In this document: positions 1 to 64,000 of the stretch, one piece after another
Layout of the letters: each line of letters opens with the position of its first letter
How positions within the stretch are numbered: the stretch's first letter is position 1
DNA from: a virus
Direction: 5' to 3' (one strand)
Length of the DNA stretch: 64,000 nucleotides
IMG/VR virus record: IMGVR_UViG_3300036832_001373
Coordinates: 32,001 to 96,000 of that record
Notes under the pieces: generated by a model
What the model was told of the DNA's origin: nothing
What the model saw: the letters and a program-made list of their open reading frames with translations, nothing else
Databases searched by the model: none
Position numbers and translations under genes: made by a program

Positions 1-1
1 A

Positions 2-1177
2 TTGAAAGAAAATTCCTCAGGAGAGATCGCCTCATCGTCGATTATTGGTTCTACAATAAAATTTTATCACCCTCACGGAGAGTCATCCATATATAGTGCT
101 ATGGTAAAAATGATTACTGACCATCAACCTGTTATCGATGGACACGGAAATTTTGGTTCGAGATTGTTTGCTATGACGCTTGGGCCAGCAGCACCTAGAT
201 ATACCAAGGCAAAGTTAAATGAACTTGGAAAACGTTATGGAGACCTAATCAGATTTACAGAGTATTATACCAACGAAAACGAAGAGGAAGAGCCTTTATT
301 TGTTCCAACGTATCTTCCATACGCTTTATTAAACGGTGCTTTAGGTATAGGAATTGGTTGTGCTACTAACGTTCCTTCGTTTGAACTAGAAGACATTAAA
401 AAAGCAGTTAAAGAGTTACTTGGAGGAACTAGAGTTGAGAATGTTACTCCTATGAAACCTTCCTCTCCAGGAGGCGGAAAGATAGAAATAGACGAGAAAA
501 ACCTTAGATCGTTAAATTTTGAAGGAAGAGGAATGGGGTACTCTTGTGCAGATGTTAGTTGGTTTCACGATCCAATCTCACAGCAAAATGCTTTGAAGAT
601 ATCAAATGTTCCAAACTACGTTAACTTACAAAAGTTAACTGTTATTCTTAAGTCCGAGATAACCGATGGATTGATTTTCATACGAGATGAATCACAAGAC
701 AACATATGTGTAGTAGTTGGAAGAAATAAATATGTTAAGAGGATAAGCGACAATGAACTGGAGAAAAAAGTTAGATGGGTTTCTAGGAGACGTATATCTT
801 GGAATTGCACTTTTAGTCATGAGGGAATAGCACAAACTATGTCACCTATTAAGATACTGGAGACTTCTCTTAATTTTGCAATCGAATGTAACACTAGATG
901 GATGAAACATGAGAAAGAAAAAGTGGAGGAAGAAATTATCTTTGAGTCGGTCAAACACGAACTTGCTAAACTCCTTTCTGGAGGCGTATCAGATGATAGT
1001 ATCAGAAGGAGGCTTAGCCTTACTGAGGAGCAATTTAGAAATTTTGTTCAACGACCACTCTCCAAGCTTAGGTCAGCCAAAAAGGATACTGAGGAGTTGC
1101 AGAAAAAAGTTGGACGCCTCACGGAGTTCATACGTACTCCGAAGAGAGCTTACCGAGAAAGAATAGGTCTTCTATGA
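2..1177 (+). CDS. Type IIA DNA topoisomerase subunit A (GyrA/ParC/T4 gp52-like), 5'-truncated by window
   Basis: YHPHGESSIY, GHGNFGS and AAPRYT (catalytic Tyr) motifs, LLNGALGIGIGCATNVP; no C-terminal pinwheel domain. Confidence 0.92.
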   Translation: MKENSSGEIASSSIIGSTIKFYHPHGESSIYSAMVKMITDHQPVIDGHGNFGSRLFAMTLGPAAPRYTKAKLNELGKRYGDLIRFTEYYTNENEEEEPLFVPTYLPYALLNGALGIGIGCATNVPSFELEDIKKAVKELLGGTRVENVTPMKPSSPGGGKIEIDEKNLRSLNFEGRGMGYSCADVSWFHDPISQQNALKISNVPNYVNLQKLTVILKSEITDGLIFIRDESQDNICVVVGRNKYVKRISDNELEKKVRWVSRRRISWNCTFSHEGIAQTMSPIKILETSLNFAIECNTRWMKHEKEKVEEEIIFESVKHELAKLLSGGVSDDSIRRRLSLTEEQFRNFVQRPLSKLRSAKKDTEELQKKVGRLTEFIRTPKRAYRERIGLL

Positions 1178-1380
1178 AAAAGGATCTTGAAGTAGTTTGG
1201 GTTCCTAGAGACAATATAGTCCAAGACTTGGTAGATCAGTATCTTGGTAGGAAAATTGACTATCTAGCTCTTAACGTAGCCTTCAGAAAAAGAGGTTGGT
1301 CTACTGCAGGACTAAACGAAGTTGTAACTTATATGGAACAACAAAGAAAGTGGGCTGATGAGAAAGAAGTACTCAGTTGA
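1174..1380 (+). CDS. Hypothetical protein
   Basis: 68 aa ORF; ATGA overlap with upstream gene. Confidence 0.6.
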   Translation: MKKDLEVVWVPRDNIVQDLVDQYLGRKIDYLALNVAFRKRGWSTAGLNEVVTYMEQQRKWADEKEVLS

Positions 1381-1783
1381 TCTTAAAGATATACTAAACA
1401 GATTTGAAGGTTTTGAAGAAAGTTTAGGTCCCGCTGAGATGCAAGTTATGCATGACGCAGATTTGTTGCTTAAGGGTACTATACCTTCCGATGAGACGGG
1501 TAGGCTAGCTTACCTTTCCAGAAGTGCTCAAGTTCTCTCATCCTTGAATAATCTTTTATCTAGAATTTCTTTTGTTCATAGTCAATACACTATAGAGAAA
1601 AATGTTCACTGGGGTCGTTTGATTAATGAAGAAGGATATGAAGGAAGAGACAAATGGGTAACAGCATTGTCTCAAGATACTCAATTAGCTGACATGGAAA
1701 AAGTAACTACTGCACTGGCTGCAGCCAAGGATCACGTCAACAATTTACAGTGGATAATAAAAACCATATGTGGGAGATTATAA
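1358..1783 (+). CDS. Hypothetical helical protein (size and helicity reminiscent of UvsY-like mediators)
   Basis: 141 aa helical ORF in replication block; function is a guess. Confidence 0.45.
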   Translation: MRKKYSVDLKDILNRFEGFEESLGPAEMQVMHDADLLLKGTIPSDETGRLAYLSRSAQVLSSLNNLLSRISFVHSQYTIEKNVHWGRLINEEGYEGRDKWVTALSQDTQLADMEKVTTALAAAKDHVNNLQWIIKTICGRL

Positions 1784-1792
1784 GGCAATCTA

Positions 1793-1822
1793 TTTAGGGG
1801 AACTATGCCCTGTAACGTTAAC
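1793..1822 (+). promoter_or_regulatory. Conserved bipartite promoter-like motif, copy 1
   Basis: TTTAGGG-gaactatgccctgta-ACGTTAAC; same 15 nt spacing in 5 gene-boundary copies. Confidence 0.75.
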
Positions 1823-1866
1823 CTTTGGTAGACTTCCTGTAAGACTGCGGTAGAAGGAGTTAAAGG

Positions 1867-2649
1867 ATGACGAAGGAGACCAAGTTAAATAGTAATGAAA
1901 GGGTAGCTCTAGCAGCTATTCTTGCTAGAACTAATCTAGGAAAAGATCCTCCAAGTCATGAGGAAGTACAAAAACTCCTAGAAGTAAAAAATCTAACTAT
2001 CGAAAATGCAGTCTCGAATGTCTTTCACGATCTGATAAAATCGGACGAGCATTTTGAGACCTTCGTTGAAGAGGGAAAGTCTTTTCTAGGGCAGATTATC
2101 AAGAAATCTCACGATATCCTAGAGAAAGAAAACCCAAAGGAGTACTCACTGCTATTTAGTAAAATATCCAGTGAGGCAGTTAGTGGATCTGTAACCCCAA
2201 AGAAGGAGGAGACTAAAATGGACTCTAAGACAGAATCAAGTTCAAAAGATGTCGAGGAACTCAGGAGTGAGCTTGGACTTGGCGAAAAGAAAAAGCGCAA
2301 GTTGAGCACAGTCTATCCAGAAGGAAACTCTCGTCAGGAGAGGATCAATTCTATTACCAAAGGTCTCAAGGAGCATGCTCAGGCAAACTTGGACAAAGGA
2401 GAGAATTGGGATACCATTCTGAAACTTAACGATGACGAAATAGCTCACCTCATTGGGACTGGTCGTACTATCGGTTCAGCTATAGCTGGAATCAAAGTAA
2501 AGCTCCAGACAATGGACGTGAAAACTATTCAGACTGAAACAGCAGCGAAACTTGCTGAGAGGCAAAATGTTCAGGCTCTCACTCCTGAGCAAAAGGAACC
2601 TGCTCCGAAGGGAGAAGGTGACAAGAATCGTCCTGAATTTCTTAATTGA
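1867..2649 (+). CDS. Hypothetical protein
   Basis: 260 aa, AAGGA RBS, charged. Confidence 0.75.
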   Translation: MTKETKLNSNERVALAAILARTNLGKDPPSHEEVQKLLEVKNLTIENAVSNVFHDLIKSDEHFETFVEEGKSFLGQIIKKSHDILEKENPKEYSLLFSKISSEAVSGSVTPKKEETKMDSKTESSSKDVEELRSELGLGEKKKRKLSTVYPEGNSRQERINSITKGLKEHAQANLDKGENWDTILKLNDDEIAHLIGTGRTIGSAIAGIKVKLQTMDVKTIQTETAAKLAERQNVQALTPEQKEPAPKGEGDKNRPEFLN

Positions 2650-2659
2650 ACCATGACGG

Positions 2660-2860
2660 TTCGTTCTGTCCCGCGCAAAACGCGGGACAGATCAAAGTTG
2701 TCCCGCGGCAAAAAGCCGCGCCAAAGAACGTTCTTTTTACGTCTTTTCAGCTCTTTTTAGGCCTTTTGCCCCAAAAAGGGCGTCTTTTTTTGCGAAAAGA
2801 GGGCGCGGGGCGGCGCACACCCGGTGCCAAAGGGACACTTGAATTGCAAAGGGACGGAGA
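2660..2860. other. GC-rich hairpin/palindrome/phased A-tract element; candidate origin or protein-binding locus
   Basis: 11 bp stem 2665-2691, 6 bp stem 2704-2720, 14 bp palindrome 2723-2736, CTTTT at 2733/2743/2753/2763, CAAAGGGAC repeats at 2828 and 2847. Confidence 0.55.
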
Positions 2861-2866
2861 CCGAAA

Positions 2867-3544
2867 ATGGAGAAGTTTCTGGACAAACCTATAAACCCTA
2901 TACCTCTTTCCGAAGACGATGAAAGGGAGACCTTTCCTCTAGCAAGAGCATATGTTCCAAGAGATCCTACTAAAAGATATGTCTCGATATGGCAAGAGGA
3001 ATTGGAGCATGAGCTCCTTATTCCTGACGCTCCCTGGCTAGCTCCAAAACCTTACTTTGTTGCCAAGCAAAGAGCGACAAGCTATTACCGACAATTCACA
3101 AGAAGGGAAATGTGGTTAAGCGACGACAACGAAGTGGTCGAGTGGCAAGAGGTTAAGCCAGACGCTTTTCTCTTGGGAGAAAGTAACTTTCTGGACGCGA
3201 ACCTCAGTCCTGAGAGTCGGGTTTTGTTCAACGATTTGGTCAGGCAGTTGCTCTTTAACTTCGTAAAAGAGTTTGAAGAGGAACACAAGGCGGTCCAGCG
3301 TGGTCTTGCTTTGAAGTTTGTCTCAAGGTTGGTAAGAATGAGCCGTTTGGATGAGATCCTAGACGAAGATCTTAAAGCTAGAATTCAAGAAAGTCTCGGA
3401 GACGCCAACCCTTTGAAATTTAAAGACCTAGCCACGTTGGCTGGATTCAAGTCCAGGGACGGAGGCCGCTACTCGAACGATATAGGTTGGCAGTTCCAAA
3501 GAATATCCGAGGAATTAAGAGTCTTTACAAAAACCATGGTTTAA
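2867..3544 (+). CDS. Hypothetical protein (possible DNA-binding/origin-associated)
   Basis: 225 aa, GGAGA RBS; C-terminal FKDLATLAGF helix could be HTH-like. Confidence 0.7.
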   Translation: MEKFLDKPINPIPLSEDDERETFPLARAYVPRDPTKRYVSIWQEELEHELLIPDAPWLAPKPYFVAKQRATSYYRQFTRREMWLSDDNEVVEWQEVKPDAFLLGESNFLDANLSPESRVLFNDLVRQLLFNFVKEFEEEHKAVQRGLALKFVSRLVRMSRLDEILDEDLKARIQESLGDANPLKFKDLATLAGFKSRDGGRYSNDIGWQFQRISEELRVFTKTMV

Positions 3545-3614
3545 TTTAGAGACTAGAGTGTAACAATGAAAAGACTATGATCTAATAGAGGAAGGCAACC
3601 TCTTTGGGGAGAGT

Positions 3615-3776
3615 ATGGCTAACACAGATAAGTTTGAAAGGATCAAGAAATCAAACGATGAAGGGTTGGAATGGTACGTGGTTAAGAAAAACGGTATAGA
3701 AATGTACCATTGCCAAACTATAGCTCAAGCAGACTCGTGGATTGCTTTGAGCAAGAATAGATCCAAGGAAGGATAG
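3615..3776 (+). CDS. Small hypothetical protein (53 aa, not in ORF track)
   Basis: GGGGAGAG RBS, MANTDKFERIKK...SKEG*. Confidence 0.6.
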   Translation: MANTDKFERIKKSNDEGLEWYVVKKNGIEMYHCQTIAQADSWIALSKNRSKEG

Positions 3777-3827
3777 GATAGTTGATATGTATCAAAAGGG
3801 AAGTAAACCAGCAGAGGAGAGACTAAA

Positions 3828-4787
3828 ATGTTAAGTCCAGAAGTGTTGACTCGAGATCAGCTTATGGAAAAAGCTGCTGCTCGTGATAGAGATTTTAGGT
3901 CGATGAGTCTTAACTCGGTAAGAATCCAAGACTCTTCTAGAGGAAGAGGTATCGTCTTAAACGAAGAAACTATAGCGATTGACGATGGATTTAAGGAAGT
4001 GGTAGAGATGCTAGGAGCCCCGGTGGGTTTTGTTAAGAAAACCCATTTAGGCTTAGCCGACCAAATCGTGAAAAGACTTATAGAGGATGTTCCAGACAAG
4101 GAGATTCTCCTTCGTGGAGGAAGAATTCTAGGTCACCGTCAAAAAGGAGGAGGTCACGTTCCAGCAGTAGAAGTTTGTGAGAAAGTTCTAAGAACAGTTC
4201 CAGATATCGAAAAGGTTATGTTCTTCGATCTAGGGAAAAGTTTTGACGCACAGGTTCTGTGTCATAGTCTGGAGGTCAAGCCAAAAGTCAACGACATAGT
4301 TCGTGGAGGAGTTAGACTGTTATACTCTGAGTATATGCTTAGAGAGCCAGAGATCTCCACATTTAGCGAACGATTGGTTTGTTTGAACGGTATGACTCAC
4401 CGAGAAAATCGTGTGACTTTCAAGTTTGAGACTCACCAAAAGTTCATGGACGAACTAGAGTCCTCAGTCAACTTTTGCCTAAGTTACTTTAATACCTCGG
4501 TAGGAGAGAACCTCAAGAAAGCTGTGGAGATGAAGGCTCCAGGGGATCAGATTATACGTCAAGCGTTCTCTAGAAACCGTATAAACCCTCGGTACTATGA
4601 TGATGTACTTCTGGCTCATGCTTCCGAAAACGACGGAAGTGCTTATGGTGTTCTTCAAGCTTTCACCAGAGCAGCCAACGCACAAGACAACTATGAGAGA
4701 CGTTCTAAGCTCCAAGAGGTTGGAGGAATTGAATTGCTTGAGGTAGCTAGAGCACACTGTCCCACATGTTACTCCGCATTAAATTAG
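3828..4787 (+). CDS. DUF932-like phage protein
   Basis: GAGGAGA RBS; RLVCLNGM motif and SAYGVLQAFTRAA helix typical of this family; C-terminal CPTC. Confidence 0.6.
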   Translation: MLSPEVLTRDQLMEKAAARDRDFRSMSLNSVRIQDSSRGRGIVLNEETIAIDDGFKEVVEMLGAPVGFVKKTHLGLADQIVKRLIEDVPDKEILLRGGRILGHRQKGGGHVPAVEVCEKVLRTVPDIEKVMFFDLGKSFDAQVLCHSLEVKPKVNDIVRGGVRLLYSEYMLREPEISTFSERLVCLNGMTHRENRVTFKFETHQKFMDELESSVNFCLSYFNTSVGENLKKAVEMKAPGDQIIRQAFSRNRINPRYYDDVLLAHASENDGSAYGVLQAFTRAANAQDNYERRSKLQEVGGIELLEVARAHCPTCYSALN

Positions 4788-4800
4788 GTATGGAGGAGCA

Positions 4801-5451
4801 ATGTACTCAGGACATCCTTACTATGGTTACTTTGCTAACATGATAAAGAGAGGTAATAGGTTAGGACGTGACTTCTCTCTAGGAGAAGAGGACTTTAATA
4901 AGTGGCTAGGGATTATAGGACTCATCCCTGAAGATATGTCACGACCATCGGTCGGAAGAGTAGATCATTCCAAAGGGTACGTTTTCGACCAAGAGAAAGG
5001 TAGGTGGAACTTTAGATGGCAAGAACTTAGTGATAATCACAGCGAAGGAGGAACTAGAGGAGCCTTTACAGCGTTTTCATCCGAACAGAGAACAGCATAC
5101 GGGAAACTTGGAGGTAAACGTGCTGCAGAGTTAGGAAGATCCGGATTTCAGAATTTCACTCCTGAACAACGATCAGAGTATGGTAGAGAGTCTTGGAAAG
5201 ATAAAACTAAAGAAGAAATTATGGAGAGAACACGGTTCTTTAGATCGGAGGAACACAAACAGTGCGTGGATAGGTGGAACTCTGATCCAACGAATCCATC
5301 GAAGACAGAAGTGCTACAAGCAGCTTCGGCTGCTAGCTTAAATCATGTCTCAAAGAGGATCTACGTTTGCAGAGTATGTGGAAAAGAATGCTCAAGTCCC
5401 TTGGGTAAGTACAATCATAAGAAGATTCATCCAAGTGGATTTGATGAGTAA
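4801..5451 (+). CDS. Putative homing-endonuclease-like protein (His-Me finger-like N-terminus, C2H2 finger C-terminus)
   Basis: SVGRVDHSKGY...NFRW...N resembles SIDRIDxxKGY HNH-type cores; CRVC...HKKIH. Confidence 0.55.
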   Translation: MYSGHPYYGYFANMIKRGNRLGRDFSLGEEDFNKWLGIIGLIPEDMSRPSVGRVDHSKGYVFDQEKGRWNFRWQELSDNHSEGGTRGAFTAFSSEQRTAYGKLGGKRAAELGRSGFQNFTPEQRSEYGRESWKDKTKEEIMERTRFFRSEEHKQCVDRWNSDPTNPSKTEVLQAASAASLNHVSKRIYVCRVCGKECSSPLGKYNHKKIHPSGFDE

Positions 5452-5464
5452 GAACTGATTGAGT

Positions 5465-5875
5465 TAGTCTAGCATCTGCCACCCAAACCGCAAATGCTAG
5501 ACTGGGGGAGTGAGTGGTTTATCTCCATTTTCCGCTCACTCCTCCGACCATAGCCCAGCATGCAGGTGGCTTATAATAACAGCGTGCAGTCTGGTAGGAG
5601 ACGGGTTTTGCTATGTTCCCGGACTTTCTCTGGATGCGACACCTGAATTGTGGAGTCCCGATGGTCGGGCAACTCTGTGGACGTGGTGGATCCTGTCCAG
5701 ATTCTTCGGACCAGACAATTTATTAGGAAATTTAGTTTCTGTTCCCTGACGTGGTCAAGCTCGGCTACCAGACTTAATAGCCAGGCTCTCTAGACCCGGC
5801 CACGAGCAGGCGGGACGACTCTGGGTTGTTCTCCTATCTCTCCGAGTCGTCCCGAGATCTCTTTATCAAAGGAGT
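5465..5875 (+). ncRNA. Large structured non-coding RNA candidate (unclassified)
   Basis: GC-rich intergenic region with consecutive stems 5466-5503, 5504-5545 (14 bp, 2 G-U), 5588-5597/5765-5774 and 5811-5854. Confidence 0.65.
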
Positions 5876-5882
5876 TAGAACA

Positions 5883-6164
5883 ATGGAGTCTCTCTTAGGC
5901 TATATGATTAGTTTCGAAACCTGGAAGAAGTATATCAGACTTTCAACGGGTAGTGATGATATGAAATCTAGAGTCATTTCTTTCGTTGTACTACTATTTA
6001 ATAAACCAGAATTTCTTGATTCTCTTAAACTTGGTTTGTCATTCGGTGAGTTTATAGAGACTCTTTCGTATGAAGAACTAATTGACTTTGAGAAAACTAT
6101 TCTACTTGCTCGTAACTTGAATAATGTTCCAATAGTCCAAATTGGAAGTGAAAAGATTAACTAG
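5883..6164 (+). CDS. Hypothetical protein
   Basis: AAGGAG RBS supports ATG 5883 rather than 5826. Confidence 0.6.
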   Translation: MESLLGYMISFETWKKYIRLSTGSDDMKSRVISFVVLLFNKPEFLDSLKLGLSFGEFIETLSYEELIDFEKTILLARNLNNVPIVQIGSEKIN

Positions 6165-6183
6165 CTAGAAAGGTTGACAAGCT

Positions 6184-6342
6184 ATGACAGCAGCTAACTA
6201 CACAGTTAAAGAAGTAGTGCGTATCGCTAGAAAGTATCTTAGCGAAGACAGTCTTAGAAAGATGGTTGAAGAACTTCTTAGAGTTGAAGGGAATACTTCT
6301 TTCAAGCAAACTATCAAAATGCTACACAGGGAGCTGATGTAA
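6184..6342 (+). CDS. Small hypothetical protein (52 aa)
   Basis: MTAANYTVKEVVRIARKYLS...; fills the operon. Confidence 0.55.
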   Translation: MTAANYTVKEVVRIARKYLSEDSLRKMVEELLRVEGNTSFKQTIKMLHRELM

Positions 6343-6344
6343 AG

Positions 6345-6512
6345 ATGCAGAAGAGGGCTATTATAGGAGCCTGCGATTGTTGCGATGAACCATACGTTGT
6401 ACTTCGCAGAACTATAGCATATGGAATCGAGACTTACGCATGTGCAGTATGTCATGGGCACGACAAGGATGAGTTTGATTGTGATCTCGAAGAACTGGAG
6501 GAAATCGTATGA
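6345..6512 (+). CDS. Small zinc-ribbon protein (55 aa)
   Basis: CDCC...CAVC pairs, acidic tail, ATGA coupling to next gene. Confidence 0.55.
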   Translation: MQKRAIIGACDCCDEPYVVLRRTIAYGIETYACAVCHGHDKDEFDCDLEELEEIV

Positions 6513-6844
6513 GTAGTGATACTGATCACAGTATAGAATGGAAACCATACGATGAAATATGTACAGAGATTTACTTTGACGGAGCAATGGTTGGATTTAT
6601 GATGAAACGTCCAGGTTACTGTGACCGAGGTCGCTGGACAATTGATATCCAGATATATAAAATGTTTAATGGATTTATAGTACCTTTGATTGATGACGCC
6701 GACAAATTTCCTCGGTACTACATGAGAAAAGAAGTAGCTATATCAGAAACAGAAGAGTTTCTTAGATGGAGATTTTCGAAGGAGATGGGTCATGATCAAA
6801 AGACCAGTTTATCCAATCAACCAGAAGTCTTGGTTTCCGATTAG
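6509..6844 (+). CDS. Hypothetical phage protein
   Basis: GGAGG RBS; KRPGYCDRGRW...DDADKFPRYY. Confidence 0.65.
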   Translation: MSSDTDHSIEWKPYDEICTEIYFDGAMVGFMMKRPGYCDRGRWTIDIQIYKMFNGFIVPLIDDADKFPRYYMRKEVAISETEEFLRWRFSKEMGHDQKTSLSNQPEVLVSD

Positions 6845-6959
6845 AGTTAAGTATGAAGACGAGGAGAAGGCTTGTATGGTCTCTTCCCCCTACCATCTTA
6901 GAGATGGAGTAGGGTTCAAAGTTCTAGCTGTAAGAGTTGTATCAGAAGATAGGAGCTAA
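6792..6959 (+). CDS. Small hypothetical protein (55 aa)
   Basis: GGAG RBS, MIKRPVYPINQK...; fills gap. Confidence 0.45.
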   Translation: MIKRPVYPINQKSWFPIRVKYEDEEKACMVSSPYHLRDGVGFKVLAVRVVSEDRS

Positions 6960-6960
6960 C

Positions 6961-7242
6961 TTGACCGAATCTTGGTATGCTATTCAACATAAAAAGACAG
7001 GTCAATTCTTAGGAATAACTGTTTCAGGAAACGGAGAAGCAGAGTTCTGCAACAGTTACAATTGCTATTTTACTGATTGCGAACCTCCGCATTTATTTGA
7101 GAAAAGAACGTATGCTGAGGAAGCTTTAACTGAAGATACTAAATGGTATAATACCGGATTGTGTTGTCCAGGTTGGAGGGACCCTTTCGATAGAGAAGAC
7201 TACAAAGTAGTTAAGATATCTCTTAAGGAGGAAAAGAGTTGA
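6961..7242 (+). CDS. Hypothetical Cys-containing protein
   Basis: AGGAG RBS before TTG 6961. Confidence 0.55.
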   Translation: MTESWYAIQHKKTGQFLGITVSGNGEAEFCNSYNCYFTDCEPPHLFEKRTYAEEALTEDTKWYNTGLCCPGWRDPFDREDYKVVKISLKEEKS

Positions 7243-8822
7243 GAGAAGTATCAGTTTCAGTCCAAGGGCTTAGTGCTACACTCCATGCTGGAGTTATAGA
7301 TACTGAGCTAATGGCTACCTACGAGTTTAAAGAAAGAATCTATGGAGGACGAAGAAACGGTAGATTTAGAGATGTAGTTTCAGAAGAACCAATTTTTATA
7401 AGAAACGGTAAATACATACGATGTGGAATTGGAGCTATATTGTTTCTAGCAAGAAACAATCCGTTCCTTTCGTTTAATTTTACAGAGATCCTACCTGAGC
7501 GTAAACCTCTACCTAAGATGGAGATTCCGCAAAAGGTGTTAGATTCTCCAAAATGGAAGGTTAATGGAAAAGAACGATGGTATTTTCACGAGGCGCTAGA
7601 AGCCTGTAGCAAGAACCATAGTGGTACTATAAAATTGCCAACAGGTTCGGGCAAAACGGTAATCGAGCTTACGTTGGCTTATAATCAGCTACGAGAGATC
7701 GGTAGTGGTCTCATTATTGTACCAACGAATACGATTAAGGATCAATTTCTTAAATCCGCCAGCCAATTCGGCATAGAGCTAAGAGATTATAGAGAGTGGT
7801 TGTGTGATTTTGAGTCTGACAAAAAGTCTATAATAATATCATTACCTATAGTACTATACAACGATATAACATCTTCTACTTTAGACCCTAAAATTAAAGA
7901 AAAACTATTGAGTATACAATGGATCATCGGGGATGAAGTTCATCACGCAGGGTGTGAAACATGGAACGGAATATTTATGGGACTTCCAAACCTAAGCCGA
8001 GGATATGGTATGTCTGCATTGCCTGTAACAGAAAGTTTACAACAATCAGTGAACTTTTCAAGTGTTTCCCTGGAGGATGCCCTAACGATATCAACGGTGG
8101 GCCCTGTAATTTACGAAAAGTCGACGAAGGAGTTAAAAGATTTTCTAAATATTCCAAGTCTAATAAATTTTAAGTATACTTGGCCTAAAGATCGTTGGCC
8201 AGATCAACAAACAGACGATTGGCATAAACTAAGACAACTTCAGCATAAGAATACAGAACGACTAGAAGTAATTGCTAATGTAATTAGAATTTTAATCGAA
8301 AGAAAATATAGAACGATTATACATGTTGGTGAGAAGAAGCTCGGAACTGAATTACTAAAACTAGTTAACAGTGATAAATGCGCTACGTGGTATGGCGGTG
8401 GAGAAGTAGAAGTTTCTGAAGAACTCTATAGAAAGATAATGGAGGCTGAAGGTGTGGATTTGAGAGGATCAATGCCTAAAATCTCGACCGACCTTCTTCG
8501 AAAGTACCTGGGAACTCTGATTTTTGGGACCATAGGAACTTCACATTTGATTGAAGGTTTGGACTTAGATAGTCCTTTGAATGCTTTAGTTTTAGTTGAG
8601 GGAAAGAAAGCTAGACAGATTCTACAAAAATGTGGAAGAATTGTTCGTCCAGATGTGAAACCGTCTATTATAGTTAACATTATGGACGAGGGTCTTTGGA
8701 TTTTACCGAAACACAGCAAGGAAAGGAAAGACTGGATTCAATCAGAGTTTGACACTGACACGTACAATGCCCAGAGTTTAAGCCACTTGGAGACTATACT
8801 AGCTATGATCGAAAAACGATGA
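7239..8822 (+). CDS. SF2 DNA helicase (UvsW-like)
   Basis: LPTGSGKT, DEVH, EGLD and QKCGRIVR motifs. Confidence 0.9.
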   Translation: MREVSVSVQGLSATLHAGVIDTELMATYEFKERIYGGRRNGRFRDVVSEEPIFIRNGKYIRCGIGAILFLARNNPFLSFNFTEILPERKPLPKMEIPQKVLDSPKWKVNGKERWYFHEALEACSKNHSGTIKLPTGSGKTVIELTLAYNQLREIGSGLIIVPTNTIKDQFLKSASQFGIELRDYREWLCDFESDKKSIIISLPIVLYNDITSSTLDPKIKEKLLSIQWIIGDEVHHAGCETWNGIFMGLPNLSRGYGMSALPVTESLQQSVNFSSVSLEDALTISTVGPVIYEKSTKELKDFLNIPSLINFKYTWPKDRWPDQQTDDWHKLRQLQHKNTERLEVIANVIRILIERKYRTIIHVGEKKLGTELLKLVNSDKCATWYGGGEVEVSEELYRKIMEAEGVDLRGSMPKISTDLLRKYLGTLIFGTIGTSHLIEGLDLDSPLNALVLVEGKKARQILQKCGRIVRPDVKPSIIVNIMDEGLWILPKHSKERKDWIQSEFDTDTYNAQSLSHLETILAMIEKR

Positions 8823-9295
8823 ACGAGGTCCTTAACAAGAAGAAGGTTGCATCTCTGGTGAGACTTCTGTCTTCAGAAAACGAAGGAGAAACTATAGCTT
8901 GTGTCAGAGCCTTGCGTAAAACTTGTTCCTTAGTTGACCTAGGAAACTTGATCGAAGAAAGTGATAGGAGTAGTCTAGCAAAGAAGGATATGCAGTACCT
9001 TTACGACTCAGGGTATAAAGATGGCTTTGAGAAAGGCAAGGAAGAGGGATACAAGCTAGGTTTAGCTGAGAGTCAGAAAACTTACTATCGAGGGAGTCAG
9101 TTTGGAGACGTATATGATAATAGTCTAGAGGAACAAAGAGTAATCTATTGTAGTGACCGAAAGCGTAACCTTAAAGCGCAAGAACAAGACTTCATAGACA
9201 GTTGTGTACACAGAGTTTCAGTCATGAAGAAGTCGTTGACACCGGCACAAGCCGGTTGGCTTAACAGTATCTACAGAAGACTAGGTGGACCTTAA
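8819..9295 (+). CDS. Hypothetical protein
   Basis: LSSENEGE...; GYxxG repeats; LTPAQAGWL C-terminus. Confidence 0.7.
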   Translation: MNEVLNKKKVASLVRLLSSENEGETIACVRALRKTCSLVDLGNLIEESDRSSLAKKDMQYLYDSGYKDGFEKGKEEGYKLGLAESQKTYYRGSQFGDVYDNSLEEQRVIYCSDRKRNLKAQEQDFIDSCVHRVSVMKKSLTPAQAGWLNSIYRRLGGP

Positions 9296-9315
9296 GGAAA
9301 CTTCTAACGAAGAAA

Positions 9316-9612
9316 GTGGAGGAAATCAAAGTGAGGACGATGACACAGTACACACATTATAACTTCAAGGATCGTGACCCAATTTTCGATAGACTCTTCG
9401 CTATCATTGACGGTCACGGACTTTCCTTGAAGCAAGTAGCTGACGCATCAGGAGTAACATACCAAACTCTCAGAAACTGGCAATCTGGAAAGACACGTAA
9501 CGCTTACTACGCCAGTATTGCTAGAGTGGTTATCGGACTCCGAAAGTGGGACTTCAAGTTAATTGATGAGGATACTCGTCGAGGTGAGCTCAGAGTAGTA
9601 AAGGCAGCCTAA
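9316..9612 (+). CDS. XRE-family HTH DNA-binding protein
   Basis: GLSLKQVADASGVTYQTLRNWQSGKT. Confidence 0.8.
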   Translation: MEEIKVRTMTQYTHYNFKDRDPIFDRLFAIIDGHGLSLKQVADASGVTYQTLRNWQSGKTRNAYYASIARVVIGLRKWDFKLIDEDTRRGELRVVKAA

Positions 9613-9800
9613 TGACCTACAAAGAGATCATAGCTAAGAACTCTATGCATCCTCTAGAAGCAGAAAGTATTATCCAAAGATTTAGAAATAGAGAGAAAGT
9701 CTTAATGGCTGAAAGAACTCAGCAGATCGAGGATGGTTTACGTCACGAAACTGAATCCGCTAGAAAGGACCGAGAAATTCTCGGTGAGCATTACAAATGA
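9612..9800 (+). CDS. Hypothetical protein
   Basis: Translationally coupled 62 aa ORF. Confidence 0.55.
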   Translation: MTYKEIIAKNSMHPLEAESIIQRFRNREKVLMAERTQQIEDGLRHETESARKDREILGEHYK

Positions 9801-10093
9801 GTGGAAAGATCCTAAAAAGAAAGCCTAACCAAAACTCACAGGTCTTTAACATATCTAAGAGAGCTTCTAAAACAAGAATACCCTCTAACTTCGAGTCTAC
9901 TATGGATATTAAACTTGGATCACTTATAGGTCTTCGCACTGGATCTTACGATGATTTAATCAAACTCGGTAGAAACCAGTGTAGATATCCTATAGAAAAT
10001 AACTTTTGTGGGAATAAGTCTGTAGATGGAAAACCCTACTGTGAGGAACATTGTAGGATAGCTTACACTAAAGGTCAACCTAGGAAGGTTTAA
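9797..10093 (+). CDS. gcrA: GcrA-like protein (C-terminal Cys/His sigma70-interacting domain only)
   Basis: LIKLGRNQCRYPI..FCG...GKPYCEEHCRIAY matches the GcrA CKWPIG..FCG..PYCxxHxxxAY pattern. Confidence 0.8.
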   Translation: MSGKILKRKPNQNSQVFNISKRASKTRIPSNFESTMDIKLGSLIGLRTGSYDDLIKLGRNQCRYPIENNFCGNKSVDGKPYCEEHCRIAYTKGQPRKV

Positions 10094-10464
10094 TGCGTCC
10101 TCTTATAATTGATGGAGTAGCTAGAGCTAAGATAGCTCACGTTAAGAGTTACGCCGAGGAAAATCCATATTACCCTGGAGCTACAGGTATACCTGGAGAT
10201 GACGAGAAATATGTAGCTCGTTTAGGTACTTTTAGGTGTGTATTTACTCATACTCATCACAAAGGTAACGTATACCGTCACTTAACTATATCAGTGCCAA
10301 GTGCTAAGTACCCAAACCCAGTAGCCGCTTTTATTATAGCACAAGAGTTTGGATTTATAGGATGGGATGGTGAAACTGTTGATAGAGCACCAGACACTTG
10401 GTCGATAGATGTGAATAAAAAGGAGCATTGTATCGTTCTTGTACAGGAGGTCAAAGAAGAATGA
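10093..10464 (+). CDS. Hypothetical protein
   Basis: 123 aa; RHLTISV..YPNP. Confidence 0.65.
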   Translation: MRPLIIDGVARAKIAHVKSYAEENPYYPGATGIPGDDEKYVARLGTFRCVFTHTHHKGNVYRHLTISVPSAKYPNPVAAFIIAQEFGFIGWDGETVDRAPDTWSIDVNKKEHCIVLVQEVKEE

Positions 10465-11780
10465 AAAATCTAAGACTAGCAATCTCAGCAGATTGGCACC
10501 TTTCAGACTGGAGTCAGTTCTCAGAAATTGACGGTACAGGACGTCCAAGTCGTCTACTCCAGTATAATGAACTTGCTAAAGATTTTGTAAAGTTTGCTAA
10601 GGACAATAAAGCTGATTGTGCAATTATAGCTGGAGATATTGTTGACCAGTTTGGTGTTCTAAAGCCTATGGTATCTGACGTTCTAGATTCAGTAATTACC
10701 ACTATAAGTGAGAAATTTCCTCTATTTATAACTCATGGTCAGCACGATATAAATACAAAATCCGAAGAGATAGCTAGTTACCACAGTGCTCTTTCTAGAT
10801 TTAAAAGTAAGAACAATGTAAGTTATGCGAGCGTCCCTGTTCAATATACTATTGATAAGTATACATTATTAATAGCTCCATGGAACTCAGAACATAGTAT
10901 ACCAACTGATTTAGTTGGTGATATTTTTATAGGACATGGTGCAGTTCAAGGATCTACTAATCTTGAAGGGTATAAGTTTAGCTCAGGATTCAATCAAGAA
11001 GAATTATTCAAAAGATTTAGATTATCTATTATTGGTGACATTCACAATGGGCAGGTTTTTAGAAATACTGAAGAAAGAAAGATACTCATTCCTGGAACTC
11101 CTATTCAGTTTAATTATAAAGATAGTCCAGTATGTGGATTTTGGTTATGTGAACTCATGCCAGGAGATGTGAACTGTGAGTTTGTTCCTATTGAACGCAT
11201 TCATCCTGATTTCTATCATAGGTTTCTGCTTACTACTGACGAGAAAGCTACCTCCTCAAGACTAATTCATTATAGATATAAACCAGAAAAAGTTTCAAAA
11301 GAAAAGATCTCTAAGTCTGAGTTCAAACGAGATACAACTTCTATAATAGATATAGGTTTAGAAATTATTAAGCAATCTAAGATTTCTAATCAAGATGAAA
11401 TTGCTAAACAGTTTAGATCATTAATGGATGGACTATCTTCCTCTGATAGAAAAGTTCCTAGGTCAAGACTTCTGTATCTCAATATACAAGGATTTCTTTC
11501 AATCGAAGAGTTGTCTCTAGAGATGAAAGAATTTCCAGATAACTTAGTCCTTGTAGGTAAAAACGGACATGGTAAAACTGCCTTAGTTGAAGCTATTTAT
11601 TGGGCTCTTTGCGGTAAAACAACTAAGGGAGTTTCAGCCAATGATATTATAAATTGGTATGGAAATGGGGAATGCGTGGTAAAACTGGGTATTGAAGTAG
11701 AAGGAGTTATATATCAGATTACTAGATGGAGAAAGAATGGCGTTCCTGGTTTAGAACTTAACGTTTGGAGTCCAGACTAA
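10461..11780 (+). CDS. sbcD: SbcD/Mre11 metallophosphoesterase fused to the N-terminal (Walker A) part of SbcC/Rad50
   Basis: ADWH, AGDI, GQHD, GDIH; then IQGFLSIEE and GKNGHGKT. Confidence 0.88.
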   Translation: MKNLRLAISADWHLSDWSQFSEIDGTGRPSRLLQYNELAKDFVKFAKDNKADCAIIAGDIVDQFGVLKPMVSDVLDSVITTISEKFPLFITHGQHDINTKSEEIASYHSALSRFKSKNNVSYASVPVQYTIDKYTLLIAPWNSEHSIPTDLVGDIFIGHGAVQGSTNLEGYKFSSGFNQEELFKRFRLSIIGDIHNGQVFRNTEERKILIPGTPIQFNYKDSPVCGFWLCELMPGDVNCEFVPIERIHPDFYHRFLLTTDEKATSSRLIHYRYKPEKVSKEKISKSEFKRDTTSIIDIGLEIIKQSKISNQDEIAKQFRSLMDGLSSSDRKVPRSRLLYLNIQGFLSIEELSLEMKEFPDNLVLVGKNGHGKTALVEAIYWALCGKTTKGVSANDIINWYGNGECVVKLGIEVEGVIYQITRWRKNGVPGLELNVWSPD

Positions 11781-12487
11781 TGAGAAAAGAATGGAAAAAT
11801 CAACAATATCAATTAGTCCTTGATAAATGGGAAGAAGACTACATAATAAAACTATACACAGAAGATAATTTAAGTCCGTACACTATTTCAGATAAACTAA
11901 AGTCAGAAAAAACTTTTGGAGAAAATCCTCCGGGTAAAAGTTGGATAACAAATTTCCTCACTAGAAAAATGGTATGGACTGGATCGAAGTCAGGTCGTCC
12001 CAAAAGTAAATCCCACAGAGAAAGTATTTCTATAGCTACCATTCAGAGATACTCTGATCCGGAACAAAGAAAAGTAACATCAGAGGCTAAAATTGAATTT
12101 TACTCAAGTCCTGAGAATAGAAAACTCCAAAGTGATAGGATGAGGAAGTCTATTGAAAATGGATTTACACCCTACTTATCAAAAGGGGAATTTTTAGTAA
12201 AAGAGTTTTTAATGGAAAAAGGATTTAGACATCAGTATACATTTATTACAAGTAGATCAGAAGAAGGATTTCAAAAATCTAATTTTAGATTAGATTTCTA
12301 TCATCCAGAGTTAAGAATAAATATTGAAATAGATGGAGTATCTCATGAATGGAACAATGTTATAGAAAAAGATTTAGAGAAAGATCTAATTCTTAGATCC
12401 CTCGGAGTTAGAGTATTCAGAGTTAAAGAAGATTCAAATTTGAGATCAAATATAGAACGCTTAATAAATCAAGAACTAGGAGATTGA
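11780..12487 (+). mobile_element. Free-standing DUF559/Vsr-like homing endonuclease gene splitting sbcC
   Basis: NUMOD-like KSKSHRESIS repeat; FRLDFY..INIEIDGVSH...DLEKD..L..LGVRVFRV; TAATG coupling. Confidence 0.8.
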
Positions 12488-12489
12488 CT

Positions 12490-13935
12490 ATGGGATGGAA
12501 ACCTTACACAAGTAATACTACATCAGGTACTCAAGATACGATTCATGAACTTTTAGGTCTTTCTCAAGATGAGATTAAGCTTTTGTCTTACTTCTCGGCT
12601 AAAGCTCCGTCACTTTATGGAACATTGACCAAGTCAACAAGATACGATCTCATTTCAACTATAGCAGGTATGAGCGATGTAGATAAAGCTAGAGATATTA
12701 TAACAGATCTTCATGCTAAGACTTCAAGAGAACGTATTACTTCAGAGTCAGCTATATCTACACTTAAAAATGTCGAGGCCTCAAGTAAAGCTCGTATAAA
12801 AGACTTTCTTTCTAGAAAGGACACGAGAGTTTCAGTTAATACTCAAGCAATAGAGTCTCTTAAGCTAGAAGCTGAGGAGCAAATTAAAAAGTCTAGAGAT
12901 GAAAAAGAATTACGAGAGCTTATCGGAGAATGCTATAAAAAGTATAATGAATATCAGAGGGAACTCTCTAAACTTAATACGTCAGTACATCAATTAAACT
13001 TTGAATACGAAAGTATAAACTCGTCAATAACATCTAATCGAGATAAGTTAAAGAAGGCTTTGCAGGGAAAATGTCCAACTTGTGGCCAGTCACTTCATGA
13101 TGAAAACGTAGTAAACGATCTGACACACTTACTATCTCAACTTCAAGATAGACTTCCAGATATGAGTATTGCTTTTTCTCATAGAAAGAAGATTGGAGAT
13201 ATACAAGTCAATATTGAAGACAGTGAAGCTTTGAGAGCTCTTAGAGAGAAAGAACTTGAAAATCTTCAGTACTGGAAAGGTCAACTTTCTCTTTATGAGA
13301 AGAAACTCGCAGAAGTAAATAAGGAAAAAGTTGACTACGACTCGTTGATTAACGAAGAGATGAAAAATCGTGAGGAGTTGGAAAATAAAATTAAGTTAGA
13401 GGAATTTAAGCTTGAGGAAATCTCCGATAAAGAGTCAGCACAAAATTGGATAAAACTAACATTGCTCAAACGTAATGGTTTGTTGATAACTGAACTTTCT
13501 AAGCAAGGAAAGAAAATTCTCCAGGAACAGATTAACGAGTTAACGTATGGAGAAGATATTGAAGTTTTGGTTCAAGACGATCTTAGTGTCTCAGCTAAAT
13601 TTCTTAAGAGAAAAGAGGGAGACTATGAGTCACTGTCAACTGGCCAGTCCAGAGTTGTAGATATCGTAATGATGGTAGCGTTAAATAATGTCTTTATGAA
13701 ATTCTACGGACTAGAGACGGGACCGCTAGGATTAGTTATCTTTGACGAAGTATTGTCGTTCCTGGACGAAGAGTACGTAGACCTTTGTTATGAATTAATA
13801 CAGAAAACTAATGTGCCTAAGAGAATAGTAATTACTCATGATACCAAGCTAATAAGTAGATTCAATAGTCAAATAAACGTCTCCTTGAAAGGAGAAACTA
13901 GCTCTACCTACAAGAAAAACTGGAGTTCACAATGA
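12490..13935 (+). CDS. sbcC: SbcC/Rad50 C-terminal part (coiled coil, Zn hook, ABC signature, Walker B)
   Basis: CPTCGQ, LSTGQ, IFDEVL, VITHD; own AGGAG RBS. Confidence 0.88.
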   Translation: MGWKPYTSNTTSGTQDTIHELLGLSQDEIKLLSYFSAKAPSLYGTLTKSTRYDLISTIAGMSDVDKARDIITDLHAKTSRERITSESAISTLKNVEASSKARIKDFLSRKDTRVSVNTQAIESLKLEAEEQIKKSRDEKELRELIGECYKKYNEYQRELSKLNTSVHQLNFEYESINSSITSNRDKLKKALQGKCPTCGQSLHDENVVNDLTHLLSQLQDRLPDMSIAFSHRKKIGDIQVNIEDSEALRALREKELENLQYWKGQLSLYEKKLAEVNKEKVDYDSLINEEMKNREELENKIKLEEFKLEEISDKESAQNWIKLTLLKRNGLLITELSKQGKKILQEQINELTYGEDIEVLVQDDLSVSAKFLKRKEGDYESLSTGQSRVVDIVMMVALNNVFMKFYGLETGPLGLVIFDEVLSFLDEEYVDLCYELIQKTNVPKRIVITHDTKLISRFNSQINVSLKGETSSTYKKNWSSQ

Positions 13936-14180
13936 ACGATGTAGTACCGTTAAAACAAGAAACATCCTACAGAATCAAAACTAGAGTCAAGAGAGTCTTC
14001 CAGGAAGAGATCTACTCTAATTGGAGAAAGAACTCAGAAGGTAAACAAGAGTGTGATACTACTTATGGAGGATGGTTTATTTCTTTAGAAGGTAGTTATG
14101 AATCTCTTTTTCTTGGAGAAGAAAAGCCTACTCTGGAAGCTGGAATGGATGTGTACATTACAATAAGTAAAGCTAAATAG
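13932..14180 (+). CDS. Hypothetical protein
   Basis: 82 aa coupled ORF. Confidence 0.6.
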   Translation: MNDVVPLKQETSYRIKTRVKRVFQEEIYSNWRKNSEGKQECDTTYGGWFISLEGSYESLFLGEEKPTLEAGMDVYITISKAK

Positions 14181-14189
14181 GAGGCCAAC

Positions 14190-14552
14190 TTGTCTAGGAA
14201 GTTCCTTCTAGGTCAGAATACGTCTGACGATCAACAGCCTACTCATCCTCTTCTAGGAATAAGATTTATACATCTGGAAAATGGAATAGAATTTATAGGG
14301 GAAATTACATCAATTTTTGATGGGGTAGCGACTATAGAGAATCCAATGTTAATAACAAAGGATAAGAATGTTCCTGGTAGATTAGAGCTCAAGAAATTTA
14401 ATACTATAAATCCCTTAGTAAGAGATGAGATGCAAGTCCCTACAGTGTGTATGACATTTTCTTTTAAACCAGCTGATATGGTGATTCAAAACTATGTTGC
14501 AGCTAGATCTGGTCTGGTATCAGCACAATCGGTTTCCCACCAACCGGTTTAG
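14190..14552 (+). CDS. Hypothetical protein, possibly Sm-like fold
   Basis: IRFIHLENGIEFIGEI...TIENPMLI beta pattern; GGAGG RBS. Confidence 0.5.
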   Translation: MSRKFLLGQNTSDDQQPTHPLLGIRFIHLENGIEFIGEITSIFDGVATIENPMLITKDKNVPGRLELKKFNTINPLVRDEMQVPTVCMTFSFKPADMVIQNYVAARSGLVSAQSVSHQPV

Positions 14553-14577
14553 GGTAACCAGGGGTTGGAACGTTAAC
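14548..14577 (+). promoter_or_regulatory. Promoter-like motif copy 2 (upstream of ligase)
   Basis: TTTAGGG-taaccaggggttgga-ACGTTAAC. Confidence 0.75.
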
Positions 14578-14598
14578 TCTTGAAAAGAAGAGGTTTAT

Positions 14599-16353
14599 AT
14601 GTTAACAGTTAGCGAACTTGAAAGGTTGATCGTTGAAGCAGCAGAAAGGTACTATCTAGATGAGTCTAGGATGTCAGATGAACAGTTTGATAAGTACGTA
14701 GAAGAGCTAAGGATACGGAATCCTTCTTCCCCTCTTCTGACTCAAGTTGGTTGGGGATGTATGAGAAAGAGTTATCGTGATAAAGTTCTTCTTCCAGTTA
14801 AGATTATAGCTTCATTACCAAAGGTTCAATACAATAATTTTCTATTAAACGGTGAGATGATAGCGTCTCCTAAAGTAGACGGTATGAGTTGTATCCTCCA
14901 CTATTCAGATGGGATACTTAAGCAAGCTGTAACCAGAGGAGACGGAGAGTTTGGAATTGATATTACTCAAAAGATGAGAAAGATAGGAGTACCAGTAGAA
15001 GTTGATTCTGTAGGAGAACAATTCATCCGAGGAGAACTTTACATAGATACAAGAACTTTTCAAAACTATCTAGCTAATGAATATGCAAACCCAAGAAATG
15101 CAGTTGCTGGAATAATTAATTCAAAAAGTTATGATAGGCTAGAGTTTGTGACTTTTGGAGCCCATCCTCAAGACGATATAACTTGCTTAAGTCACCACGA
15201 CCAAGAACTCTTAAAGATGCTTCCAGAATGGATAATTAAAACAAAGATTAATATTGAGGAGGCAAGAAGACATTCAATAGATGAAGGATATCCAATTGAT
15301 GGTATAGTACTCCATAAGACAGGTTTAGAAGATGCTATAGCTATTAAGTTTGAAACCGAGAGTATGGACACTATTGTACGTAAAATTGAGTGGGAGGAGA
15401 GACGTGGTGGTAAAATGATTCCTATAGTTTTGTATGAACCAGTTAGATTGTATGGTACTGAATGTACAAAGTGTTCTGGATTCAATTATGCTTACATAAG
15501 AGATAATCAAATTGGACCTGGAGCTAAGATACGTTTGACGAAAGCTAATGAAATTATTCCGTACATTACGGAAGTTGTCTCTCCAGGAGAGTTTACAAAT
15601 ATGGAGGACGAGTTTCATGTAGTAGAAGGAGCTCACCTATTCCATCTAAGATTCGATCAGTATAAGTACTCTTTAGAGAAGTTTGTAGCTTGGCATTATA
15701 ATATAGATGGTTTCAAGAGACCAGAAGTTATACTGTATGCACTTGGAGTTACGACTTTCAAAGGATTAGCAAGTCGCATAACATCTATGTCCAAGGAAGA
15801 TATGATTAAGGGCTTGAACAACTATGGAGTATACTCAGTAGCAGAAAAAGTTGCTGATAAACTTAAGTCTAAGATTTATATAAACAATTTCTTTCAACAG
15901 TTCGCTATAAACGGAATAGGTCCAGTTGAAGCTGGAAAGCTACAAAGGTATATACATCAATATTATACTCATGAAAGCTTTGACATGACTAGACTTGGAA
16001 TCAGAGCTAACGTTATATCTGAGTTAAGCAAGCCAGAGATAAGGAATATTATTAGAGAGTGTTTTATAGAATATCACAATGCTAACCTATGGGAAGAGAA
16101 AGTCACGGACGATATCTCTCATAAAGTTAAGTTTTGTATAAGCGGTCGTTTGCCATCTGGACTTAAGAAAGAGCTTTTTGCAAAATTGATGCCAGAGAAT
16201 TATATAATGGTCGATTATGTCGATAAAAGCGTAGTGTGTCTAATTACTAATGAGGATAGTACCTCCAAGGTTAAAACAGCTAGAAGGCTAAACGTTACAA
16301 TCCTGAGTGAAAATGAAGCCAGAGGAGCATTTAAAATTGAAACGAAGGGATGA
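14599..16353 (+). CDS. ligA: NAD-dependent DNA ligase
   Basis: YY...SDEQFD, KVDG, TRGDG, RGE, NPRNAVAG, KANEIIP, C-terminal BRCT. Confidence 0.92.
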   Translation: MLTVSELERLIVEAAERYYLDESRMSDEQFDKYVEELRIRNPSSPLLTQVGWGCMRKSYRDKVLLPVKIIASLPKVQYNNFLLNGEMIASPKVDGMSCILHYSDGILKQAVTRGDGEFGIDITQKMRKIGVPVEVDSVGEQFIRGELYIDTRTFQNYLANEYANPRNAVAGIINSKSYDRLEFVTFGAHPQDDITCLSHHDQELLKMLPEWIIKTKINIEEARRHSIDEGYPIDGIVLHKTGLEDAIAIKFETESMDTIVRKIEWEERRGGKMIPIVLYEPVRLYGTECTKCSGFNYAYIRDNQIGPGAKIRLTKANEIIPYITEVVSPGEFTNMEDEFHVVEGAHLFHLRFDQYKYSLEKFVAWHYNIDGFKRPEVILYALGVTTFKGLASRITSMSKEDMIKGLNNYGVYSVAEKVADKLKSKIYINNFFQQFAINGIGPVEAGKLQRYIHQYYTHESFDMTRLGIRANVISELSKPEIRNIIRECFIEYHNANLWEEKVTDDISHKVKFCISGRLPSGLKKELFAKLMPENYIMVDYVDKSVVCLITNEDSTSKVKTARRLNVTILSENEARGAFKIETKG

Positions 16354-16624
16354 CCTTAAAAGGATAATCGACTTGGTTGTCTTAGATACAGGATGCTCTA
16401 GAGCACTTGTAGGAAAGATAGTTGGGTCTTTCCTAGGTAACTATCAAGAAAAAGTAAGTGAAGGACCCGTTTATATAAACGGGTTTGGAGAGATGATTTC
16501 TGAGATTAAAACTAGAAAGTATTTTGATATTAATAGAAGAGTTAAGGATGAGGCTTCAAATCCTAAGATTAAATTTATTCCAAGTAAAGAGTTTCTCAGA
16601 TATATGACTATTCCAAATGAATAA
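16307..16624 (+). CDS. HU/IHF-like DNA-binding protein
   Basis: VYINGFGEM...KIKFIPSKEF. Confidence 0.7.
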   Translation: MKMKPEEHLKLKRRDDLKRIIDLVVLDTGCSRALVGKIVGSFLGNYQEKVSEGPVYINGFGEMISEIKTRKYFDINRRVKDEASNPKIKFIPSKEFLRYMTIPNE

Positions 16625-16633
16625 GAATACAAT

Positions 16634-17572
16634 ATGCTCAGAAACAGAGGAGACTTTTTCTTTGGAGAATTTTCCGATCTAAAAGTTCTTGTCAGAAGAC
16701 AAGGAAAGGAGCACATTTACTTATGTCCCTATTGCCAAGAACTTGGAAAGAAACAAGATGACAAAGGTAAATTTTACTTTAACTCAGTTAAAAATGTGGG
16801 ACATTGCTTTGCATGCGAAACTATTATAGTATCCTCAGCTTTGAGATCACTAGAAGTTATACGTCAACAATTAAACGAGAAATCTGAGGGAGAAAAATAT
16901 CTTGAGCAAGTCTTATCAATTGATAGCTGGACTTGTCCAATTGAAGAGGAACGAAGTAGTTACCATTATATGATTAATGATAGAAAAATCTTCACAGAAG
17001 TATTGAGACTGTTTAACGTTAGGGCTTGTACTCGTCCGAGGACTGGAATAGTTTTCTGTAATAAAATTTGGAAAGACGAAATTTTAGGATCTCTAACAGA
17101 TTTTCTTACTATAAGAAATGTTTTCTCACATGTTAAACATACGATATTGCGTGAGCAGGTAAAGCCATTGCTCTGGAGTACTAAACTGTTTAGTCAGAAA
17201 CTTATAGTAGTTGAAGGGACGATATCTGGACTCTCAGCGTATCAGCATTTAGACGGAGAATTGAGTCCGATAGTTTTACTTGGAAAAACTTTATCTGAGT
17301 TTCAAAAAGGCCAACTGAGAGATCTTACTTCAAAATATTATATTAAAGAAATATACATATGTTGCGATGGCGGTTACTTTGAAAATTCTTTGAAGATAGC
17401 TAAAGAAGTTTACTCAATTATAATTGGAACAGAAGTTTTAGTAACCAAACTTCCTTGGAACAAGGATCCAAACCAGTTAACGAGAAAAGAATTCAAAGAA
17501 GCCTTCAGTAAAAGTTGGTTATACGAACCGTTACGTGCATCTTTGATAAGGAAAGAGGCATACAACAAATGA
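16634..17572 (+). CDS. DNA primase (Zn finger + TOPRIM)
   Basis: CPYC...HCFAC, VVEG, CCDG, KDPN. Confidence 0.85.
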   Translation: MLRNRGDFFFGEFSDLKVLVRRQGKEHIYLCPYCQELGKKQDDKGKFYFNSVKNVGHCFACETIIVSSALRSLEVIRQQLNEKSEGEKYLEQVLSIDSWTCPIEEERSSYHYMINDRKIFTEVLRLFNVRACTRPRTGIVFCNKIWKDEILGSLTDFLTIRNVFSHVKHTILREQVKPLLWSTKLFSQKLIVVEGTISGLSAYQHLDGELSPIVLLGKTLSEFQKGQLRDLTSKYYIKEIYICCDGGYFENSLKIAKEVYSIIIGTEVLVTKLPWNKDPNQLTRKEFKEAFSKSWLYEPLRASLIRKEAYNK

Positions 17573-17790
17573 GCAACCTTGACTTCGACGTAGCTGAAAT
17601 TAAGATAGCCGAAGCTATCTCTATAGCTATGACAGGACAGGCTAGTCCAGAAGAATGTAAAAGCCTAGCTAAGGCAGCTATGCTGGCATTTCATGAATAT
17701 CTTATTTCAGTCGATTGTTGGTGGGATGAATGTCAAGAATGTGCAGTTGGTCACAAACTTAATAAATGGGTATATAAAGATGTCAAATAA
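17569..17790 (+). CDS. Hypothetical protein
   Basis: ATGA-coupled; CQEC. Confidence 0.55.
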   Translation: MSNLDFDVAEIKIAEAISIAMTGQASPEECKSLAKAAMLAFHEYLISVDCWWDECQECAVGHKLNKWVYKDVK

Positions 17791-18463
17791 AATGCTCCCA
17801 CCTATTTTTACAACACTTCATCAACTGTCGTCTGTCTCTAGATACTCTAGAGATTATATGACTCATAGAGAAAGTGTTCTTGAACACACTGGATTCGCTG
17901 GACTTTTTGCTCTTTTTATAGCTAAAAGATTAGATAAAGACGTACTTAGTCAAAACCAAGATTTCATAGGTCTTGACTTTGGAGAACTATTAACTAGAGC
18001 GTTAGTTCACGATATTGATGAAACAATTCTTGGAGACATAAGTCGTACTACAAAATACTACGCACCAGAGATTAAAGAAATGTTTAGTAAGATTGAATCA
18101 GAATCAGTAATTGATCTGACAAAGTTTATAGGAGTTGATATAGACAAAGCTTGGAGTAGAGCAAAAGATGCTACTCTCGAAGGTTATATACTTAAACTTA
18201 CTGATCTAGCAGCAGTTGTTTACATAGTATGGAGAGAAGTAACCCTTCTTGGAAATCTCTCAATGCTTAGAGTAGCTGAGGAAGTAGAACAATTTCTAAT
18301 TAAATTCAAACTACCTCATCATGACGAGTTGAGTAAATTCTTTGGAGGTATAGTTGAAGAATTAAAAAGTATAAACAGAATGGCTTTGGATAAGCACCAG
18401 GATCTACTTAAGAACAATCGAGATATGTTGTTTTCGTTTCCAACCTTCGAGAGGAAAGAATGA
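17780..18463 (+). CDS. HD-domain deoxynucleotide phosphohydrolase (YfbR/DatZ-like)
   Basis: RY...ESVLEH, ALVHDIDE..GDI, KLTD. Confidence 0.85.
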   Translation: MSNKMLPPIFTTLHQLSSVSRYSRDYMTHRESVLEHTGFAGLFALFIAKRLDKDVLSQNQDFIGLDFGELLTRALVHDIDETILGDISRTTKYYAPEIKEMFSKIESESVIDLTKFIGVDIDKAWSRAKDATLEGYILKLTDLAAVVYIVWREVTLLGNLSMLRVAEEVEQFLIKFKLPHHDELSKFFGGIVEELKSINRMALDKHQDLLKNNRDMLFSFPTFERKE

Positions 18464-20364
18464 ACCGAGAAAAAGTTAGTCAGCTAGTTAGAGATAAAAT
18501 TCTAGTCGAATTACTAGACGACAGATTGCTTTGTGCTTCTGGATTTAGTATCGACTTCTACCTAAGTAAGTCGTCCTTAAAAGAAACAATCTACCAAGAA
18601 ACAGATTTTCTAAGAAAAGAATCTAGACTTGTTGAGAGAGTCTACTGTTATGTACATGACTTAAAGGAAAAACCTAGATGCGTTATATGTAGGAAAGTGA
18701 CAAAATTTAGAGATTTCCAAGCTGGGTATCAACATACATGTTCGAGAAAATGTTTAGGCGTAGTAAAAATGAGAAATTATAACTTTGGTGAAAAGTATTC
18801 TGAATCTAGAAGACTAAGAAACATAGAAGGAGGAAAACGTTTGAGAGAATGGTCTAATTCAGAAGAAGGGATTTTAGCAAAGAGAGAACTTGGAGGATTT
18901 ACCTCCTACGGAGGAGGTTCTAAGTACGAAGACTATGCTTGGGTATATTTAGAACCATTAGGATTTGTACGAGAATTCAGAGTGAATTCTCAGGGAAAGT
19001 TTTATAAATTTGATTTCTTCAGTAAGAAGTATAATCTATTAATTGAATTAGATGGGTCAATTCATAGACATCCAAATAGGAAAACTCAAGATCAAGAAAA
19101 GACAGAAGTAGCTAAAGATCAGAAATATAACTTGTTAAGATTAATTCATAACGATAGTTTCCAGGAAATTTGGGAGTCCCTTAGAAAAGAGTTATCCACT
19201 TACTTAAGTGATGAAGAAAAAGAGGTCTTAAATATAAGATTAGTTCAAGATAAAGTTGAATTACTGTCATCTACATACGACTCTAAAATATCAGTTGAAG
19301 CCTGGGTTCATTCTAGACCAAAGGAAGAGTGGGATAATATCGATTGGCAGTCAGTTATCTCTATAGACGCACCAGTAAACGAGTTATACTCTATAGCTCT
19401 AATAATACGAGCTCCAATCTACGTAAGAGACATGATATTCTCCTTAAGAGACTATAGTGGATGGTCCCAAACAACCAGAGTATTACCAATACAAGAGATA
19501 TTAGATATCTCTTATTCTTCTAGAAACAAATTTAATAAATATATAGAGATATACAAAGAGATTCTTAAACTTAGGAGAGAAGGATTATCTCAAGATAATT
19601 TTAGACTGGAGCTGCCACTCTCATTTAGTTCAGAATTCTGTCTTAGTATCTCGTTAAGAAGTCTAGTTAAATTAGAAAAATACCTAAATAAATTTTCATT
19701 GGAAACTAAATGTTTAGGATTAAAGGAATCTCTAATCAGCATTAGTTCTCAGATAAAAGAAAGAATTCAGGAACTGCTGGAGGGTAATCAAGAGGATTAC
19801 CAGAAATGGTTTAAGAACTATTCAATACCAGAATTTTTAGGTTCTCTAGACAAAGAACTAGATATCTCTGAGAGATATGGGGATGCAATTATTATTGGTA
19901 CAAAAGTACCTCTAGCCTTAAGAGCTCAGATTATTAGACATAGAAATTTGATATTTTCAGATTCTTTTAAGAAAATTCTTCTAGAACAAGATGCAGATGA
20001 AAGACAAATTAAAGACGAAGTTCACATGGAAATATTTTCGACTGTTGAGATGTGGAACTCTATCTTAAAATCTAGACAATGTTGGATTTCTCAAGGAGAT
20101 CTTTGGTCTCCTATTATAAATAAGGCATTGAAACATACAACGATAACAGAAAAAGATCTACCATGTGCCGATGGAACTTGTCCTTATTCCAGAGATGCTG
20201 AGATACGATACACAATAAATGATCCAGGAAGTCCTTGTCCACTTTATTCTCTAAGAAATAGAAAGAAACTTACAGAACAAAAACTACAGTCATTAAGGAC
20301 TGACTTAGAGAGTAGACCAGAGTTTTGGAAGAGTATCTCAAAAGAACTAGAAAGGATGGGATAG
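18460..20364 (+). CDS. thyX: DUF559-like endonuclease fused in frame to a divergent tandem-domain ThyX-like protein
   Basis: N-term CVIC..CSRKC and FDFF..LIELDG.IH; C-term KVELLSS, QDNFRLELP, QIIRHR, LKSRQC. Confidence 0.7.
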   Translation: MNREKVSQLVRDKILVELLDDRLLCASGFSIDFYLSKSSLKETIYQETDFLRKESRLVERVYCYVHDLKEKPRCVICRKVTKFRDFQAGYQHTCSRKCLGVVKMRNYNFGEKYSESRRLRNIEGGKRLREWSNSEEGILAKRELGGFTSYGGGSKYEDYAWVYLEPLGFVREFRVNSQGKFYKFDFFSKKYNLLIELDGSIHRHPNRKTQDQEKTEVAKDQKYNLLRLIHNDSFQEIWESLRKELSTYLSDEEKEVLNIRLVQDKVELLSSTYDSKISVEAWVHSRPKEEWDNIDWQSVISIDAPVNELYSIALIIRAPIYVRDMIFSLRDYSGWSQTTRVLPIQEILDISYSSRNKFNKYIEIYKEILKLRREGLSQDNFRLELPLSFSSEFCLSISLRSLVKLEKYLNKFSLETKCLGLKESLISISSQIKERIQELLEGNQEDYQKWFKNYSIPEFLGSLDKELDISERYGDAIIIGTKVPLALRAQIIRHRNLIFSDSFKKILLEQDADERQIKDEVHMEIFSTVEMWNSILKSRQCWISQGDLWSPIINKALKHTTITEKDLPCADGTCPYSRDAEIRYTINDPGSPCPLYSLRNRKKLTEQKLQSLRTDLESRPEFWKSISKELERMG

Positions 20365-20367
20365 GAA

Positions 20368-20886
20368 ATGAGCTCACACTTCGAATGGGATGTGTACGCT
20401 GCGGGACCTTTCTTTACTTCAGCACAAAAAGTTGTAATGAATGAGGCACTAAGTGTCCTAAGATCTGCAGGACTTAAGGTTTGTGATCCGAGAGAAGTTG
20501 GACCAGTTATTACTGACATCCCCTCAGAAGAAAAACGTCCTGAACTTTTTAGACAGATTTTATCTGGGAATGTGAATGGAATCGAAAGAAGCTACGCAAT
20601 TATAGCTTGTATTGACGATCGAGATATAGGCACAGCTTGGGAACTAGGTTATAATTATGCTCTTACTAGAGCTACAGGAAAATTTCGTCCAAGAATTACA
20701 TTCTCAGCCCATGGATATGGCACCAATTTGATGATTGCACAATCTGTCAATGTGCATTGTAAGTCCTTGTCTGAACTATCATCAACTATAGGTGCAATTG
20801 GAGTCTATCTAAAAACTCGAGATGAATTCTTTCTTAGAAATTACTTTCATACTCATAAAGATACACTGGCACCTGTTACGAGTTAA
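20368..20886 (+). CDS. Nucleoside 2-deoxyribosyltransferase/nucleotide N-glycosidase (NDT/Rcl/MilB family)
   Basis: VYAAGPFF, DIGTAWELGY, NLMI. Confidence 0.85.
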   Translation: MSSHFEWDVYAAGPFFTSAQKVVMNEALSVLRSAGLKVCDPREVGPVITDIPSEEKRPELFRQILSGNVNGIERSYAIIACIDDRDIGTAWELGYNYALTRATGKFRPRITFSAHGYGTNLMIAQSVNVHCKSLSELSSTIGAIGVYLKTRDEFFLRNYFHTHKDTLAPVTS

Positions 20887-20912
20887 GGGAAAGTTAGCCC
20901 TGGAACGTTGAC
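20883..20912 (+). promoter_or_regulatory. Promoter-like motif copy 3
   Basis: TTAAGGG-aaagttagccctgga-ACGTTGAC. Confidence 0.7.
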
Positions 20913-20929
20913 TTTTGGAGGAAAAGAGT

Positions 20930-21142
20930 ATGACTTCAGAGGAGCTGGAGTTACTCGCTGAAGCTCAACATAAAAAGTTTCGTTCATCAAACGACTTAGC
21001 CCCTCCATGGAATGGTGTCCATGAGAAGCACCGAGAACGTATTCTAGCAGCTCTAGAATGGGCTTATAAAGATCGTTGGAGTACGTCGTCAAAGTTTAGG
21101 AGACTAGTGTCAAGTATACAAATGATGATTATCAAACTGTGA
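20930..21142 (+). CDS. Hypothetical protein
   Basis: GGAGG RBS before ATG 20930. Confidence 0.6.
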   Translation: MTSEELELLAEAQHKKFRSSNDLAPPWNGVHEKHRERILAALEWAYKDRWSTSSKFRRLVSSIQMMIIKL

Positions 21143-21149
21143 GGTAACA

Positions 21150-21554
21150 ATGGCTGAAGACAGGTCTCTATCAGGATTTATCAAAAATCAAAATAAAACC
21201 AAACTTCACCTTGAACTTGAGATGGTCAAGGAACTTGATAGTCTTCTGCAGACTAAGACTACAGACTATGGACCAGTCTGCGAAGTTATAGACTTGGTGT
21301 TCGATGTCACTGGTTACGCGAAAGCTCACATCCCAGGTGGAGAAGCTCAGGTAGCAGGTAGGTGTTTAGCGAAACTAGTTAGATATCTGAACCTCAGAGC
21401 TAAAGAGGTTAGTTCCGGAGCCCTTCCGGACACAGAATCCTTGGAAGATTCTCTCAGAGACTTCTTAGGAGAAACCGTTCGTCTCTATGGAGAGACGATG
21501 GCAAACCGTGGTGCAAAAATAGTTCATGTAACCCCTGAAAAGAAAGCTAGCTGA
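21150..21554 (+). CDS. Nucleotide-modification-associated domain 1 (Nmad1/DUF1599)-like all-alpha protein
   Basis: KTTDYG...KLVRYLNL...ESLEDSLRD. Confidence 0.65.
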   Translation: MAEDRSLSGFIKNQNKTKLHLELEMVKELDSLLQTKTTDYGPVCEVIDLVFDVTGYAKAHIPGGEAQVAGRCLAKLVRYLNLRAKEVSSGALPDTESLEDSLRDFLGETVRLYGETMANRGAKIVHVTPEKKAS

Positions 21555-21566
21555 AAGGAGCTTAAG

Positions 21567-22691
21567 ATGGCTGACGGTAACAATAAGAAGTACTCGTTTA
21601 CTTGGAGTGATGATGATATTAAAGGAGTAACTGAACAAGCGGAAAGATTTCGAGAGGACTATAAGAAATCTAGTAATTTCCAGGCTGGAATACCAATTTG
21701 TTTCTTTGGAGAAGGAAATTATATCTTCAGAATCTATCCAGATCGGGACCAACACGGATTTGCACGTATACTTAAGCGTGCCTATTTCCACAATAGAAAA
21801 ACTGGAGTCGAAGGACTTTATCTAAGATGTTGGGAGGATGATAGAATCAACAAACTTTTCAGAGAAGCAGAGGAAGCAGGCTTGGAGAAGATTTGGGGAA
21901 ACTTCATGTATGCATATCGTTCACAGGAACGAGGCTATATGATGGTTCATTTGTATGATTCTCCTCCAGGAAATGAATATGCTCTACCAAAGAAATCATA
22001 TGGAGCAGTCTTAGATAGACGTCAGATATTCGCAATTCAAGATTTTATAGCAGAACTTCATCCAGACGATAAACGTCAGATGCTGGATCCTAACAACGCT
22101 GCTCCAGCAATTAAGCTTAGTATTGCTAAGGGAGCTGGAAAGGCAAACGTCTCTTGCGGTATTGCGAGTATGCAGAGGTTGGAACTCCCTCCTCTAGAGT
22201 TTAAAGACGAGGATGGTGCTCCAATTGAGTACAAGGGGTTGGATCATATTTATATAACCGAGAATGATAAAATCTCGGACGAAAACTTCTTCAAGCTCAA
22301 ACAAGCGGTAACACAAGAAATCATAAACTTTAAGTCGGCAGGTGGAAATGTCAAGGATCTCTCGTCAGAAGGACATAAGATTGGGGATAGAACTGCTGAC
22401 AAACCTGAAGAAGTTAAGGAAACAAAGTCTGAGCCAAAGAAAGAGACGACTACTTCCAAGTCTGAGGCTAAACCCGTCACAGCGGAAGTAGTTCCAGAGA
22501 CAGTGAAGACAGAGGAATCTGGAGTTAGATGTCGTCTTGCAGAACAAACACTGGTCTCTCCAAGTTTAAAAGAAGCATACCCAAATGCCGCATTTGGTAA
22601 TAAGCCAGACAAGGTAACACCGTACTGCATGGTTTGTGATTGGGAAAGTGAATGTAAGATCCTAACTGAGAAGAAGAAGGCCGCAGCATGA
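21567..22691 (+). CDS. Probable ssDNA-binding protein (gp32-like) with C-terminal Cys cluster
   Basis: EGNYIFRIYP N-terminal motif, charged linker, position just before recA. Confidence 0.55.
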   Translation: MADGNNKKYSFTWSDDDIKGVTEQAERFREDYKKSSNFQAGIPICFFGEGNYIFRIYPDRDQHGFARILKRAYFHNRKTGVEGLYLRCWEDDRINKLFREAEEAGLEKIWGNFMYAYRSQERGYMMVHLYDSPPGNEYALPKKSYGAVLDRRQIFAIQDFIAELHPDDKRQMLDPNNAAPAIKLSIAKGAGKANVSCGIASMQRLELPPLEFKDEDGAPIEYKGLDHIYITENDKISDENFFKLKQAVTQEIINFKSAGGNVKDLSSEGHKIGDRTADKPEEVKETKSEPKKETTTSKSEAKPVTAEVVPETVKTEESGVRCRLAEQTLVSPSLKEAYPNAAFGNKPDKVTPYCMVCDWESECKILTEKKKAAA

Positions 22692-23176
22692 TGAAATATA
22701 CGATCTATCATGTACCAAAAGGTCCTAAGAAAAAGATAGGAGCCACCGATGACTACCCTAATCGCTGCTACGATCAAGGATTCAAGGACGGAGAATTCTA
22801 CGTTGAGGACCAGATATCTAAGGTATGTGGAACTGAGTTTGCAGGAAAGGTGGAAAGATTTTGGCAGTGGTATTACGGACTAGAAGAACCTAGTAATACG
22901 ATTCAGTACCATAAAAGTGCATTTGTTACAGGGGCTGCACAAAGGGCTTCGTTAGTCAGTCCAAATCACATTGCTAAAACTGGAAGGACTGGGTTCCAAA
23001 CTAGAGTAGCTAATAGAGCATCTGTAGAAAGTCCTAATCATATCTCTAAAACAGGTCGGTCTGGATTCCAATCAGGAGCTTCTAGAAGAAGGACACCGTG
23101 TCCCGAGTGCGGAAGAGTAATGGCTCTAACAAATCTAGGTCGTCATAGAAAATCTAGACATGGTATAGTTGCATGA
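22688..23176 (+). mobile_element. GIY-YIG-like homing endonuclease gene with tandem repeats and Zn finger
   Basis: YTIYH..KIGAT..R..E; two RAS.xSPNHI.KTGR.GFQ repeats; CPEC..RHRKSRH. Confidence 0.6.
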
Positions 23177-24474
23177 TCCATAAATGGACTCATGACATAA
23201 TCCGGACTCCGATTGACACGATAAATGTCATCGGAGCCGGAGGTGTCGATCAAGGAACAATAACTGAAATAGCTGGTCCTCCTGGGTCAGGAAAATCGGC
23301 TTATGCATATGGAACCGCTTCCAATTTTCTAAAGGACAATCAGGAAGGAGTGGTAGTTATCCTTGATCCTGAGCTTTCAGTGGATCTAATTAGATTGGAG
23401 TATACATTTGAGCTAGACATGAGTAGAGTTATCATCAACAATGCTAGAACTTTGGAAGATGGGTTTACTGAGATATTTAAAATTCTTAAGGATCAGACTA
23501 CATCCTCTACTGTAGATACTACAGTTGAATCGTTCTTAGCAGGATGGAAACTAGAAGATGCAATGAAACTTCTTAAAGAAATTAAGATTGATTTTAATCT
23601 ATCTTTATTAGACGAAAACGTGCAAACTGATCAAGAAGTTATAATGAAGGCTAGGAAAGACATAGCTACTATATTAGCTTTTAGGGGAAAGCTTAAACCC
23701 AGAAAACCTGTTCCTATTTTGATAGTTTGGGATACCATAGCTGCTAGCAAACCAAAAGCAGAAGTTGAAGCAGCGATGAGCGGTAAGGATCCTATGAATG
23801 CTGGAGGGATGGGTTTAAGAGCTAGAGTTCTAGAGATTAATTTAGCAATTGTTATGGCCTCTCTTTATGAGAGACCAGTGACTGTGTTTCTTTTGAATCA
23901 GATACGAACCTCTGGATTTGGAACTTACGGAGGACCAAAGGAAGGATCTTCTGGAGGCAATGCTTTGAAGCACGCCAACCATTACTATCTTTGGTTTTCT
24001 TGGAGTAAAAAACTCTACGATGAGAAAACTAAGATGTATATAGGATCTAAAAGTAAGGTTTCAGTTTTGAAGTCTAAGTTTGGACCAACAATTGAAAATA
24101 TACCAATTTATATTAATGATCAGGTTGGAGGGAAAATAGTTTCTGACAATGAACCAGCGTTGGTGGCTATAGATATAGGATTTATTTACTCTTCTGGAGC
24201 TTGGTGGAAGATTAAAGGAGATCAATCGTCGTATAGGTGGGATAAAACTGAAAGGGGTGGGTATATAACAAATAATCCCGAGGTTAGAAAGAGGTGTATT
24301 GAAGCTATAGTACGGCACTTTAGAAAGAACTACTTTACCCTAGACATAGTTTATAAGAAATTAGGAGTAACACTTGGACAATTAACTGACGAAGAGACTG
24401 AGACTCGAAACTCTATATTCAATAAGTCCGCTTTTAAACCGATTCTTCAGGAGGAGAAGATCACAAATGACTAA
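23173..24474 (+). CDS. recA: RecA/UvsX-like recombinase with ~70 aa insertion
   Basis: EIAGPPGSGKS, DPE, WDTIAA, LNQIR, GGNALKH, KSKFGP. Confidence 0.9.
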   Translation: MIHKWTHDIIRTPIDTINVIGAGGVDQGTITEIAGPPGSGKSAYAYGTASNFLKDNQEGVVVILDPELSVDLIRLEYTFELDMSRVIINNARTLEDGFTEIFKILKDQTTSSTVDTTVESFLAGWKLEDAMKLLKEIKIDFNLSLLDENVQTDQEVIMKARKDIATILAFRGKLKPRKPVPILIVWDTIAASKPKAEVEAAMSGKDPMNAGGMGLRARVLEINLAIVMASLYERPVTVFLLNQIRTSGFGTYGGPKEGSSGGNALKHANHYYLWFSWSKKLYDEKTKMYIGSKSKVSVLKSKFGPTIENIPIYINDQVGGKIVSDNEPALVAIDIGFIYSSGAWWKIKGDQSSYRWDKTERGGYITNNPEVRKRCIEAIVRHFRKNYFTLDIVYKKLGVTLGQLTDEETETRNSIFNKSAFKPILQEEKITND

Positions 24475-25003
24475 GCAGTTTTGCTTACATGATACTTTGG
24501 CAACAAGTGTTCTGATAGATGGAATCAATACTCACTACGCATTTAAGAATCTTGGATGGGCACCAGACTATAAAAAACTTTTATCGTTTCTTAAGAAAGA
24601 AACTATTCTTAGGAAAGTATACTATTTTATAACGTTGGACAGTAATAACGATGACAATACCATAATGAAACTTCTTGATTGGTTAGACTATAACGGATTT
24701 AATGTTAGGATTACTGATTCGTCAGAAGAACGGAAACGAGGAATTGAGATAGACTTTACAGTAGAAGCAATGGCGTTAGTTCCAATTACAGAACAATACA
24801 TACTATTTACCGGAAATAGTCTTTACACTCCATTGGTTAAAAAGCTTGACGCTTTAGGAAAGTCAGTAACAATTTGCTCCACTCTTCTGAATCAGAGAAT
24901 GGCTAGTGACACTTTACGTAGAGCAGCCGACGGTTTTATTGAGCTTGACCTACTCAGGAATCTAGTAGAGAATGAGAACCACCGTGTAGAATCTGTCGCA
25001 TGA
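24467..25003 (+). CDS. NYN/LabA (DUF88) family protein with degenerate acidic residues
   Basis: IDGIN..LG..DYKKLL, LDWLDYNGF, LRRAADGFIEL. Confidence 0.8.
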   Translation: MTKQFCLHDTLATSVLIDGINTHYAFKNLGWAPDYKKLLSFLKKETILRKVYYFITLDSNNDDNTIMKLLDWLDYNGFNVRITDSSEERKRGIEIDFTVEAMALVPITEQYILFTGNSLYTPLVKKLDALGKSVTICSTLLNQRMASDTLRRAADGFIELDLLRNLVENENHRVESVA

Positions 25004-25021
25004 TTACATGGATCAGCACTC

Positions 25022-26053
25022 ATGCTGTTAGTTGACGGGTCGAGTGTACTACACCGCTGCCTAAATACTCCAGCTCAAGACCTACAAGATTCTAGAGGCA
25101 GATACACAGGTGGTCTACATTCATTTTTAGCATCTCTTTCTAAAGCTGTGGTCAAGCATAGATTGAGGCATTCTGTTGTAGTTGCTTGGGACTTAGGAGT
25201 CCCATTATTTAGAAGACTCTTGTATAGAGAGTATAAAGCCCACAAAATGCCTATTGGATCAGTTCAAGAGTCAGTTCTTTCAGACTATAATCTCTTGAAC
25301 AAAGAAGCAGTTGAAGAGGACGAGTCTGATTGGATGAAAAAGTATCTAATGGCTAGAAGACTGCTACATTCGCAGTTTCTTCCATTGTCAGGATGTCTAT
25401 CGATTCAAGTAGCAAATTGTGAAGCAGATGACATTATCGCATATGTTTGTAGCAAGCTTCCCGACGAGGAAATTATAGTATACTCATCTGATAGAGATCT
25501 AGTACAACTATGTACAGATAATATTGAATATTACGATGGGAGAGAGGATACTACTATTACAAAAAGTAGTTTAATTTTTGACAATGAGTTAGTGGAAGTT
25601 GTTTGGAGACAACATTGGGTATTAACTCGGGCTATAGCTGGTGACGGATCAGATGGGATACCAGGATTCTGTGGATTTGACACGGCCAAAAAGTATTCTG
25701 ATCAAATCATAAGTTTCTACTTAACAAATGTATCTCTACAAGAAACCCTCTTGGGTTTGATTAAACCTCCGAGAGCTAGAAATGACTCTTTTGAGAAAAT
25801 TAAAGTTGGAGCTGATATGATAATGAGAAATTATAATTTAATGGATTTATCATATCCAATTATTAGAAACTTATCTATCATCGAAGATATAAAGCAGCAG
25901 ATAGCTGGAGCGTTCATCTACGACATAGATCAATATACATTAGAAAGTGAACTTCATGATATGAGTATGGTAAAGGCGAAGATATTCGTTAATAATATAA
26001 TTGAGTCTAATAGGAAAAACGACGTAAAAGACTACATAAGGAAATTGATATGA
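25022..26053 (+). CDS. 5'-3' exonuclease/flap endonuclease (RNase H-like, FEN family)
   Basis: LVDGS, EYKAH, EADDIIA, SSDRDLVQL, GDGSDGIPG. Confidence 0.9.
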   Translation: MLLVDGSSVLHRCLNTPAQDLQDSRGRYTGGLHSFLASLSKAVVKHRLRHSVVVAWDLGVPLFRRLLYREYKAHKMPIGSVQESVLSDYNLLNKEAVEEDESDWMKKYLMARRLLHSQFLPLSGCLSIQVANCEADDIIAYVCSKLPDEEIIVYSSDRDLVQLCTDNIEYYDGREDTTITKSSLIFDNELVEVVWRQHWVLTRAIAGDGSDGIPGFCGFDTAKKYSDQIISFYLTNVSLQETLLGLIKPPRARNDSFEKIKVGADMIMRNYNLMDLSYPIIRNLSIIEDIKQQIAGAFIYDIDQYTLESELHDMSMVKAKIFVNNIIESNRKNDVKDYIRKLI

Positions 26054-26373
26054 TCAACGATCTCTATATTCTAGATGGGCACAAACCTGTAAGATGTGAT
26101 TCATGTACTTGGGGAAAATTTATGAGAAAAGTAGATAGAATAGTTAAGAAAACTGAAGTAGTAAAAGGGATTATAGTCTCAACAGTTTTCCTAGGATTGG
26201 ATCATAGATTTGTAGGACGAGGTCCTCCAATATTATTTGAGACGATGACCTTTGGTGGTTCTAGAGATGGTCAGATGTATCGTTACTCAAGTTGGGACGA
26301 TGCTGAAGCTGGTCACGAAGCAGAGGTTAAACGAGTTGTTAAAGCACTCAAGGTACTTGAGAATAAAGACTAG
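26050..26373 (+). CDS. Conserved hypothetical phage protein
   Basis: VSTVFLGLDH...PILFETMTFGG. Confidence 0.7.
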   Translation: MINDLYILDGHKPVRCDSCTWGKFMRKVDRIVKKTEVVKGIIVSTVFLGLDHRFVGRGPPILFETMTFGGSRDGQMYRYSSWDDAEAGHEAEVKRVVKALKVLENKD

Positions 26374-26419
26374 GGGCGATCCTGTTGCCTACCATTCTGA
26401 CAATGGCAGTACCCCCTAG
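26370..26419 (+). terminator. Stem-loop at 3' end of upstream operon (terminator/processing element, no U-tract)
   Basis: CTAGGGG...CCCCTAG outer stem, CCATT/AATGG inner stem. Confidence 0.4.
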
Positions 26420-26422
26420 CTC

Positions 26423-26452
26423 TTTAGGGAAACTAGTCCCCCAGACGTTAAC
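26423..26452 (+). promoter_or_regulatory. Promoter-like motif copy 4 (upstream of Acb2/Tad1-like gene, UDG, polA)
   Basis: TTTAGGG-aaactagtcccccag-ACGTTAAC. Confidence 0.75.
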
Positions 26453-26472
26453 AGGCAGAGGAGAGGTTTACC

Positions 26473-26700
26473 ATGAGTCTAGGTGAAGACAGAGTGAGAG
26501 TAAAGTTCAACCCGTCTGCTGACGGCATTGTAGATAAAATCAAGCAAAAGTCAGCAGAACTTATCGATTTGTGTGAGGAAATGAAACAAAATCCTCCAGC
26601 TCAAGCTAGTTCAGAGTTTATACGTCTTATTGCTTTAGCCCAGACTTCTTATGAAGAAGCAGCAATGTGGGCAGTAAAAAGTGCGACTGTCGAAAGATGA
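26473..26700 (+). CDS. Acb2/Tad1-like helical-hairpin protein (candidate cyclic-nucleotide sponge)
   Basis: DKIKQKSAELID...RLIALAQTSYEEAAMWAVKSAT. Confidence 0.6.
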   Translation: MSLGEDRVRVKFNPSADGIVDKIKQKSAELIDLCEEMKQNPPAQASSEFIRLIALAQTSYEEAAMWAVKSATVER

Positions 26701-27314
26701 CAGACAACGATCTGTTTAATCCAGATCCAGAACTATTCGACCCAAGATTTGTAGGACCTAAAGGGTCGAATAGTCCTCATCTATACATAATTGGAGAAGC
26801 TCCTGGATACAATGAGGCGGAGCAGGGGCTTCCCTTTGTTGGAAAGGCAGGAATGGTTCTAGATAGAGCTATAGTAGAGTCAAAAATAGATTCATCAAAG
26901 ATACGGTTCTTTAATGCTATTCCGTATAGACCGTTTGAGTGGGTTGAAGGAAAGAAAGAGAATAGGACTCCATCTTCAGATGAGATTGAGAAATACTCAG
27001 TCTTCTTAAAGAAGGATATAGATAAAACAAAACCAAAGGTATTATTGTTGACTGGAGCATCAGCAATGAACGTCTTTGGTATTAGTATGGCAGTTGGATC
27101 AGCTAGATTAAGTAAATTTAAGTGGAAAGATATACCTACGTTGGTAACATACCATCCTAGCTTTGTTCTAAGAAAAAGTGGGTATGGAATAGTATCTTCA
27201 GGAACCTCTGAAAGCTTTGAAACCCTAGTTGGAGATCTCAAGAGAGCGTGGATCGGAGATCAAGAAACAGTTCAGACTAACAAGTTCTCGATAATCGATA
27301 TGGAGGAAGAATGA
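26697..27314 (+). CDS. Uracil-DNA glycosylase family 4-like
   Basis: IIGEAPGYNE..GLPFVGKAG, NRTP, TYHPS; Fe-S cluster Cys not evident. Confidence 0.88.
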   Translation: MTDNDLFNPDPELFDPRFVGPKGSNSPHLYIIGEAPGYNEAEQGLPFVGKAGMVLDRAIVESKIDSSKIRFFNAIPYRPFEWVEGKKENRTPSSDEIEKYSVFLKKDIDKTKPKVLLLTGASAMNVFGISMAVGSARLSKFKWKDIPTLVTYHPSFVLRKSGYGIVSSGTSESFETLVGDLKRAWIGDQETVQTNKFSIIDMEEE

Positions 27315-30265
27315 ACGCAGGAGGAGTTACATCTATAGATGTTGCAATTAGGAATTGGGAGAAGGTAGAAAAGGAGTTAGAAGATGACAGTGAGGTCGTT
27401 CTAGACTATGAAGCTAATAGCCTAAACACATATCATAACTCCTACTTTATAGGAGGCATAGCCCTGAAAGGAAGAAAAAGTAAAAAATGTTTTTACGTTA
27501 ACTTTTATAATTTTTGGAGAACTCCAGAGGAGTGGCCTTTTCCAAAGGAACTAAGAGAAAGAATAGGGAAATGGTTATTGTCAAAGCACTTGGTAGTATT
27601 TAATCTTCAATATGAATGCTCAGCCTCTTTGAACTTTTTCAAAGTATATCTGAGAAACGTTACAGACGTAATGATGATGAATAGGACACTCGGATATTCA
27701 GGGTCTTTGAAGGAAATAGCAGCTAGACGGCTTGGTGCGACTACTTGGAACTCTGAAGTTGATGAGTATAATACTCGTATAACTGAGCTAATCAATAGAT
27801 TGAAACCGTATAGGAAGAATCCAAGAGCAGAATGGATTTTCATTAGAAATGGAGATCCAAAGAAAAACATACCTATTCCATCAACTATAGATGAGGTTGT
27901 CAATTGGCTAACTAGGGTAGGGTCCAAAAAAGAATTAATTATAGAGTTTGAGTCGTTTAACAAACTGATAAAGAAGTTTTATAGCGACGAGAAGTATACA
28001 AAGTTTTGCAAGAGATTCTTCAAGCTTATTCTGACGAGAGCAGAGGCAAAAGATCTTGAACTAAGATTCACAGATATACCAATTGAGATTATAGCTCCGT
28101 ATGCTATTGGAGATGTTGACTTCACAGATAGACTTAAAGATGATCTCTGGAAAGAGATCCAGACTATGAAGATAGAACGTGCGGCAGAGATCTATAACTG
28201 TCAAGCCAAGCTTGGATTCGAAATGGAGTCTGCTGGAATAGCTTGGGATGACGAGTTGGCGACGTCATTGGATAAAAAGTATAGTGAAACTGCAACAGTT
28301 TGCCTTAGAAACTTGTTAATGATTCCAAAGTTCCAAAAGATTCTTCCTTCTCCAACTTTGAGTACGAAGGATAAAGATGTAGTATTTATTTCCGAATGTA
28401 GCCAGGACATTTTACAAATTCAAACTGAAACTGATACGCATAACTTAATGAAGTTTTTCAATCCGAGATCTACACATATCAAGACAAGAGACCAGTTTAG
28501 TAATCTTATAGTGACAGCTCGGTTAAGAGTTACAATGATGTTATACGAAGTCTTTAAAGAATATCAGAACTCTAAAGAAGAAGCTTTTAACAATTACCCT
28601 ATTCTGGGTCCAATCTTAGAGAGCATAATAACTCTAGAACGTACCGAAGATAGAGTTTCTTGTATAGATGCCTTAGTAAAAGGGTCAGGAAAACTTGGAG
28701 CTATGATTCAGTCTCATCTAGAGAATAGTCCAGATCTCTGGAGAGACGATAAAGGGCAGAAAATTCATCCACCAGAGATTGAAACTTTTATAAACTTCGC
28801 CAAGTGGCAATTACCTGGTATGTCAGCATTTGTTATAGAAGATCTTTATAATGCGTGGTGGCACGTAGCTGGAATCAATGTTGATGATAGAGATACTTGG
28901 ACAGATGAGTTTAAGTGGATATTCTGGTTTAGAATGTTTAAGAAGGTAATGAAGAGTCATTCAACCTACGTTTGGGGAAACGTAGGTAGAGGAAATATAG
29001 CTCTGATCAATAGGTCAGATGTTCATAAGCTATCTGCGGTAAGATTTCCAGGATGGAAAGAGAGAAAGTCTGAAGATCAGATTTGGATAAAAGAAACTCA
29101 GTTCGGTGTGTGCACAGCAGCAACAAAGAGATACCAAAGTGGAGATCATACCGTCCCTTGGGAGTCTGAGCTCATTAATCTCAGAATTAGCAGATTTAAA
29201 GATGGAGTTAGAGTCCATTACGACTACTCCCAGAACGAAGTCAGAGTGCTTGCCAAGATATCAAATTGTAAGTCTCTTCTCGAGAGATTCGAGCAGGGAA
29301 TCGATATTCATGGATCTATTGCAGCAGACGTATGGCAAAAACCTCAAAATCAAATATCAAAAGCAGAACGACGATATAGTAAAATGAGTACGTTTGCTAT
29401 TGTTTATGGAGACACGTTTCAGGGATTTGCAGTAAAATTCCTAAGTGGAAATCTTACTTTGGCAAAGAGAATATTTGATAACTTCTATGGTGCTTATCCA
29501 GAGATAAGAACCTTTATTGAAGATCAGCATAGGTTCGCACTTAAACATGGATATGTAAAAACTTTCTTTGGAGATCCTATGAGAGACATCGGACTTCCAA
29601 GAGAAGCTTTAGATCTAAACGACTGGGAGAAAGAAGAGATAATCAAGAATATCTATTCTAGGAAAGTAACCTTTGACAGAGATAGAGAACGAGATAGAGT
29701 TATAAGACAGATGACAGGAAAAGCTTTGAGAAACTCTCAAAATTACCCAATCCAAAGTACGAGCTCTACATTAGCTGGACTTGGAGCATACTATATAAAT
29801 GAGTTCTTAAAAGACAACAATATGACTTCAAGAGTTGATTGTTTCACGCATGACTCAGATGACATAGACGCTCAGATTGCAGACGTTCCTAAAATATTAT
29901 CAGTACTCCCAAAATACGCTGTCACAGAACTAGTTAGAGAATTTGATCTCCCAATTAAGACTGACTTTGAAATTGGAATCTCCGGAGACGAGTCTGTGGA
30001 GTTAAAAGAATCTAGAGTAGAAGGACCGTTAGTGGAAGCTAAGTTTCACGACAGTAAAAAGACAGCCGTTGAATCTTTAGAGAAACGTCTTTCCAAATAT
30101 GGAGTAAAATGTGAAATTAAGGTCGAAGAGGAGGTTCCAAACCTACGATCTATGAGTGAATTATTCGTTAGTAGGCGAGCGTATGCCCTCGCGATGGGAG
30201 AAACAAGAATGCTTGTTAGCGGTCATATGAAACTTGATTTTAACAATGTACGGAGAGAATCTTGA
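27311..30265 (+). CDS. polA: Family A DNA polymerase with 3'-5' exonuclease domain
   Basis: DYE (ExoI), YAIGD (ExoIII), DYSQNEVRVLA, RRYSKMSTFAIVYG, NYPIQS, HDS. Confidence 0.93.
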   Translation: MNAGGVTSIDVAIRNWEKVEKELEDDSEVVLDYEANSLNTYHNSYFIGGIALKGRKSKKCFYVNFYNFWRTPEEWPFPKELRERIGKWLLSKHLVVFNLQYECSASLNFFKVYLRNVTDVMMMNRTLGYSGSLKEIAARRLGATTWNSEVDEYNTRITELINRLKPYRKNPRAEWIFIRNGDPKKNIPIPSTIDEVVNWLTRVGSKKELIIEFESFNKLIKKFYSDEKYTKFCKRFFKLILTRAEAKDLELRFTDIPIEIIAPYAIGDVDFTDRLKDDLWKEIQTMKIERAAEIYNCQAKLGFEMESAGIAWDDELATSLDKKYSETATVCLRNLLMIPKFQKILPSPTLSTKDKDVVFISECSQDILQIQTETDTHNLMKFFNPRSTHIKTRDQFSNLIVTARLRVTMMLYEVFKEYQNSKEEAFNNYPILGPILESIITLERTEDRVSCIDALVKGSGKLGAMIQSHLENSPDLWRDDKGQKIHPPEIETFINFAKWQLPGMSAFVIEDLYNAWWHVAGINVDDRDTWTDEFKWIFWFRMFKKVMKSHSTYVWGNVGRGNIALINRSDVHKLSAVRFPGWKERKSEDQIWIKETQFGVCTAATKRYQSGDHTVPWESELINLRISRFKDGVRVHYDYSQNEVRVLAKISNCKSLLERFEQGIDIHGSIAADVWQKPQNQISKAERRYSKMSTFAIVYGDTFQGFAVKFLSGNLTLAKRIFDNFYGAYPEIRTFIEDQHRFALKHGYVKTFFGDPMRDIGLPREALDLNDWEKEEIIKNIYSRKVTFDRDRERDRVIRQMTGKALRNSQNYPIQSTSSTLAGLGAYYINEFLKDNNMTSRVDCFTHDSDDIDAQIADVPKILSVLPKYAVTELVREFDLPIKTDFEIGISGDESVELKESRVEGPLVEAKFHDSKKTAVESLEKRLSKYGVKCEIKVEEEVPNLRSMSELFVSRRAYALAMGETRMLVSGHMKLDFNNVRRES

Positions 30266-30594
30266 AACTATCTTACGACCAAGCTAGAACACTAGCTCGA
30301 GTATGTGAAAGATATGTATATGAAGCAGAGAGATATATTAAGAACAACTTTAGAGGCCATGTGGAGTTTCCAAAGAATAAAAATCTATTGGTAGAACTTG
30401 TTCAAGATATGACACTCCTTGCAGAGATATACCCTAACTTACTAAGTCATCCTGTACTGGAGAATGGGATAGAATCTAGACTAGAAATGTTTGAGTCTAG
30501 AACTAGACCACAAGAAGTGATAGAAAATAATCTTCCTCCGACGGAAGACGATTTGTATGGACTACTATCAAACGTCGATGATACAAGAACTTAA
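30262..30594 (+). CDS. Hypothetical protein
   Basis: GGAGA RBS, TTG start. Confidence 0.6.
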   Translation: MKLSYDQARTLARVCERYVYEAERYIKNNFRGHVEFPKNKNLLVELVQDMTLLAEIYPNLLSHPVLENGIESRLEMFESRTRPQEVIENNLPPTEDDLYGLLSNVDDTRT

Positions 30595-31054
30595 ACTTTC
30601 TGTATGTGGATACATGACCTTTTGTATCCCTATACCATTTTACTACTCTGGGAATCAGATGTATAAAGTGCAAAGAGCAGGTAGAAAAGTGTGGACCAGA
30701 AAGGAGGTTAAGGTATGGGAACTACAAAAATCTATAGCTGAGCAAATAAGAGATCTTGGACTAAAAGCTCCAAAAGATACTTTCTGTTACATATGTCACA
30801 CAGCCTTTTTCTTTAGTATGGACGATTGGGTAACTAAGAATAGATCTGCTCTAAGACAGATTGACTTAACTAACTTGTGGAAACCAATTGAGGATGCAAT
30901 CTTTGGAGTTGATATCTCAGGAGAGCTCCTAGGATTAGGAGCAAACGACTGTAAAGGAATCTATAATACTCAGTCTAAGTGTATCCTTCCTCCAGAGTTC
31001 GATACACCACCCTACTATATAGCAACCGATCTTACGTTCTTAAAGAAGACTTGA
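30557..31054 (+). CDS. RusA-like Holliday junction resolvase
   Basis: DLTNLWKPIEDAI...ND resembles DxDNxxKxxxDAL...DD. Confidence 0.65.
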   Translation: MDYYQTSMIQELKLSVCGYMTFCIPIPFYYSGNQMYKVQRAGRKVWTRKEVKVWELQKSIAEQIRDLGLKAPKDTFCYICHTAFFFSMDDWVTKNRSALRQIDLTNLWKPIEDAIFGVDISGELLGLGANDCKGIYNTQSKCILPPEFDTPPYYIATDLTFLKKT

Positions 31055-31130
31055 CTATGTCTAAAGCTTTAGCTAAGCGTCCTGACTGTAAAAGTACGAC
31101 TAGTGAAACCTTTAACACAAGAGGCATCTC

Positions 31131-32486
31131 TTGCCCGTCAAAGAATCGGAGTTGGAACCGACGATCGTAGAAATTTTACTGGACCCCCAAGTTAGACAGT
31201 ACTGCGCTCCCTTTATAGAACCTTGGATGTTCCAGAAGACGATCTATAGGAATTTAGTAGAGTCTCTGATAAGTACGGACTTTAAGAATAGGCCAGTTGA
31301 CCTTAAAGTCCTTAGGCTGCATATGCAGCACACATACAGAGACATGTACAGTGAAGACTGGCAGATAGTGGAGAAAATATACGCATCATATGCACCAATT
31401 GCTAGTGAAGATCTCCAAGCAATCACGAGAATAATATCAGCTTTTATTAAAGACAGGATAAATTTAAAAGGAGTTGACCTCTATTCAAGAGGAGAAACGA
31501 AAGAGGCTCAGAAGCTCTTTACAAGAGCCACTACATTTAATATAACAGCGGATCCTTTTATTAATCCCTTACAAGAAGGTATTATAGACTATCTTAGACA
31601 AAAAGATATGCCAAAGGGAGGTAAAGTTATAAAGAGTTCTTTGGGATTAGTCAATGGTTCATCTCAATACGGAGGTTTTAAGAACGGTGACTTGGCAATG
31701 GTAGTTCTTCGTCCTAAGGGAGGAAAGACTACATTTATGATTCAAGAGGGAGCTGCAGCTGCAGATCAAGGGTTTAAGGTAGCTCACATATTTCTTGGAG
31801 ACTACTCTGAACTAGATGGACTTCATAAATATATGAGCTGTTTGACTGGAGACATCATTACCAATGTAGTCAACGCTCCAAACCAGTATAAGAAGAAATG
31901 TGAGAAGTGGCTAGAGCATCTTAGAGTGGCGTCATTCCCAGCGTTTGGTTTAGATTGTAATGAGATAGTTTCCTATGCTAGGAATTTAAGACGTAAGTTT
32001 GAATTTAGTGTCTTTGTCATAGACTATGATTCAAACGTTAGGCCACCAGACGACTCTGGAATGTATGAGACGGGTGGAATAATGTACTCAACGTTTAAAG
32101 GTTTCGCACAATCTGATGAATGTGTTGTAATAGTTGGATGTCAACCAAAAATTCAGTTTTGGACTGACGAACTACTAGGATTTAGTTCTGCTGCAGAATC
32201 TAGTCGGAAACAACATGCAGTAGATTATATGATTACAGGTGGTCGTAATACAGACTATTCTCAGGTAGGTACGTTCCATCTACCTTTGGTTAGAAGAGGA
32301 GAAAGTTCTGGAATAACTAGAGTAAAGTATGATGATCTTCATAGTAGAATTATAGAAATTTCTCCTAGAGAGTATGAAACATTGATACGAGATCACAAGG
32401 GCAGTCATGTCCAGGTTAGGGATCTTAGTCTGGACGGAGTTAGGTTTGAAGATAAAAGTAAGAAAGAAGATAAGGATAAGAAATGA
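31131..32486 (+). CDS. dnaB: Replicative DnaB-like (SF4) helicase
   Basis: RPKGGKTT, VIDYD, GCQP, AESSRKQHAVD, VRRGE. Confidence 0.85.
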   Translation: MPVKESELEPTIVEILLDPQVRQYCAPFIEPWMFQKTIYRNLVESLISTDFKNRPVDLKVLRLHMQHTYRDMYSEDWQIVEKIYASYAPIASEDLQAITRIISAFIKDRINLKGVDLYSRGETKEAQKLFTRATTFNITADPFINPLQEGIIDYLRQKDMPKGGKVIKSSLGLVNGSSQYGGFKNGDLAMVVLRPKGGKTTFMIQEGAAAADQGFKVAHIFLGDYSELDGLHKYMSCLTGDIITNVVNAPNQYKKKCEKWLEHLRVASFPAFGLDCNEIVSYARNLRRKFEFSVFVIDYDSNVRPPDDSGMYETGGIMYSTFKGFAQSDECVVIVGCQPKIQFWTDELLGFSSAAESSRKQHAVDYMITGGRNTDYSQVGTFHLPLVRRGESSGITRVKYDDLHSRIIEISPREYETLIRDHKGSHVQVRDLSLDGVRFEDKSKKEDKDKK

Positions 32487-32752
32487 CTCCAGAAGAGATA
32501 GACAATCGATATATAGCAGAGCTAGCACGTGTTACTGGAACTTCCGTACCGCTAGTTAACAAGATAGTAGAGGTGCAGCTAGCAATGGTTATGAGAGATC
32601 TAGGACTTAGTGGAGAAGCACAGACTTTAATTGGTAAAGTAAAACTTATTAAAGGAACTTTGATTCTAGTTGATCCTAGTTCTCATCTACAAAGAATGCT
32701 GGATAAAAGCCGACTAGTTGATCGGTTGATGAAGGAGTTGGGAGAAGAGTAG
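32483..32752 (+). CDS. Second, armless HU/IHF-like protein (tentative)
   Basis: IAELARVTGTS...VNKIVE...GEAQTLIGKVKL. Confidence 0.45.
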   Translation: MTPEEIDNRYIAELARVTGTSVPLVNKIVEVQLAMVMRDLGLSGEAQTLIGKVKLIKGTLILVDPSSHLQRMLDKSRLVDRLMKELGEE

Positions 32753-32759
32753 AGATACC

Positions 32760-33404
32760 ATGCTAGAGAAATTTATAAATAAAAGGTTACACGATCTTGG
32801 AAAAGAGGCTATAGCACATATTGTTAACTATGATGAGACTAGAGAAGACAAGGAGTTAACTAATATTTACTATTGCCTAGCCGCTATAGGACTAAAAGTT
32901 CTTAGTGCTGATTCTAGGGGAATGGATTATGCAATGATTAGGGATTGGGCTTTTCAACTAGCTGGAGATACGATTCTAGTAATCTATAGAAATCCTAAGA
33001 CATTTATACATCACGATAATTTCTTCTTTTATTACAGATCAGCACTCAAGAATACGTCATATAAAATGTTCGCCTATAAGTACGCTCTTCTTGAGAATTT
33101 CATCCCTCTAGATGATTATATGAATGACTACCCTATGTTTGCTGACGTAAATAGAGCAGATACTTCTATCATTAGAAGAGACGACTGTAGATACCTAGTC
33201 GATCAGACATTGAACATAATAAGTAAGTTTCCTAGATTTGGGAGTCGTGCTAAGTATCTAGTATGGCCAATTATATTCTCTCTTGTTGATAGATCAGACT
33301 TACTTTTGGACGTTCCAAACTTCAGAGATAGAATAGCTCTAAGACTACTTCTTAGACTTGTAGAACAACAACTACCTGGAAGGCTCCATGTCCTTGAAGA
33401 GTAG
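32760..33404 (+). CDS. Hypothetical protein, possibly a divergent phage sigma-like factor
   Basis: 214 aa helical; FFFYYRSALKN region-2-like; position before Mor-like gene and terminase. Confidence 0.35.
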   Translation: MLEKFINKRLHDLGKEAIAHIVNYDETREDKELTNIYYCLAAIGLKVLSADSRGMDYAMIRDWAFQLAGDTILVIYRNPKTFIHHDNFFFYYRSALKNTSYKMFAYKYALLENFIPLDDYMNDYPMFADVNRADTSIIRRDDCRYLVDQTLNIISKFPRFGSRAKYLVWPIIFSLVDRSDLLLDVPNFRDRIALRLLLRLVEQQLPGRLHVLEE

Positions 33405-33807
33405 CATAGATCCTAATTCCTCAGTAGTATACTTAGCGTTAAGTATACTCTGTTCTTCCCAGAATTCTCTGGTACCAGAGATACTTTATCTGATGTCACC
33501 AGAAAAGATAATAAATTTTATTAAGGTATTCGGTGGAGAGACTATCAAGGTACCTACCCCTAGAGAGTTTAGCAGTGACTTATTTGCTGGATTAGCTTGC
33601 TATCACGTTCTTGTAGAAGGTAAGTCATGGGACTGGTTCGAATTAAAGTATGGTCTAAATGGTAATACTATTAGAGCTATACAAAACAAGTTAGATTACT
33701 GGATCAAAAGACTAAGTTCAGAAGAGCTGGACTTTATAAAGTCTCTTAAGACTCATGATAAAGCCCAGAAATCTCATGAGAAAATGAAGGCTAAGAACTA
33801 TGAGTGA
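33388..33807 (+). CDS. Mor/C-like transcription regulator (tentative)
   Basis: FIKVFGGETIKVP followed by KYGLNGNTIRAI HTH-like segment. Confidence 0.5.
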   Translation: MSLKSSIDPNSSVVYLALSILCSSQNSLVPEILYLMSPEKIINFIKVFGGETIKVPTPREFSSDLFAGLACYHVLVEGKSWDWFELKYGLNGNTIRAIQNKLDYWIKRLSSEELDFIKSLKTHDKAQKSHEKMKAKNYE

Positions 33808-34372
33808 CGATGACAAAGAAGATAACGTCTTTAATATGAAGGGCGAGAAAGCTACTAAAGTTGATCCACCTAAGGTTTACCGTAACCCTGTGGAGGTAGC
33901 TTTAGAGCTAAAGAAGGACTTGGACGAGTATGAAGAAACTCAAGATAGAAAACAACTGGTCAATGCCTTGAAGGACCAGTTCTTACTCTCTAGGTATAAT
34001 AATGCAACTCAGTCAGAGAAGAGTCGATATCTTGGACTATCAATTCTATTCGAACGAATGCATAAAATGTCAGACAATATGTTACTAAAAACTATAAGAG
34101 AACTAGCTGAGATGGGTGTGATAGATCTACAATCCATTACAGGACCTATAGGAGGTAAAAGCGGATCTCTGGTAAACATAAACCAAGCTTTTGGACTAGG
34201 TGGAGGTCTCAGAGATCCTCTAAAACTAGGACCATCTAGTAATACTGAAACTAATCCAATCAAGGATACAGGGAATCTACTAGAAGCCTTAGAACATATA
34301 GCGTCTCACTTCAAAGATAGGCCTATGCTAACTATTGAAAATCAATCAGATTCAGATGACAAAAGTGAGTAA
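33800..34372 (+). CDS. Hypothetical protein, positional candidate for terminase small subunit
   Basis: Immediately upstream of TerL. Confidence 0.4.
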   Translation: MSDDDKEDNVFNMKGEKATKVDPPKVYRNPVEVALELKKDLDEYEETQDRKQLVNALKDQFLLSRYNNATQSEKSRYLGLSILFERMHKMSDNMLLKTIRELAEMGVIDLQSITGPIGGKSGSLVNINQAFGLGGGLRDPLKLGPSSNTETNPIKDTGNLLEALEHIASHFKDRPMLTIENQSDSDDKSE

Positions 34373-34377
34373 CTTAG

Positions 34378-36324
34378 ATGAAACAAGATGTTGACTTTAA
34401 TAAGATAGACTTTGATAGGATAAAACCTTTATTGAATTCCAAAGAACTTCATCAATATGATGAAGAAGTTAGACTAACTAATCCTAGATATAGAGAGATT
34501 CCTGTTGGTCAAAGAAAAACTGCATTAGCATTGATAATGACTGGACAAATGGATTCTATTCCTACTTTAGAAAGACTTTACTTAAAACGTAGGATTCCTC
34601 CAATAGAAGAATTTTTAACTTCTGAGTTCATAGGAGAAGATGCTATTACTTTATTTCCTCAGTGGAGAAGAGACCTATGCGAGGTTTTTGCTAAAGATTC
34701 GACAGTTAGAAAGTGGTTATGCACTGGAGCAATTGGAACTGGAAAGTCGTCCGCTGGAATCATAGCTCATCTATACAATATTTTTAGAATCAATTCTCTT
34801 AGACGTCCACAGTTAAGTCTAGGAGGTGGTTCGTCTAAACCAATGACTTGTCAGTTATTTACTGTAACTGTAGCTAAAGCACATACCACTCTGATGGATC
34901 GTGTAGTTATGCTACTAAGAGGGTGCAAGTATTATGTTGAAGTAAGAAAACTTCCTGACTTTAATCTTTTTCTAGATGAGAAATACGACGAATATACACC
35001 TTGGTGTAGAACTTATGAAGGGATAGAGTTTCCTCATGGAGTTAAGATATTCGTAGGATCTCAAGATAGACATGCCTTGGGTGAGGACGTATTCGGAGGA
35101 TTACTTGACGAGGCTGAGTTTAGAATAGGTGCTCACGGAGAAATCGAGAAGGCTGTAGCATTGTTTGACAATATCTATGAAAGAATTCGTTCCCGATATA
35201 TTGGAGCTAAGTTCACATTGATGACTATTATTTCATCTATACGAAAAGCCAAAGGAGTTATGTCAACTTATATGTCTCAAATGTCAACTGATCCTAGTAG
35301 TAAAATTTCTCAGTACAGCATTTGGGATACTAAATATCCTAGTGCTCTAGTAAATGATGGTCATATTTGGGTGATGAGAGGTACTCAAAGACATCCTTCA
35401 AGGGTCCTGAACGAGGTTGAGGGAGAGAAGGCTGACAAGCAAATATTCGAACTTCCACCTTCGTGTAGTATAATTAAAGTACCTAAACGATATCAGGTAG
35501 ACTTTGAACTAAGAACTGAAGAGTCTTTGATGAACTTGGCTGGTCAAGCGTCAATGGGTCAAGAAATCCCATTTGACGATCTGACCAGAGTTGAGGACAA
35601 TAAACTATGTCCTACATTGTACTTTACTGCTCCACTTGGAACTACCGCTAGACCTATTACTCAGCCTTTGAGAGACCAGCTTCCAAGAGAGATATTTAAG
35701 CAAACTCCAGATGGACCTAGGCTAAGACGTTATCCAATGGCTCCTAGATATGGCCATTGGGACGGCGCAGCTGTTAGCTCCGCCGGTTTAGTAGTTATTC
35801 ATAAAGAGCTGAGTCAGACTGGGAGGGTGATGTATATAACCGATCTAGTTATTAAAATAACTTCTCCTAATAGAATTAACTTAGATTTAGTAAGAGATTT
35901 TATTATAGATCTCAGAGATTTCTTCGGATTATCTTTTCACGCTTTTACTGCTGACCAATATCAGTCAGAACAACTTTTACAAAAGTTAACTTCTATTGAA
36001 TTTGCTGAAGAAATAAGCGTACTCTCAGTAACTAAGACAAGAAATCAGTATGATACACTATCTTCAGTTGTAGCTCAAGATTGTCTGAAGACTGGACAAC
36101 TGCGTGATCTATGGCAAGAGTTGGAAGGAGTTTACTTTGAACACGACAAGCCCTATAAGCAGTATAAAGATGGAGCACACGGTGACATTGCAGACGCACT
36201 TTGCGGTGCAGTATTTAATGCGGTGCAAAACCCATATGATATACCTATCAATCTATATGAATCATTCGGTAGAGTACCAGACGCTCTAAGAACCCTTGAG
36301 GGATCTTATCAAAAGATCGCCTAA
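34378..36324 (+). CDS. terL: Terminase large subunit
   Basis: GAIGTGKS, LLDEAEF, ISS, HWDGA, ADQYQS, DIADALCGAV. Confidence 0.88.
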   Translation: MKQDVDFNKIDFDRIKPLLNSKELHQYDEEVRLTNPRYREIPVGQRKTALALIMTGQMDSIPTLERLYLKRRIPPIEEFLTSEFIGEDAITLFPQWRRDLCEVFAKDSTVRKWLCTGAIGTGKSSAGIIAHLYNIFRINSLRRPQLSLGGGSSKPMTCQLFTVTVAKAHTTLMDRVVMLLRGCKYYVEVRKLPDFNLFLDEKYDEYTPWCRTYEGIEFPHGVKIFVGSQDRHALGEDVFGGLLDEAEFRIGAHGEIEKAVALFDNIYERIRSRYIGAKFTLMTIISSIRKAKGVMSTYMSQMSTDPSSKISQYSIWDTKYPSALVNDGHIWVMRGTQRHPSRVLNEVEGEKADKQIFELPPSCSIIKVPKRYQVDFELRTEESLMNLAGQASMGQEIPFDDLTRVEDNKLCPTLYFTAPLGTTARPITQPLRDQLPREIFKQTPDGPRLRRYPMAPRYGHWDGAAVSSAGLVVIHKELSQTGRVMYITDLVIKITSPNRINLDLVRDFIIDLRDFFGLSFHAFTADQYQSEQLLQKLTSIEFAEEISVLSVTKTRNQYDTLSSVVAQDCLKTGQLRDLWQELEGVYFEHDKPYKQYKDGAHGDIADALCGAVFNAVQNPYDIPINLYESFGRVPDALRTLEGSYQKIA

Positions 36325-36342
36325 CAACCAGGAGGTAAGACT

Positions 36343-36585
36343 ATGACAAAGCATATCATGAACATACTTGACCAAACTGGTCACACTTCAATGGAGTGGG
36401 ACGCTGATAATCAGATGGAGATAGAGATTGCAAGAGAAGCTTTTAATAAAGCTAGAGAAAGAGGATATCATGCCTTCAGAGTAACTGAAGGGAACCTCGG
36501 AGAGTCTCGTCGTGGAGAACGTATGACAACTTTCGATCCTAAAGCTGAGAAAATGATTCTTATGCCTCAGCTTCAAGGAGGCTAA
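36343..36585 (+). CDS. Small beta-grasp-like protein ending in diglycine (ubiquitin-like candidate)
   Basis: GGAGGT RBS; beta-beta-alpha-beta pattern; C-terminus MILMPQLQGG*. Confidence 0.6.
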   Translation: MTKHIMNILDQTGHTSMEWDADNQMEIEIAREAFNKARERGYHAFRVTEGNLGESRRGERMTTFDPKAEKMILMPQLQGG

Positions 36586-36589
36586 GATC

Positions 36590-37279
36590 ATGACTACTTA
36601 CTGGGATGACTTATACTCCACTGGGTCAACTCTAGTGAATAGACTCTATTTACCTCACTATCTTAGAGTACCAGGAACTCTCATTACTAATGCTACTAAT
36701 GGTACTTACAACTCGATTTACTTACCTAGCATGTTGTGTAATAGTGCAACATATTCCACAATACCTGAGTACTTTACTAACTCACTAACTACTACTAGCA
36801 CTACCACTAGTAGTGTATACAATAACCCTATAATCATAGGTAATACAGTTATATGGCCTAGTTGGCACGATGAAGTCGTATGTCCAACTCTTATTCAAGA
36901 AAGGATAGAGGCTGAGAACGCTAGACTAGAAGAACTTCGAAGAGTTGAAACTGAACGTTACGAGCAAAGAAAGCTTAGCACAGAGAAAGCCAACCAAATA
37001 CTCCTAGAACATCTCACGCCAGATCAGCGTGAGATGGTTGAGAAGAACGGATGGTTTGTGATTGAGGGAGGGAAGACAGGGAAGATTTATAGAATAGGAT
37101 CTAAATCAATCGCTGGAAATGTTGAGGAACTAGATGAGAAGGGAAAGGTAATAGCTAAATATTGTTGCCATCTACCACATCAGTATCCTCAATCAGATCA
37201 TCTTCTAACTCAGAAATTGATGTTAGAGTGGGACGAAGAAGAGTTTCTGAGAAAAGCTAATAAATCTAACGTAGCCTAG
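36590..37279 (+). CDS. Hypothetical protein (Thr/Ser-rich N-terminus, coiled coil, Cys/His globular domain), partner of the GG protein
   Basis: GGAGG RBS within the upstream GG codons; GNV...KYCCH..YPQSDHLLTQKLML. Confidence 0.7.
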   Translation: MTTYWDDLYSTGSTLVNRLYLPHYLRVPGTLITNATNGTYNSIYLPSMLCNSATYSTIPEYFTNSLTTTSTTTSSVYNNPIIIGNTVIWPSWHDEVVCPTLIQERIEAENARLEELRRVETERYEQRKLSTEKANQILLEHLTPDQREMVEKNGWFVIEGGKTGKIYRIGSKSIAGNVEELDEKGKVIAKYCCHLPHQYPQSDHLLTQKLMLEWDEEEFLRKANKSNVA

Positions 37280-37848
37280 TAAGTACCAGATACAGAAGCG
37301 TAAGCAGAATCTATTTGATGATAGGCTGCATTCCAGGCTGTAGACGATCCATCACCTTGATTAATACCTCCTGACTTGATACTTGAGTTTACAGAAGATT
37401 CTGTGTTGAAACAAGCCTGAACATACGTGTTAACACAATCAAATACATGACTGATCTCAGTAGCATTATATGAATGGAAACTTAAGTCTGCTAACTTCCA
37501 TTGGACAATTGTTCCAGTATGAATCTGACAATAAGTGTACACTGCGTGTAGAGCTTGTTGTGATTGTAGATCTGTTTCAATAGGTACTCCAGTAACAGTT
37601 ATACCTTTAATTTCTTTATTATATCTAGCATTCTCCGAATAATCTAAAAGAAAAGATTTAGCTGGATCGTGTGCATTATATACTGCCGTTACAGCATTTA
37701 TATCTGGATTTTGATGGATACTTTTACCCCAAGTAAAAGTACCGTCAGAAGCCCAAGAAAAATCCCAATTTGGTATAGCTGCTACTGTTAATTCACCAGC
37801 AAATGTAGGGCCTATCTTCTCACCATTAGGTCCTAGTGATACCGACAT
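37276..37848 (-). CDS. DUF4376-like tail fibre assembly protein
   Basis: RYNKEIKGITV.G..IETD..SQ...WKLAD...VQACF; downstream of fibres. Confidence 0.7.
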   Translation of the reverse strand: MSVSLGPNGEKIGPTFAGELTVAAIPNWDFSWASDGTFTWGKSIHQNPDINAVTAVYNAHDPAKSFLLDYSENARYNKEIKGITVTGVPIETDLQSQQALHAVYTYCQIHTGTIVQWKLADLSFHSYNATEISHVFDCVNTYVQACFNTESSVNSSIKSGGINQGDGSSTAWNAAYHQIDSAYASVSGTY

Positions 37849-37877
37849 GATTCTACTCCTTCATGATTCTTGAATAC

Positions 37878-39779
37878 TCATCCATCCACTGTTATAGTTA
37901 GTGATAACGGGGCTGGAAGTGGATTAGATAGGTTACGAGTATTACTGTAGACATAAGTTGCCCAGTTACACTCACCTCCTAATCCACCAGTCCCTCCTTC
38001 ACTTCCAGATGGAGTGAGTCTTAGACCTACTAAAGTACTGTAGTGGTCTCCCTCTGAGAGACCTAGCTTATCTCCAGAAAGAGCTATTGGAAAATAAAGA
38101 CTAGCTCCACCAGTTCCCTGATTAGCTGCAGTATTCTCTAATTCAGAAGTACCACCATCAAAAGAAATTGAGGTACTAGTTCCACAAGATAGACTTATAG
38201 AACTCCCTCCTGTAGTAAACTTTGCCAACTGACTGCCCCAGATTAAGAAATAATTTCTTAGAGTCTGATTTAGTTCAATATAGTCTCCAGAGGCAGTTGT
38301 TATCTGTCCTCGATTTTGATTAGATGGGAGTATTAACTGACTTCTAGATCGTTTTCGTCTTCTATTAAACCAAGATAGAACATACATCTGACCATCTTTA
38401 TCAGACCAAGCTGGTCCAGCTATTGTTCTTGCTTGTCCTACCAGACTACGAGTCTCATCCTGAGACTTAATTTCCACTCCTGTGATTAAGGATGTTGCAT
38501 GAGGCATAGTAGAAGCTTCTAGTGTCATTCCAGAGTTTGTCATGTAAGCATATATGTAGTAAGTAGTATTTGGTATAAGATTAGTTGTAGCTAGACTAAC
38601 TCCGTTTGCCGGAATGACTTGAACTTGAGCATTGATTATAATACTATTTCCATTGTAAGGATGTAGAACTAAAACATTGTTTATTAATTCAAGGTAACAA
38701 CCAGGACTATTAATTACTCCTAAAGGACCAGTTGGTCCAGCAGCTCCGGTAGCGCCACTGGCACCCGTAGCCGAACCTCCTCCAGTTCCAGATTGATCAG
38801 CAAATAATCCACCAGTAAAGTCAATCCAACATAGCCATCCAGTAGCATTCTGACTGTTGACTGGACCTATAGCATAACCAATGCACCAATCATTAGGTGA
38901 GGCTACAATTCGACCTGCATTAGGTCCAGCTCCAGCGTACAACAATTGTAATGTACTATAGGTATTGACAGGATCAACATACATACCATAGTTAGTAATC
39001 TCTTCAAGACTAGACCGTATACCAACCATAAAGTTAGTAACGTTAGGGTCACCGATAATAAACTGTTGTCCGGTTTGATCTATGCAAACTATAGTACCAA
39101 CAGTAGCACTACTATTAAATAAATTTGCGTTAACAGGAATAACTCCTTCACCCTGACCAGGGATTCTTCTCTCAGAAGCCATTAACCAAGCAGGGACATC
39201 TCTACCTTGATTAAACCCTTGTCTTAATGCTATAGCAGGGATTCTAGCAATAGAATGTCTGTCGATCTGACATGTGTTAAAAGCTACATGTGACGGATCA
39301 GGAAGAAGTGATTCATTAGCTACTTCAGGTACTGACACTAACTTTAGCAACGCTATGGTAAAATTACATATCTGAGGTAGACCTGTCATTGACAGGTATA
39401 TAGAGTAGGTAAGTCGGTTACCAAGAACGTTACCAGAAGTTTTGTATTTGTATTCTGCAGTAGCACTAATAGTAGTAATCGAGAATAATACTCCATCACT
39501 AGTATAGAGTCCTATTCGACCTACTAGAAAAGGACCTACCGACTCATCCAGGGTTAAAACGTATTCGACGGTATTATTATCGGATATAGCATATTGTAAT
39601 TGAGATGAGGTGGCAGTATAAACTACTTCTCCAGCTGGAAAGTCCAGAGTAGGATCGTTTGGAACTGGAGGAGTGGGTTGAGAACTTATCTTAGCGTGTT
39701 CGATATTAATCTTAGGGCCAGCTCCAGTTTTAGCGTTTCTAGCATAAGTTATCCCTGCAGCTGTTATCTGCGTTGCCAT
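37878..39779 (-). CDS. Tail fibre protein 1
   Basis: ITAAG N-terminal baseplate-attachment domain (GPFLVGRIGLY), GxT collagen-like linker. Confidence 0.85.
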   Translation of the reverse strand: MATQITAAGITYARNAKTGAGPKINIEHAKISSQPTPPVPNDPTLDFPAGEVVYTATSSQLQYAISDNNTVEYVLTLDESVGPFLVGRIGLYTSDGVLFSITTISATAEYKYKTSGNVLGNRLTYSIYLSMTGLPQICNFTIALLKLVSVPEVANESLLPDPSHVAFNTCQIDRHSIARIPAIALRQGFNQGRDVPAWLMASERRIPGQGEGVIPVNANLFNSSATVGTIVCIDQTGQQFIIGDPNVTNFMVGIRSSLEEITNYGMYVDPVNTYSTLQLLYAGAGPNAGRIVASPNDWCIGYAIGPVNSQNATGWLCWIDFTGGLFADQSGTGGGSATGASGATGAAGPTGPLGVINSPGCYLELINNVLVLHPYNGNSIIINAQVQVIPANGVSLATTNLIPNTTYYIYAYMTNSGMTLEASTMPHATSLITGVEIKSQDETRSLVGQARTIAGPAWSDKDGQMYVLSWFNRRRKRSRSQLILPSNQNRGQITTASGDYIELNQTLRNYFLIWGSQLAKFTTGGSSISLSCGTSTSISFDGGTSELENTAANQGTGGASLYFPIALSGDKLGLSEGDHYSTLVGLRLTPSGSEGGTGGLGGECNWATYVYSNTRNLSNPLPAPLSLTITVDG

Positions 39780-39790
39780 TCAATCTCTCC

Positions 39791-41710
39791 TTAACCTTCA
39801 ACAACCATAGTTATAGTAATAGGAGATGGAAGTGGGTTAGATTGGGTATGAGTATTACTATAGTCATATGGTCTCCATTGAGCTTTTCCTGGACCACCTC
39901 CAGAGAGAAATCCCATTAAAGTACTGTAATGCCATCCTTCTACTAATCCTTTTCTTGTTCCAGCAAGAGCTATTGGCCCTTCCATTGTAGGACCTCTTGT
40001 ACCTTGAGCAGCAGTTGAATTCTCGGACTCTGGGTAGAGACCGTCAATACTTATTGCAGAAGTTACACCGTTTCCACCATTACCCAAGTGACTACCTCCA
40101 GTAGAAAACGTAATTACTTGATTACTCCAGACTAAGAAATAATTTCTTAAAGTTAAACTAACCTCGACATAATCATTAGCAGAATTGGTACACAAACTAG
40201 CCAATTGAGATCTAGATCTCTTTCGTTTACGGTTAAACCAAGACAGTACATACAATTGACCATCAGTATCGATCCAAGCAGCGGGACTAGGTCCCGCTGT
40301 GGTCCTAGCAAAGCCAACTAACGTATAGTTCTGATCAAGATTTTTAATTTCTACTCCTGTAACTTGAGAAGTTATGTGACCAGCAGTAGAGGCTTGAAGT
40401 GCCATCCCAGTTGGAGTCATAAAAGCATAAATATAATAGTTAGTATCGTTTAGAAGTCCAGTAGGAGGTAAGTTAACTCCTGCACTTGGGATAGTTTGGA
40501 TTTGACCAGCTATTATTATACTATTCCCATTATAGGGATGCAGGGTTAGCAATCCACTTATTAATTCTAGATAACATTGTCCTCCAACCTGAAATCCACT
40601 TCCAGGTCCACCTCCACCAGTTCCACCTGGACCTGTAGCGCCTGTCGCTCCAGTAGCACCTGCTCCACTTGATTTCCTAGCGAATAATCCACCAGTAAAA
40701 TCTATCCAACATAGCCAACCTTGAATAGGCTGACTACCAGGAGGTGAGCTATTAACTGGGGCTATGGCATAGCCTATACACCAATTGTTAGCTGCTCCTA
40801 CAATTTGACCAGCATTAACTCCAGTACCAGCATATAATAACTGGAGAGGACTCCAGTTATTAATTGGATCAACGTACATACCATAATTTGTAATTTCTTC
40901 ATTACCTGTTCGTATACCGACCATAAAATTAGTAATTTGTGGGTCGGCAAGAACCATCTGAGGAGGATTTCCACTATAGTTTACAGAAACAATTTTGCCA
41001 ACGGGTGCATTAGAGGAAAATACAGAAGAATCAACTGGGACTACACCTTCACCCTGACCAGGAATCAGTCTCTCAGAAGCCATTAACCAAGCTTGGGACA
41101 TACCTAGAGAAGGCAGACCTCTTAGACCTATAGCTGGAATTCTAGCAAATGAATGTTTATCTACCTGATAAGTATTGAAAGCTACTCCAGTTGGACCAGG
41201 TAAAACTAGTTCTGAAGCTACCTCAGGTATAGTTAACAATTGTAATAATTGTATTGTAAAATTGGCTATAGTAGCTATACTTGAGATTGCTAGGTATATT
41301 GAGTATGTTAATCTATTTCCAACAACAGTTCCAGAAGTTGGAAATTTATTATCAGGGACATAGTTTCCACTTCCATCTTTAGTATCAATCATAGTTATGG
41401 AGAACAATGTACCATCCTCTGTGAAAAGTCCTATTCTACCAATAGTAAAAGGTCCGACAGACTCATCGAGAGTTAGAATATACTCTACAGTATTCTGATC
41501 TACTACTGCGTATTGCAATTGACCTGGACTGGCTGTATATACTGAGTCTATGATATCTATAGCCGGATCATTTGGAATTGGAGGTGATGAAGATCCTGGA
41601 GGAAATTGAGTAGGACCAATTTTAGCATAAGTTATATTAATTTTTGGACCCTGGTTATTTTTAGCATTAACTGCGTAAGTAATCCCAGCTTGTGTAATTT
41701 CAGTGGTCAC
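39791..41710 (-). CDS. Tail fibre protein 2 (full-length paralogue of fibre 1)
   Basis: Colinear similarity to 37878-39779 throughout. Confidence 0.85.
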   Translation of the reverse strand: MTTEITQAGITYAVNAKNNQGPKINITYAKIGPTQFPPGSSSPPIPNDPAIDIIDSVYTASPGQLQYAVVDQNTVEYILTLDESVGPFTIGRIGLFTEDGTLFSITMIDTKDGSGNYVPDNKFPTSGTVVGNRLTYSIYLAISSIATIANFTIQLLQLLTIPEVASELVLPGPTGVAFNTYQVDKHSFARIPAIGLRGLPSLGMSQAWLMASERLIPGQGEGVVPVDSSVFSSNAPVGKIVSVNYSGNPPQMVLADPQITNFMVGIRTGNEEITNYGMYVDPINNWSPLQLLYAGTGVNAGQIVGAANNWCIGYAIAPVNSSPPGSQPIQGWLCWIDFTGGLFARKSSGAGATGATGATGPGGTGGGGPGSGFQVGGQCYLELISGLLTLHPYNGNSIIIAGQIQTIPSAGVNLPPTGLLNDTNYYIYAFMTPTGMALQASTAGHITSQVTGVEIKNLDQNYTLVGFARTTAGPSPAAWIDTDGQLYVLSWFNRKRKRSRSQLASLCTNSANDYVEVSLTLRNYFLVWSNQVITFSTGGSHLGNGGNGVTSAISIDGLYPESENSTAAQGTRGPTMEGPIALAGTRKGLVEGWHYSTLMGFLSGGGPGKAQWRPYDYSNTHTQSNPLPSPITITMVVEG

Positions 41711-41735
41711 AGTAGAGTCTCCCTTGAGTAGGTTT

Positions 41736-43127
41736 CTAGATCACTATAAAAGGTGAGTAGTCAGAAAACTCTTCGTGACGGTAATCTACCATTACCATAT
41801 AAATGTAGGGGTAATTTAGTTGGATAGGAGCAGAATGGCTTTCGTAATGTCTATACCTATGGTCGAACATTTTAATAAACAGTGTCATATCAGCAACAAC
41901 TACTGGTGCAGAATGGTCAACATAATTATGAGTTGTGTGGTCAGCTATTATTAAATACATATTCATAGGCTCTCTATAGCGACCTAAGAAAGCCTGGAGA
42001 ACTAAAGGTACCGATGCTAATTTATAAAACGTATCTAGTAGTAAACCATAAATTTCTTCGTCGTATATGTCAAACTTATTTAAGTCGTAAGTGACTACTA
42101 CGTGGTTTGTTGGATAGTAACCAGTATCAACAGTGTGTCCATCATTGGACACACAAAAGTACTCATCACCAATAAGTTTTAATGTTCCTGGTCTGCTAGG
42201 ATCCCTGCCAAGATGGCATAAGCCACCAGGAAGAACAAAATCTCTGTAGTCATTGGTCCAAGTTGCATCTACGTATAAATGCGTATCGTATACATATGCT
42301 AGAAAATCAATAAAATATTGAGTTCCAGCATATAGAAGAAACTCTTTCCACTCATAGGCTAACCGTCTTCTAGACTCATTGTCCAGAAGACTTATGTTAA
42401 GATAACATCCTACTGTTTCAATAAAAGGACCAAGGAAATCTGGAGGCATTCGGTCCCATCGTCTTAGGTCTCCTGCTCTTTGCGTCAGGTACGTAGACTC
42501 TGAGACTACAAATTTCCTCATATCCTTCATAAATGCACTAAGAAGAGTAGATTGTCTAAAGTAATTCGGAGTATATACTACGGAATTGTAATCAGTACCT
42601 AAAGGTATATGCATTTGCCATTCATCTGATGGCAATATCCATTTAGGAAATGGTGTTATAATATCAATACCTACAGTACTAACGTGATACTGTGGATCTT
42701 CGTTTAATACAGCCATCCCACCTAGAGGGGACGTAATAACAAAACCTTTAAATACTCCACCCTGACCTAAGTCAGACCATTTAAACTTTGATAATGTAGC
42801 ATACCACTCATCTTGATCAACATTCTGATGATCAGGGTCATCACCCTCACACCATAAAGTTAAAGTATCTTCAGGAGCATAGTTTTGATTAATAGCATTA
42901 AGAGTTACAATTGTAGGAGTTAGGGTAAGAAAACTATGAGCAAAGATAGTAACTTTACCAAAACTTACAAGTAAACTTGGTATAGATCCAGACGGACCAA
43001 TATTTAGTGCGTAGTCATTAGTTAGATCAATAGACCAATCATTAGTACCATCTACCGAATAATTGGTAAAACCGCTACCTATAAAAGAGGTAGCCCATAT
43101 AGTTACCTTACCTTGATAAACTGTCAT
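41736..43127 (-). CDS. Baseplate wedge protein (P2 gpI/T4 gp7-like)
   Basis: LLYAGTQYFIDFL, YYPTNHV; lies between gpJ-like gene and fibres. Confidence 0.65.
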   Translation of the reverse strand: MTVYQGKVTIWATSFIGSGFTNYSVDGTNDWSIDLTNDYALNIGPSGSIPSLLVSFGKVTIFAHSFLTLTPTIVTLNAINQNYAPEDTLTLWCEGDDPDHQNVDQDEWYATLSKFKWSDLGQGGVFKGFVITSPLGGMAVLNEDPQYHVSTVGIDIITPFPKWILPSDEWQMHIPLGTDYNSVVYTPNYFRQSTLLSAFMKDMRKFVVSESTYLTQRAGDLRRWDRMPPDFLGPFIETVGCYLNISLLDNESRRRLAYEWKEFLLYAGTQYFIDFLAYVYDTHLYVDATWTNDYRDFVLPGGLCHLGRDPSRPGTLKLIGDEYFCVSNDGHTVDTGYYPTNHVVVTYDLNKFDIYDEEIYGLLLDTFYKLASVPLVLQAFLGRYREPMNMYLIIADHTTHNYVDHSAPVVVADMTLFIKMFDHRYRHYESHSAPIQLNYPYIYMVMVDYRHEEFSDYSPFIVI

Positions 43128-45370
43128 CTGTCACTAGCAGTCATCTGAATATTTAAACTTGTTAGGTATACGTACTGATCTGTATCTACAGGGGTATCAG
43201 CCCCTTGAACTGGATTTATAAAAACGTGATAGTCTACTCCAGGAACTGAAGATACAACTCTTCCGTAGTCAGAGAATTTTATCGACTTAGATATAGATCC
43301 TTTTTTAATCTTTAAGAGATCTGTTATTGTTTTAGATACTTGAGCTAAGACAGTATTTCTACTATAGGCGGGGTTGTAAAAAACCTGTAGAGAAAGATCC
43401 GCTCTAACCATCCTACATGAAGAGTAACTAAACTGAGTTGTAAAGTGGTTTGTATTAAGTATAAAGGAAGCAACCTCAGATTGCTGAGTTGTAGTCAGAT
43501 TTCCAGCATAGTATTGAGCACTTATTATAGCATTTGTAGCAAGATTATTAGGATATCGTAAAACTACTCCAGAAGTATTATAATCAATAGTAGAGGAATT
43601 AGGAGCTATTTGTACCTCAATTTCAGAAACTTTGCAGTAGCTAGAAGCTCCATAAGTTCCGTTTATCTGAAATCTCAAATATGTATAGGCAGTATTATTA
43701 TTTAGAGCGTACCAATTAGTATAACCTTCAACTCCAGGCTCTGGAGGATACACATTTCCTCTGATCGGAATCCAGTCAGGCTGAAAGTTTATTGAAGGAG
43801 GAGTACCTGGAGGAGCTGTTACCAAGCTAGACCCATTAGACCCCCAACAACTTATACTATCTGGAAACGATCTATCATCTAAAAGAGTATCATTAGAAGC
43901 TCTAAATCTAAAACTTTTAGGTACTTGTTGTGACCCACCTGAGAATATGATCATTATGTATAATGGATTAGTTAAAGAAGGAGAAAATCCAGAAGTCCAT
44001 GCTGTATCAGGTGAACCGTCAATAACATTACTAATAGTAGTTCCAATATCAGATGTAGCATATATGTTAGTATCAGGAGTTAATAGAGTATCAAACGAAA
44101 CTCTTGGAGAAGTTAGGACTCCGTATCCATCTATATCAGAGAAAACTATCTTAGAATTACTCCCTGGATCATTATTACTAAATAATGAAGATCCTGGAAT
44201 TGGAAGACTCTGACTTAGAGTTACAACAAAAGTTGAAGTATAACCGTCAGCTGTAGCTAGCTGACCGTCAGAATAGGATAAAATTGTTGAAAGAACTCCT
44301 CCCCAGAATGCTCTATTCATCATATCTAAAGTACCTAAACCTACCATAATAGCTTGTTCGTATTCTCCCCACACCCTAGCATCATCCATAGCAACAGGGC
44401 AGTCGGCACCAAGCAACTGACCAATATAGTCATCACGTCTAACCGACCGTTCATTAGCAGCATACAAACGAGGAGTGACATACTTAATACTGTCCAAGTC
44501 CTCTTCATCGGATCCTCCGGAAGCAACTGTAGTGGTACTACAAGTAATAAGTAATCCAACTCCCTCTGATACTACTATCGTATCATTCAATAGAACAGTA
44601 TCTCCTATTGAAGCGTTATTTCCTTGAGCTCCTAAAGTAGTAGTATATAGAACCTGAATTGTATTTCCAGAAGCTGGAATAACTCCGTAAATACCATTTC
44701 CAAACAGTATTAAAACTCGTCCATCTGGAGATGTCGTAGGGATAAAAACTTGATCTGTTGCTAGGTACTTTACAAAAGTTCCGATACCTTGAGCCCAATA
44801 CTCATTGTTGATAAATACTCGAACTGTATCTTGATCAACCTCATACTGATTTCCAACTAACCATCTTTGAAATTTTTCTCCGGTAGAAGTAAAAGAGATA
44901 GAGTTTTGAATACCTTCAAATACTTCAATTGAGATTTCTGTATCTGAATAACTTATCAAGTAATCACTTCTAGTATGCCAAGTCATGTTTCTACAAGTGA
45001 ATTGAGTATAAGCAGGTATTGTAATTGATTTTTGCGCAGGAGATATCTGTTGACTAAAGTCTGGAAATCCATCTCCAGAAACAATCTTAACAGTTTGCTG
45101 AGCTCCCATACGCCTTCTAGGAGAAATACCTAAAGTACTAGCAATCGCGTATCCAGCACTTTTCAAAAAAGCGAATGGAGTAAAGTTGTTTAAATCCCTT
45201 GTAACTTGAGAATAATTTAGCATAGCAACAACCCCAGCCAACGTATTTGAAAGAAGCACTATAGTTTGATCTGGGAAACCTGCCGACAATAAATCGCTTT
45301 CATTAGCGATTTTAGACTGCATCTCTACGGCTAGAGATGCGTAATCTGTGTTGAGACCAGATAGCTCCAA
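43124..45370 (-). CDS. Baseplate wedge protein (T4 gp6/P2 gpJ-like) with discoidin-like insertion
   Basis: FGNGIYGVIP, GGSDEEDLDSIK, RSVRRDDY, VPGVDY. Confidence 0.85.
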   Translation of the reverse strand: MELSGLNTDYASLAVEMQSKIANESDLLSAGFPDQTIVLLSNTLAGVVAMLNYSQVTRDLNNFTPFAFLKSAGYAIASTLGISPRRRMGAQQTVKIVSGDGFPDFSQQISPAQKSITIPAYTQFTCRNMTWHTRSDYLISYSDTEISIEVFEGIQNSISFTSTGEKFQRWLVGNQYEVDQDTVRVFINNEYWAQGIGTFVKYLATDQVFIPTTSPDGRVLILFGNGIYGVIPASGNTIQVLYTTTLGAQGNNASIGDTVLLNDTIVVSEGVGLLITCSTTTVASGGSDEEDLDSIKYVTPRLYAANERSVRRDDYIGQLLGADCPVAMDDARVWGEYEQAIMVGLGTLDMMNRAFWGGVLSTILSYSDGQLATADGYTSTFVVTLSQSLPIPGSSLFSNNDPGSNSKIVFSDIDGYGVLTSPRVSFDTLLTPDTNIYATSDIGTTISNVIDGSPDTAWTSGFSPSLTNPLYIMIIFSGGSQQVPKSFRFRASNDTLLDDRSFPDSISCWGSNGSSLVTAPPGTPPSINFQPDWIPIRGNVYPPEPGVEGYTNWYALNNNTAYTYLRFQINGTYGASSYCKVSEIEVQIAPNSSTIDYNTSGVVLRYPNNLATNAIISAQYYAGNLTTTQQSEVASFILNTNHFTTQFSYSSCRMVRADLSLQVFYNPAYSRNTVLAQVSKTITDLLKIKKGSISKSIKFSDYGRVVSSVPGVDYHVFINPVQGADTPVDTDQYVYLTSLNIQMTASDR

Positions 45371-45382
45371 TGGTATATCCTC

Positions 45383-45841
45383 CTACTGGCCGACTTGCGT
45401 TGACAGAGACCTTACATAGGTTACAATTTGATCGTTAGAAAGAATTTGATAAACGATGTACGCATTATAGAAATGGATATCATAGTAAGGAATAACAATA
45501 GAAGGCTGTACTTGCACTCTAACTCTTGGTTCCCATCTCTCAATAGCTTCTATGATTGAAATTTTTAGCCTGTATGCTGTCAAATCGTTCATTGGTTCAA
45601 ATAATATACTTTTTATCCTACTTCCAAAATCTCTATTGAACATAAAGCTACCAACTGGGCACTCCAGGATGTTATCAATATTCTCATTTAATGCGTCAGC
45701 TCCAGTAACTACGATCTGATTGGAGCGTTGTTGAAACCGTCTTTCTAGATCATTAAAGAAATATAATTGAGGTGGTAAGTTTTTATTAGTGATATTACCT
45801 GGTCTGGCAGCGTCTCTAGTGAAAGGAAGGGCTAGTGCCAT
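45383..45841 (-). CDS. Baseplate gp25-like protein
   Basis: PVGS..NRDFGS...LFEP...IERWEPRV. Confidence 0.9.
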   Translation of the reverse strand: MALALPFTRDAARPGNITNKNLPPQLYFFNDLERRFQQRSNQIVVTGADALNENIDNILECPVGSFMFNRDFGSRIKSILFEPMNDLTAYRLKISIIEAIERWEPRVRVQVQPSIVIPYYDIHFYNAYIVYQILSNDQIVTYVRSLSTQVGQ

Positions 45842-45847
45842 GTTAGA

Positions 45848-46975
45848 TTACCCATCCATATCTGTCAAGGAAATCATCCAATTCCAAGCATTAGTCGGAG
45901 CTTTTGATGACCATTTCCCATCATTCTTATCGTTTCTTGATCCATCTTGTTTTATTACAGTTGTAGCAGGAGCATCAGCTCGAGCAGTACTAGAAGCTCC
46001 AACATTACGAGTATACGTCTGTCCTACGTTATGTGTATAATTTTGCTTATGTGAGAAATTTACGTCTTTAGAGACTGTAGAAGCGTGTTCATCTTTGAAA
46101 GTTTCTGTAACTTTTCCTTGAACAGTATTTTGATGTTGACCTGCTACAGTCCAAGTAATATCTCCTTTTACAGTATCTTTTCCTTCAGGAGGTTGTTCTG
46201 AAGTTCCTCCTCCACCAGAACTTCCGCCAGAAGCAGCAAAGGTAGCAGCTGATCCACCTCCTCCATTGCTTCCTCCACCCCCTTGAATCTGAGTAGGACC
46301 ACCGCTTTCTCCCCAACCTTTGGTCCTATCATGTTTAGTATCTTGGATATCCCAAGAAACTTTTGGGGATTTAATTATAACTTCAGAAAGCTTGGTCCAA
46401 TCAATATTCAAAGTTTTCTTTTTCATATCGACATGGTAAAGATTACCAAGAGGGTCCTTGTGCCCATAATGATCCTTTTGGTTAAATCCACTATCTTGAC
46501 CAGTACCTCCACTTCCACCACTATCTCCACCACCACTTCCAGTATCTAGCTGACCAGATCCGCCACTACCTCCACCACTACCACCTCCTGATCCCCCACT
46601 CCCACTACCAGAACTATCTCCACTAAATTCTTTGATTTTACCTGGGGTAGAGTACGGTGCTCCATTTACTAGAGGAGAGTACTTATCAGCTCCGTGAGCT
46701 CTAGCCTTCATCATAGCTCCCTTTTGAGGGAGTCCAAATGTCGACTGCTCAGCGTTATTTCCAAATCCAGGAGAACGTTCTAGTTGAGCCCAAGGAAGAT
46801 GCTCATCAGGTATACCAGAGTTTTCATCTCCATGTAATTCAGGAACTCTAAATTTTACACGACCTTGTTTCTTAGGGTCTGGATACTTATGAGGATCTAT
46901 AACGGTACCGTACCTAGTATCCTCTGAAGGATTATTCTTGGCACCAGTATCGAGCCCTGGCATCACGAACGACAT
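45848..46975 (-). CDS. Baseplate central spike (gp5/VgrG/gpV-like OB fold + beta-helix)
   Basis: DPKKQGRVKFRVPELHG..LPWA; TVxG repeats; Gly-Ser linkers. Confidence 0.8.
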   Translation of the reverse strand: MSFVMPGLDTGAKNNPSEDTRYGTVIDPHKYPDPKKQGRVKFRVPELHGDENSGIPDEHLPWAQLERSPGFGNNAEQSTFGLPQKGAMMKARAHGADKYSPLVNGAPYSTPGKIKEFSGDSSGSGSGGSGGGSGGGSGGSGQLDTGSGGGDSGGSGGTGQDSGFNQKDHYGHKDPLGNLYHVDMKKKTLNIDWTKLSEVIIKSPKVSWDIQDTKHDRTKGWGESGGPTQIQGGGGSNGGGGSAATFAASGGSSGGGGTSEQPPEGKDTVKGDITWTVAGQHQNTVQGKVTETFKDEHASTVSKDVNFSHKQNYTHNVGQTYTRNVGASSTARADAPATTVIKQDGSRNDKNDGKWSSKAPTNAWNWMISLTDMDG

Positions 46976-46989
46976 TGTTACATCTCCTT

Positions 46990-47505
46990 TTAGAGGCCAT
47001 GTTCCTTTGGAAACTCTTTACCAAAGAAGTCTTTATTATCTTCCCACTCTCGTCTAGGATAAGCTAGTATCTGATGAGAATACTGAGGTGCTGGAGCTTG
47101 GTCAGCTAAACTACGTAGACCTTTAAATTTCTCTAATTTATCATGTATATGATTCATAATATCTGAATGGTTTCTTTTAATATGATCAATCGCACTCTGA
47201 TAATTAGGATCAGACTTATCCATAGCTGCGAATTTTAGAGTATGAACTGAGTTAATTCCTTTTTGGTAATCCTTCATTATATGAGGGAGAGCAAATCTAT
47301 TAGCTCCTTCCCTATCAATTGATTTAACCTGATTGTTTAGGTGACTCTCTATTTCATTTTGTTTAGCAAAAACTCCAGGCATAGAAGCTGCTACATTTTG
47401 AAGTTTCTTATGAAACTCGTCTGATTTCTGGGCCTTTTTAGCACCAAGTCTAGCACTAAAATCAACGACGTCACCTTCTAGAATAGTTAGTATGTGACTC
47501 ATCAT
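46990..47505 (-). CDS. Hypothetical protein in baseplate cluster
   Basis: 171 aa coupled ORF. Confidence 0.6.
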   Translation of the reverse strand: MMSHILTILEGDVVDFSARLGAKKAQKSDEFHKKLQNVAASMPGVFAKQNEIESHLNNQVKSIDREGANRFALPHIMKDYQKGINSVHTLKFAAMDKSDPNYQSAIDHIKRNHSDIMNHIHDKLEKFKGLRSLADQAPAPQYSHQILAYPRREWEDNKDFFGKEFPKEHGL

Positions 47506-48662
47506 GCTAACCCTAGATCCAAGCCTGCATCGTAGTCCGCTCCTTGACGTATTAGCGTATAGTTTTTCGTCACAGCAGTAGGTAAAATCATTGTTGAAAC
47601 TTCAGAAACAAAGTAGGATCCTTGAAATGGGGTAATAATTCCATCGTTTAAAACGAGAGAGTGAGGTTCCAGTAGAACATGATCTAGTAGTAATGCAGAT
47701 CTAGGGTACCGTGCTAGTATCTTAGCTTGAGTTGAGTACATACATTTAAATCTCAAATTTTGAACAGCAGCTCTATTGTAATTTGGGTGCTGATTGTCAG
47801 ACTTAAATGGCATAGTAGTAGCTCTCTGACTACCTATAGCATCAGATGCTATATTAGATAAAGAAGAAGCTAGTTGACCAATATCAGCGCTAACATCACC
47901 AAATCCTTTATCCAAATCGTACTCACCATTAGTAGAGCCATAGCCACCTAGAGTATTCAAGGTGCCAGAAATAGTTTCAAAAGTTGCATCAATTGTATCG
48001 TACATAATATCGTTAGCTGCTGGAGTATAATCTTGTGCGTATCTATTTAAAAACTTCCAAGAAGTACCACCACCAGATCTCGCATTAACATCATACATAC
48101 GAAGGGAACCATTAGCAAGAATAGCAATAACGAAACAAGAGAAATTAGAAGCCCAAGAGTGTGGAACTGTTTGAAAAATAAAGTCAATCCCTCTCTCGTT
48201 AGTACGCAACCAATACTGTACGTCAGAAGTTGCATCACAGTCTGGGGATAGCCCAGCGTCCCCTGCACAAGCAGCTATAGCATTAGCAGATGAAGTCTTA
48301 CCGTAGGACTTAATCCTAGCTCTAAACAAGTCATTAGCATCTAATCTTAATGAAAGAAAGTACTTAAACTCTGAGGTACCAGACCAAAGTCTTGAGTTAA
48401 ATACTTTCATTTTATAAAAACTAACATCAGGAGGATCCATTTGCATATCTGTAAGTGTAATATAAACTGGAGTACCGTCTACTGGAGGATTATCAAATAC
48501 GTATTTAGGACCACATGCAAATATAAATTCTCCAGTAGGATACTTAGCTTTACAACTCTCCATTATATCAATACGATCCAAGGCAGCCTGAGTCCAATCA
48601 ATAGACTCTCCTCTAATAGTTACTTCTAGAGCAAATCTATTTACGAGTAAACGAGTTCCCAT
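47502..48662 (-). CDS. Baseplate hub (gp27/gpD-like)
   Basis: Position upstream of spike; GSYFVSEV...YTLIR C-terminus. Confidence 0.65.
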   Translation of the reverse strand: MGTRLLVNRFALEVTIRGESIDWTQAALDRIDIMESCKAKYPTGEFIFACGPKYVFDNPPVDGTPVYITLTDMQMDPPDVSFYKMKVFNSRLWSGTSEFKYFLSLRLDANDLFRARIKSYGKTSSANAIAACAGDAGLSPDCDATSDVQYWLRTNERGIDFIFQTVPHSWASNFSCFVIAILANGSLRMYDVNARSGGGTSWKFLNRYAQDYTPAANDIMYDTIDATFETISGTLNTLGGYGSTNGEYDLDKGFGDVSADIGQLASSLSNIASDAIGSQRATTMPFKSDNQHPNYNRAAVQNLRFKCMYSTQAKILARYPRSALLLDHVLLEPHSLVLNDGIITPFQGSYFVSEVSTMILPTAVTKNYTLIRQGADYDAGLDLGLA

Positions 48663-48663
48663 A

Positions 48664-48879
48664 CTACTTGTTTTCTTGCTTCTCTTTTAACTGCTTCTCA
48701 AGCTCTAAAATTCTCTCATTAAGTTTTGCTACTTCAGCACCACAGAGTGCAGCTTCATTAGCTGCTCTATCTCTCTGATTTTGTAAAGGAATAAGTAAGT
48801 ATTTAGGATCAACTTGTTGAGCTAAACCAAATAAAGTACTTGAAATAAAGAGAGTAAGAACTATTACTATATACTTCAT
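48664..48879 (-). CDS. Small signal-peptide + coiled-coil protein
   Basis: MKYIVIVLTLFISSTLFGLA-QQ; heptad C-terminus. Confidence 0.6.
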   Translation of the reverse strand: MKYIVIVLTLFISSTLFGLAQQVDPKYLLIPLQNQRDRAANEAALCGAEVAKLNERILELEKQLKEKQENK

Positions 48880-49967
48880 GGGCAAGTTGCCTTTTTGTAA
48901 AAGTTTCCAGAAGAGTCCACACAAACATATAAACCACCTCCACCAGCACCACTAGGTAGGGTAAAAGTAGCACCACCGGTAGGTCCTATTGAAAAACCAT
49001 GTCCGTTAATCTGAGAAATTGAATAAGTCCCAGTAAACGTCATACCAACTGGAGTTGTTGAATTTTCTTTGAAACCAGCTTGAGAATGTGTAGTGGCTAA
49101 TAAACATCCGACACAAACTGCTACCAATGATGAACTGTCATTAATATCAATATCAGCAACATCTGCTATACGTGTTCCATTGAACAAGAGAGCATAATGA
49201 GATCCTACTCCAGAGCCAGCCTGACCACCATCAGTTATAGCTACATACGCAGTAACAGGATTGGATATCTGTCCACTGATAAATAATCCATAACAATTCC
49301 TTATAGCAATAGCACAATCTGCACCTTGATTAGAAATATCTAACTCTGTATTAACCTTAAAACCACCAGTATCTCCAGCATGAAGAACAAAATCTATAGA
49401 TTGTGCCCAGCTAGCTCCACCAGAATTGGAATCTGTAACAGTCGAGATAAAATTACATACCTTATTATCAGAGAAATTACCTGGACCAACCGGAGTACCA
49501 CCTTTACCTGAATTTAAATTACAGTCAACCGTCATAATATATTCAGCTATACTAGAGTCCTGAGTTGTAGTACCTTTTAAATAAAAGGCTGATCTTTGGT
49601 GATCCCCTTCAAGACATCCAATCAATGGACAATTTGTAAAAATAGCTCCACTGCCAGACATCCAGAGACCGTTATTCGGAAGAGTAGTATCAGGACAAGT
49701 TGTGCTACTACAAATTGACGCCGTAATCGTAGCTGGTGTGGTTAATTGATTTGGTAGTATAACGGATCCAGTAGTAGCATCAAGTTTACTCATGAAAGCT
49801 TGGTTTAGACTAAGAGGATTAGCTGGAGAAGTATTTTGACATATTGGATTTGGATAATTGGCACATAGAGGTGCTCCTTCAACAAATCCTGGATTACTTT
49901 GTGCCAATACAGATGGTATCCACAGAAATATTGTTAATATACTCAGTACTAGTTTATCCCAAGACAT
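48876..49967 (-). CDS. Signal-peptide-bearing, Cys-rich beta-structured protein (spike/adhesin-like)
   Basis: MSWDKLVLSILTIFLWIPSVLA-QS; many Cys; ends YVCVDSSGNFYKKATCP. Confidence 0.65.
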   Translation of the reverse strand: MSWDKLVLSILTIFLWIPSVLAQSNPGFVEGAPLCANYPNPICQNTSPANPLSLNQAFMSKLDATTGSVILPNQLTTPATITASICSSTTCPDTTLPNNGLWMSGSGAIFTNCPLIGCLEGDHQRSAFYLKGTTTQDSSIAEYIMTVDCNLNSGKGGTPVGPGNFSDNKVCNFISTVTDSNSGGASWAQSIDFVLHAGDTGGFKVNTELDISNQGADCAIAIRNCYGLFISGQISNPVTAYVAITDGGQAGSGVGSHYALLFNGTRIADVADIDINDSSSLVAVCVGCLLATTHSQAGFKENSTTPVGMTFTGTYSISQINGHGFSIGPTGGATFTLPSGAGGGGLYVCVDSSGNFYKKATCP

Positions 49968-50439
49968 TTGTACCTCCTAACTTGCTTTCTCCTAGAGTAA
50001 AAGTCTGAGAAGGAGTTGCAGCGACTCTCCTAGAACTAGGAGGACTTCCTTGTGGAACAACTGGAGTGGAAGTAAATTTTATCAATCTAAGCTGAGTAGT
50101 TCTCTGATTAATCTGAGATAAGAAACTGGATATATCGTCAGAACTTGGTATGTAAATATTAGTTCCAATTTCAATTTCAGTATCAGGAGTTATCATTTGA
50201 TTAGCAATTGATAGTATCCACCACAAGTCGTGTGTACCGTATTCTTGATGTGAAATTAAGTCTGGTACACCCTCCTTGGCAGCATCAATTCTACGAACTT
50301 GTCCAATAGAATTTCTTAAAAAGTAAGGTAAGTCTGTCCAGAAGAATGTGTAGGGGTCTAATATAGTATTCCCATTTGGATCAACAGCTGTCTTAAAGAA
50401 GTTATCTATTGAATATGGACGAGTTACGTTTGTAGCCAT
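49954..50439 (-). CDS. Baseplate wedge gp53/LysM-like protein
   Basis: PDLISHQEYGTHDLWWILSIAN...GTNIYIP. Confidence 0.85.
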   Translation of the reverse strand: MATNVTRPYSIDNFFKTAVDPNGNTILDPYTFFWTDLPYFLRNSIGQVRRIDAAKEGVPDLISHQEYGTHDLWWILSIANQMITPDTEIEIGTNIYIPSSDDISSFLSQINQRTTQLRLIKFTSTPVVPQGSPPSSRRVAATPSQTFTLGESKLGGTNVLG

Positions 50440-51197
50440 TATTCTGTCAGGAATGGAGGAGGTCTTGCCTCACCTGGATTAGTCGTACCTACCCCAGCAG
50501 GTAACAATATGTCCATCATATCATTTTGTGTAAGAGAGTACACAGTCTTAAAGCTAACATAGCAAGTTCCCTCCATAGGGAGACCACCAGGATCCACTCC
50601 TGGAACCGTTGCACTTAGTTTCCCTTTGAAGGCAATCTGATCTAGACTAGATATAAATACTTCCTTCAATCTTATAAAATTACCTATATACACATTAATG
50701 ATATCAGGTTCGTTATTAAACTTGAAAGCACTAGGGAGATGTTCACTCACTTGTCCTGGATCAACTCTCGGACCTGGAGGTATTAGTCCGAACAGAGTAT
50801 TATTACCTCCTCTTTTTCTAGGTAACGCCATTCTAATCAAATTTCTTATTGGTCTAACTACTTCGTCAGTTGAACTTGATACAGCAAAGAAATGTAGAGG
50901 TAATATTACTTCTAACGGCATTGACCCAGTCCAAGACTGGGCAGTTAAGTATTGAGCAAATGGTACAGATCCAGTAATAATATTACCTACAAAACTAGTA
51001 AGAGCGTCTAGACCATTTGTAAGAACAGTATTCCAATTGGATTGAACTTTCATAGCTATCTCATCAGGTAGCCAAGCTTGAACCGATCCGTATACAGATG
51101 AGGTTATTATAACTAAGTAAAACTTATTCTGACCGAATAGTTTAGTAACTCCCCAATCCCCATAATCAACTATTCGTGCTGGTAGTTGGTCTGGCAT
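50439..51197 (-). CDS. Tail tube initiator/baseplate-tube junction (gp48/gp54-like)
   Basis: Position after TMP; tube-like beta pattern (LIPPGP, VYIGNFI, GLPMEG). Confidence 0.6.
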   Translation of the reverse strand: MPDQLPARIVDYGDWGVTKLFGQNKFYLVIITSSVYGSVQAWLPDEIAMKVQSNWNTVLTNGLDALTSFVGNIITGSVPFAQYLTAQSWTGSMPLEVILPLHFFAVSSSTDEVVRPIRNLIRMALPRKRGGNNTLFGLIPPGPRVDPGQVSEHLPSAFKFNNEPDIINVYIGNFIRLKEVFISSLDQIAFKGKLSATVPGVDPGGLPMEGTCYVSFKTVYSLTQNDMMDILLPAGVGTTNPGEARPPPFLTE

Positions 51198-51209
51198 TTT
51201 AACCTCTCG

Positions 51210-54200
51210 TCAGAAACCTGATCCTGTTGAAGCCATAACTAGTGCCACATCTGAGGAGACAAATTTATGGGATGGTTGTTGTTGATTAGTAGCTCTGTGA
51301 TCTCTACCTTGGCCACCTGCCTGTGGTTTACGTTGAGACTTTTCTTGAGTTTTAGAATGCTGCTCTTTAAGCCGACTAACATCATTTTCTAATGATGCTT
51401 TTGAAGGTCCACCACCCTTAACATTAAGATTAGTAGGACTTTGAGAAAGTCCTCTAGTCTTAGCAGTACTCGGTATAGAACTTTCTCCTGTAGAAGTAAA
51501 ACCAGTAGACTCTAGCTCAGCCCTTTTAGTAGCTAACTGCTGCTGAATAAATTCGCTATGTTTACTTGACAAATTAAATCTTTCAGCAATACCTTCTGAA
51601 GGTTGTCTACCGGCTGTGACGCCCTCAGGTAAATTAGCTCCAATATATTTAAGATATGAACCTCCTTTAACATCTGACTCTTTCATAGAGCCAAATACCA
51701 TCTTCGAAGCAGGTGCGTTATAGTCTAATACCTCACCTTTTCCTGGGTTTGGACCTGTGTCAGAATGTCGTAGAATAAATGATTGTCCAGCATTTACTCC
51801 TTCCTTCGGCGTATTAAGATAGTACCCACCTAGAGTTTCACGACCTTTTCCAGGAAAATTATGATATCCAAATGCAATTCCTGGCGTCTCAGCAGGTAAA
51901 TGACTTGCCGCGGCAGTTGTTGGCTGAGTTCGATCCGTATAAGACTCCCCACTAACTGGATCAGTATATGTAACAGAACTAAGTCGTTTACCTTCTGGAC
52001 CGGTATAATAAATTGTAGAACGAGTTGGTTCATATGTCTTACTAAGGAGCGGACTGGTACTAGGATCACCTTGATAGAAAGGACGAAATATACCACCGCC
52101 CTTAGGAGTACCAACCCCAGGTCTACTACTTGGAAGTGGGGCTACTGTAGCTCCTCCTTCTGGACGAGACTTAAGCAACTCAGGTCCTTCGTCTCCAACT
52201 AGAACAGTTTCTCCGGGAGAAACCTCTCCTCCTTCTGCCAAAGCTCTTATAGAACCTTGATTAGAAGCGAACTGTGTATTACCTCGAATGTCATCGGAAT
52301 GAACTGGACGATTACCAGCTTTGTGGTGACTTATATTATGATGAGCATGATGATTTCTATGATGAACTCCGTGATGTTGTCCGTGGAAGGATCTATGGTG
52401 TTGTCCATGATGTCTTCCATGGTGAGAACCATGAGCAGTAGCATGTCTTATATGGTGGCGTCCATGGCGACGTCCACGACCTTCTCCATGAGAAGGAACT
52501 TTACCTAGAGTATGTAGAGGATGCAGGTCACTAGTTTCAGATCCATGTACATCATCTGGACGCTCTCTTGGTAGAGGTACATCCTCAGTAGGCTGACTGG
52601 CCATTGTAGTAGTAACTTCCGGTTCTGATTTTATCGCTGATCTAGTATCACCAGGATGAGACATAAACCCAGGACCATGCCTTGCAGTCTGACCTTTTAC
52701 GGCTATACTTTCGTCTACTTTTGCTGAATAACCAGTTGCAGACTGGGCACCAGAACCTGCTGCTGAGATATCTCTAGTAGTACTAGAAGTCTCGGTTATA
52801 TCAGTCGGCCTTGACCTAGGAGTCGGAACAAGTCCACCAGGTCCGTCTCTACCAGGTCTAGCTCTAGGCAGAGGTATTCTTTCTGCTTGTGGTACATCAA
52901 TAAGATCCTTAGTGTATGGAAGATTAGCTTTACGAACTTCACCCTTTAACCATTCTTTGTAGTAAGGTTCCATCTCCTCTTCTCTTGGAGCTCTTCCAAG
53001 CTTCCTACGAAGCATCTCTTGAGTTGATCCATAATCCCAACCTGGGTCTTTCCAGACTGGACGACGAAGAGTTTCAAGATCTCTCATCATTTCTGGAGAA
53101 ATTTGTTGAGGACCACGACCAGTATGAGGAGTTCCTGGAGGAGAAGTGTTAGCTGGGCTAGTTGCTCTTATGTCTGGATCGTAAGTCATACTAGCTTTTT
53201 TAGCACTAGTATGTGGCTTACCAGGAGGAGAAGAAGGAGTGGCAACTTTTGGAGTTTCTCCAGCAGCTCTTCTTCTTTCTTCCTCACCTACTACATGGGC
53301 CGGATAAGGATCCTTAGAGTGAACTGGAGGTGTATCAGTAGTAGTAGTAGTAGCTGTTTCCGTGGCTGGTTTCCCTGGAGCTTTACCTACAGGATAATTT
53401 CCTTCACGATAATTCTTACCCATTGGTATACTTTGAGCTTGATCCCAACCATGAGGTATGACTCTTTCTCCTTGCATAGTGCCAGTAGCAGTCCTACCAG
53501 TCTGCCATCCTCCAGCTGCCATACGACCAGGACCAGCGAGATCACTATGCATAGTATCCATTACACCATAACCACCAGGCCCATGTAAGAAATACCCTCC
53601 CCATCTATGTCGAGCAGCTAATTGAGGATTTGTTTTCTGTAGTTCTGTATGGATATCTTGATGAAATTGTTCGTACATACGATACTGACTAGGATCCTGA
53701 TAGTTATTTAGCATTTTTCCATCAGGACCAATAATTCTAAAATCAGTAGCACTTCCTCCTCTGTGGGGACCTTGGTTACGTTGACCTGAATAAGCTTCTA
53801 TGCGATACCCTTCTGGTAGATATGCTGAAGCTCTCCTGGCAGCTTCTACAAGTGCTCCTCTATTAGGATCACCTCCCATAGAATAATTTCCTACAGTAGA
53901 AAGTCTTTCCTTTCCGGCTACTCCTCCGGCTACTCCTCCACCTCCACCACCAGTTCCTTGAGGAATTTCTACATGAGGAGAATATGGACCGTAGCCAGTA
54001 ACTGTTCCTCCTCCTGAAGGTTTATAACCTGTAGCTGCTTTGCCAGCTTCACCTAAATGTTTAATAGTTTCATCAGGTCTTCTTATAGAACCAAAGATAT
54101 CTCCCATTGCGGCGATACCTTTTCCTGATCCTCCTCTCCAATGAGTTCCTGGTCCTCTTACACGATCTTCTGCGTATTTTACAAAAGCAGTAGAAGCAAC

Positions 54201-55994
54201 ATCAGGATCGTAAGCATTTCCTCCTCCCCATTTCTTAGCTTGACCTTGATCAAATTGATATAATCCAAATGATGTGGCGTCAGCACCCCTACCATGAGGC
54301 CCAAGCTTTGCGTTTAGATTAGACTCTTGAATCGCATTTGCAACACCAAATCTAGCCCATTCATCAGCAGAACCAGTTTTTATACCGTATTTAGCTCCAT
54401 CTGGAGGTATGTATCCAATCAATTTAGAGTTACTAAATTTCTGGTATAGATTTGCATATAATTCTTTTGCATCAACATGACCCGACTTATCAGCAACTAG
54501 CTTTCCAACTGGACCTCCAGAGGTTTGAGCTGGACCTCTAGGCATATCTCCTTCTGGAACTTGAGACCCAGGTTGGAAATGCCCTCCTGGTTTTACACCT
54601 AGAGCTTCACCTAATGTTCTGAGAGGTTTGTTTACATCACCAGTAACGTCAGACCCTTGGACTTGATCAGCTGGAGTGGTATCAGTTCCACCAGGAGTAT
54701 CACTACCTCCAGGCCCACTGCCTCCAGGTCCACCACCTCCTCGTCTACCACGTCCACCAAGTCCAGGAAGTCCTCCCATACCACCTCCAGGAAGACCTCC
54801 TCCACCCCCTCCACCTCCACCTCCACCACCACCGCCAGCTCCTCCACCTAAAGACTGGCCAGGAGGTGTGTAGGCTGCTAGTTGTACTCTTCCTCCTTGA
54901 TCTCGATTTAACAATTCCATTAGAAGTGCATTTAATTGACTAGATTCCTGACCTCTACTTCCTCTAAGGCTTTGGACTTCCGCAGCTAATGCTGCTAAAC
55001 CTTGTTGGTTAGCTGTAGGACTATTACCACCATTTCCAAGTGGAACAATAGCTTCCGGACCTGCCTCACCTACCATCGCCAGGGTAGGTCCCGTGACGAT
55101 ACCCCCTTGTTGGAAAGCTCGAAAAGGGACTTGACTACCGCCACGACGTAATGGCCGAAGAGTTCTATATGCAGATTCATTAGAAGGAGGAAGTCCGGGA
55201 GGAGTTGATGGAGGAGGTGATTGAGGAGTCTTTGACGGTGGTTGGTTAAATATATTAGGGTTAAATTCAGGCATCCCTTGTTTAAATTGATTCCACCAAC
55301 TAAAGTTTTCTGGCACTGGCATCTTAGCCAATTCATTAGCACGTCTTTGAAAATCCCACGCAGCAAAAGCTACAGCAAAGCCACCAAATAGAGCTTTTCC
55401 CATAATAGCAGCTTCGGCTAAAATTGATTTTGTAAAAGCTCCTCCGATAGCACCTCCGATAGCACTACCAATAGTACTCTCAGCTATGCTACCAGCAACT
55501 GACGTTCCAATTGACCCTAAAAGTCTAGAAGTTAGTGAAGCTACTATACCTTTTGAGTTGTCAGGATCCAAGAAGCCTCTAATTTTACGGAGATCGTCTG
55601 GAGTCTTACTTAAACCCTTAAGAGCATCAAAGCCGTGTTTTAATGTAACTCCCATTTGCCTCATTTCACTAAAGTTTTCTTGAAAACCTTTTACTAAAAT
55701 CCCTAATGTAGGATTAATTGCTCCTACGACATTCCCTACTGGGCGTCCAAATCCTTGGCCATAACCTGCCTGTTCCACGAAACTTCTAGCAAAGGGATTT
55801 CTCCTACCACCTCCTGGTGAACCACGACCTAAGTTATCTTCTAAGGTTTGGTCTAGACGTTCAAAGTTTCTATTTAGTTTTCTAAGTTCATCTCTTAAAC
55901 TAGAGATGGTGTCATCATATGATGGACCTTCTGGTCCACCTCCAGGTGGAGATGGCTGACCACCTGAAAGTGTAGACTTATTAGCTTGAGCCAT
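51210..55994 (-). CDS. Tape measure-like protein with several peptidoglycan-hydrolase domains
   Basis: Follows chaperone; GG.V....VGE.GPE twice; QES..GLYQF (SLT), H-x6-D...WGG...H (M15-like), DTGP..VLD (DPBB-like). Confidence 0.8.
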   Translation of the reverse strand: MAQANKSTLSGGQPSPPGGGPEGPSYDDTISSLRDELRKLNRNFERLDQTLEDNLGRGSPGGGRRNPFARSFVEQAGYGQGFGRPVGNVVGAINPTLGILVKGFQENFSEMRQMGVTLKHGFDALKGLSKTPDDLRKIRGFLDPDNSKGIVASLTSRLLGSIGTSVAGSIAESTIGSAIGGAIGGAFTKSILAEAAIMGKALFGGFAVAFAAWDFQRRANELAKMPVPENFSWWNQFKQGMPEFNPNIFNQPPSKTPQSPPPSTPPGLPPSNESAYRTLRPLRRGGSQVPFRAFQQGGIVTGPTLAMVGEAGPEAIVPLGNGGNSPTANQQGLAALAAEVQSLRGSRGQESSQLNALLMELLNRDQGGRVQLAAYTPPGQSLGGGAGGGGGGGGGGGGGGLPGGGMGGLPGLGGRGRRGGGGPGGSGPGGSDTPGGTDTTPADQVQGSDVTGDVNKPLRTLGEALGVKPGGHFQPGSQVPEGDMPRGPAQTSGGPVGKLVADKSGHVDAKELYANLYQKFSNSKLIGYIPPDGAKYGIKTGSADEWARFGVANAIQESNLNAKLGPHGRGADATSFGLYQFDQGQAKKWGGGNAYDPDVASTAFVKYAEDRVRGPGTHWRGGSGKGIAAMGDIFGSIRRPDETIKHLGEAGKAATGYKPSGGGTVTGYGPYSPHVEIPQGTGGGGGGVAGGVAGKERLSTVGNYSMGGDPNRGALVEAARRASAYLPEGYRIEAYSGQRNQGPHRGGSATDFRIIGPDGKMLNNYQDPSQYRMYEQFHQDIHTELQKTNPQLAARHRWGGYFLHGPGGYGVMDTMHSDLAGPGRMAAGGWQTGRTATGTMQGERVIPHGWDQAQSIPMGKNYREGNYPVGKAPGKPATETATTTTTDTPPVHSKDPYPAHVVGEEERRRAAGETPKVATPSSPPGKPHTSAKKASMTYDPDIRATSPANTSPPGTPHTGRGPQQISPEMMRDLETLRRPVWKDPGWDYGSTQEMLRRKLGRAPREEEMEPYYKEWLKGEVRKANLPYTKDLIDVPQAERIPLPRARPGRDGPGGLVPTPRSRPTDITETSSTTRDISAAGSGAQSATGYSAKVDESIAVKGQTARHGPGFMSHPGDTRSAIKSEPEVTTTMASQPTEDVPLPRERPDDVHGSETSDLHPLHTLGKVPSHGEGRGRRHGRHHIRHATAHGSHHGRHHGQHHRSFHGQHHGVHHRNHHAHHNISHHKAGNRPVHSDDIRGNTQFASNQGSIRALAEGGEVSPGETVLVGDEGPELLKSRPEGGATVAPLPSSRPGVGTPKGGGIFRPFYQGDPSTSPLLSKTYEPTRSTIYYTGPEGKRLSSVTYTDPVSGESYTDRTQPTTAAASHLPAETPGIAFGYHNFPGKGRETLGGYYLNTPKEGVNAGQSFILRHSDTGPNPGKGEVLDYNAPASKMVFGSMKESDVKGGSYLKYIGANLPEGVTAGRQPSEGIAERFNLSSKHSEFIQQQLATKRAELESTGFTSTGESSIPSTAKTRGLSQSPTNLNVKGGGPSKASLENDVSRLKEQHSKTQEKSQRKPQAGGQGRDHRATNQQQPSHKFVSSDVALVMASTGSGF

Positions 55995-56004
55995 GACTTA
56001 CTCT

Positions 56005-57042
56005 CTAGCCTCGCTTTACTATAGAATCGAAGCGCGCAGGTCCAGGACCAACATCTAACTCCACCTGTGCCTCGTGGCGAACCTCTTCAAGAATTCTATT
56101 TGCTAGCTTATCAGACTGCTCTTTAGTTATAATTGGAGTTACTGTCTTGCTCTCGCCATTAGAGTTTGCTCCTCTAGCTGAGCCTTCGCTTTGGATAGGT
56201 TGTCTAGTTCTGCTTGGTGGCGTCTCTGGAACCAGATTAGGTGTGGAAACGACTGGTTCTGCTGTTCGCTTAGCTGCATGCTTAAGTGATTTAGTAGAAA
56301 GTATTCTAGTTCTAATATCTGCGAAGTCGGAATCAGTGGGAAAAAATTCCAGTACTGAAAACCGAAAGGATACTGTTCGGGGTTCTCCACACTTAGAGCA
56401 TTTACACTCCATAGTATTATCAGGACCGTATCTAAACAGTCTCTTAAATCCTTCGATAACAAAAACGTCTTCTGGAGAAAATACGTTATTGATTAATTCC
56501 CATTTTTCTAGTGGCGTATGGCCATTATCGAATTCCATCATGCATAGCAGTTCCGCCTTGCGGAAGTGGCCTTCGTTGGGATTGTCGATTGAGAGCATCT
56601 TGACCTGGTTGGCTGCGCTAACGTCATCAACTTCTTTAGGAAGCCTAAAGATCATCTGATGACCGCAGGGTAGGTCAAGGCCAACTCCGTCTAGGGGATA
56701 GTCGTCTGCGACTGACGGAGATACAATTTTTGTGAGATCTAATTTACTTGAGTTTTGAGACTGGCAGGTAGGGCACTGCCAAGGAAGATTATATGGAAAA
56801 TGAGAGTAGGAATTTACTCTCTGCCAGTAAACTATGAAAAGAAAATCTGGCTCGTAGAGTTCTTCTACCTTTATTCCTTTTAACGTATTCTCTATTAAAG
56901 TCCGTAAAGCAGGAATAGATCCAGTACGTCTTATGATATAGTAATTCTCTACTTCGGAAGGACCAAATTGACGTATTGATACTTCTTTTTGATAGAGACG
57001 TGCTCCAGGTAGAGTAAGTGGATGATACTGCATCCCAGCCAT
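56005..57042 (-). CDS. Tail/baseplate hub assembly chaperone (T4 gp26-like)
   Basis: CPTC, FRLP, CSKC, EFFP; lies between tube and TMP. Confidence 0.75.
   Translation of the reverse strand: MAGMQYHPLTLPGARLYQKEVSIRQFGPSEVENYYIIRRTGSIPALRTLIENTLKGIKVEELYEPDFLFIVYWQRVNSYSHFPYNLPWQCPTCQSQNSSKLDLTKIVSPSVADDYPLDGVGLDLPCGHQMIFRLPKEVDDVSAANQVKMLSIDNPNEGHFRKAELLCMMEFDNGHTPLEKWELINNVFSPEDVFVIEGFKRLFRYGPDNTMECKCSKCGEPRTVSFRFSVLEFFPTDSDFADIRTRILSTKSLKHAAKRTAEPVVSTPNLVPETPPSRTRQPIQSEGSARGANSNGESKTVTPIITKEQSDKLANRILEEVRHEAQVELDVGPGPARFDSIVKRG
56139..56346 (-). CDS. Probable +1 frameshift extension of the chaperone (gp51/gpT-like domain)
   Basis: TTT TTT CCC A reads FFP in both frames; +1 frame gives QILELEYFLLNHLSMQLSE...LIWF. 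Confidence 0.6.
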
Positions 57043-57086
57043 AGTCTTTTCCTTTCAGTGTTACAGCACATTCTTAGACCACTAGT

Positions 57087-57836
57087 TTAAAGGGACAGTT
57101 GTTGAACTGAACCAAGAGAAGTTGATCCGCTTGGAGAAGTAACTAAATTAGGACCAACTCTTCCTTCAGTCAAGGATAGACGACCTACTGAGAAAGCCTG
57201 AGAGATTCTACTTCTACCAGGACTTTCGTAATCTAAGTGAAGAGTTCCAGTAGTAGTTGGAAAACAGTACTTATACCAAAATGTATAAACCATATTGCTT
57301 TGCATATCTTGAATATAAACATAAATAGATTGCCAATAATTTATTGGGTACATATAAGTTCCATCATCTATTCCAGTAGATGGAGTATAAGGTCTAATTA
57401 ATCTCTTCCAAGCTTGAACATATTCTAGAGGGGTACAAGCAACTATATTTCCACTATCGTCTGTATATGCGTCATTATATAGTTCCATAAGTAATTCTGA
57501 TGTGTCAAAAAAGTCTGCTACAAACATATGTCTTCCACCAATTGGGTGAGGCTCAGCTTGAGTATTATCAAAACTAAGAGTTACAGCTTGAACTATAGGT
57601 CTCTTGACCGTTACTCCTTGAGTGCTTGCAATTGGAGGAAGAATAACGTCGAATTTAAATATTCTATGAGGTTCAGGTATTGCTTCAGCATGATAGGTAC
57701 CAATAGTTATTTGACCATTGGTACCTAGAGTACCAGTAAAATTACCAGCTTGAGGGGATAACAGTATAGGACTAGAAACTGGTAACGTTACATCAGTTGC
57801 AGTTACACTAGGTAGAATTGGAACTGGAATGGGCAT
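57087..57836 (-). CDS. Tail tube-like protein 2
   Basis: YVQAWKRLI...CFPTT.G.L.LDY, gp19-like pattern. Confidence 0.7.
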   Translation of the reverse strand: MPIPVPILPSVTATDVTLPVSSPILLSPQAGNFTGTLGTNGQITIGTYHAEAIPEPHRIFKFDVILPPIASTQGVTVKRPIVQAVTLSFDNTQAEPHPIGGRHMFVADFFDTSELLMELYNDAYTDDSGNIVACTPLEYVQAWKRLIRPYTPSTGIDDGTYMYPINYWQSIYVYIQDMQSNMVYTFWYKYCFPTTTGTLHLDYESPGRSRISQAFSVGRLSLTEGRVGPNLVTSPSGSTSLGSVQQLSL

Positions 57837-57840
57837 GGGA

Positions 57841-58389
57841 TTAAATGTTAATTGTTCCTACATCAGAGATTTTATCTATATCAGTGTAGTCGAAACTCCA
57901 GGTAATGCTTGGAGCAACAGCACGGCTTTCAGCCATTGACAGAGCAATTGCTGGATTTCCGATTGGGAAGACTCCGTAGAGAGTAGTTTTGATAGTCTTG
58001 GTTCCTGGATTATCATATTGTTGAATAGCTGCGGTGGACGAGATATCCTTTTTATTACCTCCTTTTCCTGTTATCCAGTTATAACATAGTTTCATCCAGG
58101 AAGCTATTGCAACTTGGATGTCTCCATCTACACCTTCTACTAGTGTGGTAGTCCAAGTATGGTGGAACCTAGCTCTACCAGAGTACTCAAGAGTAAATCC
58201 AGCTAGGTCAACTGGTACCTGGTCTATACCTATTCCTGGAATCTCCGTAGCAGTACAACGGAGACTCATGATCTGCGTCATCTGACCACCAATAGCTGCT
58301 CCTTTAGGAGTGATGGTCATCTGAAATTGATACCCTTTAAAGGGATCAACTAGAGCTTCTATGTCCTCAACTCTGGTGTCACCAGCCAC
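57841..58389 (-). CDS. Tail tube protein (T4 gp19-like)
   Basis: CTATEIPG, GRARFHHTWT, LYGVFP, WSFDY; GAGGAG RBS, GTG start. Confidence 0.85.
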   Translation of the reverse strand: MAGDTRVEDIEALVDPFKGYQFQMTITPKGAAIGGQMTQIMSLRCTATEIPGIGIDQVPVDLAGFTLEYSGRARFHHTWTTTLVEGVDGDIQVAIASWMKLCYNWITGKGGNKKDISSTAAIQQYDNPGTKTIKTTLYGVFPIGNPAIALSMAESRAVAPSITWSFDYTDIDKISDVGTINI

Positions 58390-58442
58390 GTTCGTACTCC
58401 TCTATTAAGTTAGATGTCTTCTTGAACTTAGAAGTTCAGGAT

Positions 58443-61131
58443 TTAACCAGTCGTAGCTCCGAGTAGATTGAACCCAGCCAACGCCTGAATCACGGAGAAA
58501 TTAACTCCTGTGGCTGTGATAATATTCTGCAGCTGAATAAATTCAGCCGCTTTCTCTGGTTGTAGATAAATATCAACGTTTAGTTGGTTCATATCTATAA
58601 CTTGTGGAGGATTGTTGGTCTCATCGCAAACCGTCTTATAGGCATAGAGACCATTCTGAGCCTGAACAAGAGATAGATATTGGTTTAGAGCGTTTGTTAT
58701 ATCTAGACGAGTATATTGGTTGTTTAGTTCGAATAGCTTGAACTTCAAGAACTGTTTTGCAGCACGTTCAATCGTTATGATACAACGACGAACGTTGATT
58801 CTATCAAGGGCAGATGGCTTGGACTGTTGAGTCTTTTGACCAAAGACTACAATACCATCTCCAGGAGAGAAGATAAGAGGATTGATATTCACAGGATTTT
58901 GATAGAGAGCCTCTATATCTCCGATTGCATCGTAACGAACCGTGACATCTACTGGAGGCAGAGTTTGTGATCTTATAACGCCACGATTATAACCAGCAGG
59001 AGCATACCAAGGATATGCCTGGTTATCAGTTCTAGCCATCACCTGAGCAATAAATCCAGACGGAGGAATTGGCATACCAGCTATATCATTATAGCTATCG
59101 TATACCTTAACCCAAGGTGAGTAGAGAGCACAGAAGCTAGACTCGATATTCTGATAGTTTAGCCTCCAGTCAGAAGCCATAGTGATAGGAGTTATCTCAA
59201 CTTTGTTGTAGGGTATGTCGAAGACAGCGAAACAGTCTCGACGTCTCTCAACAAGAGCTTGCATAGATTCTTGGACAGACCAGTCGATATCAGAGACGTA
59301 TCCACCGTTGATAAGTATATTCATATCAACGTATGCAGCATTTCCATACAACTGCCAACCCTGGATAATGTCTCCAGAAGTAACAGGCTGACCATCACTA
59401 CCCATAGTTAGAGGAACTTTGGTTGTGGTAAATGCTGGCATCACATTCTGATCTAGATCAACGTTATCGAATACTCTAATAAAGTTAGAGTATCCGTTGA
59501 TCGCAGTCTCTAGATACATGTTATTTCCATAACCATCTTTCTTATTCTTAATTCTGGAGACATCCCAGACTTCTCTGGTAATGTCAATCCCATTTTGATT
59601 TTCATATACAACTAGTTGGAACCCTTCCGGATCCCAGAGAGTCTGGATTATTGATATCTTGAGATTGTTAGCCCAGACACCTGGATTTTCAGCATAGATC
59701 ATAAAGGCGGTATTACCGGAGTCTGAGCCGATAAAGTTAGCCGAAATTGTTATTCCAGTTCCTGGAGCATTGACGAATGTGATCTCCAAAGCTCCATCAT
59801 CAGCTACTAGAGTACCTGTCTGAATTCCTTGACCAGAGACGTTACCTAAACTATCTACCGTAACTGGGATCGTAGTGGTTCCAACTGCGATCGATAGAAG
59901 TTGAACGATAGGTGCTGGAGCTAGAGTAGCAGCAAACGTTGGAGTTAAGTTATCACCAGTACCAATTTCCTGGTTGACTGAAACTGGGAAGTACTCTGGA
60001 GTTTCAGTCGGAACTCCCTGAGCGATTGGAGTAGACGGATTAGCTGACGTGAAGGTAGCAGCAATCTGAGCTCCACTTGCAGGAGGAGTATCGAAAGTAA
60101 CGTGAATAACACCAGACACGTAGTCGATATCACCAGAGGTAATGCCAGTTCCAACGATAGAACCACCTCCGTCTGCTGTAGTATATCTGGCCGTGATAAC
60201 GTTATTTAGAGCAGGAGCAGCAGAGAAAGTAACTGTTAGTGCCCCAGTAACTTTATTTATAGTACCAGAAACTAGTCCAACACCAGTAACGTTACCTAGA
60301 CTATCAACCGTACAATCTATCTGAGTAGCTCCATTCATAATAGTTAACAAAGTTCCTATAGGAGCAGGAGCCAAATGAGAAGTAAAAGTAGTTGTAGTAC
60401 CATCGCCAGTACCTATCTGGCTCTGATTGTAAACAGATACGTCGATCTGAGTAGCACCTACGTGAATTGCATTTAGAGATTGGAGAGGTACTGGACCTAA
60501 GATACCTGCAAAGATTCTAAAACTTGCATTACCAACTGCGAATACTTGAGTTACGATTTGAGATATACCTGTTTTATTTATGATGACACCAGCATATGCG
60601 CCATTGACACACACTCTAGTGAAGTATAACTGAGTCATCTCTTCTAGAGCACACAAACCACAGTACATAGCGTAACCGTAGTTTACATTAGGTGCTCCAT
60701 TGATAGTTACTAACGCTTGAGTATTAGTAAATAATACTCTTTTGTTGACTGGTCCTCTCGCAGCTTGACCTACGATAGCTCCTACCGAGGTAGCTTGATT
60801 TTGGACTATTGCTGATAGATCTACGTCTCGTGCGTATACCGTTTATGTTCGCTAGAGTTCGCTACTCTCTAACCGTTCCTTTGAGGAACCGCTCATGGTT
60901 ACCCATGAGACCAGACTATATCATCAACCACTAGGGTTGTGTGGTGCTTCGGACCGCTTGGCCCTACTCCCTTACGGGATAGTCGTTGAACCTTCCTACC
61001 AAAGATGGTAGGCTCGGCTTCGGATTGTCCTGACTCGCTTATCCAGGAGTTCCCCGAAATTCTCCACATTGTCATTAGCGAATTGCTTCGCTACGGGGCT
61101 AATAGTAACCCGGGGCGGTATAGACGGCCAT
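58443..61131 (-). CDS. Tail sheath protein, spliced: join(61131..61108, 60839..58443), ~806 aa
   Basis: Spliced N-terminus MAVYTAPG|VYARDVDLS; WYAPAGYNRG, SALDRINVRR, FELN, AEFI. Confidence 0.93.
60840..61107 (-). ncRNA. ORF-less group I intron (268 nt, subgroup IA-like) in sheath gene
   Basis: Exon ends in U, intron ends in G; P1 CGGGU/GCCC; P7 GACUA/UAGUC within UCAACGACUA and GAUAUAGUCU; splicing restores frame. Confidence 0.93.
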
Positions 61132-61156
61132 TTTGGCCTCCTTCTAAGCAACGTAG

Positions 61157-61900
61157 CTACCTTTCTCTGTAAGGCCAAGTTTCTTCTGTCCAAACAGAAA
61201 AAGGAATCTTATTGTCTAGTGACCACTTAGTAGCCTCTAGAAGCTTTAGTTTTACTGTTAAGTCTAACAACTTTCTTTTTGGCTTAATCTCAATAAGTTC
61301 TCTAGAGTCGTCAATATATTCAACTAATATATCTGGAATGTAGTGTTTTTCAACTCCTTCTAAAGAGTACGGAATTCTAAAAGGATTTATTTTAAATGTT
61401 CTCACGTTTTCATCATTATCTAAGTGTGCAAAAGCACGTAACTCCCAGGACGATTGATAATATATACGACCAGTCTTCTTAGAAAAATACCATCCTTTTA
61501 TCTTGGATGTCTTACCTCCTCTAATAAGAGCACCTACTGTACGATTCCAGTACTCCGGATCTTTTCTTAACTCTTCTTTTGTAGCATTTCTTCTCTCAAT
61601 TGAATGAGGAAGATTGAATCCACCTCTGGAATTTCCTTTTAACGACTCTGAAATCTTACCATCTTTATTACACTGAGAAGCTACGTAACTTTGTCTACAA
61701 TTGTAACATCTTCCACCCTTAAATCGATAAGTTAGTCCATAAAAAGTCAAGTCTTTACCGCAGCCTATACATTTATCTTCGTTTGTAAACATCATATGTT
61801 TTCTAAAATAATTCTCAACTGAGAAATGACGTTGAACTATATGTAGTCCTAAAGACTTCCAACTTTTGAAGTCTTTAGGACATTCTTTACAAGAGATCAT
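61157..61900 (-). mobile_element. Zn-finger + TnsA-like PD-(D/E)XK endonuclease (free-standing HEG candidate; gp4-like nuclease is the alternative)
   Basis: CKEC..H...H, CIGC..CYNC; YQSSWE...IPY..HYIPDILV..IEIKP. Confidence 0.7.
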
Positions 61901-61930
61901 TGTCCTATCCTCTCTTACAGTTAACTAACT

Positions 61931-61960
61931 GTAAACGTTTGAGAAGATAGTTTCCCTAGG
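61931..61960 (-). promoter_or_regulatory. Promoter-like motif copy 5 (upstream of the TnsA-like gene)
   Basis: Minus strand CCTAGGG-aaactatcttctcaa-ACGTTTAC. Confidence 0.72.
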
Positions 61961-61964
61961 TTAA

Positions 61965-62144
61965 TCAGGCCGAGGGAGATGTAGAGGGATCTTTGATCAC
62001 TCTAACTCCAGGCGGCAATTTAGTACGATTGACTGTAGTTGGAATTGTAATCTTAGACTTAGGAGGAACCCAATATGAATGCTCATCGTCTGCTTTAACT
62101 GATACTTGAGCATCATTCCGATTGTAGATTGTAGTTGAGGTCAT
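61965..62144 (-). CDS. Small hypothetical protein (59 aa)
   Basis: AGGAG RBS; MTSTTIYNRNDAQVSV...LPPGVRV. Confidence 0.6.
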   Translation of the reverse strand: MTSTTIYNRNDAQVSVKADDEHSYWVPPKSKITIPTTVNRTKLPPGVRVIKDPSTSPSA

Positions 62145-62183
62145 AGTTCTAAACTCCTAAGTTGTGTTGTAGCTTTGAGATGT

Positions 62184-63998
62184 CTACTTTAATGCATAAG
62201 GAAATAGTGGATATATACCCGAGACAGCCGAGGTTGTATTCATAGTAATTGATCCTTCTCCACCAGCTGTACCATTCGTAACTGCAGTTAGAGTAGCTCC
62301 AAATTGAGCTAGAGGATAGGAAAACCCAGGAGCCGTAGGAGCAGGAGTTGTTGAGTTGTAATTCCAATTAATACCGTACCAAATATCACCAACCGAGTAA
62401 TACGTCGCTAGATCCGTTCCATTACCATCTCCTCTATGAACGTGTGATATGGTAGCACTACCAGAAGTAAATGTACCATACTCAAGTTGAGCAGGAATCC
62501 AAACTCCTGTCTTGATAATTATAGTATAACCAGTTAATGCCGTGTCTGGATTAAGATTTGAAACAAATGTCGAATTCCCAAGAGTATCAACTAGGATATT
62601 ATTTTGCTGCTGAGTAGTTACAGGCACATACCCACCGCCACCACCAACGTTCGCTCCTACTATAGTAACAAGAAAGATGGTTCCAGTATTCTGATGATAT
62701 AACAAATCTCCAGGAGAGAGTTTAAAAGCACTACCGGAAACCATCAAAGATTGATCAAAGTGGAAAGTCATCGTATCAGCATTACCAGGATACGTAACAG
62801 TACCGCCTCCACCTACTGTAGTCATATCTACGAGGTACTCTACTGGTACAGCCATATTCCACAAACGATATTGACTATCTTGATATAGATAACTTGCTTG
62901 ACTCATTTGTCGTCTAGATAGAGAAATCGATCTATTAATGATACTATCATGTATCAAAGTACCCTGAGTACTGGTAGGAGTCTGAAACCAAGTCCCTTTC
63001 AGATTATTAATCTGTAGACTTCTAGTCCCTCCTGGATTAAAACGACAAGGGCCAAGAATCATGCCACCGCAATAGTTCACTGCCTGTTGATGAACTACGT
63101 CCTGAGTCTGGAGATTTCCTAATCCATTGATAGCACTCTGCCAGCTACCTCCATTAATTGTGAGGAAACCATATTTATCATTAAGAGTAGTTATCCGCGA
63201 GTAGCCATTAACTATTACGTTAGTTAAGATCACATCAGCAGAAGCTGACATCATGGAATGTGGGATGCACCCATGCCCGTTGTCCTCATTAAAACCAAAC
63301 GTACAATCGGAGACGTGCACGGCTGATGTAAAACTACCTCCAGAAAAATCACCAAGTCTTACTACGTCTTCGACATAAATATGAGAGATTTTTACAGGGC
63401 CTGCAGTCCCTAGATACAAATCAGCAATGTTATATCCCTGTCCTCCAGCGTTATTTTCTATAGGACCATATATACCTCCTCCCTCAGCACCAAACTTGTT
63501 GTTACATATAAAAGTATGGCAGTATTGCCACATATTATTTCGAATTTCTACAGACCTTGATTGTGTGTTGGCTATGCAAATGGCATATGGCGCACATGTT
63601 ACAGTACAATCACGTATATGAGTAAAATCTGCGTTTCCATCTCCGTTAGGTTGATTTACAATATCAACTCCAAAACCATCAACCTCAGTTTCTTCTATAT
63701 GAACTTGACTAGAAGACCATGTAGGAATGGTACCCCCTCCCCAATTACCAGGAGTCGTCGCATTACCTCCAGGAGTGGTTGAAGGAGTATAAGTAAACTG
63801 CGTACCATTTGAAAGAACATTGCAGTTATATATGCCATTATAACTGCTAGGAACAGCATTAATTATTTGCAGCCATGTTGGTACAGCTGAAAGACCATGT
63901 GGATTCACAGCCGTAGCAGTCGCTGTAGTCCCAGATATAGTAATAGAAGACAAAGCAGCAGTAGCCCACCCATTTGGGTGATTATACCCTCCAGATAT
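62184..63998 (-). CDS. Tailspike/beta-helix structural protein, 5'-truncated by window
   Basis: Frame open to window edge; beta-helix-like repeats; TATA..PHGL...YNG.Y...TQFTY beta-sandwich insert. Confidence 0.7.
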   Translation of the reverse strand: MSGGYNHPNGWATAALSSITISGTTATATAVNPHGLSAVPTWLQIINAVPSSYNGIYNCNVLSNGTQFTYTPSTTPGGNATTPGNWGGGTIPTWSSSQVHIEETEVDGFGVDIVNQPNGDGNADFTHIRDCTVTCAPYAICIANTQSRSVEIRNNMWQYCHTFICNNKFGAEGGGIYGPIENNAGGQGYNIADLYLGTAGPVKISHIYVEDVVRLGDFSGGSFTSAVHVSDCTFGFNEDNGHGCIPHSMMSASADVILTNVIVNGYSRITTLNDKYGFLTINGGSWQSAINGLGNLQTQDVVHQQAVNYCGGMILGPCRFNPGGTRSLQINNLKGTWFQTPTSTQGTLIHDSIINRSISLSRRQMSQASYLYQDSQYRLWNMAVPVEYLVDMTTVGGGGTVTYPGNADTMTFHFDQSLMVSGSAFKLSPGDLLYHQNTGTIFLVTIVGANVGGGGGYVPVTTQQQNNILVDTLGNSTFVSNLNPDTALTGYTIIIKTGVWIPAQLEYGTFTSGSATISHVHRGDGNGTDLATYYSVGDIWYGINWNYNSTTPAPTAPGFSYPLAQFGATLTAVTNGTAGGEGSITMNTTSAVSGIYPLFPYALK

Positions 63999-64000
63999 AA

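Follow-up and report, generated by a model that had tools for sequence, protein, structure and literature searches.

The segment between positions 5466 and 5861 is a conserved, modular, non-coding folded RNA composed of distinct modules. The DNA analysed here (the window, 64,000 nucleotides) spans positions 32001-96000 of an IMG/VR phage record that is 147.5 kb long and has a GC content of 41%. We consider it very likely that the segment specifies a functional structured RNA on the + strand, modular in construction and unrelated to the nuclease-like gene preceding it. Judging from alignments of its copies, the unit at the 3' end of the segment is a new motif whose base pairing and core sequence are both strongly selected. 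The first-pass annotation had described the region as one RNA of about 400 nt. Comparison with related phages gives a different picture, namely a string of modules, each of which has been independently gained, lost or repeated. The coordinates of the features are collected in the table.

Features of the RNA region, its modules and its neighbouring genes (positions refer to the window, except for the genes of contig L146)
Feature	Position	Strand	Remarks
319-aa gene	3828-4787	+	phrog_1362, function unknown
Orphan 216-aa gene	4801-5451	+	weak C-terminal C2H2-like zinc finger; outside the RNA element
H1 hairpin	5466-5503	+	10-bp stem 5466-5475/5494-5503, 18-nt loop
H2 hairpin	5504-5545	+	14-bp purine/pyrimidine stem 5504-5517/5532-5545, two G-U pairs
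Middle domain	5546-5737	+	variable multibranch domain; GAGU-CCCGA/UCGGG-ACUC, UCUGGAU/GUCCAGA option (MFE folds)
3' unit	5738-5861	+	two hairpins; most conserved part of the region
P1 CCUG/CAGG	5745-5748/5807-5810	+	
1x2 internal loop	A5749 vs A5805-G5806	+	
P2 CGUGG/CCACG	5750-5756/5798-5804	+	variable apical hairpin
P3 CGGG.../...CCCG	5811-5821/5844-5854	+	11-bp stem of the first-pass annotation
Tail AGA	5855-5857	+	
Linker	5862-5882	+	AAGGAG ribosome-binding site of the next gene
93-aa ORF	5883-6164	+	downstream of the unit
NusG-NGN and Prim-Pol/DUF3987 genes of contig L146	551-1042, 264-362	-	upstream of the unit

The GC content is 0.50-0.55 across positions 5500-5900, compared with about 0.41 genome-wide. 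The + strand of 5455-5885 folds with an MFE of -163 kcal/mol and a z of -4.27, which none of 100 shuffled sequences matched; the corresponding z of the - strand is -3.2. The GC profile and the folding score bear out the initial description of a GC-rich island built of stems, and all of the stems it quoted (H1, H2, the 5588/5774 arms and the 11-bp stem) are present at their positions. The ORFs that cross the gap are short and unconvincing. A 79-aa ORF at 5510-5749 has no Pfam or PHROG family and is unlike the gene-caller ORF over the equivalent region of contig L002, so that no protein-like conservation is seen for this frame. The shuffle test and the absence of a coding signal together support the earlier view of a non-coding structured RNA.

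The region belongs to a + strand polycistronic operon that begins near 2867, after terminator-like hairpins at 2761-2822. These hairpins face each other on both strands and probably represent the operon boundary. No sigma-70-like site was found on the + strand between 4700 and 6300, and no terminator-like site needing read-through was found downstream in the operon. The 319-aa gene spans to the end of the phrog_1362 profile, and its homologues in relatives have the same endpoint. On the 3' side, the AAGGAG of the linker is able to pair with the adjacent upstream CUCUUU, and the MFE fold ends, on its 3' side, in this hairpin of six pairs. The 93-aa ORF has no Pfam or PHROG match and is unlike the genes found downstream of units in every relative. 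Outside the window, at G000:C1:12500-13060, there is a 560-nt array (GC 0.54) in which AGCGAGCCG and GAGACCCG alternate. Its words lie about 20 nt apart in some 25 repeats, directly upstream of an ORF start, and it looks like an iteron or other protein-binding array, or an unusual repeat RNA.

No DNA similarity was detected to 50,697 phage records, no close relatives were found in IMG/VR through the 216-aa, 93-aa and 319-aa proteins, and the region has no paralogues within the same genome. Homologues of the 319-aa protein with 61-77% identity are present in metagenome contigs, and five related contigs reached through this protein (L002, L003, L004, L141 and L142) were compared. The 313-aa protein encoded by L002 is identical to that of L003. 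In each of the five contigs, the 319-aa gene is directly followed by a gap of about 250-690 nt that is non-coding and folds strongly. The DNA of this gap can be aligned to that of the relatives in short patches only, as suits RNA structure but not protein. None of the five contigs has the 216-aa gene at this locus, and it is thus a lineage-specific insertion between the stop codon of the 319-aa gene and H1.

The gap sits in a hyperplastic zone, with the conserved 319-aa gene on one side and variable small genes on the other. Gene insertions in this zone are represented by the 216-aa gene in the window and by a 54-aa ORF in L141. The latter (L141 2126-2290) has a strong ribosome-binding site and lies between H2 and the unit; the same contig carries about 290 nt of additional hairpins 3' of the unit (2420-2706), including a second H2-like loop. 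In two more distant relatives (35-41% identity), genes of the 7-deazaguanine pathway occupy the place of the RNA region after the 319-aa gene. L143 has DUF3307, PTPS/QueD and QueC genes at this location (3042-4650), and L144 has QueF (6512-6973).

The RNA had been suggested to be a partner of the protein encoded immediately upstream, which was described as HNH-like. This 216-aa protein has no Pfam or PHROG family match, and the Pfam and PDB searches give a weak C2H2 match only (zf-C2H2, E=0.07). A single distant homologue was found among 5.8 billion proteins, and with a pLDDT of 42 the AlphaFold model is of no use. Its HNH character is therefore an unconfirmed resemblance by eye. A partner or guide function of the RNA for this protein appears extremely improbable. 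The two are adjacent in one genome, but all five relatives retain RNA modules while having no such gene, and the unit also occurs in bacterial DNA that lacks it.

Hairpins H1 and H2 are both found in the window, L002/L003, L004 and L141. At the place of H1, L002, L004 and L141 carry a hairpin with a different stem sequence. In the H2 stems, most positions have changed while pairing was retained across four lineages. The H2 loop UUUAUCUCCAUUUU is conserved in L002/L003 and L004, and the loop word UUUAUCUCC(A/G)UUU, common to three lineages, is seen again in the second L141 hairpin (2598-2636). H1 and H2 probably terminate or protect the upstream message. A scan of viral contigs with the H2-loop pattern returned 116 matches, none of which lies in a hairpin, and these were dismissed as chance. 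Covariation was thus found on comparison with the relatives: H1, H2 and the 3' unit all keep their pairing through sequence change.

The middle domain is fast-changing and cannot be aligned to the relatives. Its place is taken by a tRNA-like module in L002/L003 and by two long hairpins in L004, and it is empty in L142. The tRNA-like fold (L002 7075-7190, L003 2287-2400) has a T-loop GGGUUCAAUUCCC, an acceptor-like GGAUG/CAUCC pairing and a 16-bp closing stem; it is called neither by ARAGORN nor by the Rfam tRNA model. A true tRNA-Met is located about 600-700 nt past this fold in L002/L003, about 250-270 nt past the last unit. Within the window, the long-range arms AGTCTGGTAG (5588-5597) and CTACCAGACT (5765-5774) are perfectly complementary and had been proposed to close a multibranch domain. 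The comparison gives no support to this stem. Its 3' arm belongs to the apical loop, a variable part of the conserved 3' unit, and in the relatives the middle domain is closed by unrelated stems. In the MFE fold, moreover, 5588-5594 pairs with CCAGAC near 5711-5717, about 50 nt upstream of 5765.

Of all the modules, the 3' unit is the most conserved. P1-P2 and P3 abut without a linker and are co-directional with the operon genes, and the unit has a length of about 110 nt (80-125 nt across copies). The covariance model built for it, R1, scores the unit of the window at 90.8 bits (E 2e-19). In a MAFFT alignment of 11 units, 97.5% of the cells are paired and 8 pairs are doubly changed, which was equalled by none of 500 shuffles; in a control with slid partners, the paired fraction was 30-43%. 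RNAalifold recovered P1-P3 unaided from the same alignment. A model-based alignment of 15 matches, including the likely false L140, gave a similar result; over both alignments, 97% of the cells are paired, with 8-9 double-change pairs. P3, the 11-bp stem, is kept in the related phages via changed sequences.

The alignment contains many U-G cells, three of them consecutive in the first L002 unit. Because these cells would be A-C on the other strand, they indicate an RNA on the + strand. The earlier impression that the G-U pairs favour this strand is hence supported by covariation in the relatives. Two copies, the first units of L142 and L004, lack the internal loop and form a continuous helix. 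The core sequence is nearly invariant between phages of 41% GC and alphaproteobacteria-type DNA of 65-75% GC, and it is strongly conserved across phages whose flanking gene is just 61-77% identical. Pairing between the 5' flank and the 3' tail and loop-loop kissing, inspected by eye in the aligned copies, are not conserved. A sigma-70 or Caulobacter-type promoter inside the unit was also considered, and was rejected on the grounds that the -10 falls in the variable loop.

The number of units differs among the phages: L002 has three, L003 and L142 have two each, and the window and L141 have a single one. L004 has one confirmed copy, cut by the contig end, and a diverged copy recognized by eye. 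The first unit of L003 is a hybrid of the first and second units of L002, which fits unequal recombination. In the entire 147.5-kb phage genome, R1 has one match, on the + strand. A pattern scan of 241 million metagenome records located the unit in GC-rich (64-75%) soil contigs, and a scan of 185,579 species (one genome each) yielded two exact-pattern matches and located the unit in an alphaproteobacterial MAG. This MAG (G001) has two units, and a low-sensitivity R1 search of 151 genomes of its order gave matches in two of them. In viral contigs, the strict pattern had no match and a looser one had two, of which R1 confirms L146 only. Pattern matches in L121, L122, L125, L127, L129 and L135 are devoid of P3 and tail and were discarded as false, and the R1 match in L140, which sits in an apparent coding sequence, is likely false.

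The position of the unit relative to genes and signals follows several arrangements. In the window, L002/L003, L142 and L130, a start codon comes 20-40 nt after the end of the last unit (25 nt in the window). The downstream genes differ from one locus to the next and are unrelated, in phages and bacteria alike. A promoter-like TTCAAG-17-TATGAT in L130/L133 places the unit at the 5' extremity of the leader. A terminator is found 3' of the unit in L124/L131, L126 and L128, and about 10 nt 5' of it in L124/L131, L126, L128, L134 and L146. In L124/L131 the unit is located between convergent genes, with terminators flanking both sides. Around the phage units, no conserved promoter or terminator was found.

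Two of these neighbourhoods deserve description. The soil contig L124 carries a ProQ/FinO-family gene (664-1152, - strand) convergent to the unit. The viral contig L146, which is GC-rich, has a terminator and the unit directly downstream of two genes, one for NusG-NGN (Pfam 5e-12) and one for Prim-Pol/DUF3987, an arrangement that could be an antitermination module. The bacterial neighbours also include an IS3 element, a group II intron and a truncated ligase gene, in addition to the ProQ/FinO gene. The unit is accordingly found in a mobile-element setting without a constant protein partner.

Rfam 15, used at the gathering threshold and at E<=10, gave nothing relevant in the window, in L002-L004 or in six bacterial loci, so that the lack of a known family noted at the outset holds for this library. 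The best stray match was c4-a1b1 on the opposite strand, with 17 bits against a cut-off of 46.7. No published description of the unit motif was found, without a targeted literature search. The initial remark that the RNA was not recognizable as a tRNA, tmRNA, RNase P or intron is likewise borne out by ARAGORN and Rfam. ARAGORN reported no tRNA or tmRNA in the window, L001 or L136, and the group I intron model RF00028 had no match at E<=10 in 5300-6000. As a positive control, the same Rfam library detects a true group I intron at 60892-61117 on the - strand, a full-length match to RF00028 with 79.4 bits and an E of 1.6e-18.

Several specific candidates were tried and rejected. RNase P was considered for a CR-I-like GAAAGUCCGGG on the - strand at about 5620-5639; no RNase P model matched at E<=10. 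The - strand there reads GAGAAAGUCCGGGAACAUAG, 11 nt that match the CR-I core of RNase P exactly, but an exact 20-mer scan of viral contigs was empty, and the likeness is put down to chance. GOLLD, ROOL, HEARO/omega RNA and other large RNAs had no Rfam 15 match in the window or L002-L004. HDV-like, hammerhead, pistol, twister and domain V-like folds were considered by hand; the helices fail to map, and Rfam lends these folds no support. In type III toxin-antitoxin systems, tandem RNA repeats of about 36 nt precede a gene for a ToxN/AbiQ-type endoribonuclease. The present unit measures about 110 nt, and the 93-aa protein encoded downstream is without a Pfam or PHROG match.

We propose that the unit may be cis-acting, affecting its own transcript. 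The core persists despite large differences in GC content and no encoded protein accompanies the unit, so the motif is probably read by a conserved host machine. The most likely candidate for this machine would be RNA polymerase, whose binding would let transcription enter the variable genes. A ribonuclease or the ribosome would be the next candidate, affecting the stability or translation of the downstream cistron. The location of the unit inside or at the start of transcripts, near start codons or terminators, favours a cis-acting leader, a reading that we adopt tentatively from the sequence comparison. The promoter-like site of L130/L133, the proximity to start codons, the co-directionality with the flanking genes, the terminator 3' of the unit in L124, L126 and L128 and the NusG-NGN gene ahead of it in L146 are consistent with it. 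The convergent-gene setting of L124/L131, on the other hand, resembles that of a free-standing sRNA or a remnant. Also against a leader are the approximately 290 nt of further structure between the unit and the next gene in L141, the first units of L142 and L004 without an internal loop, and the phage itself, from which NusG, ProQ, Ro/TROVE and RtcB genes are absent. Antitermination specifically of the put type, suggested by analogy, appears unlikely; R1 has no match in HK022, and no terminator-like site needing read-through was found further down the operon.

It is possible, if doubtful, that the unit represents a new functional RNA class common to alphaproteobacterial mobile elements and their phages. 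In this case, the consensus CCUG-A-CGUGG...CCACG-CG-CAGG-CGGG...CCCG-AGA might engage a core host machine, or it might be a new ribozyme or aptamer; we regard these options, taken jointly, with the same reserve.

Other explanations should be weighed against a cis-acting leader. A decayed gene or chance GC-rich filler without function is highly improbable for the region as a whole. The unconserved middle domain would agree with it, and decay or filler is possible for parts of 5546-5737, but it is contradicted for H1, H2 and the unit, which covary. The near-invariance of the unit core across very different GC contents and the folding z of -4.3 likewise speak against it. The units could instead be stable sRNAs acting in trans, cut from the operon transcript or, in bacteria, made from their own promoter. 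Variable loops on a conserved scaffold would then pair with host or phage mRNAs, or the RNA would titrate a host RNA-binding protein. Alphaproteobacteria are known to have tandem sRNA families, and the tandem copies of the phages do combine a conserved scaffold with variable loops. Those bacterial copies that have a promoter-like site, or terminators on their flanks, resemble sRNA genes; the H2 loop and several of the P3 loops have a CU-rich, anti-Shine-Dalgarno-like sequence; and a ProQ/FinO gene adjoins the unit in L124. However, the phage units have no conserved bracketing promoter or terminator, their loops share no common seed, and the ProQ neighbour occurs in one locus family only, and the phage has no ProQ gene. 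We regard sRNAs of this kind as somewhat unlikely.

The unit might also be a selfish or recombinogenic hairpin cassette (REP/BIME, IS200/605-derived or PeSL-like), possibly folding as ssDNA, that spreads or persists by mediating indels in the hyperplastic zone while the RNA itself is inactive. The varying copy number in near-identical phages (three in L002 and two in L003, with a hybrid unit), the gene insertions in the zone (the 216-aa gene and the 54-aa ORF of L141) and the placement of the bacterial copies, which mostly come right after terminators and have an IS3 element, a truncated ligase gene or a group II intron close by, could all be explained in this way. A cassette is nonetheless quite unlikely. 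There is one copy in a 147-kb phage genome, and the phage site is always syntenic; the MAG G001 holds two copies, and there are two exact matches among 185,579 species (one genome each). Runs of U-G wobbles suit RNA over DNA hairpins, and purifying selection acts strongly on the core. A riboswitch aptamer, in tandem in some copies, that senses a small molecule and controls the downstream gene via termination or occlusion of the ribosome-binding site is very unlikely. Its junction core would be conserved and its distal stems would vary in length, as they do here; tandem copies are possible for such an element, and a terminator or ribosome-binding site is close behind the unit. The downstream genes, however, are mutually unrelated at every phage and bacterial locus, few unpaired nucleotides are conserved, the internal loop is replaced by a continuous helix in some copies, and no Rfam riboswitch matches.

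A leader acting in cis, our preferred reading, can be set against several known systems. Structured regulatory RNA in phage operons is already known; the motif of the unit is absent from Rfam 15. GOLLD, ROOL and the stable RNAs C and D of T4 are large or stable phage RNAs encoded beside tRNA genes. The region resembles them in being a long, ornate non-coding phage RNA whose relatives include a tRNA-like fold and a tRNA-Met, but it has no Rfam match and is made of shuffled modules instead of one conserved fold. The cuckoo/alpha-r14 group consists of tandem alphaproteobacterial sRNAs with the loop word CCUCCUCCC. Tandem hairpins, pyrimidine-rich loops and the alphaproteobacterial setting are common to both; in contrast, the unit has no Rfam match, its loop is not CCUCCUCCC, and its conservation resides in stem bases. 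REP/BIME elements and IS200/605-derived palindromes are imperfect palindromes located after genes or terminators, clustered and variable in copy number. The unit differs in its very low copy number, where REP/BIME or PATE mobile palindromes are present in many copies per genome, and in its synteny across diverged phages, and its wobble pairs indicate RNA.

PeSL are composite terminator/promoter cassettes of T4-like phages (PMC2839356, PMC4122927). Like them, the unit is a short conserved motif in a hyperplastic region with variable small ORFs, indels and a hybrid junction (L003). PeSL, however, are present in many dispersed copies with an early promoter, whereas the unit occupies one locus per genome. 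Moreover, no promoter-like site is found on the + strand of window positions 4700-6300, and selection on the unit acts on base pairing in two long hairpins. This locus illustrates gene gain and loss beside such elements in the hyperplastic zone of a phage replication module.

The putL and putR elements of HK022 are two adjacent stem-loops of about 70 nt that act in cis as RNA polymerase-binding antiterminators (PMC9378689). They lie in phage early operons, occur in more than one copy per phage and need no phage protein (PMC9378689). Since put works without a phage protein, its sequence is constrained by the host machine. The unit shares with put the two adjacent stem-loops, the location in a phage operon and the copy number above one in some phages. 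Put is thus the closest working model for a leader of this kind. The unit, however, exceeds the roughly 70 nt of put with its 80-125 nt, is found 2.9 kb downstream of the operon start, away from the promoter, and belongs to another host clade; R1 found nothing at E<=10 in the 40.7-kb HK022 genome. Protein-independent RNA elements that reprogram transcription or the fate of the message have been described in very few phages, with HK022 put as the textbook case. With its covariation, its variable tandem copies and no Rfam entry, the unit is a well-defined candidate for a new RNA that binds a host machine. A covariance model is ready for use, and natural variants are available with one to three units and with copies devoid of the internal loop. 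If the unit does form a new class, it could, for example, extend put-like modifiers of RNA polymerase beyond the enterobacteria, and its tandem multiplication by phages would tune the expression of newly acquired genes.

Follow-up and report, generated by a model that had tools for sequence, protein, structure and literature searches.

Does the nucleotide gene cluster described here supply a phage with an unusual DNA pyrimidine, or only with ordinary thymidylate? The genes lie in a 64,000-nucleotide stretch of DNA from an uncultured soil phage (the window), and the original prediction was that four nucleotide-handling genes, clustered between a primase and an SSB gene, may allow the phage to make and incorporate a non-canonical pyrimidine. 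Our analysis indicates that three of these genes, encoding HD, ThyX-like and NDT-family proteins, probably do make an unusual pyrimidine, although several details of the prediction fail.

Organization of the cluster

The ORFs of the cluster, all on the plus strand, are arranged as follows (evidence in brackets):

17693-18463, +, YfbR-like HD phosphohydrolase (Pfam, PHROG, structure comparison)
18460-20364, +, ThyX-derived ORF of 634 aa with an N-terminal DUF559 module (Pfam, predicted structures)
18460-19239, +, DUF559/Vsr-like homing-endonuclease module (Pfam, PHROG)
19240-19833, +, ThyX-like repeat 1, predicted complete ThyX fold (AF2, VIA-align, Foldseek, HMM alignments)
19855-20142, +, ThyX-like repeat 2, predicted reduced core of about 95 residues (AF2, structure comparison, HMMER)
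20143-20364, +, C-terminal helical extension, family-specific and Cys-rich (family alignments)
20368-20886, +, NDT-family protein of 172 aa (Pfam PF05014, closest structure 6evs)
20915-21142, +, ORF of 75 aa with a TTG start, a doubtful gene
21150-21554, +, protein of 134 aa, the predicted Nmad1-like member (no family match)

The HD, ThyX-like and NDT genes are real and linked, but the Nmad1-like identity of the fourth member is not supported: searches of Pfam, NCBIfam and PHROG gave no match for the 134-aa protein, its only homologues are 50-90% identical proteins of near relatives, and the short collinear motifs that it has in common with the neighbouring DUF6378 family are not significant. 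The 75-aa ORF also had no family match in Pfam, NCBIfam or PHROG searches and was found in its own genome only; a close relative, contig L063, has a mere 44-nt gap where it would sit. As for the flanks, the gene upstream of the trio is indeed primase-like (PHROG 3.7e-14), whereas the SSB is a lead given by a gp32-like hint from a protein atlas. The suggested UDG-PolA linkage takes the form of separate overlapping ORFs in the window and not of a fusion.

The HD phosphohydrolase proposed at this locus was confirmed by Pfam PF12917 (YfbR-like, 4.6e-17, 62.7 bits where the cut-off is 25.9). The protein also matches PHROG 7076, its nearest solved structures are Lin2634, YfbR and DatZ, and 56 family members share H65, H106-D107, E110, D115 and D171 without exception. 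Counted from the first ATG the gene encodes 256 aa; the start first proposed, at 17780, is an internal ATG that would give about 227 aa, nearer to the family length. The downstream protein belongs to the NDT family as predicted (PF05014, 2.4e-13, 50.7 bits against a cut-off of 28.8) and its nearest structure is the N-deoxyribosyltransferase 6evs (6.9e-09). Of 60 family members, 59-60 share its Tyr10, Asp86, Glu92 and Asn120. The catalytic residues are retained in the HD and NDT proteins alike. Since it has the Asp and Asn with which true nucleoside deoxyribosyltransferases hold the 5'-OH (PMC12884076), the window NDT does not look, from its residues, like the monophosphate-cleaving MilB/DNPH1 type to which it had been compared.

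Residues 1-260 of the 634-aa ORF form a DUF559/Vsr-like endonuclease module in frame with the ThyX-like domain, a fusion absent from the original description of the cluster. Pfam DUF559 matches residues 172-236 (1.1e-06), PHROG assigns the module to HNH/homing endonucleases and a Cys-rich putative zinc finger lies at 18646-18753. The module has a homologue in YerA41, gp080, which is an ORF of its own directly upstream of gp081, and L063 carries a stand-alone ThyX-like gene devoid of it. This part would be a homing endonuclease fused to the enzyme and would stand outside its chemistry. A second DUF559 gene, at 11765-12487, interrupts Mre11/Rad50-like genes.

Linkage and spread of the trio

In 53 of the 55 viral contigs examined the three genes lie side by side in the same direction, and adjacency holds in all 13 lineages that are less than 70% identical. 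The trio is also present in contigs L005 and P0022. A search of 50,697 records of cultured phages gave just 6 matches to the NDT protein and 38 to the HD protein, and the clustering is far beyond chance. Unrelated replication-module genes might have come together incidentally between primase and recombination genes, since the replication gene block encloses the trio in the window as well as in a Pol III alpha-type phage clade. However, adjacency outlasts three gene orders, which track clades, several polymerase types and divergence to about 20-30% identity, and an incidental origin, which we regard as very improbable, is already disfavoured. The ThyX-like family comprises 266 representatives at 50% identity (E <= 1e-3). 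In L063 the flanking genes are 82-89% identical to those of the window while the ThyX-like allele is only 33% identical; distant members of the family therefore appear, from these alignments, to be interchangeable within the same module.

Fold and conserved residues of the ThyX-derived protein

The original prediction described the ThyX-like part as tandem and degenerate, and predicted structures bear this out whereas sequence comparison does not. Pfam Thy1 gives only 13.6 bits (cut-off 24.8), TIGR02170 only 14.3 bits (cut-off 87.9), and the two halves show no significant similarity to each other in a profile-profile comparison. Yet the AF2 model (pLDDT 85.7) places residues 1-198 of the domain at VIA-align Z 11.2-13.6 to the five ThyX/PolB structures 2af6, 5chp, 4fzb, 4p5a and 3ah5, against Z 4.3 for the first unrelated match, with a Foldseek E of 4e-6. 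Folded alone (pLDDT 89.3), the second half finds the same five structures at the top, with Z 5.7-6.8 over about 95 residues and Z 4.4 for the next match, and all of its top Foldseek matches are ThyX (E 6e-3 to 4e-2). Structure comparison of the Cys-rich C-terminal extension with known folds gave no match. According to these models, the protein is a complete ThyX fold followed by a reduced second ThyX core and a Cys-rich tail.

The two quoted motifs are indeed there, FSLRDYSGWSQTTR at 19438-19479 and PLALRAQIIRHRN at 19909-19947. HMM alignments to T. maritima TM0449 show that repeat 1 keeps the equivalents of R80, S88 (as Thr), R90, R147 and R165 and lacks those of R78, H79, R174 and H178, whereas repeat 2 keeps the equivalents of Q75, R78-H79-R80 and R174 together with the AQxD/E helix and lacks those of S88, R90, R147 and R165; its HMMER alignment sets PLALRAQIIRHR against PIFVARQWFRHR of TM0449. 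Thus the ThyX motifs lost from either repeat are retained in the other, as seen in both HMM and family alignments. In T. maritima ThyX, the role of R174 is to activate dUMP and that of S88 and R90 to help in methylene transfer (PMC8316439). Residues R70, R80 and R140 of repeat 1 and Q230, R233 and R279 of repeat 2 are among those invariant in 11 distant family members, and D319 and R323 of the C-terminal extension are invariant. The extension holds three of four conserved Cys, in the motifs LPCxDGxCPY and DPGxPCP, and the fourth lies in repeat 2, within 20068-20106. The conserved Cys are absent from YerA41 and Vibrio phage 150E35-1 and mostly absent from SP-15 and GXN1; therefore they probably form a structural metal site that is not essential to catalysis.

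In another reading the protein is a non-catalytic ThyX relic, limited to binding a nucleotide or flavin and serving perhaps as a sensor or to inhibit the host's thymidylate synthesis, and remodelling of the pool is left to the HD and NDT enzymes alone. The full catalytic set is in neither repeat, the Tyr91 equivalent is Val81 and the Cys-rich tail is variable, all of which would suit a regulatory protein. However, ThyX-like members that are 20-35% identical share 18 invariant residues, including the equivalents of R80, R90, R165, Q75, R78 and R174, a pattern that fits composite sites better, and the family is large and clearly constrained. We consider a relic improbable.

Cultured carriers and thymidine modification

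The ThyX-like protein belongs to one family with SP-15 gp130, YerA41 gp081 and the Carin-5 "thymidylate synthase", and its published name is only "thymidylate synthase homolog". Cultured carriers of the family are SP-15, YerA41 and its near-twin GN1, Carin-5, phiXF1 and GXN1; Vibrio phage 150E35-1 has a divergent member flanked by HD and NDT genes. In SP-15, YerA41 and Carin-5, a hypermodified uracil with a pentyl link takes the place of 50-75% of T (PMC5977210, PMC12686479). The window PolA is nearest to those of phiXF1, RHph_TM30, RP13, phiLo, LIS04, SP-15 and YerA41, members of the SP15-like polymerase group that T-modified phages carry (PMC13697223). Family and polymerase both favour the predicted non-canonical pyrimidine. 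Counting against it, most trio contigs come from a single clade, that of the Pol III alpha-type phages. In addition, YerA41 and Carin-5 DNA resists ordinary sequencing (PMC7354516, PMC12686479), whereas the window contig and dozens of related contigs were assembled from ordinary metagenomes, which argues against a very bulky modification of their kind; the window phage may therefore have a small or partial modification, or none.

The same observations bear on a reading in which the protein, though divergent, is a true flavin-dependent dTMP synthase and HD and NDT form a salvage route, turning dNMPs from host DNA into deoxynucleosides, swapping bases and feeding dU/dT to the dTTP pool. The ThyX fold is there, equivalents of R78-H79-R80, S88/R90, R147, R165 and R174 all survive across the two repeats, and the surviving phosphate-binding and flavin-motif residues are equally compatible with ordinary ThyX chemistry. 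The 147.5-kb record (about 70% complete) yielded no ThyA, canonical ThyX, dUTPase, dCMP deaminase or nucleoside/nucleotide kinase, thus the ThyX-like protein could be the sole dTMP route of the phage. The AT-rich region (33-40% GC) and DNA sequenceable by standard metagenomics agree with this reading, as does YerA41, whose only listed thymidylate synthase homologue is the ThyX-like protein and which nevertheless keeps about 30% T (PMC12686479). On the other hand, SP-15 and Carin-5 have a second thymidylate synthase homologue, in SP-15 the gene 9 product, a proposed ordinary thymidylate synthase, that would make another dTMP synthase redundant (PMC5977210, PMC12686479). Scores fall far under the ThyX family cut-offs, ordinary thyX genes are not known for obligate linkage to HD-nucleotidase and NDT genes, and T is hypermodified in every cultured carrier with analysed DNA. 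Ordinary supply is a serious contender that we hold to be rather unlikely.

Proposed role of the trio

On balance we think that the trio forms a pre-replicative module for making a 5-substituted dUMP and redirecting deoxynucleotides. From the folds, family membership, residue conservation, gene linkage and cultured carriers we infer all substrates and products as follows. Acting on the nucleotide pool ahead of replication, the trio would most likely supply a thymidine substitute. Two unequal ThyX repeats in a single chain would rebuild composite ThyX-type sites, repeat 1 contributing residues that hold the nucleotide phosphate and repeat 2 the RHR that binds flavin as well as the Arg for activation of uracil C5. 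The protein would still bind a pyrimidine nucleoside monophosphate and flavin, and may equip C5 of dUMP with a carbon substituent that is not simply a methyl group. The HD enzyme would dephosphorylate deoxynucleotides and the NDT-type enzyme would then cut or swap the glycosidic bond of the resulting deoxynucleosides, either draining thymidine nucleotides or recycling deoxyribose for the pathway. Host kinases would phosphorylate the product and the SP15-like family-A polymerase of the phage would incorporate it.

Comparison with known systems

SP-15 gp130, YerA41 gp081 and Carin-5 gene 049 share family and two-repeat layout with the window protein, and gp130 has only been hypothesised to be a hydroxymethyl-dUMP synthase (PMC5977210, PMC12686479, PMC13697223). 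All three phages have an SP15-like PolA, as the window phage does. SP-15 and YerA41 have an NDT gene near the ThyX-like gene, Carin-5 gave no NDT match at E<=1e-4, and in all three the YfbR-like HD gene lies elsewhere, so that the trio is dispersed in these genomes and contiguous in the window. Aligned with five members from cultured phages, the window protein shows 20-32% identity; unlike the YerA41 protein it retains all four conserved Cys, and it carries the endonuclease fusion. With canonical ThyX (T. maritima TM0449, M. tuberculosis ThyX) it has the fold in common (Z up to 13.6), and several phosphate-binding, flavin-binding and uracil-activating Arg are recognizable. However, canonical ThyX is a single domain that forms a homotetramer, whereas the window protein has two unequal repeats per chain, divides the RHRx7SxR motif between them, scores under the Pfam/TIGRFAM cut-offs and has an extra Cys-rich tail and obligate HD and NDT linkage. 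PolB (4p5a), a UMP/dUMP C5-methylase of polyoxin biosynthesis and a top structural match, represents recruitment of the ThyX fold to a non-housekeeping C5 modification, but this one-domain enzyme, from a bacterial antibiotic pathway, remains a methylase. The hmU pathway of the Bacillus phages SPO1, phi-e and SP8 combines a ThyA-type dUMP hydroxymethylase with activities that destroy dTTP/dUTP and dTMP. Like the proposed module, it replaces T by a 5-substituted uracil before replication and removes thymidine nucleotides, but it uses a ThyA-fold enzyme and other hydrolases and is not known to include an NDT. In Z-genome (2-aminoadenine) phages, the PurZ synthase, the DatZ HD dATPase and the NDT-family DmtZ, a dAMP hydrolase and dR5P transferase, replace adenine (PMC12884076). 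That module replaces a purine and not a pyrimidine, and DmtZ lacks the Asp and Asn 5'-OH binders kept by the window NDT and acts on monophosphates (PMC12884076). Its logic is nevertheless that of the proposed module, a synthase that makes the substitute nucleotide being accompanied in both by YfbR/DatZ-like HD and NDT-family enzymes.

The trio in its replication region

The trio lies within a replication gene block on the + strand of the window and comprises a YfbR-like HD phosphohydrolase (HD), a doubled, ThyX-derived protein (the ThyX-like protein) and a member of the nucleoside 2-deoxyribosyltransferase family (NDT). The window covers bases 32001-96000 of its source record, an IMG/VR virus of 147.5 kb, rated about 70% complete. 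A megablast comparison of the region with cultured phages gave no match.

Genes of the replication block (window positions, strand, product)
14599-16353, +, NAD-dependent ligase
16634-17572, +, primase-like gene
17693-18463, +, HD, YfbR-like (Pfam PF12917)
18460-20364, +, 634-aa ORF with a DUF559 module and the ThyX-like part
20368-20886, +, NDT (Pfam PF05014)
between NDT and the 134-aa ORF, +, 75-aa ORF, doubtful
21150-21554, +, 134-aa ORF
downstream of the 134-aa ORF, +, 374-aa protein, gp32-like as a lead only
between the 374-aa protein and UDG, +, UvsX/RecA-like recombinase, NYN nuclease and 5'-3' exonuclease
26667-27314, +, UDG
27311-30265, +, PolA (family-A polymerase)

The original prediction placed a fourth, Nmad1-like gene in this nucleotide cluster. 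HD, the ThyX-like protein and NDT were recovered as members, but the label given to the 134-aa protein found no support: a Pfam search returned no hit even at E <= 10, and hmmsearch and hhalign against a DUF6378-like neighbour cluster were not significant (probability <1%), so that neither Nmad1 (DUF1599) nor DUF6378 membership has a significant profile match behind it. Three short collinear motifs in common with DUF6378 are a lead only. Separately, a DUF6378-like small protein (motifs ERNxxYGDNY, AKLTRY and DSxHD) lies a few genes from the trio in the fetched locus L029 (4608-4955) and in 44 other loci, where it adjoins RNase T and Pol III alpha.

The doubled ThyX-like protein

Both general ThyX profiles scored the 634-aa ORF below threshold: 13.6 bits for Pfam PF02511 (cut-off 24.8), which was not listed in the Pfam scan, and 14.3 bits for TIGR02170 (cut-off 87.9). 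The sole Pfam match of the ORF was DUF559, at residues 172-236, and PDB sequence searches using the single ThyX-like protein or a second-half profile as query found nothing. An AlphaFold2 model of ORF residues 261-634, built on 24 homologues (pLDDT 85.7), matched ThyX and PolB only (Foldseek E 4e-6). Repeat 1 of this model (model residues 1-198) aligned to ThyX/PolB structures over 170-183 residues with VIA-align Z scores of 11.2-13.6 and rmsd of 2.8-4.2, the next match having a Z of 4.3. The remaining 171 residues, which contain repeat 2, were folded on their own (pLDDT 89.3). About 95 of them aligned to the five ThyX/PolB representatives already matched by repeat 1, with Z scores of 5.7-6.8 (next match 4.4); the top Foldseek matches of this half were ThyX throughout. 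Since both predicted halves match ThyX/PolB structures, the description of the protein as a tandem, degenerate ThyX proved correct at the fold level. The tandem layout rests on predicted structure and motif-level alignment; hhalign of the first half against the second gave no significant profile similarity.

Residues of the ThyX-like part (window 19240-20361) are numbered here from ORF residue 261 (domain numbering), and equivalents refer to Thermotoga maritima ThyX. The motif of repeat 1 is SLRDYSGWSQTTR, in which all that is left of RHRx7SxR is the third Arg, the last Arg and, at the Ser position, a Thr. Repeat 2 has RHRNLIFSDSF, keeping RHR and losing SxR. No intact RHRx7SxR was present within a single domain of the protein. 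The reading of it as a non-catalytic relic appears quite improbable to us. Based on HMM alignments to T. maritima ThyX and on family alignments, repeat 1 retains counterparts of R80, S88 (as Thr), R90, R147 and R165, and in it R174 and H178 are replaced by hydrophobic residues; the counterpart of R147 is R122 (domain numbering), a Lys in the SP-15 subgroup. Repeat 2 retains the equivalents of Q75 and R78-H79-R80, plus an invariant Arg, R279 (domain numbering). In T. maritima ThyX, R174 activates dUMP, and S88, R90 and Y91 help methylene transfer (PMC8316439). By helix register and the AQxD/E motif that follows it, R279 of repeat 2 could correspond to R174, a mapping of our own. ThyX active sites sit between subunits. 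One chain that holds two complementary repeats thus resembles a pseudo-heterodimer whose sites are composite and fewer in number.

Four Cys spread over repeat 2 and the C-terminal extension are invariant in most family members. All four are missing from YerA41 and Vibrio phage 150E35-1, and most of them from SP-15 and GXN1; with this distribution we rejected an Fe-S cluster as a general catalytic feature. The four Cys probably make up a structural metal site that is dispensable.

The fusion with an endonuclease module adds to the original observation. ORF residues 1-260 form a DUF559/Vsr-like module whose N-terminal segment is rich in Cys. In YerA41 the homologous endonuclease, gp080, is a separate ORF directly upstream of gp081, the ThyX-like family member of that phage. 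At window positions 19219-19242, an AAGAGG sequence is located 8 nt upstream of an in-frame ATA (19234) that falls opposite the initiating Met of family members encoded as stand-alone genes, and no stop codon precedes this ATA in the 634-aa ORF. The fusion thus looks like read-through of a once separate gene pair. The ThyX-like domain in the window may use a non-canonical start codon, or its ATG may have been lost.

A related contig, L063, was compared over positions 10-2179 with window positions 18460-20886. Its NDT, 134-aa, 374-aa, RecA, NYN and exonuclease proteins are 82-89% identical to those of the window, whereas its ThyX-like gene is stand-alone and only 33% identical, and an extra 171-aa gene precedes NDT. 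Nucleotide similarity between the two begins exactly at the NDT start. This configuration suggests a swap of ThyX-like alleles associated with a homing endonuclease. The window also has a second, free-standing DUF559/Vsr-like endonuclease gene (11765-12487), flanked by an Mre11-plus-Rad50-N-terminal ORF (10428-11780) and a Rad50-C-terminal ORF (12484-13935); the SbcCD/Rad50-like gene is thus interrupted by a mobile endonuclease.

The partner enzymes

HD scored 62.7 bits against the YfbR-like Pfam family PF12917 (cut-off 25.9). Its residues H65, H106-D107, E110, D115 and D171, invariant in 56 of 56 members, are equivalent to the metal and catalytic residues of YfbR, E72 and D77 included. By score and by its H...HD...D metal ligands, the protein is assigned to the YfbR/DatZ-like HD family. 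NDT scored 50.7 bits against PF05014 (cut-off 28.8), and its closest structure was the transferase 6evs. Conservation reaches 59 of 60 members for the catalytic Glu nucleophile, E92, and for its partners Y10 and D86.

The original prediction cited MilB/DNPH1, NDT-family enzymes that cleave pyrimidine monophosphates, as background. The monophosphate N-hydrolases DNPH1, MilB and DmtZ have small uncharged residues in place of the 5'-OH-binding Asp and Asn, leaving room for the 5'-phosphate (PMC12884076). At the sequence level NDT did not fit this type: Asp86, six residues before Glu92, and Asn120, in an NLM motif, are kept in 59-60 of the 60 members, as in 6evs; their counterparts in true nucleoside transferases bind the 5'-OH. 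Given the YfbR-like nucleotidase encoded next to NDT, the simplest flow would be from dNMP to deoxynucleoside, followed by base exchange or hydrolysis.

Linkage and gene order

Searches with the ThyX-like family yielded 266 representatives (50% identity) at E <= 1e-3 and 119 at E <= 1e-30. Among the 55 IMG/VR loci over which linkage was counted, NDT adjoins the ThyX-like gene in essentially all and HD does so in 54, the three genes being contiguous in 53. Of the exceptions, L059 has a 0.4-kb gap ahead of NDT, and no HD gene was seen in L057. Once the loci were dereplicated at 70% identity, all 13 of 13 lineages had the complete trio. By comparison, the NDT query matched 6 and the HD query 38 of 50,697 cultured phage records. 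The co-occurrence of the three genes is not due to chance, and a coincidental clustering of the trio is hardly credible.

Three gene orders were observed, ThyX-NDT-HD (37 rows), HD-ThyX-NDT (13) and ThyX-HD-NDT (3), which follow clades in a quick tree. Most of the 55 loci come from one clade, in which Pol III alpha, RNase T and a DUF6378 protein are encoded close by; some of these loci have a HAD phosphatase and a short-chain reductase in addition. SP-15, Carin-5 and some contigs have a short-chain reductase gene beside or near the ThyX-like gene; the three such genes of YerA41 are some 50 kb distant, and none was found in phiXF1, GXN1 or the window record. Its presence next to the ThyX-like gene does not cleanly track the oxygen count of the modified cores, and we rejected the reductase both as a fourth core component and as a marker of dihydroxy versus trihydroxy linkers.

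Relatives in cultured phages

Based on tblastn searches, the ThyX-like protein occurs in YerA41 (and its near-twin GN1), phiXF1, Carin-5, SP-15 and Streptococcus phage GXN1. Comparison with the family by phmmer gave E values of 5e-36 for YerA41, 8e-55 for phiXF1 and 2e-13 for SP-15, and 18 columns of the alignment were invariant across 11 family members. By full-length homology and shared invariant residues, the window protein is placed in the doubled-ThyX family of SP-15 gp130 and YerA41 gp081, a family with genomic association to NDT and YfbR-like HD genes. The phiXF1 member is gp88. In Vibrio phage 150E35-1 (L065:2222-3373) a 384-aa 'conserved hypothetical protein', CAH9017210.1, lies between the HD and NDT genes; it is a divergent family member (hhalign probability 98.6%) with RHA instead of RHR and without the four Cys. 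The module is probably also present in Vibrio phages 1.031.O and Va2.

YerA41 gp086 (L001:10119-10655), annotated as a 'mannosyltransferase', matched the NDT query (phmmer 3e-07, tblastn 1e-4) and is more likely an NDT-family protein. In Geobacillus phage GR1 (L066:3456-6229), NDT, thioredoxin, HD and 'glycosyltransferase' genes occur together and a ThyX-like gene was not detected; this may be a related nucleotide or DNA-modification cassette.

The best cultured matches of the window PolA were phiXF1, RHph_TM30, RP13, phiLo, LIS04, SP-15 and YerA41. Among cultured phages, Xanthomonas phage phiXF1 is the nearest not only in PolA but also in HD, the ThyX-like protein and NDT. According to a 2026 paper, every phage with an SP15-like polymerase has "a thymidylate synthase homolog" (PMC13697223), the only name given to the protein in the papers searched, among which we found none on the doubled architecture, the HD/NDT linkage or pentyl-chain biosynthesis. 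The closest relatives of the window polymerase are members of that group; however, in the SP15-like polymerases of the literature UDG and polymerase form a fusion (PMC13697223), whereas in the window UDG and PolA are separate ORFs with a 4-nt overlap.

Possible function of the trio

Phages such as SP-15, YerA41 and Carin-5, in which bulky 5-substituted uracils take the place of thymine, escape restriction and resist standard sequencing. The route to their five-carbon linker has been sought since the 1970s. SP-15 DNA contains 5-(4',5'-dihydroxypentyl)uracil bearing glucose and phosphoglucuronolactone, and its gp130 was hypothesised to be a hydroxymethyl-dUMP synthase (PMC5977210). In YerA41 and Carin-5 about 70-75% of T is hypermodified (PMC9023294, PMC12686479). 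We lean towards the trio being a pre-replicative thymidine-replacement module. The original interpretation, that the phage may incorporate a non-canonical pyrimidine rather than only dTMP, is in this sense partly supported.

An unusual route of ordinary dTMP supply is a less probable reading that still deserves weight. In its favour, the contigs were sequenced normally, and no other thymidylate synthase was found in the 147.5-kb record. Neither ThyA, dUTPase, dCMP deaminase, thymidylate kinase, thymidine kinase and deoxynucleoside kinase nor any kinase able to re-phosphorylate nucleosides was found there, and these absences are weak evidence because the record is only about 70% complete.

Within thymidine replacement, a more specific and unlikely proposal is that the trio builds the pentyl side chain of SP-15-type bases, the five carbons being donated by 2-deoxyribose. 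HD would convert dNMPs to deoxynucleosides, NDT would free the deoxyribosyl unit or hold it as an enzyme intermediate, and the doubled ThyX-like flavoenzyme would reductively couple the C1 aldehyde of deoxyribose to C5 of dUMP. Several points favour this scheme indirectly, one being the apparent nucleoside-type pocket of NDT. According to its title, a 1978 study by Walker and Mandel (cited in PMC5977210) reportedly had ribose label entering the SP-15 side chain. T. maritima ThyX uses formaldehyde, an aldehyde, directly via a flavin N5 carbinolamine (PMC8316439), a shunt that could serve as precedent for the coupling. The sum dU + deoxyribose + 2H - H2O gives 346.3 for a trihydroxypentyl product, which equals the YerA41 core fragment reported at 346 (242 + 104), an m/z value of ambiguous charge state (PMC12686479). 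The Carin-5 core, 242 + 88 = 330.3, is that of dihydroxypentyl-dU, with one oxygen fewer (PMC12686479).

What is new here is the recognition of the protein as a doubled ThyX, each repeat retaining motifs lost from the other, and its tight coupling, over many phage lineages, to an HD nucleotidase and a deoxyribosyltransferase of nucleoside type, with easily grown phages (phiXF1 and several Vibrio phages) among the carriers. The trio is a concrete three-enzyme candidate pathway that could be reconstituted in vitro. If a modified base is made, the number of metagenomic carriers would point to a class of modified phage DNA that is widespread and has gone unrecognised; if only dTMP is made, the protein would still be an unusual pseudo-heterodimeric form of ThyX. 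As a set, the trio may be likened to PurZ, DatZ and DmtZ of the 2-aminoadenine phages. Thymidine replacement is already known in phages, and what differs here is a doubled ThyX-derived enzyme as its putative basis.

Follow-up and report, generated by a model that had tools for sequence, protein, structure and literature searches.

The link between protein tagging with ubiquitin-like modifiers and phage defence in bacteria is a recent one, made through the Bil, Bub and type II CBASS systems. A Bil operon encodes the ubiquitin-like protein (Ubl) BilA, the E2 BilB, the JAB protein BilC and the E1 BilD, solved Bil/Bub examples exist (8tyz, 9eav), and a Gly-Gly tail on a β-grasp body is what the Bil and CBASS enzymes recognise. 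Sulfur-carrier pairs such as ThiS/ThiF-ThiG and MoaD/MoaE are built along similar lines: a Gly-Gly-ended β-grasp subunit is encoded beside a larger subunit that receives the tail, and the E1-like activator is encoded separately. To our knowledge, the only other proteins that combine a β-grasp body with a strictly terminal Gly-Gly are those with an activated carboxylate, i.e., ubiquitin-like modifiers and sulfur carriers. Phages can also carry a ubiquitin-superfold protein gene beside an enzyme gene, as in the lambda-type tail assembly protein I (β-grasp) and gpK (JAB plus NlpC/P60). The only E1-free route that we know of is E2-only CBASS. This system consists of two proteins and no E1; a C-terminal glycine tail enters a partner with an essential cysteine and a nearby histidine, and formation of the thioester needs cleavage of at least one residue after the glycine, the leaving group (10.1101/2022.05.25.493364).

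Here, we analyse a pair of phage genes encoding a small Gly-Gly-ended protein and a larger partner with a near-invariant cysteine. The pair lies in a window of 64,000 nucleotides, the whole stretch of DNA analysed, which spans positions 32,001 to 96,000 of the IMG/VR virus record IMGVR_UViG_3300036832_001373 (147,529 bases, henceforth 147.5 kb). The small gene (36343–36585, plus strand, stop codon TAA) follows an AGGAGG ribosome-binding site (RBS; 36330–36335, plus strand) located 7 nt 5' of its ATG and encodes 80 amino acids ending in ...KMILMPQLQGG. The codons of Gly79-Gly80, GGA GGC (36577–36582, plus strand), contain a GGAGG (36577–36581) 8 nt 5' of the next ATG, at 36590, and thus double as the RBS of the following gene, as the original prediction had proposed from the letters alone. 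This partner gene (36590–37279, plus strand, 229 aa) starts 4 nt past the small-gene stop, which suggests translational coupling; its reading frame contains IAGNVEELDEKGKVIAKYCCHLPHQYPQSDH and includes the GNV...YCCH stretch already pointed out for it. The conservation of the Gly-Gly end, the co-occurrence of the two genes and the β-grasp fold had been set beforehand as the points on which the idea of a ubiquitin-like pair would stand or fall.

Close homologues of the small protein (n = 22, 51–79% identity) are all metagenomic, and 21 of the 22 retain the GG end. Searching 1.84 billion cluster representatives (50% identity clusters) with a profile yielded 2026 of them at E ≤ 0.001 and 508 at E ≤ 1e-10. 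Among the best 150 of the 2026, exact GG ends occur in 133, far above a random expectation of less than 1%, and about 10 more carry GG followed by 1–6 residues; AG or PG ends are found in a few of these best 150 or of the sampled loci. The profile match nearly always reaches the last residue, even where up to 100 unrelated residues extend the N-terminus, and a proline at position −5 is conserved together with the hydrophobic pattern before it. Rare architectures (P0163, 230 aa; P0128; P0167) comprise one protein that runs past the GG into an unrelated region of 135 aa and two with tandem small domains. At one locus (L032, 2369–2977) the reading frame overruns the usual end and has no GG, and a partner-like fragment scores on the opposite strand; this member may be a decayed copy.

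Since the two glycine codons double as an RBS in the window, the GG could be a by-product of translational coupling, with no tie to ubiquitin-like tails. The GGAGG of the window indeed sits at ideal spacing, and partner genes nearly always start within a few nucleotides of the small-gene stop. We therefore examined codons and RBSs in 53 non-redundant GG-ending family genes. The glycine codon pairs vary (GGC GGC in 14, GGG GGC, GGA GGC and GGT GGC in 7 each, others in the remainder), GGAGG is present at the GG end in only 12 of the 53, and 40 genes contain neither GGAG nor GAGG in their last 12 nt; the commonest pair is GGC GGC. Variable codons with so few GGAGG sites indicate selection at the protein level. 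The GG moreover persists where the stop is shifted by 1–6 codons, and conservation extends to Pro −5 and the hydrophobic pattern before it, so that the by-product explanation is largely refuted and retains hardly any probability.

The proposed strand and helix pattern of the small protein is borne out by secondary structure prediction, which places strands at residues 3–10 and 13–20, a helix at 24–39, and strands at 42–49, 55–61 and 70–75. An AF2 model (pLDDT 84.9) has the order β-β-α-β-β-β, and its Foldseek and VIA matches are almost wholly β-grasp proteins, though weak ones, including protein L and G, Raf RBD, SUMO, ubiquitin, PB1, the Bil Ubl 8tyz_B and BubA 9eav_C. At the level of sequence, the small protein belongs to no family in Pfam, PHROG, NCBIfam or PADLOC, profile and sequence searches found no PDB relative, and none of 62 family members gave a Pfam match to ubiquitin, ThiS, MoaD or Prok_Ub at E values up to 5. 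A match to the phenylacetyl-CoA epoxidase subunit PaaB scored below the cut-offs (17.6 bits versus 27 and 18.5 versus 85) and is put down to chance, since only 1 of the 62 members gave it. We read the model as a probable β-grasp topology, in a protein that does not demonstrably belong to any known ubiquitin-clan family.

We sampled 6 + 51 viral loci, one locus in a metagenome-assembled genome (MAG), several metagenome contigs and the GenBank record of phage Rctr197k to see what accompanies the small gene. An HMM built on the C-terminal domain of the partner matches the gene immediately downstream, on the same strand, at 63 of 65 loci. Of the other two, one is a locus that stops 190 nt past the small gene and one is an aberrant copy without a GG end. 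The partner start lies between −13 and +6 nt from the small-gene stop in 44 of 53 loci. Gene pairing is thus close to obligatory, in agreement with the co-occurrence that the original prediction called for. Neighbours of the pair are otherwise unrelated (HNH, HTH, TROVE-vWA and Pam3 gp33-like genes and, in one case, an Acb2/Tad1-hairpin gene), and clustering of 4673 ORFs from about 63 loci yielded no third conserved gene. Beyond the pair, this clustering returned only antisense shadow ORFs and two proteins in varying positions, neither tightly linked to the pair: 16 loci have a ParB-like protein (phrog_5931, DGQHRL motif), and about 9 have an AAA ATPase. Unrelated neighbours and the lack of a third conserved gene lead us to regard the pair as a mobile two-gene unit. 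Its phages range in GC content from 39% to 65%, and two viral loci hold two pairs each, a few kb apart (L007, 3326–3950 and 6001–6718; L065, 4296–5251 and 5938–6596). One L007 copy terminates in AG rather than GG. A link to RNA repair was considered and dropped: RtcB, TROVE, RNA ligase and Thg1 genes each occur near single loci and do not recur across 60 loci. Adjacency to a terminase gene, likewise set aside, was seen only in the closest relative, contig L002.

In the genome collection, the family was found on one MAG contig only, atlas searches returned only unnamed clusters, and tblastn of GenBank phages with three small-protein family members as queries had Rctr197k as its sole match; the same search with the partner as query gave no match. 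Fused partner forms longer than 448 aa were not found either, which is weak evidence. In Rctr197k (L001, KX853510.1; 3815–5067 and 6249–6986), the small protein is a tandem domain duplication with a PG end and is followed by two partner paralogues; a CRISPR repeat region and transposase genes are found no more than 2 kb away.

The partner divides into three parts. Its variable, Ser/Thr/Asn-rich N-terminal region (36590–36886, plus strand) ends in W-P-x-W-H at residues 89–93; across 65 partners, 37 share a WxxW[HQNY] motif here, and the median S/T/N fraction is 0.25. It is followed by a predicted long single helix, possibly a coiled coil, at residues about 100–141 (36887–37012, plus strand), and by a conserved globular C-terminal domain at residues about 144–227 (37019–37270, plus strand). 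An AF2 model of a 140-aa partner fragment (m9f7f2e892537) reached a pLDDT of 91.6, with the helix at its residues 11–52 above 90; VIA matches to this helix are coiled coils only. In the model, the C-terminal domain of ~90 aa consists of a helix, a four-strand meander, a short loop containing a cysteine, two helices and a short strand.

An alignment of 20 partner homologues and a set of 65 diverse partners single out one site in this domain, Cys192-x-His194...Pro200-x-x-Asp203 (37163–37198, plus strand), with Cys192 conserved in 97%, Asp203 in 97%, Pro200 in 95% and His194 in 80% of the 65. In the model, Cys192 ends strand 4 just before the next helix, and Asp203 caps that helix. Of the two adjacent cysteines to which attention had been drawn, only the first is therefore conserved; the second, Cys193, is not. 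The suggestion that the partner is an E2 was not supported. UQ_con, Prok-E2 and RWD gave no Pfam match at E values up to 5 in 24 partner members, and the conserved motif order, Cys-x-His...Pro-x-x-Asp, differs from the HPN...Cys of E2 enzymes. More generally, the partner has no family in Pfam, NCBIfam, PHROG or PADLOC and no PDB relative by sequence. Structure searches with its model did not list E2, RWD or JAB folds, whether by Foldseek against the PDB (best E 0.26), by a wide VIA search, which was swamped by the 42-residue helix, or by a second VIA search.

Complex prediction weakly suggests that the small protein and its partner bind each other. The median ipSAE was 0.47 (runs 0.44, 0.47 and 0.69), with the best control at 0.01; in a benchmark, 58 of 80 solved complexes and 2 of 110 mismatched pairs attained the ipSAE mark. 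With scores of 0.60 or below, the solved complexes that attained it numbered only 7 of the 80, and both passing mismatches fell in this range. Contacts agreed between runs by at least 82%, and partner pLDDT was at least 77.

A cultured jumbo phage probably carries a distant version of the pair. A BFVD fold search with the partner model matched two Rctr197k proteins and a 397-aa protein of Agrobacterium phage Atu_ph07 (E 2e-3, TMq 0.60). In the latter (L068, MF403008.1; 2738–4289, minus strand), the gene of the 397-aa protein, AUZ95012, follows 4 nt after that of AUZ95013, a 117-aa protein whose start resembles the small-protein family (profile E 0.02; hhalign probability 50%) and whose end reads ...MKQFAGG. 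In the numbering of the phage's description the two are gp230 and gp231, and neither is present in the gp215–gp238 stretch of its virion proteome table (PMC6102473). Three genes downstream of this pair lies a gene for tRNA-His guanylyltransferase.

The original prediction noted no E1 in the window, and this absence extends beyond it. No E1 (ThiF) match was found in the pair's own 147.5-kb record, nor in four related viral records, one of which, of 78 kb, is rated 100% complete. The only ThiF encountered is in Rctr197k, 60 kb from that phage's pair. Prok-JAB was likewise without a match in the pair's own 147.5-kb record.

These features set the pair apart from each of its closest counterparts. 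Bil and Bub operons, which serve bacterial defence, include an E1 and usually a JAB peptidase. The pair is instead a phage cassette with just two conserved genes; no E1 was found in the phage records searched and no JAB in the pair's own record, and we found no sequence relation to the Bil and Bub Ubl and E2 families and no PADLOC model match. The likeness to E2-only CBASS is that of a precedent for a minimal two-protein pair without an E1. That system, however, cuts one or more residues past the glycine, whereas 133 of the best 150 proteins here stop at GG; its substrate is a nucleotidyltransferase instead of a β-grasp protein, and its partner is a stand-alone E2, while the partner here has no detectable UBC similarity. 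ThiS and MoaD families give no match to the small protein, the partner is neither MoaE- nor ThiG-like, and sulfur-carrier pairs reside in cofactor operons, in contrast to the phage accessory regions that hold the present pair. The lambda I and gpK genes belong to tail-tip operons with a JAB domain, whereas the pair has no JAB gene in its own record and a varying context, and the distant Atu_ph07 pair is missing from the virion proteome entries for gp215–gp238 (PMC6102473).

A comparison of the partner with E2 enzymes cuts both ways. The order of elements in its globular domain (helix, four-strand meander, Cys/Pro loop, two helices) matches what we take to be the order in UBC/RWD domains, and its near-invariant cysteine (Cys192, 97% of 65 partners) also lies in the loop after strand 4. 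The loop, however, is only about 8 residues long, and the cysteine precedes the His-Pro instead of following an HPN motif.

We favour, at somewhat below even confidence, a self-contained phage cassette in which the Gly-Gly tail of the small protein enters the cysteine pocket of a partner that would be E2-like in role. The function of the small ubiquitin-superfold protein would depend on its free C-terminal Gly-Gly, and translational coupling would let the partner be made in step with it. The tail would most likely be received at Cys192, together with His194, Pro200 and Asp203, which would make the partner a carrier, E2-like by role with no claim of E2 ancestry; choosing or placing a target would fall to its variable N-terminus and long helix. 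The terminal glycine would need to be activated either by an E1-like adenylating enzyme of the host or by new chemistry. This reading is preferred because a β-grasp body with a strict terminal Gly-Gly otherwise means an activated carboxylate, and because a carrier role fits a partner that is obligatory and has a single conserved cysteine. Counting against it are the absence of an E1/ThiF from the five records searched, of Prok-JAB from the pair's own record and of any ubiquitin-clan Pfam match from the 62 family members, the weakness of the complex score, and the lack, in most members, of a leaving group after the glycine such as E2-only CBASS needs. Covalent transfer is its least secure step, plausible but on the doubtful side. 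A stronger form, which we consider improbable, is tagging by the two proteins without any E1: Cys192 would form a thioester with the terminal glycine and pass it to host or phage targets picked by the partner's N-terminus, which could, e.g., disable host immunity.

The main rival to the tail-in-pocket carrier is a non-covalent two-subunit protein, to which we give a real but minor share of probability. Here, the Gly-Gly tail and its carboxylate would plug a pocket of Cys, His and Asp, possibly a metal site, and the small protein would be regulatory or inhibitory in an antitoxin-like manner. A cassette that moves among phages with nothing else conserved fits such a self-sufficient pair, which needs no activation step, and the phage records searched indeed hold no E1. 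Stoichiometric complexes and type II toxin-antitoxin pairs, moreover, likewise have a small gene first and a larger one 1–5 nt later, and the placement of Cys192 and His194 only two residues from each other where a strand ends, and of Asp203 where a helix begins, would suit metal binding better than a protease triad. MoaD, too, inserts its tail into MoaE, though its GG still serves chemistry there, and protein inhibitors are known that plug carboxypeptidases. Yet no metal-binding or toxin family matched the partner, a fourth metal ligand is not conserved, and no non-covalent system is known to us in which a β-grasp protein keeps an exact C-terminal Gly-Gly so strictly.

In two further explanations, the small protein would be handled by host enzymes. 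It could act as a decoy or sink, taken up by the E1 and E2 enzymes of host Bil, Bub or type II CBASS Cap2 systems and then trapped or discharged by the partner. A phage without its own E1, a cassette in variable accessory regions that once lies 1.5 kb from an Acb2/Tad1-hairpin anti-defence gene, and the absence of both Atu_ph07 pair proteins from the gp215–gp238 entries of the virion proteome (PMC6102473) would all agree with this. However, a decoy alone would need no obligatory partner with a conserved cysteine, and the resemblance to BilA or CD-NTase tails does not go beyond the fold class. The family also spans very different GC contents, and so different hosts, in which these defence systems are patchy, and the anti-defence neighbour occurs at one locus only; we judge the decoy quite unlikely. 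Still less credit, in our assessment, is due to a sulfur carrier of the ThiS/MoaD/TtuB kind, thiocarboxylated by a host MoeB/ThiF-type enzyme and relieved of its sulfur by the partner cysteine for transfer to a nucleic-acid or small-molecule substrate. ThiS and MoaD Pfam matches are absent from the 62 members, the partner is unlike a sulfurtransferase, PP-loop ATPase or MoaE, and RNA-repair neighbours do not recur across 60 loci.

We found no description of either family in the literature, including a jumbo-phage survey. The pair is common in phage metagenomes but undescribed: a phage-borne system with a ubiquitin-like tail and without an E1, a recognisable E2 or a peptidase. It shows the two most telling marks of ubiquitin-type chemistry, an obligatory Gly-Gly on a β-grasp protein and a single conserved cysteine in its partner. 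Should the pair tag proteins, no smaller ubiquitin-type system would be known, and it would form a new class among the means by which phages mount counter-measures or take over their hosts; were the tagging E1-less as well, a minimal ubiquitin-type system would be present in thousands of phage lineages. If it does not tag, it would be the first case known to us of a strict Gly-Gly end that serves non-covalent recognition. The distant pair of Atu_ph07 provides a cultured system in which these readings could be tested.

Some observations concern the surroundings of the pair. The Acb2/Tad1-hairpin gene, of the anti-CBASS/anti-Thoeris sponge type, occupies 6255–6491 of its locus (L010) and lies among small genes upstream of the pair. 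In the window, the pair ends a long plus-strand block with DNA polymerase A, NAD ligase, SbcCD-like, RecA-like and DnaB-like genes, and tail-fibre genes on the minus strand converge on it. A scan for promoters and terminators gave signals no higher than background. The convergent genes number three (37276–41710, minus strand), the stop codon of the first overlapping that of the partner gene; they encode a 190-aa DUF4376/phrog_10508 protein and two paralogues of ~635 aa with a tail-collar fibre N-terminal domain. Directly 5' of the pair lies a 648-aa ORF (34378–36324, plus strand) with a P-loop-like GTGAIGTGKS motif and 89% identity to its counterpart in the related contig L002. It has no match in Pfam, PHROG, NCBIfam or the PDB, and may, as a guess, be a divergent large terminase. 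Further upstream, the SbcCD-like nuclease is apparently rearranged (10428–13935, plus strand): a Metallophos domain and the N-terminal ATPase part of SbcC/Rad50 share one ORF (10428–11780), the Walker-B part is encoded separately (12484–13935), and a 240-aa ORF between the two halves (11765–12487) may be an inserted element.

Follow-up and report, generated by a model that had tools for sequence, protein, structure and literature searches.

The tail-sheath gene of an uncultured soil phage is split after codon 8 by a 268-nt, putatively self-splicing group I intron without an ORF, and a free-standing gene for a predicted nuclease lies directly upstream of the split gene. Our sequence analysis points to two separate selfish elements at this locus that most likely move as one unit, a reading to which we assign a probability of about 0.6, and it suggests that the intron probably spreads with help from the neighbouring nuclease, because related phages repeat the pairing at the tail-tube gene. 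New here is that the lineage of the sheath intron also occurs in the tail-tube gene of three relatives, where it stands behind endonuclease-like ORFs of other families. Coordinates are those of the window, by which we mean the whole 64,000-nt stretch of DNA analysed (Table 1). The locus belongs to the structural module of a distantly T4-like myovirus, and its genes are all on the minus strand.

Table 1. Features of the sheath locus, in window coordinates.
Feature	Coordinates	Strand	Description
Tail-tube gene	57841..58389	-	phrog_45; uninterrupted in the phage's own genome; 53 nt past the sheath stop
Sheath exon 2	60839..58443	-	798 codons plus stop; starts VYARDVDLS; PF04984, PF17482, phrog_23
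Group I intron	61107..60840	-	268 nt; P1-P9 core and two 3' peripheral hairpins; terminal G
Sheath exon 1	61131..61108	-	24 nt, 8 codons, MAVYTAPG, ends GGT
Sheath ribosome-binding site	61141..61137	-	GGAGG, read from the sequence; inside the 25-nt spacer past the nuclease stop
Free-standing nuclease gene	61900..61157	-	247 aa; PF08722, phrog_218; E153, D190, E204, K206
Promoter-like bipartite motif	61931..61958	-	TAGGGAAACTA-N9-ACGTTTAC; 30 nt upstream of the nuclease ATG
Small conserved ORF	61965..62144	-	59 aa; adjoins the upstream side of the sheath gene in relatives; marks the left limit of the inserted nuclease

A group I intron interrupts the tail-sheath gene

The initial annotation had proposed that a very short exon 1 and the following reading frame together rebuild the PGVY motif of the sheath protein. 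Eight intronless relatives bear this out, since their sheath genes read MAVY[I/T/V/L]APGVYARDVDLS continuously across the junction; because these relatives read through, both splice sites are fixed to the base by homology, and the predicted splicing would restore the conserved ...APG/VY... N-terminus (the slash marks the junction). Exon 2 matches phrog_23 at 1.4e-75 as well as the two Pfam sheath domains listed in Table 1, and relatives' sheath proteins share 62-70% identity with it, beginning at residue one. The closest sheath relative is P0162 (87% identity).

The intron itself matches Rfam RF00028 with 79.4 bits (E 5e-20; gathering score 50 bits) over 61117..60892, model positions 1-253, and its coding strand holds no ORF of at least 60 aa, so that the proposed ORF-less group I intron is likewise upheld. 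In P1, exon GGGU pairs with guide GCCC, which places a U.G wobble exactly at the CCGGGU/ splice site, and the final intron base, at 60840, is G. The folding z-score is -4.6, and 11 of the 77 intron base pairs carry changes on both sides among three copies from two host genes; these compensatory pairs lend modest backing, from three sequences, to a conserved secondary structure. Elsewhere in the window, a structured region at 5465-5875 has no Rfam match.

The insertion point falls in the best-conserved part of the sheath protein, where identity is 80-87%, against 45-67% further in. Codon 8 is GGT solely in the intron-bearing allele and GGC, GGG or GGA in intronless ones. At the sheath gene a U at position -1 marks intron-bearing alleles alone; as a general rule this was discarded, because several intronless alleles at the tail-tube site have GGT.

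A scan of metagenomes with the sheath protein returned three loci, two of which are duplicates. A contig from a second soil metagenome, collected in another study, is ~98% identical (18 differences in 865 nt) and covers exon 2, the intron, exon 1 and part of the nuclease gene together. Neither an intronless nor a nuclease-less joint was found at the locus in the contigs of the two soil metagenomes, contigs being a form of data that cannot show rare variants. In the literature found, coverage of which is incomplete, Twort-like phages carry introns in lysin, terminase, polymerase, recombinase and nrdE genes and none in a sheath gene, where the initial annotation had placed one.

The upstream gene encodes a predicted TnsA/gp4-type nuclease

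The gene upstream ends 25 nt before the sheath ATG, as the initial annotation had it, and 49 nt before the 5' splice site. Its product matches PF08722 (TnsA-like_N) with 40.6 bits (4e-10, residues 163-239; curated cut-off 26.5 bits), and its best PHROG is phrog_218 ('head closure', 4.5e-15). In the AlphaFold model, the C-terminal TnsA/gp4-like PD-(D/E)XK domain (residues ~133-240) reaches a pLDDT above 90, and Foldseek places TnsA 1t0f_A at the top (E 1.3e-7, 124 columns, rmsd 2.8), followed by 1f1z. The four active-site residues listed in Table 1 are invariant in an alignment of 10 relatives; across 149 family representatives E, D and E are invariant and the ExK lysine is kept in at least 90%. 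The protein thus has a TnsA/T4-gp4-type fold with intact active-site residues and is a putatively active nuclease.

Preceding this domain is an N-terminal region of ~130 aa with Cys/His motifs, arranged as C2H2-like and CxxC zinc-finger-like modules and followed by a poorly modelled linker. Of the earlier description as a zinc-finger/TnsA-type nuclease, the TnsA-type fold is therefore well matched (PF08722, Foldseek), whereas the zinc-finger matches (C2H2) are weak, with E-values of 0.006-0.1; NUMOD3, present in paralogs, is absent from the 247-aa protein. The TnsA C-terminal domain is lacking, as the protein ends directly past the nuclease domain, and no TnsB or TnsC partner accompanies the gene, whose neighbours are the 59-aa phage ORF and the sheath gene. 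By tblastn, annotated gp4-like head-completion proteins of cultured phages match residues 120-207 only, at 31-44% identity. A scan of viral contigs with peptide patterns of the nuclease gave no match, and in the literature, as far as our incomplete coverage goes, we found no TnsA-like domain described as a homing endonuclease.

The nuclease gene was also said to have its own copy of a promoter motif of the replication genes, and such a copy is present at window 61958..61931, overlapped by a palindrome, TTACAGTT-AACT-AACTGTAA, at 61915-61934. In the form TAGGGAAACTA-N9-ACGTT(A/T)AC, the promoter-like motif occurs six times in the 147.5-kb genome, each time 25-35 nt upstream of an ATG. It is common to genes on the opposite strand, those that the initial annotation called replication genes, and one copy fronts another mobile-looking ORF (G000 117661).

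Relatives carry the nuclease gene patchily

Homologs of the small conserved ORF (58-67 aa) directly precede the sheath gene, with no nuclease between, in L005, L007, L008, L010, L027 and L036. L006 has an extra 102-aa ORF between the small ORF and the sheath gene; this ORF, unrelated to the nuclease, takes the nuclease's place there and on contig P0156, and contig P0159 also lacks the nuclease. In L013/L014 and L015, a nuclease with 58% identity occupies the same spot, small-ORF homologs lie upstream of it in L013 and L015, and the sheath gene is uninterrupted. The sheath proteins of nuclease-plus L013 and L015 interleave with those of nuclease-minus L005, L006, L007 and L010 (81-89% identity).

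Outside this site, paralogs of 280-383 aa sit at three other intergenic positions in G001-G003, and the corresponding genes are directly adjacent in the phage's own genome. The family thus occupies four different loci across the relatives, with two copies in G001, and a 46-aa C-terminal remnant of a nuclease persists upstream of the tube gene in L015. One paralog, in which NUMOD3 occurs three times (E 2e-12), has matches among homing-endonuclease PHROGs; NUMOD3 is found in 42 of the 149 closest family representatives (best E 1.5e-34), and other members carry C2H2 or Ros/MucR fingers. The profile of TnsA/gp4-type nucleases matches ~9,200 clusters at 50% identity. In Xanthomonas phage phiXF1, the nuclease homolog sits among unannotated genes.

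The initial annotation had named a universal gp4-like gene in intronless relatives as the finding that would speak against its proposal; instead, most of them lack the gene here, and paralogs lie elsewhere. Judged from these sequences, the gene is distributed as a free-standing homing endonuclease gene would be and not as a conserved gp4 head-completion gene would be. At the PG/VY site and its surroundings, no nucleotide separates nuclease-plus from nuclease-minus alleles. A pair of marker codons considered for nuclease-plus alleles (codon 5 other than Ile or Leu, codon 11 GCA) was rejected, as nuclease-less L036 has both.

The same intron lineage recurs at the tail-tube gene

In the tail-tube gene of G001, G002 and G003, an intron of the sheath-intron lineage follows codon 19, past AAG GGT. 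The sheath intron is 81-82% identical to the tube introns of G001 and G003, and sheath and tube introns have an identical internal guide sequence. Each tube intron is directly preceded by an inserted endonuclease-like ORF, of a 192-aa type in G001 and G002 and of a 255-aa type in G003, both from families other than that of the sheath-locus nuclease. The phage's own genome holds a second intron, in the capsid gene, and a converging ORF of the 255-aa type, with the same promoter motif, lies ~120 nt away.

At the sheath and tube sites combined, an intron interrupts 3 of the 7 alleles that adjoin an endonuclease-like ORF and 0 of the 16 that lack such a neighbour (Fisher p ~0.02, a rough value; the alleles are not phylogenetically independent). 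No intron lacking such an adjacent ORF was found at the sheath, tube or capsid sites. The sheath-site intron occurs in a single phage lineage, namely this phage and a near-identical strain, so that co-occurrence at the sheath amounts to n = 1. For the 192-aa and 255-aa ORFs that accompany the tube and capsid introns, Pfam and PHROGs give no match, and the assignment of these ORFs as nucleases is unconfirmed: the AlphaFold model of the 192-aa ORF is too poor for a structure search (pLDDT 55), ESM Atlas offers NUMOD3 and HNH_3 clusters as leads only, and a GIY-YIG-like N-terminus of the 172/255-aa family, read by eye, is likewise unconfirmed. The phage group is rich in mobile ORFs, with at least three families at many intergenic sites.

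Probable linked mobility and its alternatives

Linked mobility of intron and nuclease is, in our view, the likely explanation. On this view, a free-standing endonuclease-like gene inserted downstream of the small conserved ORF, ahead of the sheath ribosome-binding site, and the intron probably came to its position ectopically, by inserting into a GGGU sequence. During mixed infection with a related phage that lacks the nuclease, the enzyme would cut or nick this phage's DNA within or close to the conserved 5' end of its sheath gene. Repair by recombination with the donor would then transfer the nuclease gene and, since the nuclease stop codon is just 49 nt away from it, the intron as well. A cut at the intron site would make this collaborative homing, and a cut nearby would make it trans homing. 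The nuclease-plus, intronless alleles of L013/L014 and L015 indicate that the intron is unnecessary for self-immunity. The overall interpretation offered by the initial annotation is partly supported.

Under strict collaborative homing, the form put forward in the initial annotation, the nuclease would cleave uninterrupted CCNGGN/GTNTAY, and the intron, by splitting this site, would make its carrier immune. The layout fits a published case of a free-standing endonuclease beside an ORF-less intron (PMC2790892, PMC6083498), the insertion site maps to the part of the sheath protein that is conserved best, and introns were found only beside endonuclease-like ORFs at three sites. The nuclease-plus, intron-minus alleles of L013/L014 and L015 speak against it, as does the lack of a distinguishing substitution at PG/VY, which means that these alleles show no immunity-type change; we therefore hold this form of the idea as possible but doubtful. 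An equally good reading is trans homing, or plain hitch-hiking, in which the target lies at some other point close by, perhaps in the small ORF or between the genes, and an unprotective intron is dragged along in the co-conversion tract. Here MobE with the T4 nrdB intron provides a precedent for a cut away from the intron site (PMC2790892), the nuclease does occur at the same locus without the intron, and the distance between the two is short. Trans homing alone leaves unexplained why one intron lineage stands beside endonuclease-like ORFs of different families at two genes, although recurrence beside such ORFs would still be expected if only linked introns persist.

That the two elements have no functional link at all, being independent selfish elements that favour the conserved 5' ends of highly expressed late genes, seems to us unlikely. 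Chance adjacency would not be rare, because the phage group carries many mobile ORFs, and the association statistic is built on few, related alleles; yet the sheath, tube and capsid introns all have an endonuclease-like ORF within ~120 nt, and none of the 16 sheath and tube alleles without such an ORF carries an intron. Very unlikely, in our estimate, is a role in head completion, with the nuclease a T4 gp4-type protein that has an extra N-terminal domain and lies beside the intron by coincidence. The 'head closure' PHROG is its best match, the tblastn matches among cultured phages are annotated as gp4-like head-completion proteins, its neighbours form the structural module of this distantly T4-like myovirus, and it is the sole gp4/TnsA-like gene in the 147.5-kb record (~70% complete), which counts against linked mobility; T4 gp4 is, moreover, a TnsA-like nuclease required for morphogenesis, according to PMC7824862, which cites Benler et al. 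2020. Against this stand the gene's absence here from most relatives, its four loci, the two copies in G001 and the decayed remnant in L015, the sequence-specific NUMOD3, C2H2 and Ros/MucR DNA-binding modules common in the family, a promoter motif that matches opposite-strand genes and not a late-gene context, and a length of 247 aa against ~150 aa for gp4.

Comparison with known systems

Zeng, Bonocora and Shub (2009) reportedly presented F-CphI and the psbA intron of cyanophage S-PM2 as collaborative homing, and Bonocora and Shub (2009) are said to have described the mobE/nrdB case of Aeh1. The F-CphI/psbA pair is described in PMC6083498 and PMC2790892. As in our phage, a free-standing endonuclease gene adjoins an ORF-less group I intron in a phage protein-coding gene, and the proposed logic is alike, with a nuclease that cuts intronless alleles and an intron that is mobilised and may protect its carrier. 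F-CphI has an Endo VII-type catalytic motif (PMC6083498), in contrast to the TnsA/gp4-type PD-(D/E)XK motif here, and the nuclease of our phage lies upstream of an interrupted virion structural gene, 49 nt from the intron, with its cleavage activity a prediction.

The nrdB intron of T4, whose I-TevIII is defunct, offers a second likeness, in that an adjacent free-standing endonuclease, MobE, mobilises an intron that is immobile alone and proximity is needed for success; MobE, an HNH-family enzyme, nicks elsewhere than at the intron site (PMC2790892). Unlike that intron, ours apparently never had an ORF, and relatives of the phage keep endonuclease-only, endonuclease-plus-intron and empty states.

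T4 gp4 shares the TnsA-like PD-(D/E)XK domain, phrog_218 and the setting in a myovirus structural module. It is a conserved, syntenic single-domain protein of ~150 aa, reported in PMC7824862 to be a non-specific DNase needed for morphogenesis, whereas the nuclease here has N-terminal DNA-binding modules (on weak matches), is patchy, occurs in multiple copies in some genomes and is mobile between intergenic sites. I-Bth0305I, of the EDxHD family (PMC3239194), likewise joins an N-terminal NUMOD-type region to a C-terminal restriction-endonuclease-like domain and is associated with phage introns; its catalytic domain is Vsr-like EDxHD and it is intron-encoded (PMC3239194), whereas our nuclease is free-standing and shows the classical TnsA-type motif, E...PD...ExK. 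Tn7 TnsA provides the best structural match (1t0f_A, Pfam PF08722), yet our gene stands alone among phage structural genes, with no TnsA C-terminal domain, TnsB/TnsC or transposon ends. I-Ssp6803I, a small PD-(D/E)XK homing endonuclease encoded in a tRNA intron and without NUMOD or zinc-finger modules, resembles it in using this superfamily for intron homing, and the two have no detectable sequence match. A PD-(D/E)XK family of homing endonucleases is listed in PMC6083498.

Implications for phage biology

Mobile group I introns have been proposed to originate through an intermediate in which a free-standing endonuclease sits beside an ORF-less intron, and to our knowledge just a handful of natural pairings have been documented. 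This phage group provides a comparative series at two genes, with empty, endonuclease-only, endonuclease-plus-intron and decayed-endonuclease states, and with one ribozyme lineage found beside unrelated endonuclease-like genes; it thereby becomes directly testable in which order events took place and whether the intron serves as immunity. Nucleases that join a TnsA/gp4-like domain to NUMOD3 or zinc-finger modules are a candidate new family of homing endonucleases, large and uncharacterised, with relevance to phage genome evolution and to long-target nucleases, and our results suggest that the annotation of such genes as 'head completion/closure protein' is often wrong.

Taken jointly, the data could mean that NUMOD3- or zinc-finger-fused TnsA/gp4-type nucleases constitute an extensive and as yet undescribed family of homing endonucleases encoded by free-standing genes and that one ORF-less intron lineage was captured more than once at sites targeted by unrelated endonucleases, namely in the sheath and tube genes, a combined proposal that we advance at somewhat less than even odds. 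If true, the endonuclease-only and empty alleles would complete a natural series of steps in the formation of a mobile intron, and the head-completion nuclease gp4 of T4 would be a single-domain relative of a homing endonuclease family of environmental phages.

Structure of the split sheath gene

This part of the window has genes on the minus strand only, among them a tail-sheath gene that is split by an intervening sequence into a very short exon 1 and a long exon 2. The intervening sequence was matched by the Rfam group I intron model at 61117..60892 over the full model length (79.4 bits, E 5e-20; the gathering score of the model is 50 bits), and in the Rfam alignment the U.G wobble of the P1 helix sits exactly at CCGGGU|. 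The final base of the intron is a G, ~50 nt of extra hairpins are found on the 3' side of the P9 region (folding z-score -4.6), and the intron holds no ORF.

Intronless sheath genes of relatives (L005, L006, L007/L008, L010, L013, L015, L027 and L036, loci from IMG/VR, JGI, ENA and Logan assemblies with 62-70% amino acid identity) read MAVY[I/T/V/L]APGVYARDVDLSAIVQN, unbroken across the junction, so the assignment of exon 1 and exon 2 in the initial annotation was exact. Codon 8 is GGT in this sheath allele only, with GGC, GGG or GGA in the other alleles compared, and GGT fits the U required at position -1. Seven nucleotides of exon 1 (UAUACCG, window 61112-61118) form the complement of the sequence at the 3' intron/exon-2 junction (CG|GUAUA, 60835-60841) and pair with it in the minimum-energy fold, which may reflect chance or an aid to exon alignment.

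A second soil metagenome, the product of another study, yielded an 865-nt contig of a near-identical strain (~98% identity, 18 differences) that runs from exon 2 through the intron and exon 1 into the 3' part of the nuclease gene. The differences concentrate in a 60-nt stretch in the N-terminal half of the nuclease gene (window 61556-61618); the intron has a single listed difference, at 61052.

Features of the sheath locus and related loci. Coordinates are window positions unless a record (G000, this phage's own record, contig C1) or a relative's locus (L numbers) is named.
Feature	Location	Strand	Details
Promoter-like motif, TAGGGAAACTA-N9-ACGTTTAC	61958..61931	minus	30 nt upstream of nuclease ATG
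Nuclease ORF, 247 aa	61900..61157	minus	PF08722 and phrog_218
Sheath ribosome-binding site, GGAGG	61141..61137	minus	
Sheath exon 1	61131..61108	minus	ATG GCC GTC TAT ACC GCC CCG GGT = MAVYTAPG
Group I intron, 268 nt	61107..60840	minus	Rfam group I model
Sheath exon 2, 798 residues	60839..58443	minus	begins VYARDVDLS; Pfam sheath domains and phrog_23 (1.4e-75)
Six TAGGGAAACTA-N9-ACGTT(A/T)AC copies	G000:C1 21912, 31821, 58427, 93949(-), 117614, 144190		
Capsid-gene group I intron without ORF	G000:C1 ~119920-120190; L002 ~1470-1740	minus	RF00028, 72.8 bits
Tube-intron loci	L007 8417-9320; L009 2439-3555; also L033, L034, L035		
NUMOD3-bearing TnsA-like nuclease genes	L024 5161-6312 / L029 4001-5077; L023 4609-5655		in G002, G003

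A TnsA-like nuclease gene from a family with variable N-terminal regions

The nuclease ORF stops 25 nt short of the sheath ATG, as the initial annotation had estimated. Its C-terminal half is matched by PF08722 (TnsA-like endonuclease N-terminal; 40.6 bits versus a cut-off of 26.5) and by phrog_218, the T4 gp4-like 'head closure' family (4.5e-15). The residues SSWE...PD...ExK (E153, D190, E204, K206) are invariant in an alignment with nine relatives; among 149 family representatives the E, D and E remain invariant, and the ExK lysine is kept in at least 90%. An AlphaFold model reaches pLDDT >90 for residues ~135-240, with TnsA structures as its best PDB matches (1t0f_A, E 1.3e-7). The N-terminal 130 residues hold CxxC...HxxxxH and CxxC...CxxC motifs that give only weak zinc-finger matches; the model of the linker is poor.

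When 1.84 billion representatives were searched with a family profile, 9,219 clusters matched at E <=1e-3. In the best 149 of these the nuclease domain is always C-terminal and the N-terminal regions are variable, with NUMOD3 in 42 (best E 1.5e-34) and C2H2 or Ros/MucR fingers in others. One paralog carries three NUMOD3 motifs (E 2e-12), and this NUMOD3 paralog matches the 'homing endonuclease' PHROGs 314 and 655.

The nuclease gene also has its own copy of a promoter-like motif, as had been proposed. Six copies of this bipartite motif are present in the 147.5-kb genome, ACGTTAAC replacing ACGTTTAC in all but the nuclease copy; each points in the direction of its gene and precedes an ATG by 25-35 nt. 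Plus-strand genes follow four copies, and another mobile-looking ORF (G000 117661) follows one; the motif probably represents a class of early or middle promoters specific to the phage. Between the nuclease copy and the nuclease ATG lies a palindrome, TTACAGTT-AACT-AACTGTAA (window 61915-61934). Four relatives' loci (L005, L007, L010, L015) conserve a related TATTACAGTA motif, in one orientation or the other, ahead of the sheath gene or nuclease; this element may be a late promoter or operator. Elsewhere in the window the motif shows no repetition (3 matches versus 2.3 expected).

Mobile endonuclease gene or head-completion gene

A morphogenetic, gp4-type role for the nuclease would accord with the phage being distantly T4-like and with this being the sole gp4/TnsA-like gene in the record, which is ~70% complete. 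Several observations argue against such a role. In L005, L007/L008, L010, L027 and L036, only a spacer of ~80-150 nt without a nuclease separates the small conserved ORF corresponding to 62144..61965 from the sheath gene. The nuclease gene is therefore not universal among intronless relatives; its universal conservation there is what the initial annotation had named as counting against its own proposal. An unrelated 102-aa ORF takes the place between small ORF and sheath gene in L006 and on the P0156 contig, and no nuclease appears among the genes mapped on the P0159 contig. A 58%-identical homolog occupies exactly the same spot in L013/L014 and L015, and the nuclease-plus and nuclease-less sheath proteins interleave inside a cluster of 81-89% identity, to which the sheath of this phage is an outgroup (68-70% identity).

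The family has also settled elsewhere. Three other intergenic sites in the related genomes G001-G003 hold paralogs 280-383 aa long that share 44-46% identity in the nuclease domain (two copies in G001), and the genes flanking these sites are directly adjacent in this genome. The NUMOD3-bearing nuclease genes of G002 and G003 are inserted between gp6-like and gp25/53-like baseplate wedge genes, which are 12 nt apart in the window (43124-45370, 45383-45841). L015 retains what looks like the end of a degraded endonuclease gene, a 46-aa C-terminal TnsA-like remnant (6077-6217) that shares 68% identity with residues 211-241 of the window protein and directly precedes an intronless tube gene. A scattered distribution, insertion at many sites, decay and DNA-binding domains of modular type characterise free-standing homing endonuclease genes such as T4 seg and mob (PMC2988022, PMC2790892). 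With these properties recurring here, and with NUMOD3, C2H2 or Ros/MucR modules in other members of the family, the comparative data favour a mobile endonuclease gene, and a gp4-type head-completion function is unlikely.

On the P0004 contig, a 46%-identical nuclease homolog in a genomic context different from the sheath locus adjoins a gene with an Acb2/Tad1-hairpin (anti-defence) Pfam match. In the nuclease-plus, intron-minus L013 (6835-6965), the sheath start codon position reads CAA and the called gene opens 43 codons further upstream, on a hydrophobic segment (MGKIIWSLVTLIGSYLVYKGL...); the N-terminus may be genuinely extended, translation may begin at a GTG in codon 3, or the assembly may be at fault.

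Introns in the tail-tube and capsid genes

An Rfam scan of the relatives' loci yielded one further group I intron (L007 9043-9265), which is inserted in the tail-tube gene behind codon 19, MAGPVSINDVQGLVDPLKG|YQFQM; the tube gene of the window (58389..57841) is uninterrupted. Two exact-pattern scans of IMG/VR located the tube intron in G001, G002 and G003 only. Since the tube and sheath introns are 81-82% identical over their full length, including the peripheral hairpins, with compensatory double changes in 11 of 77 predicted pairs among the three copies compared, and since the exon GGGU is paired in P1 with the same guide sequence in both genes, comparison indicates that a single ribozyme lineage occupies two genes, both times behind a glycine codon, GGT, close to the 5' end. 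The G001 and G003 tube introns are 95% identical.

In G001-G003, an extra ORF is inserted between the sheath and tube genes and extends up to the tube ATG or almost so. It encodes 192 aa in G001 and G002, where the protein has a Zn finger at its C-terminus and contains GRYDHSKGYVFD...NNRWNFRW, and an unrelated-looking 255-aa Zn-ribbon protein in G003; both types come from multi-copy, patchy ORF families of these phages. An Atlas look-up ties the 192-aa type to NUMOD3 and HNH_3 clusters, as a lead only, and we regard both types as endonuclease-like, with a putative nuclease domain. At the tube site of L013, a 222-aa homolog of the 255-aa family accompanies an intronless tube gene; neither such an ORF nor an intron is present at this site in the window, L005, L006, L010, L011 and three further contigs. 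A further 192-aa-family member (RVDHSKGYVFD...RWNFRW motif) is encoded in the early region (window 4801-5451, plus), and a structured ~400-nt region just downstream (5465-5875) has no Rfam match.

The second intron of this genome lies outside the window, in the major capsid gene close to its 3' end; exon 2 of that gene is likely short and ends ...NPGYFVKGTVSNYSA. At ~55% identity, the capsid intron is unrelated to the sheath-intron lineage beyond the core. A converging 172-aa Zn-finger ORF of the 255-aa family (G000 119284-119802, plus) lies ~120 nt away, preceded by its own promoter motif, TAGGGGAACTA...ACGTTAAC, a near-variant of the bipartite motif.

Probable linked mobility of nuclease and intron

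Across the sheath and tube sites, introns were found in 3/7 distinct alleles with an adjacent endonuclease-like ORF and in 0/16 without one (rough Fisher p ~0.02, which is no clean probability since the alleles are related). As to co-occurrence in related phages, a check listed in the initial annotation, introns were seen only beside endonuclease-like ORFs in this small set of alleles, and L013/L014 and L015 have the nuclease without an intron. That endonuclease-only alleles occur and intron-only alleles were not seen at these sites agrees with the order, endonuclease first and intron second, that Bonocora and Shub reportedly put forward in 2009 for the origin of mobile introns.

We consider it the best reading, with a probability of roughly 0.6, that nuclease gene and intron move together through co-conversion. 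Two documented ways in which an intron can be mobilised by a free-standing endonuclease close to it are distinguished in PMC2790892, collaborative homing with a cut at the intron site and trans homing with a cut nearby, and the distribution agrees with both. Strict collaborative homing, the initial proposal, is weakened by the nuclease-plus, intron-minus alleles, which show that the intron is dispensable for self-tolerance, and by the lack of any PG|VY substitution separating nuclease-plus from nuclease-minus alleles. Within linked mobility, we give the two pathways roughly equal weight.

Comparison with known systems

The layout of a free-standing endonuclease with an intron is already known from F-CphI with psbA of S-PM2 and from MobE with nrdB. 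The closest architectural analogue of the protein is I-Bth0305I, with its NUMOD-like N-terminus and Vsr-like C-terminus (PMC3239194). Our literature search, of incomplete coverage, returned no TnsA/gp4-type domain with NUMOD3 or Zn-finger modules described as a homing endonuclease. What would be new is the catalytic family, a TnsA/gp4-type domain in a putative homing-endonuclease role; the host genes, encoding virion sheath and tube, are new as well, as is the comparative series, in which one predicted intron lineage is accompanied by unrelated endonuclease-like genes at two sites.
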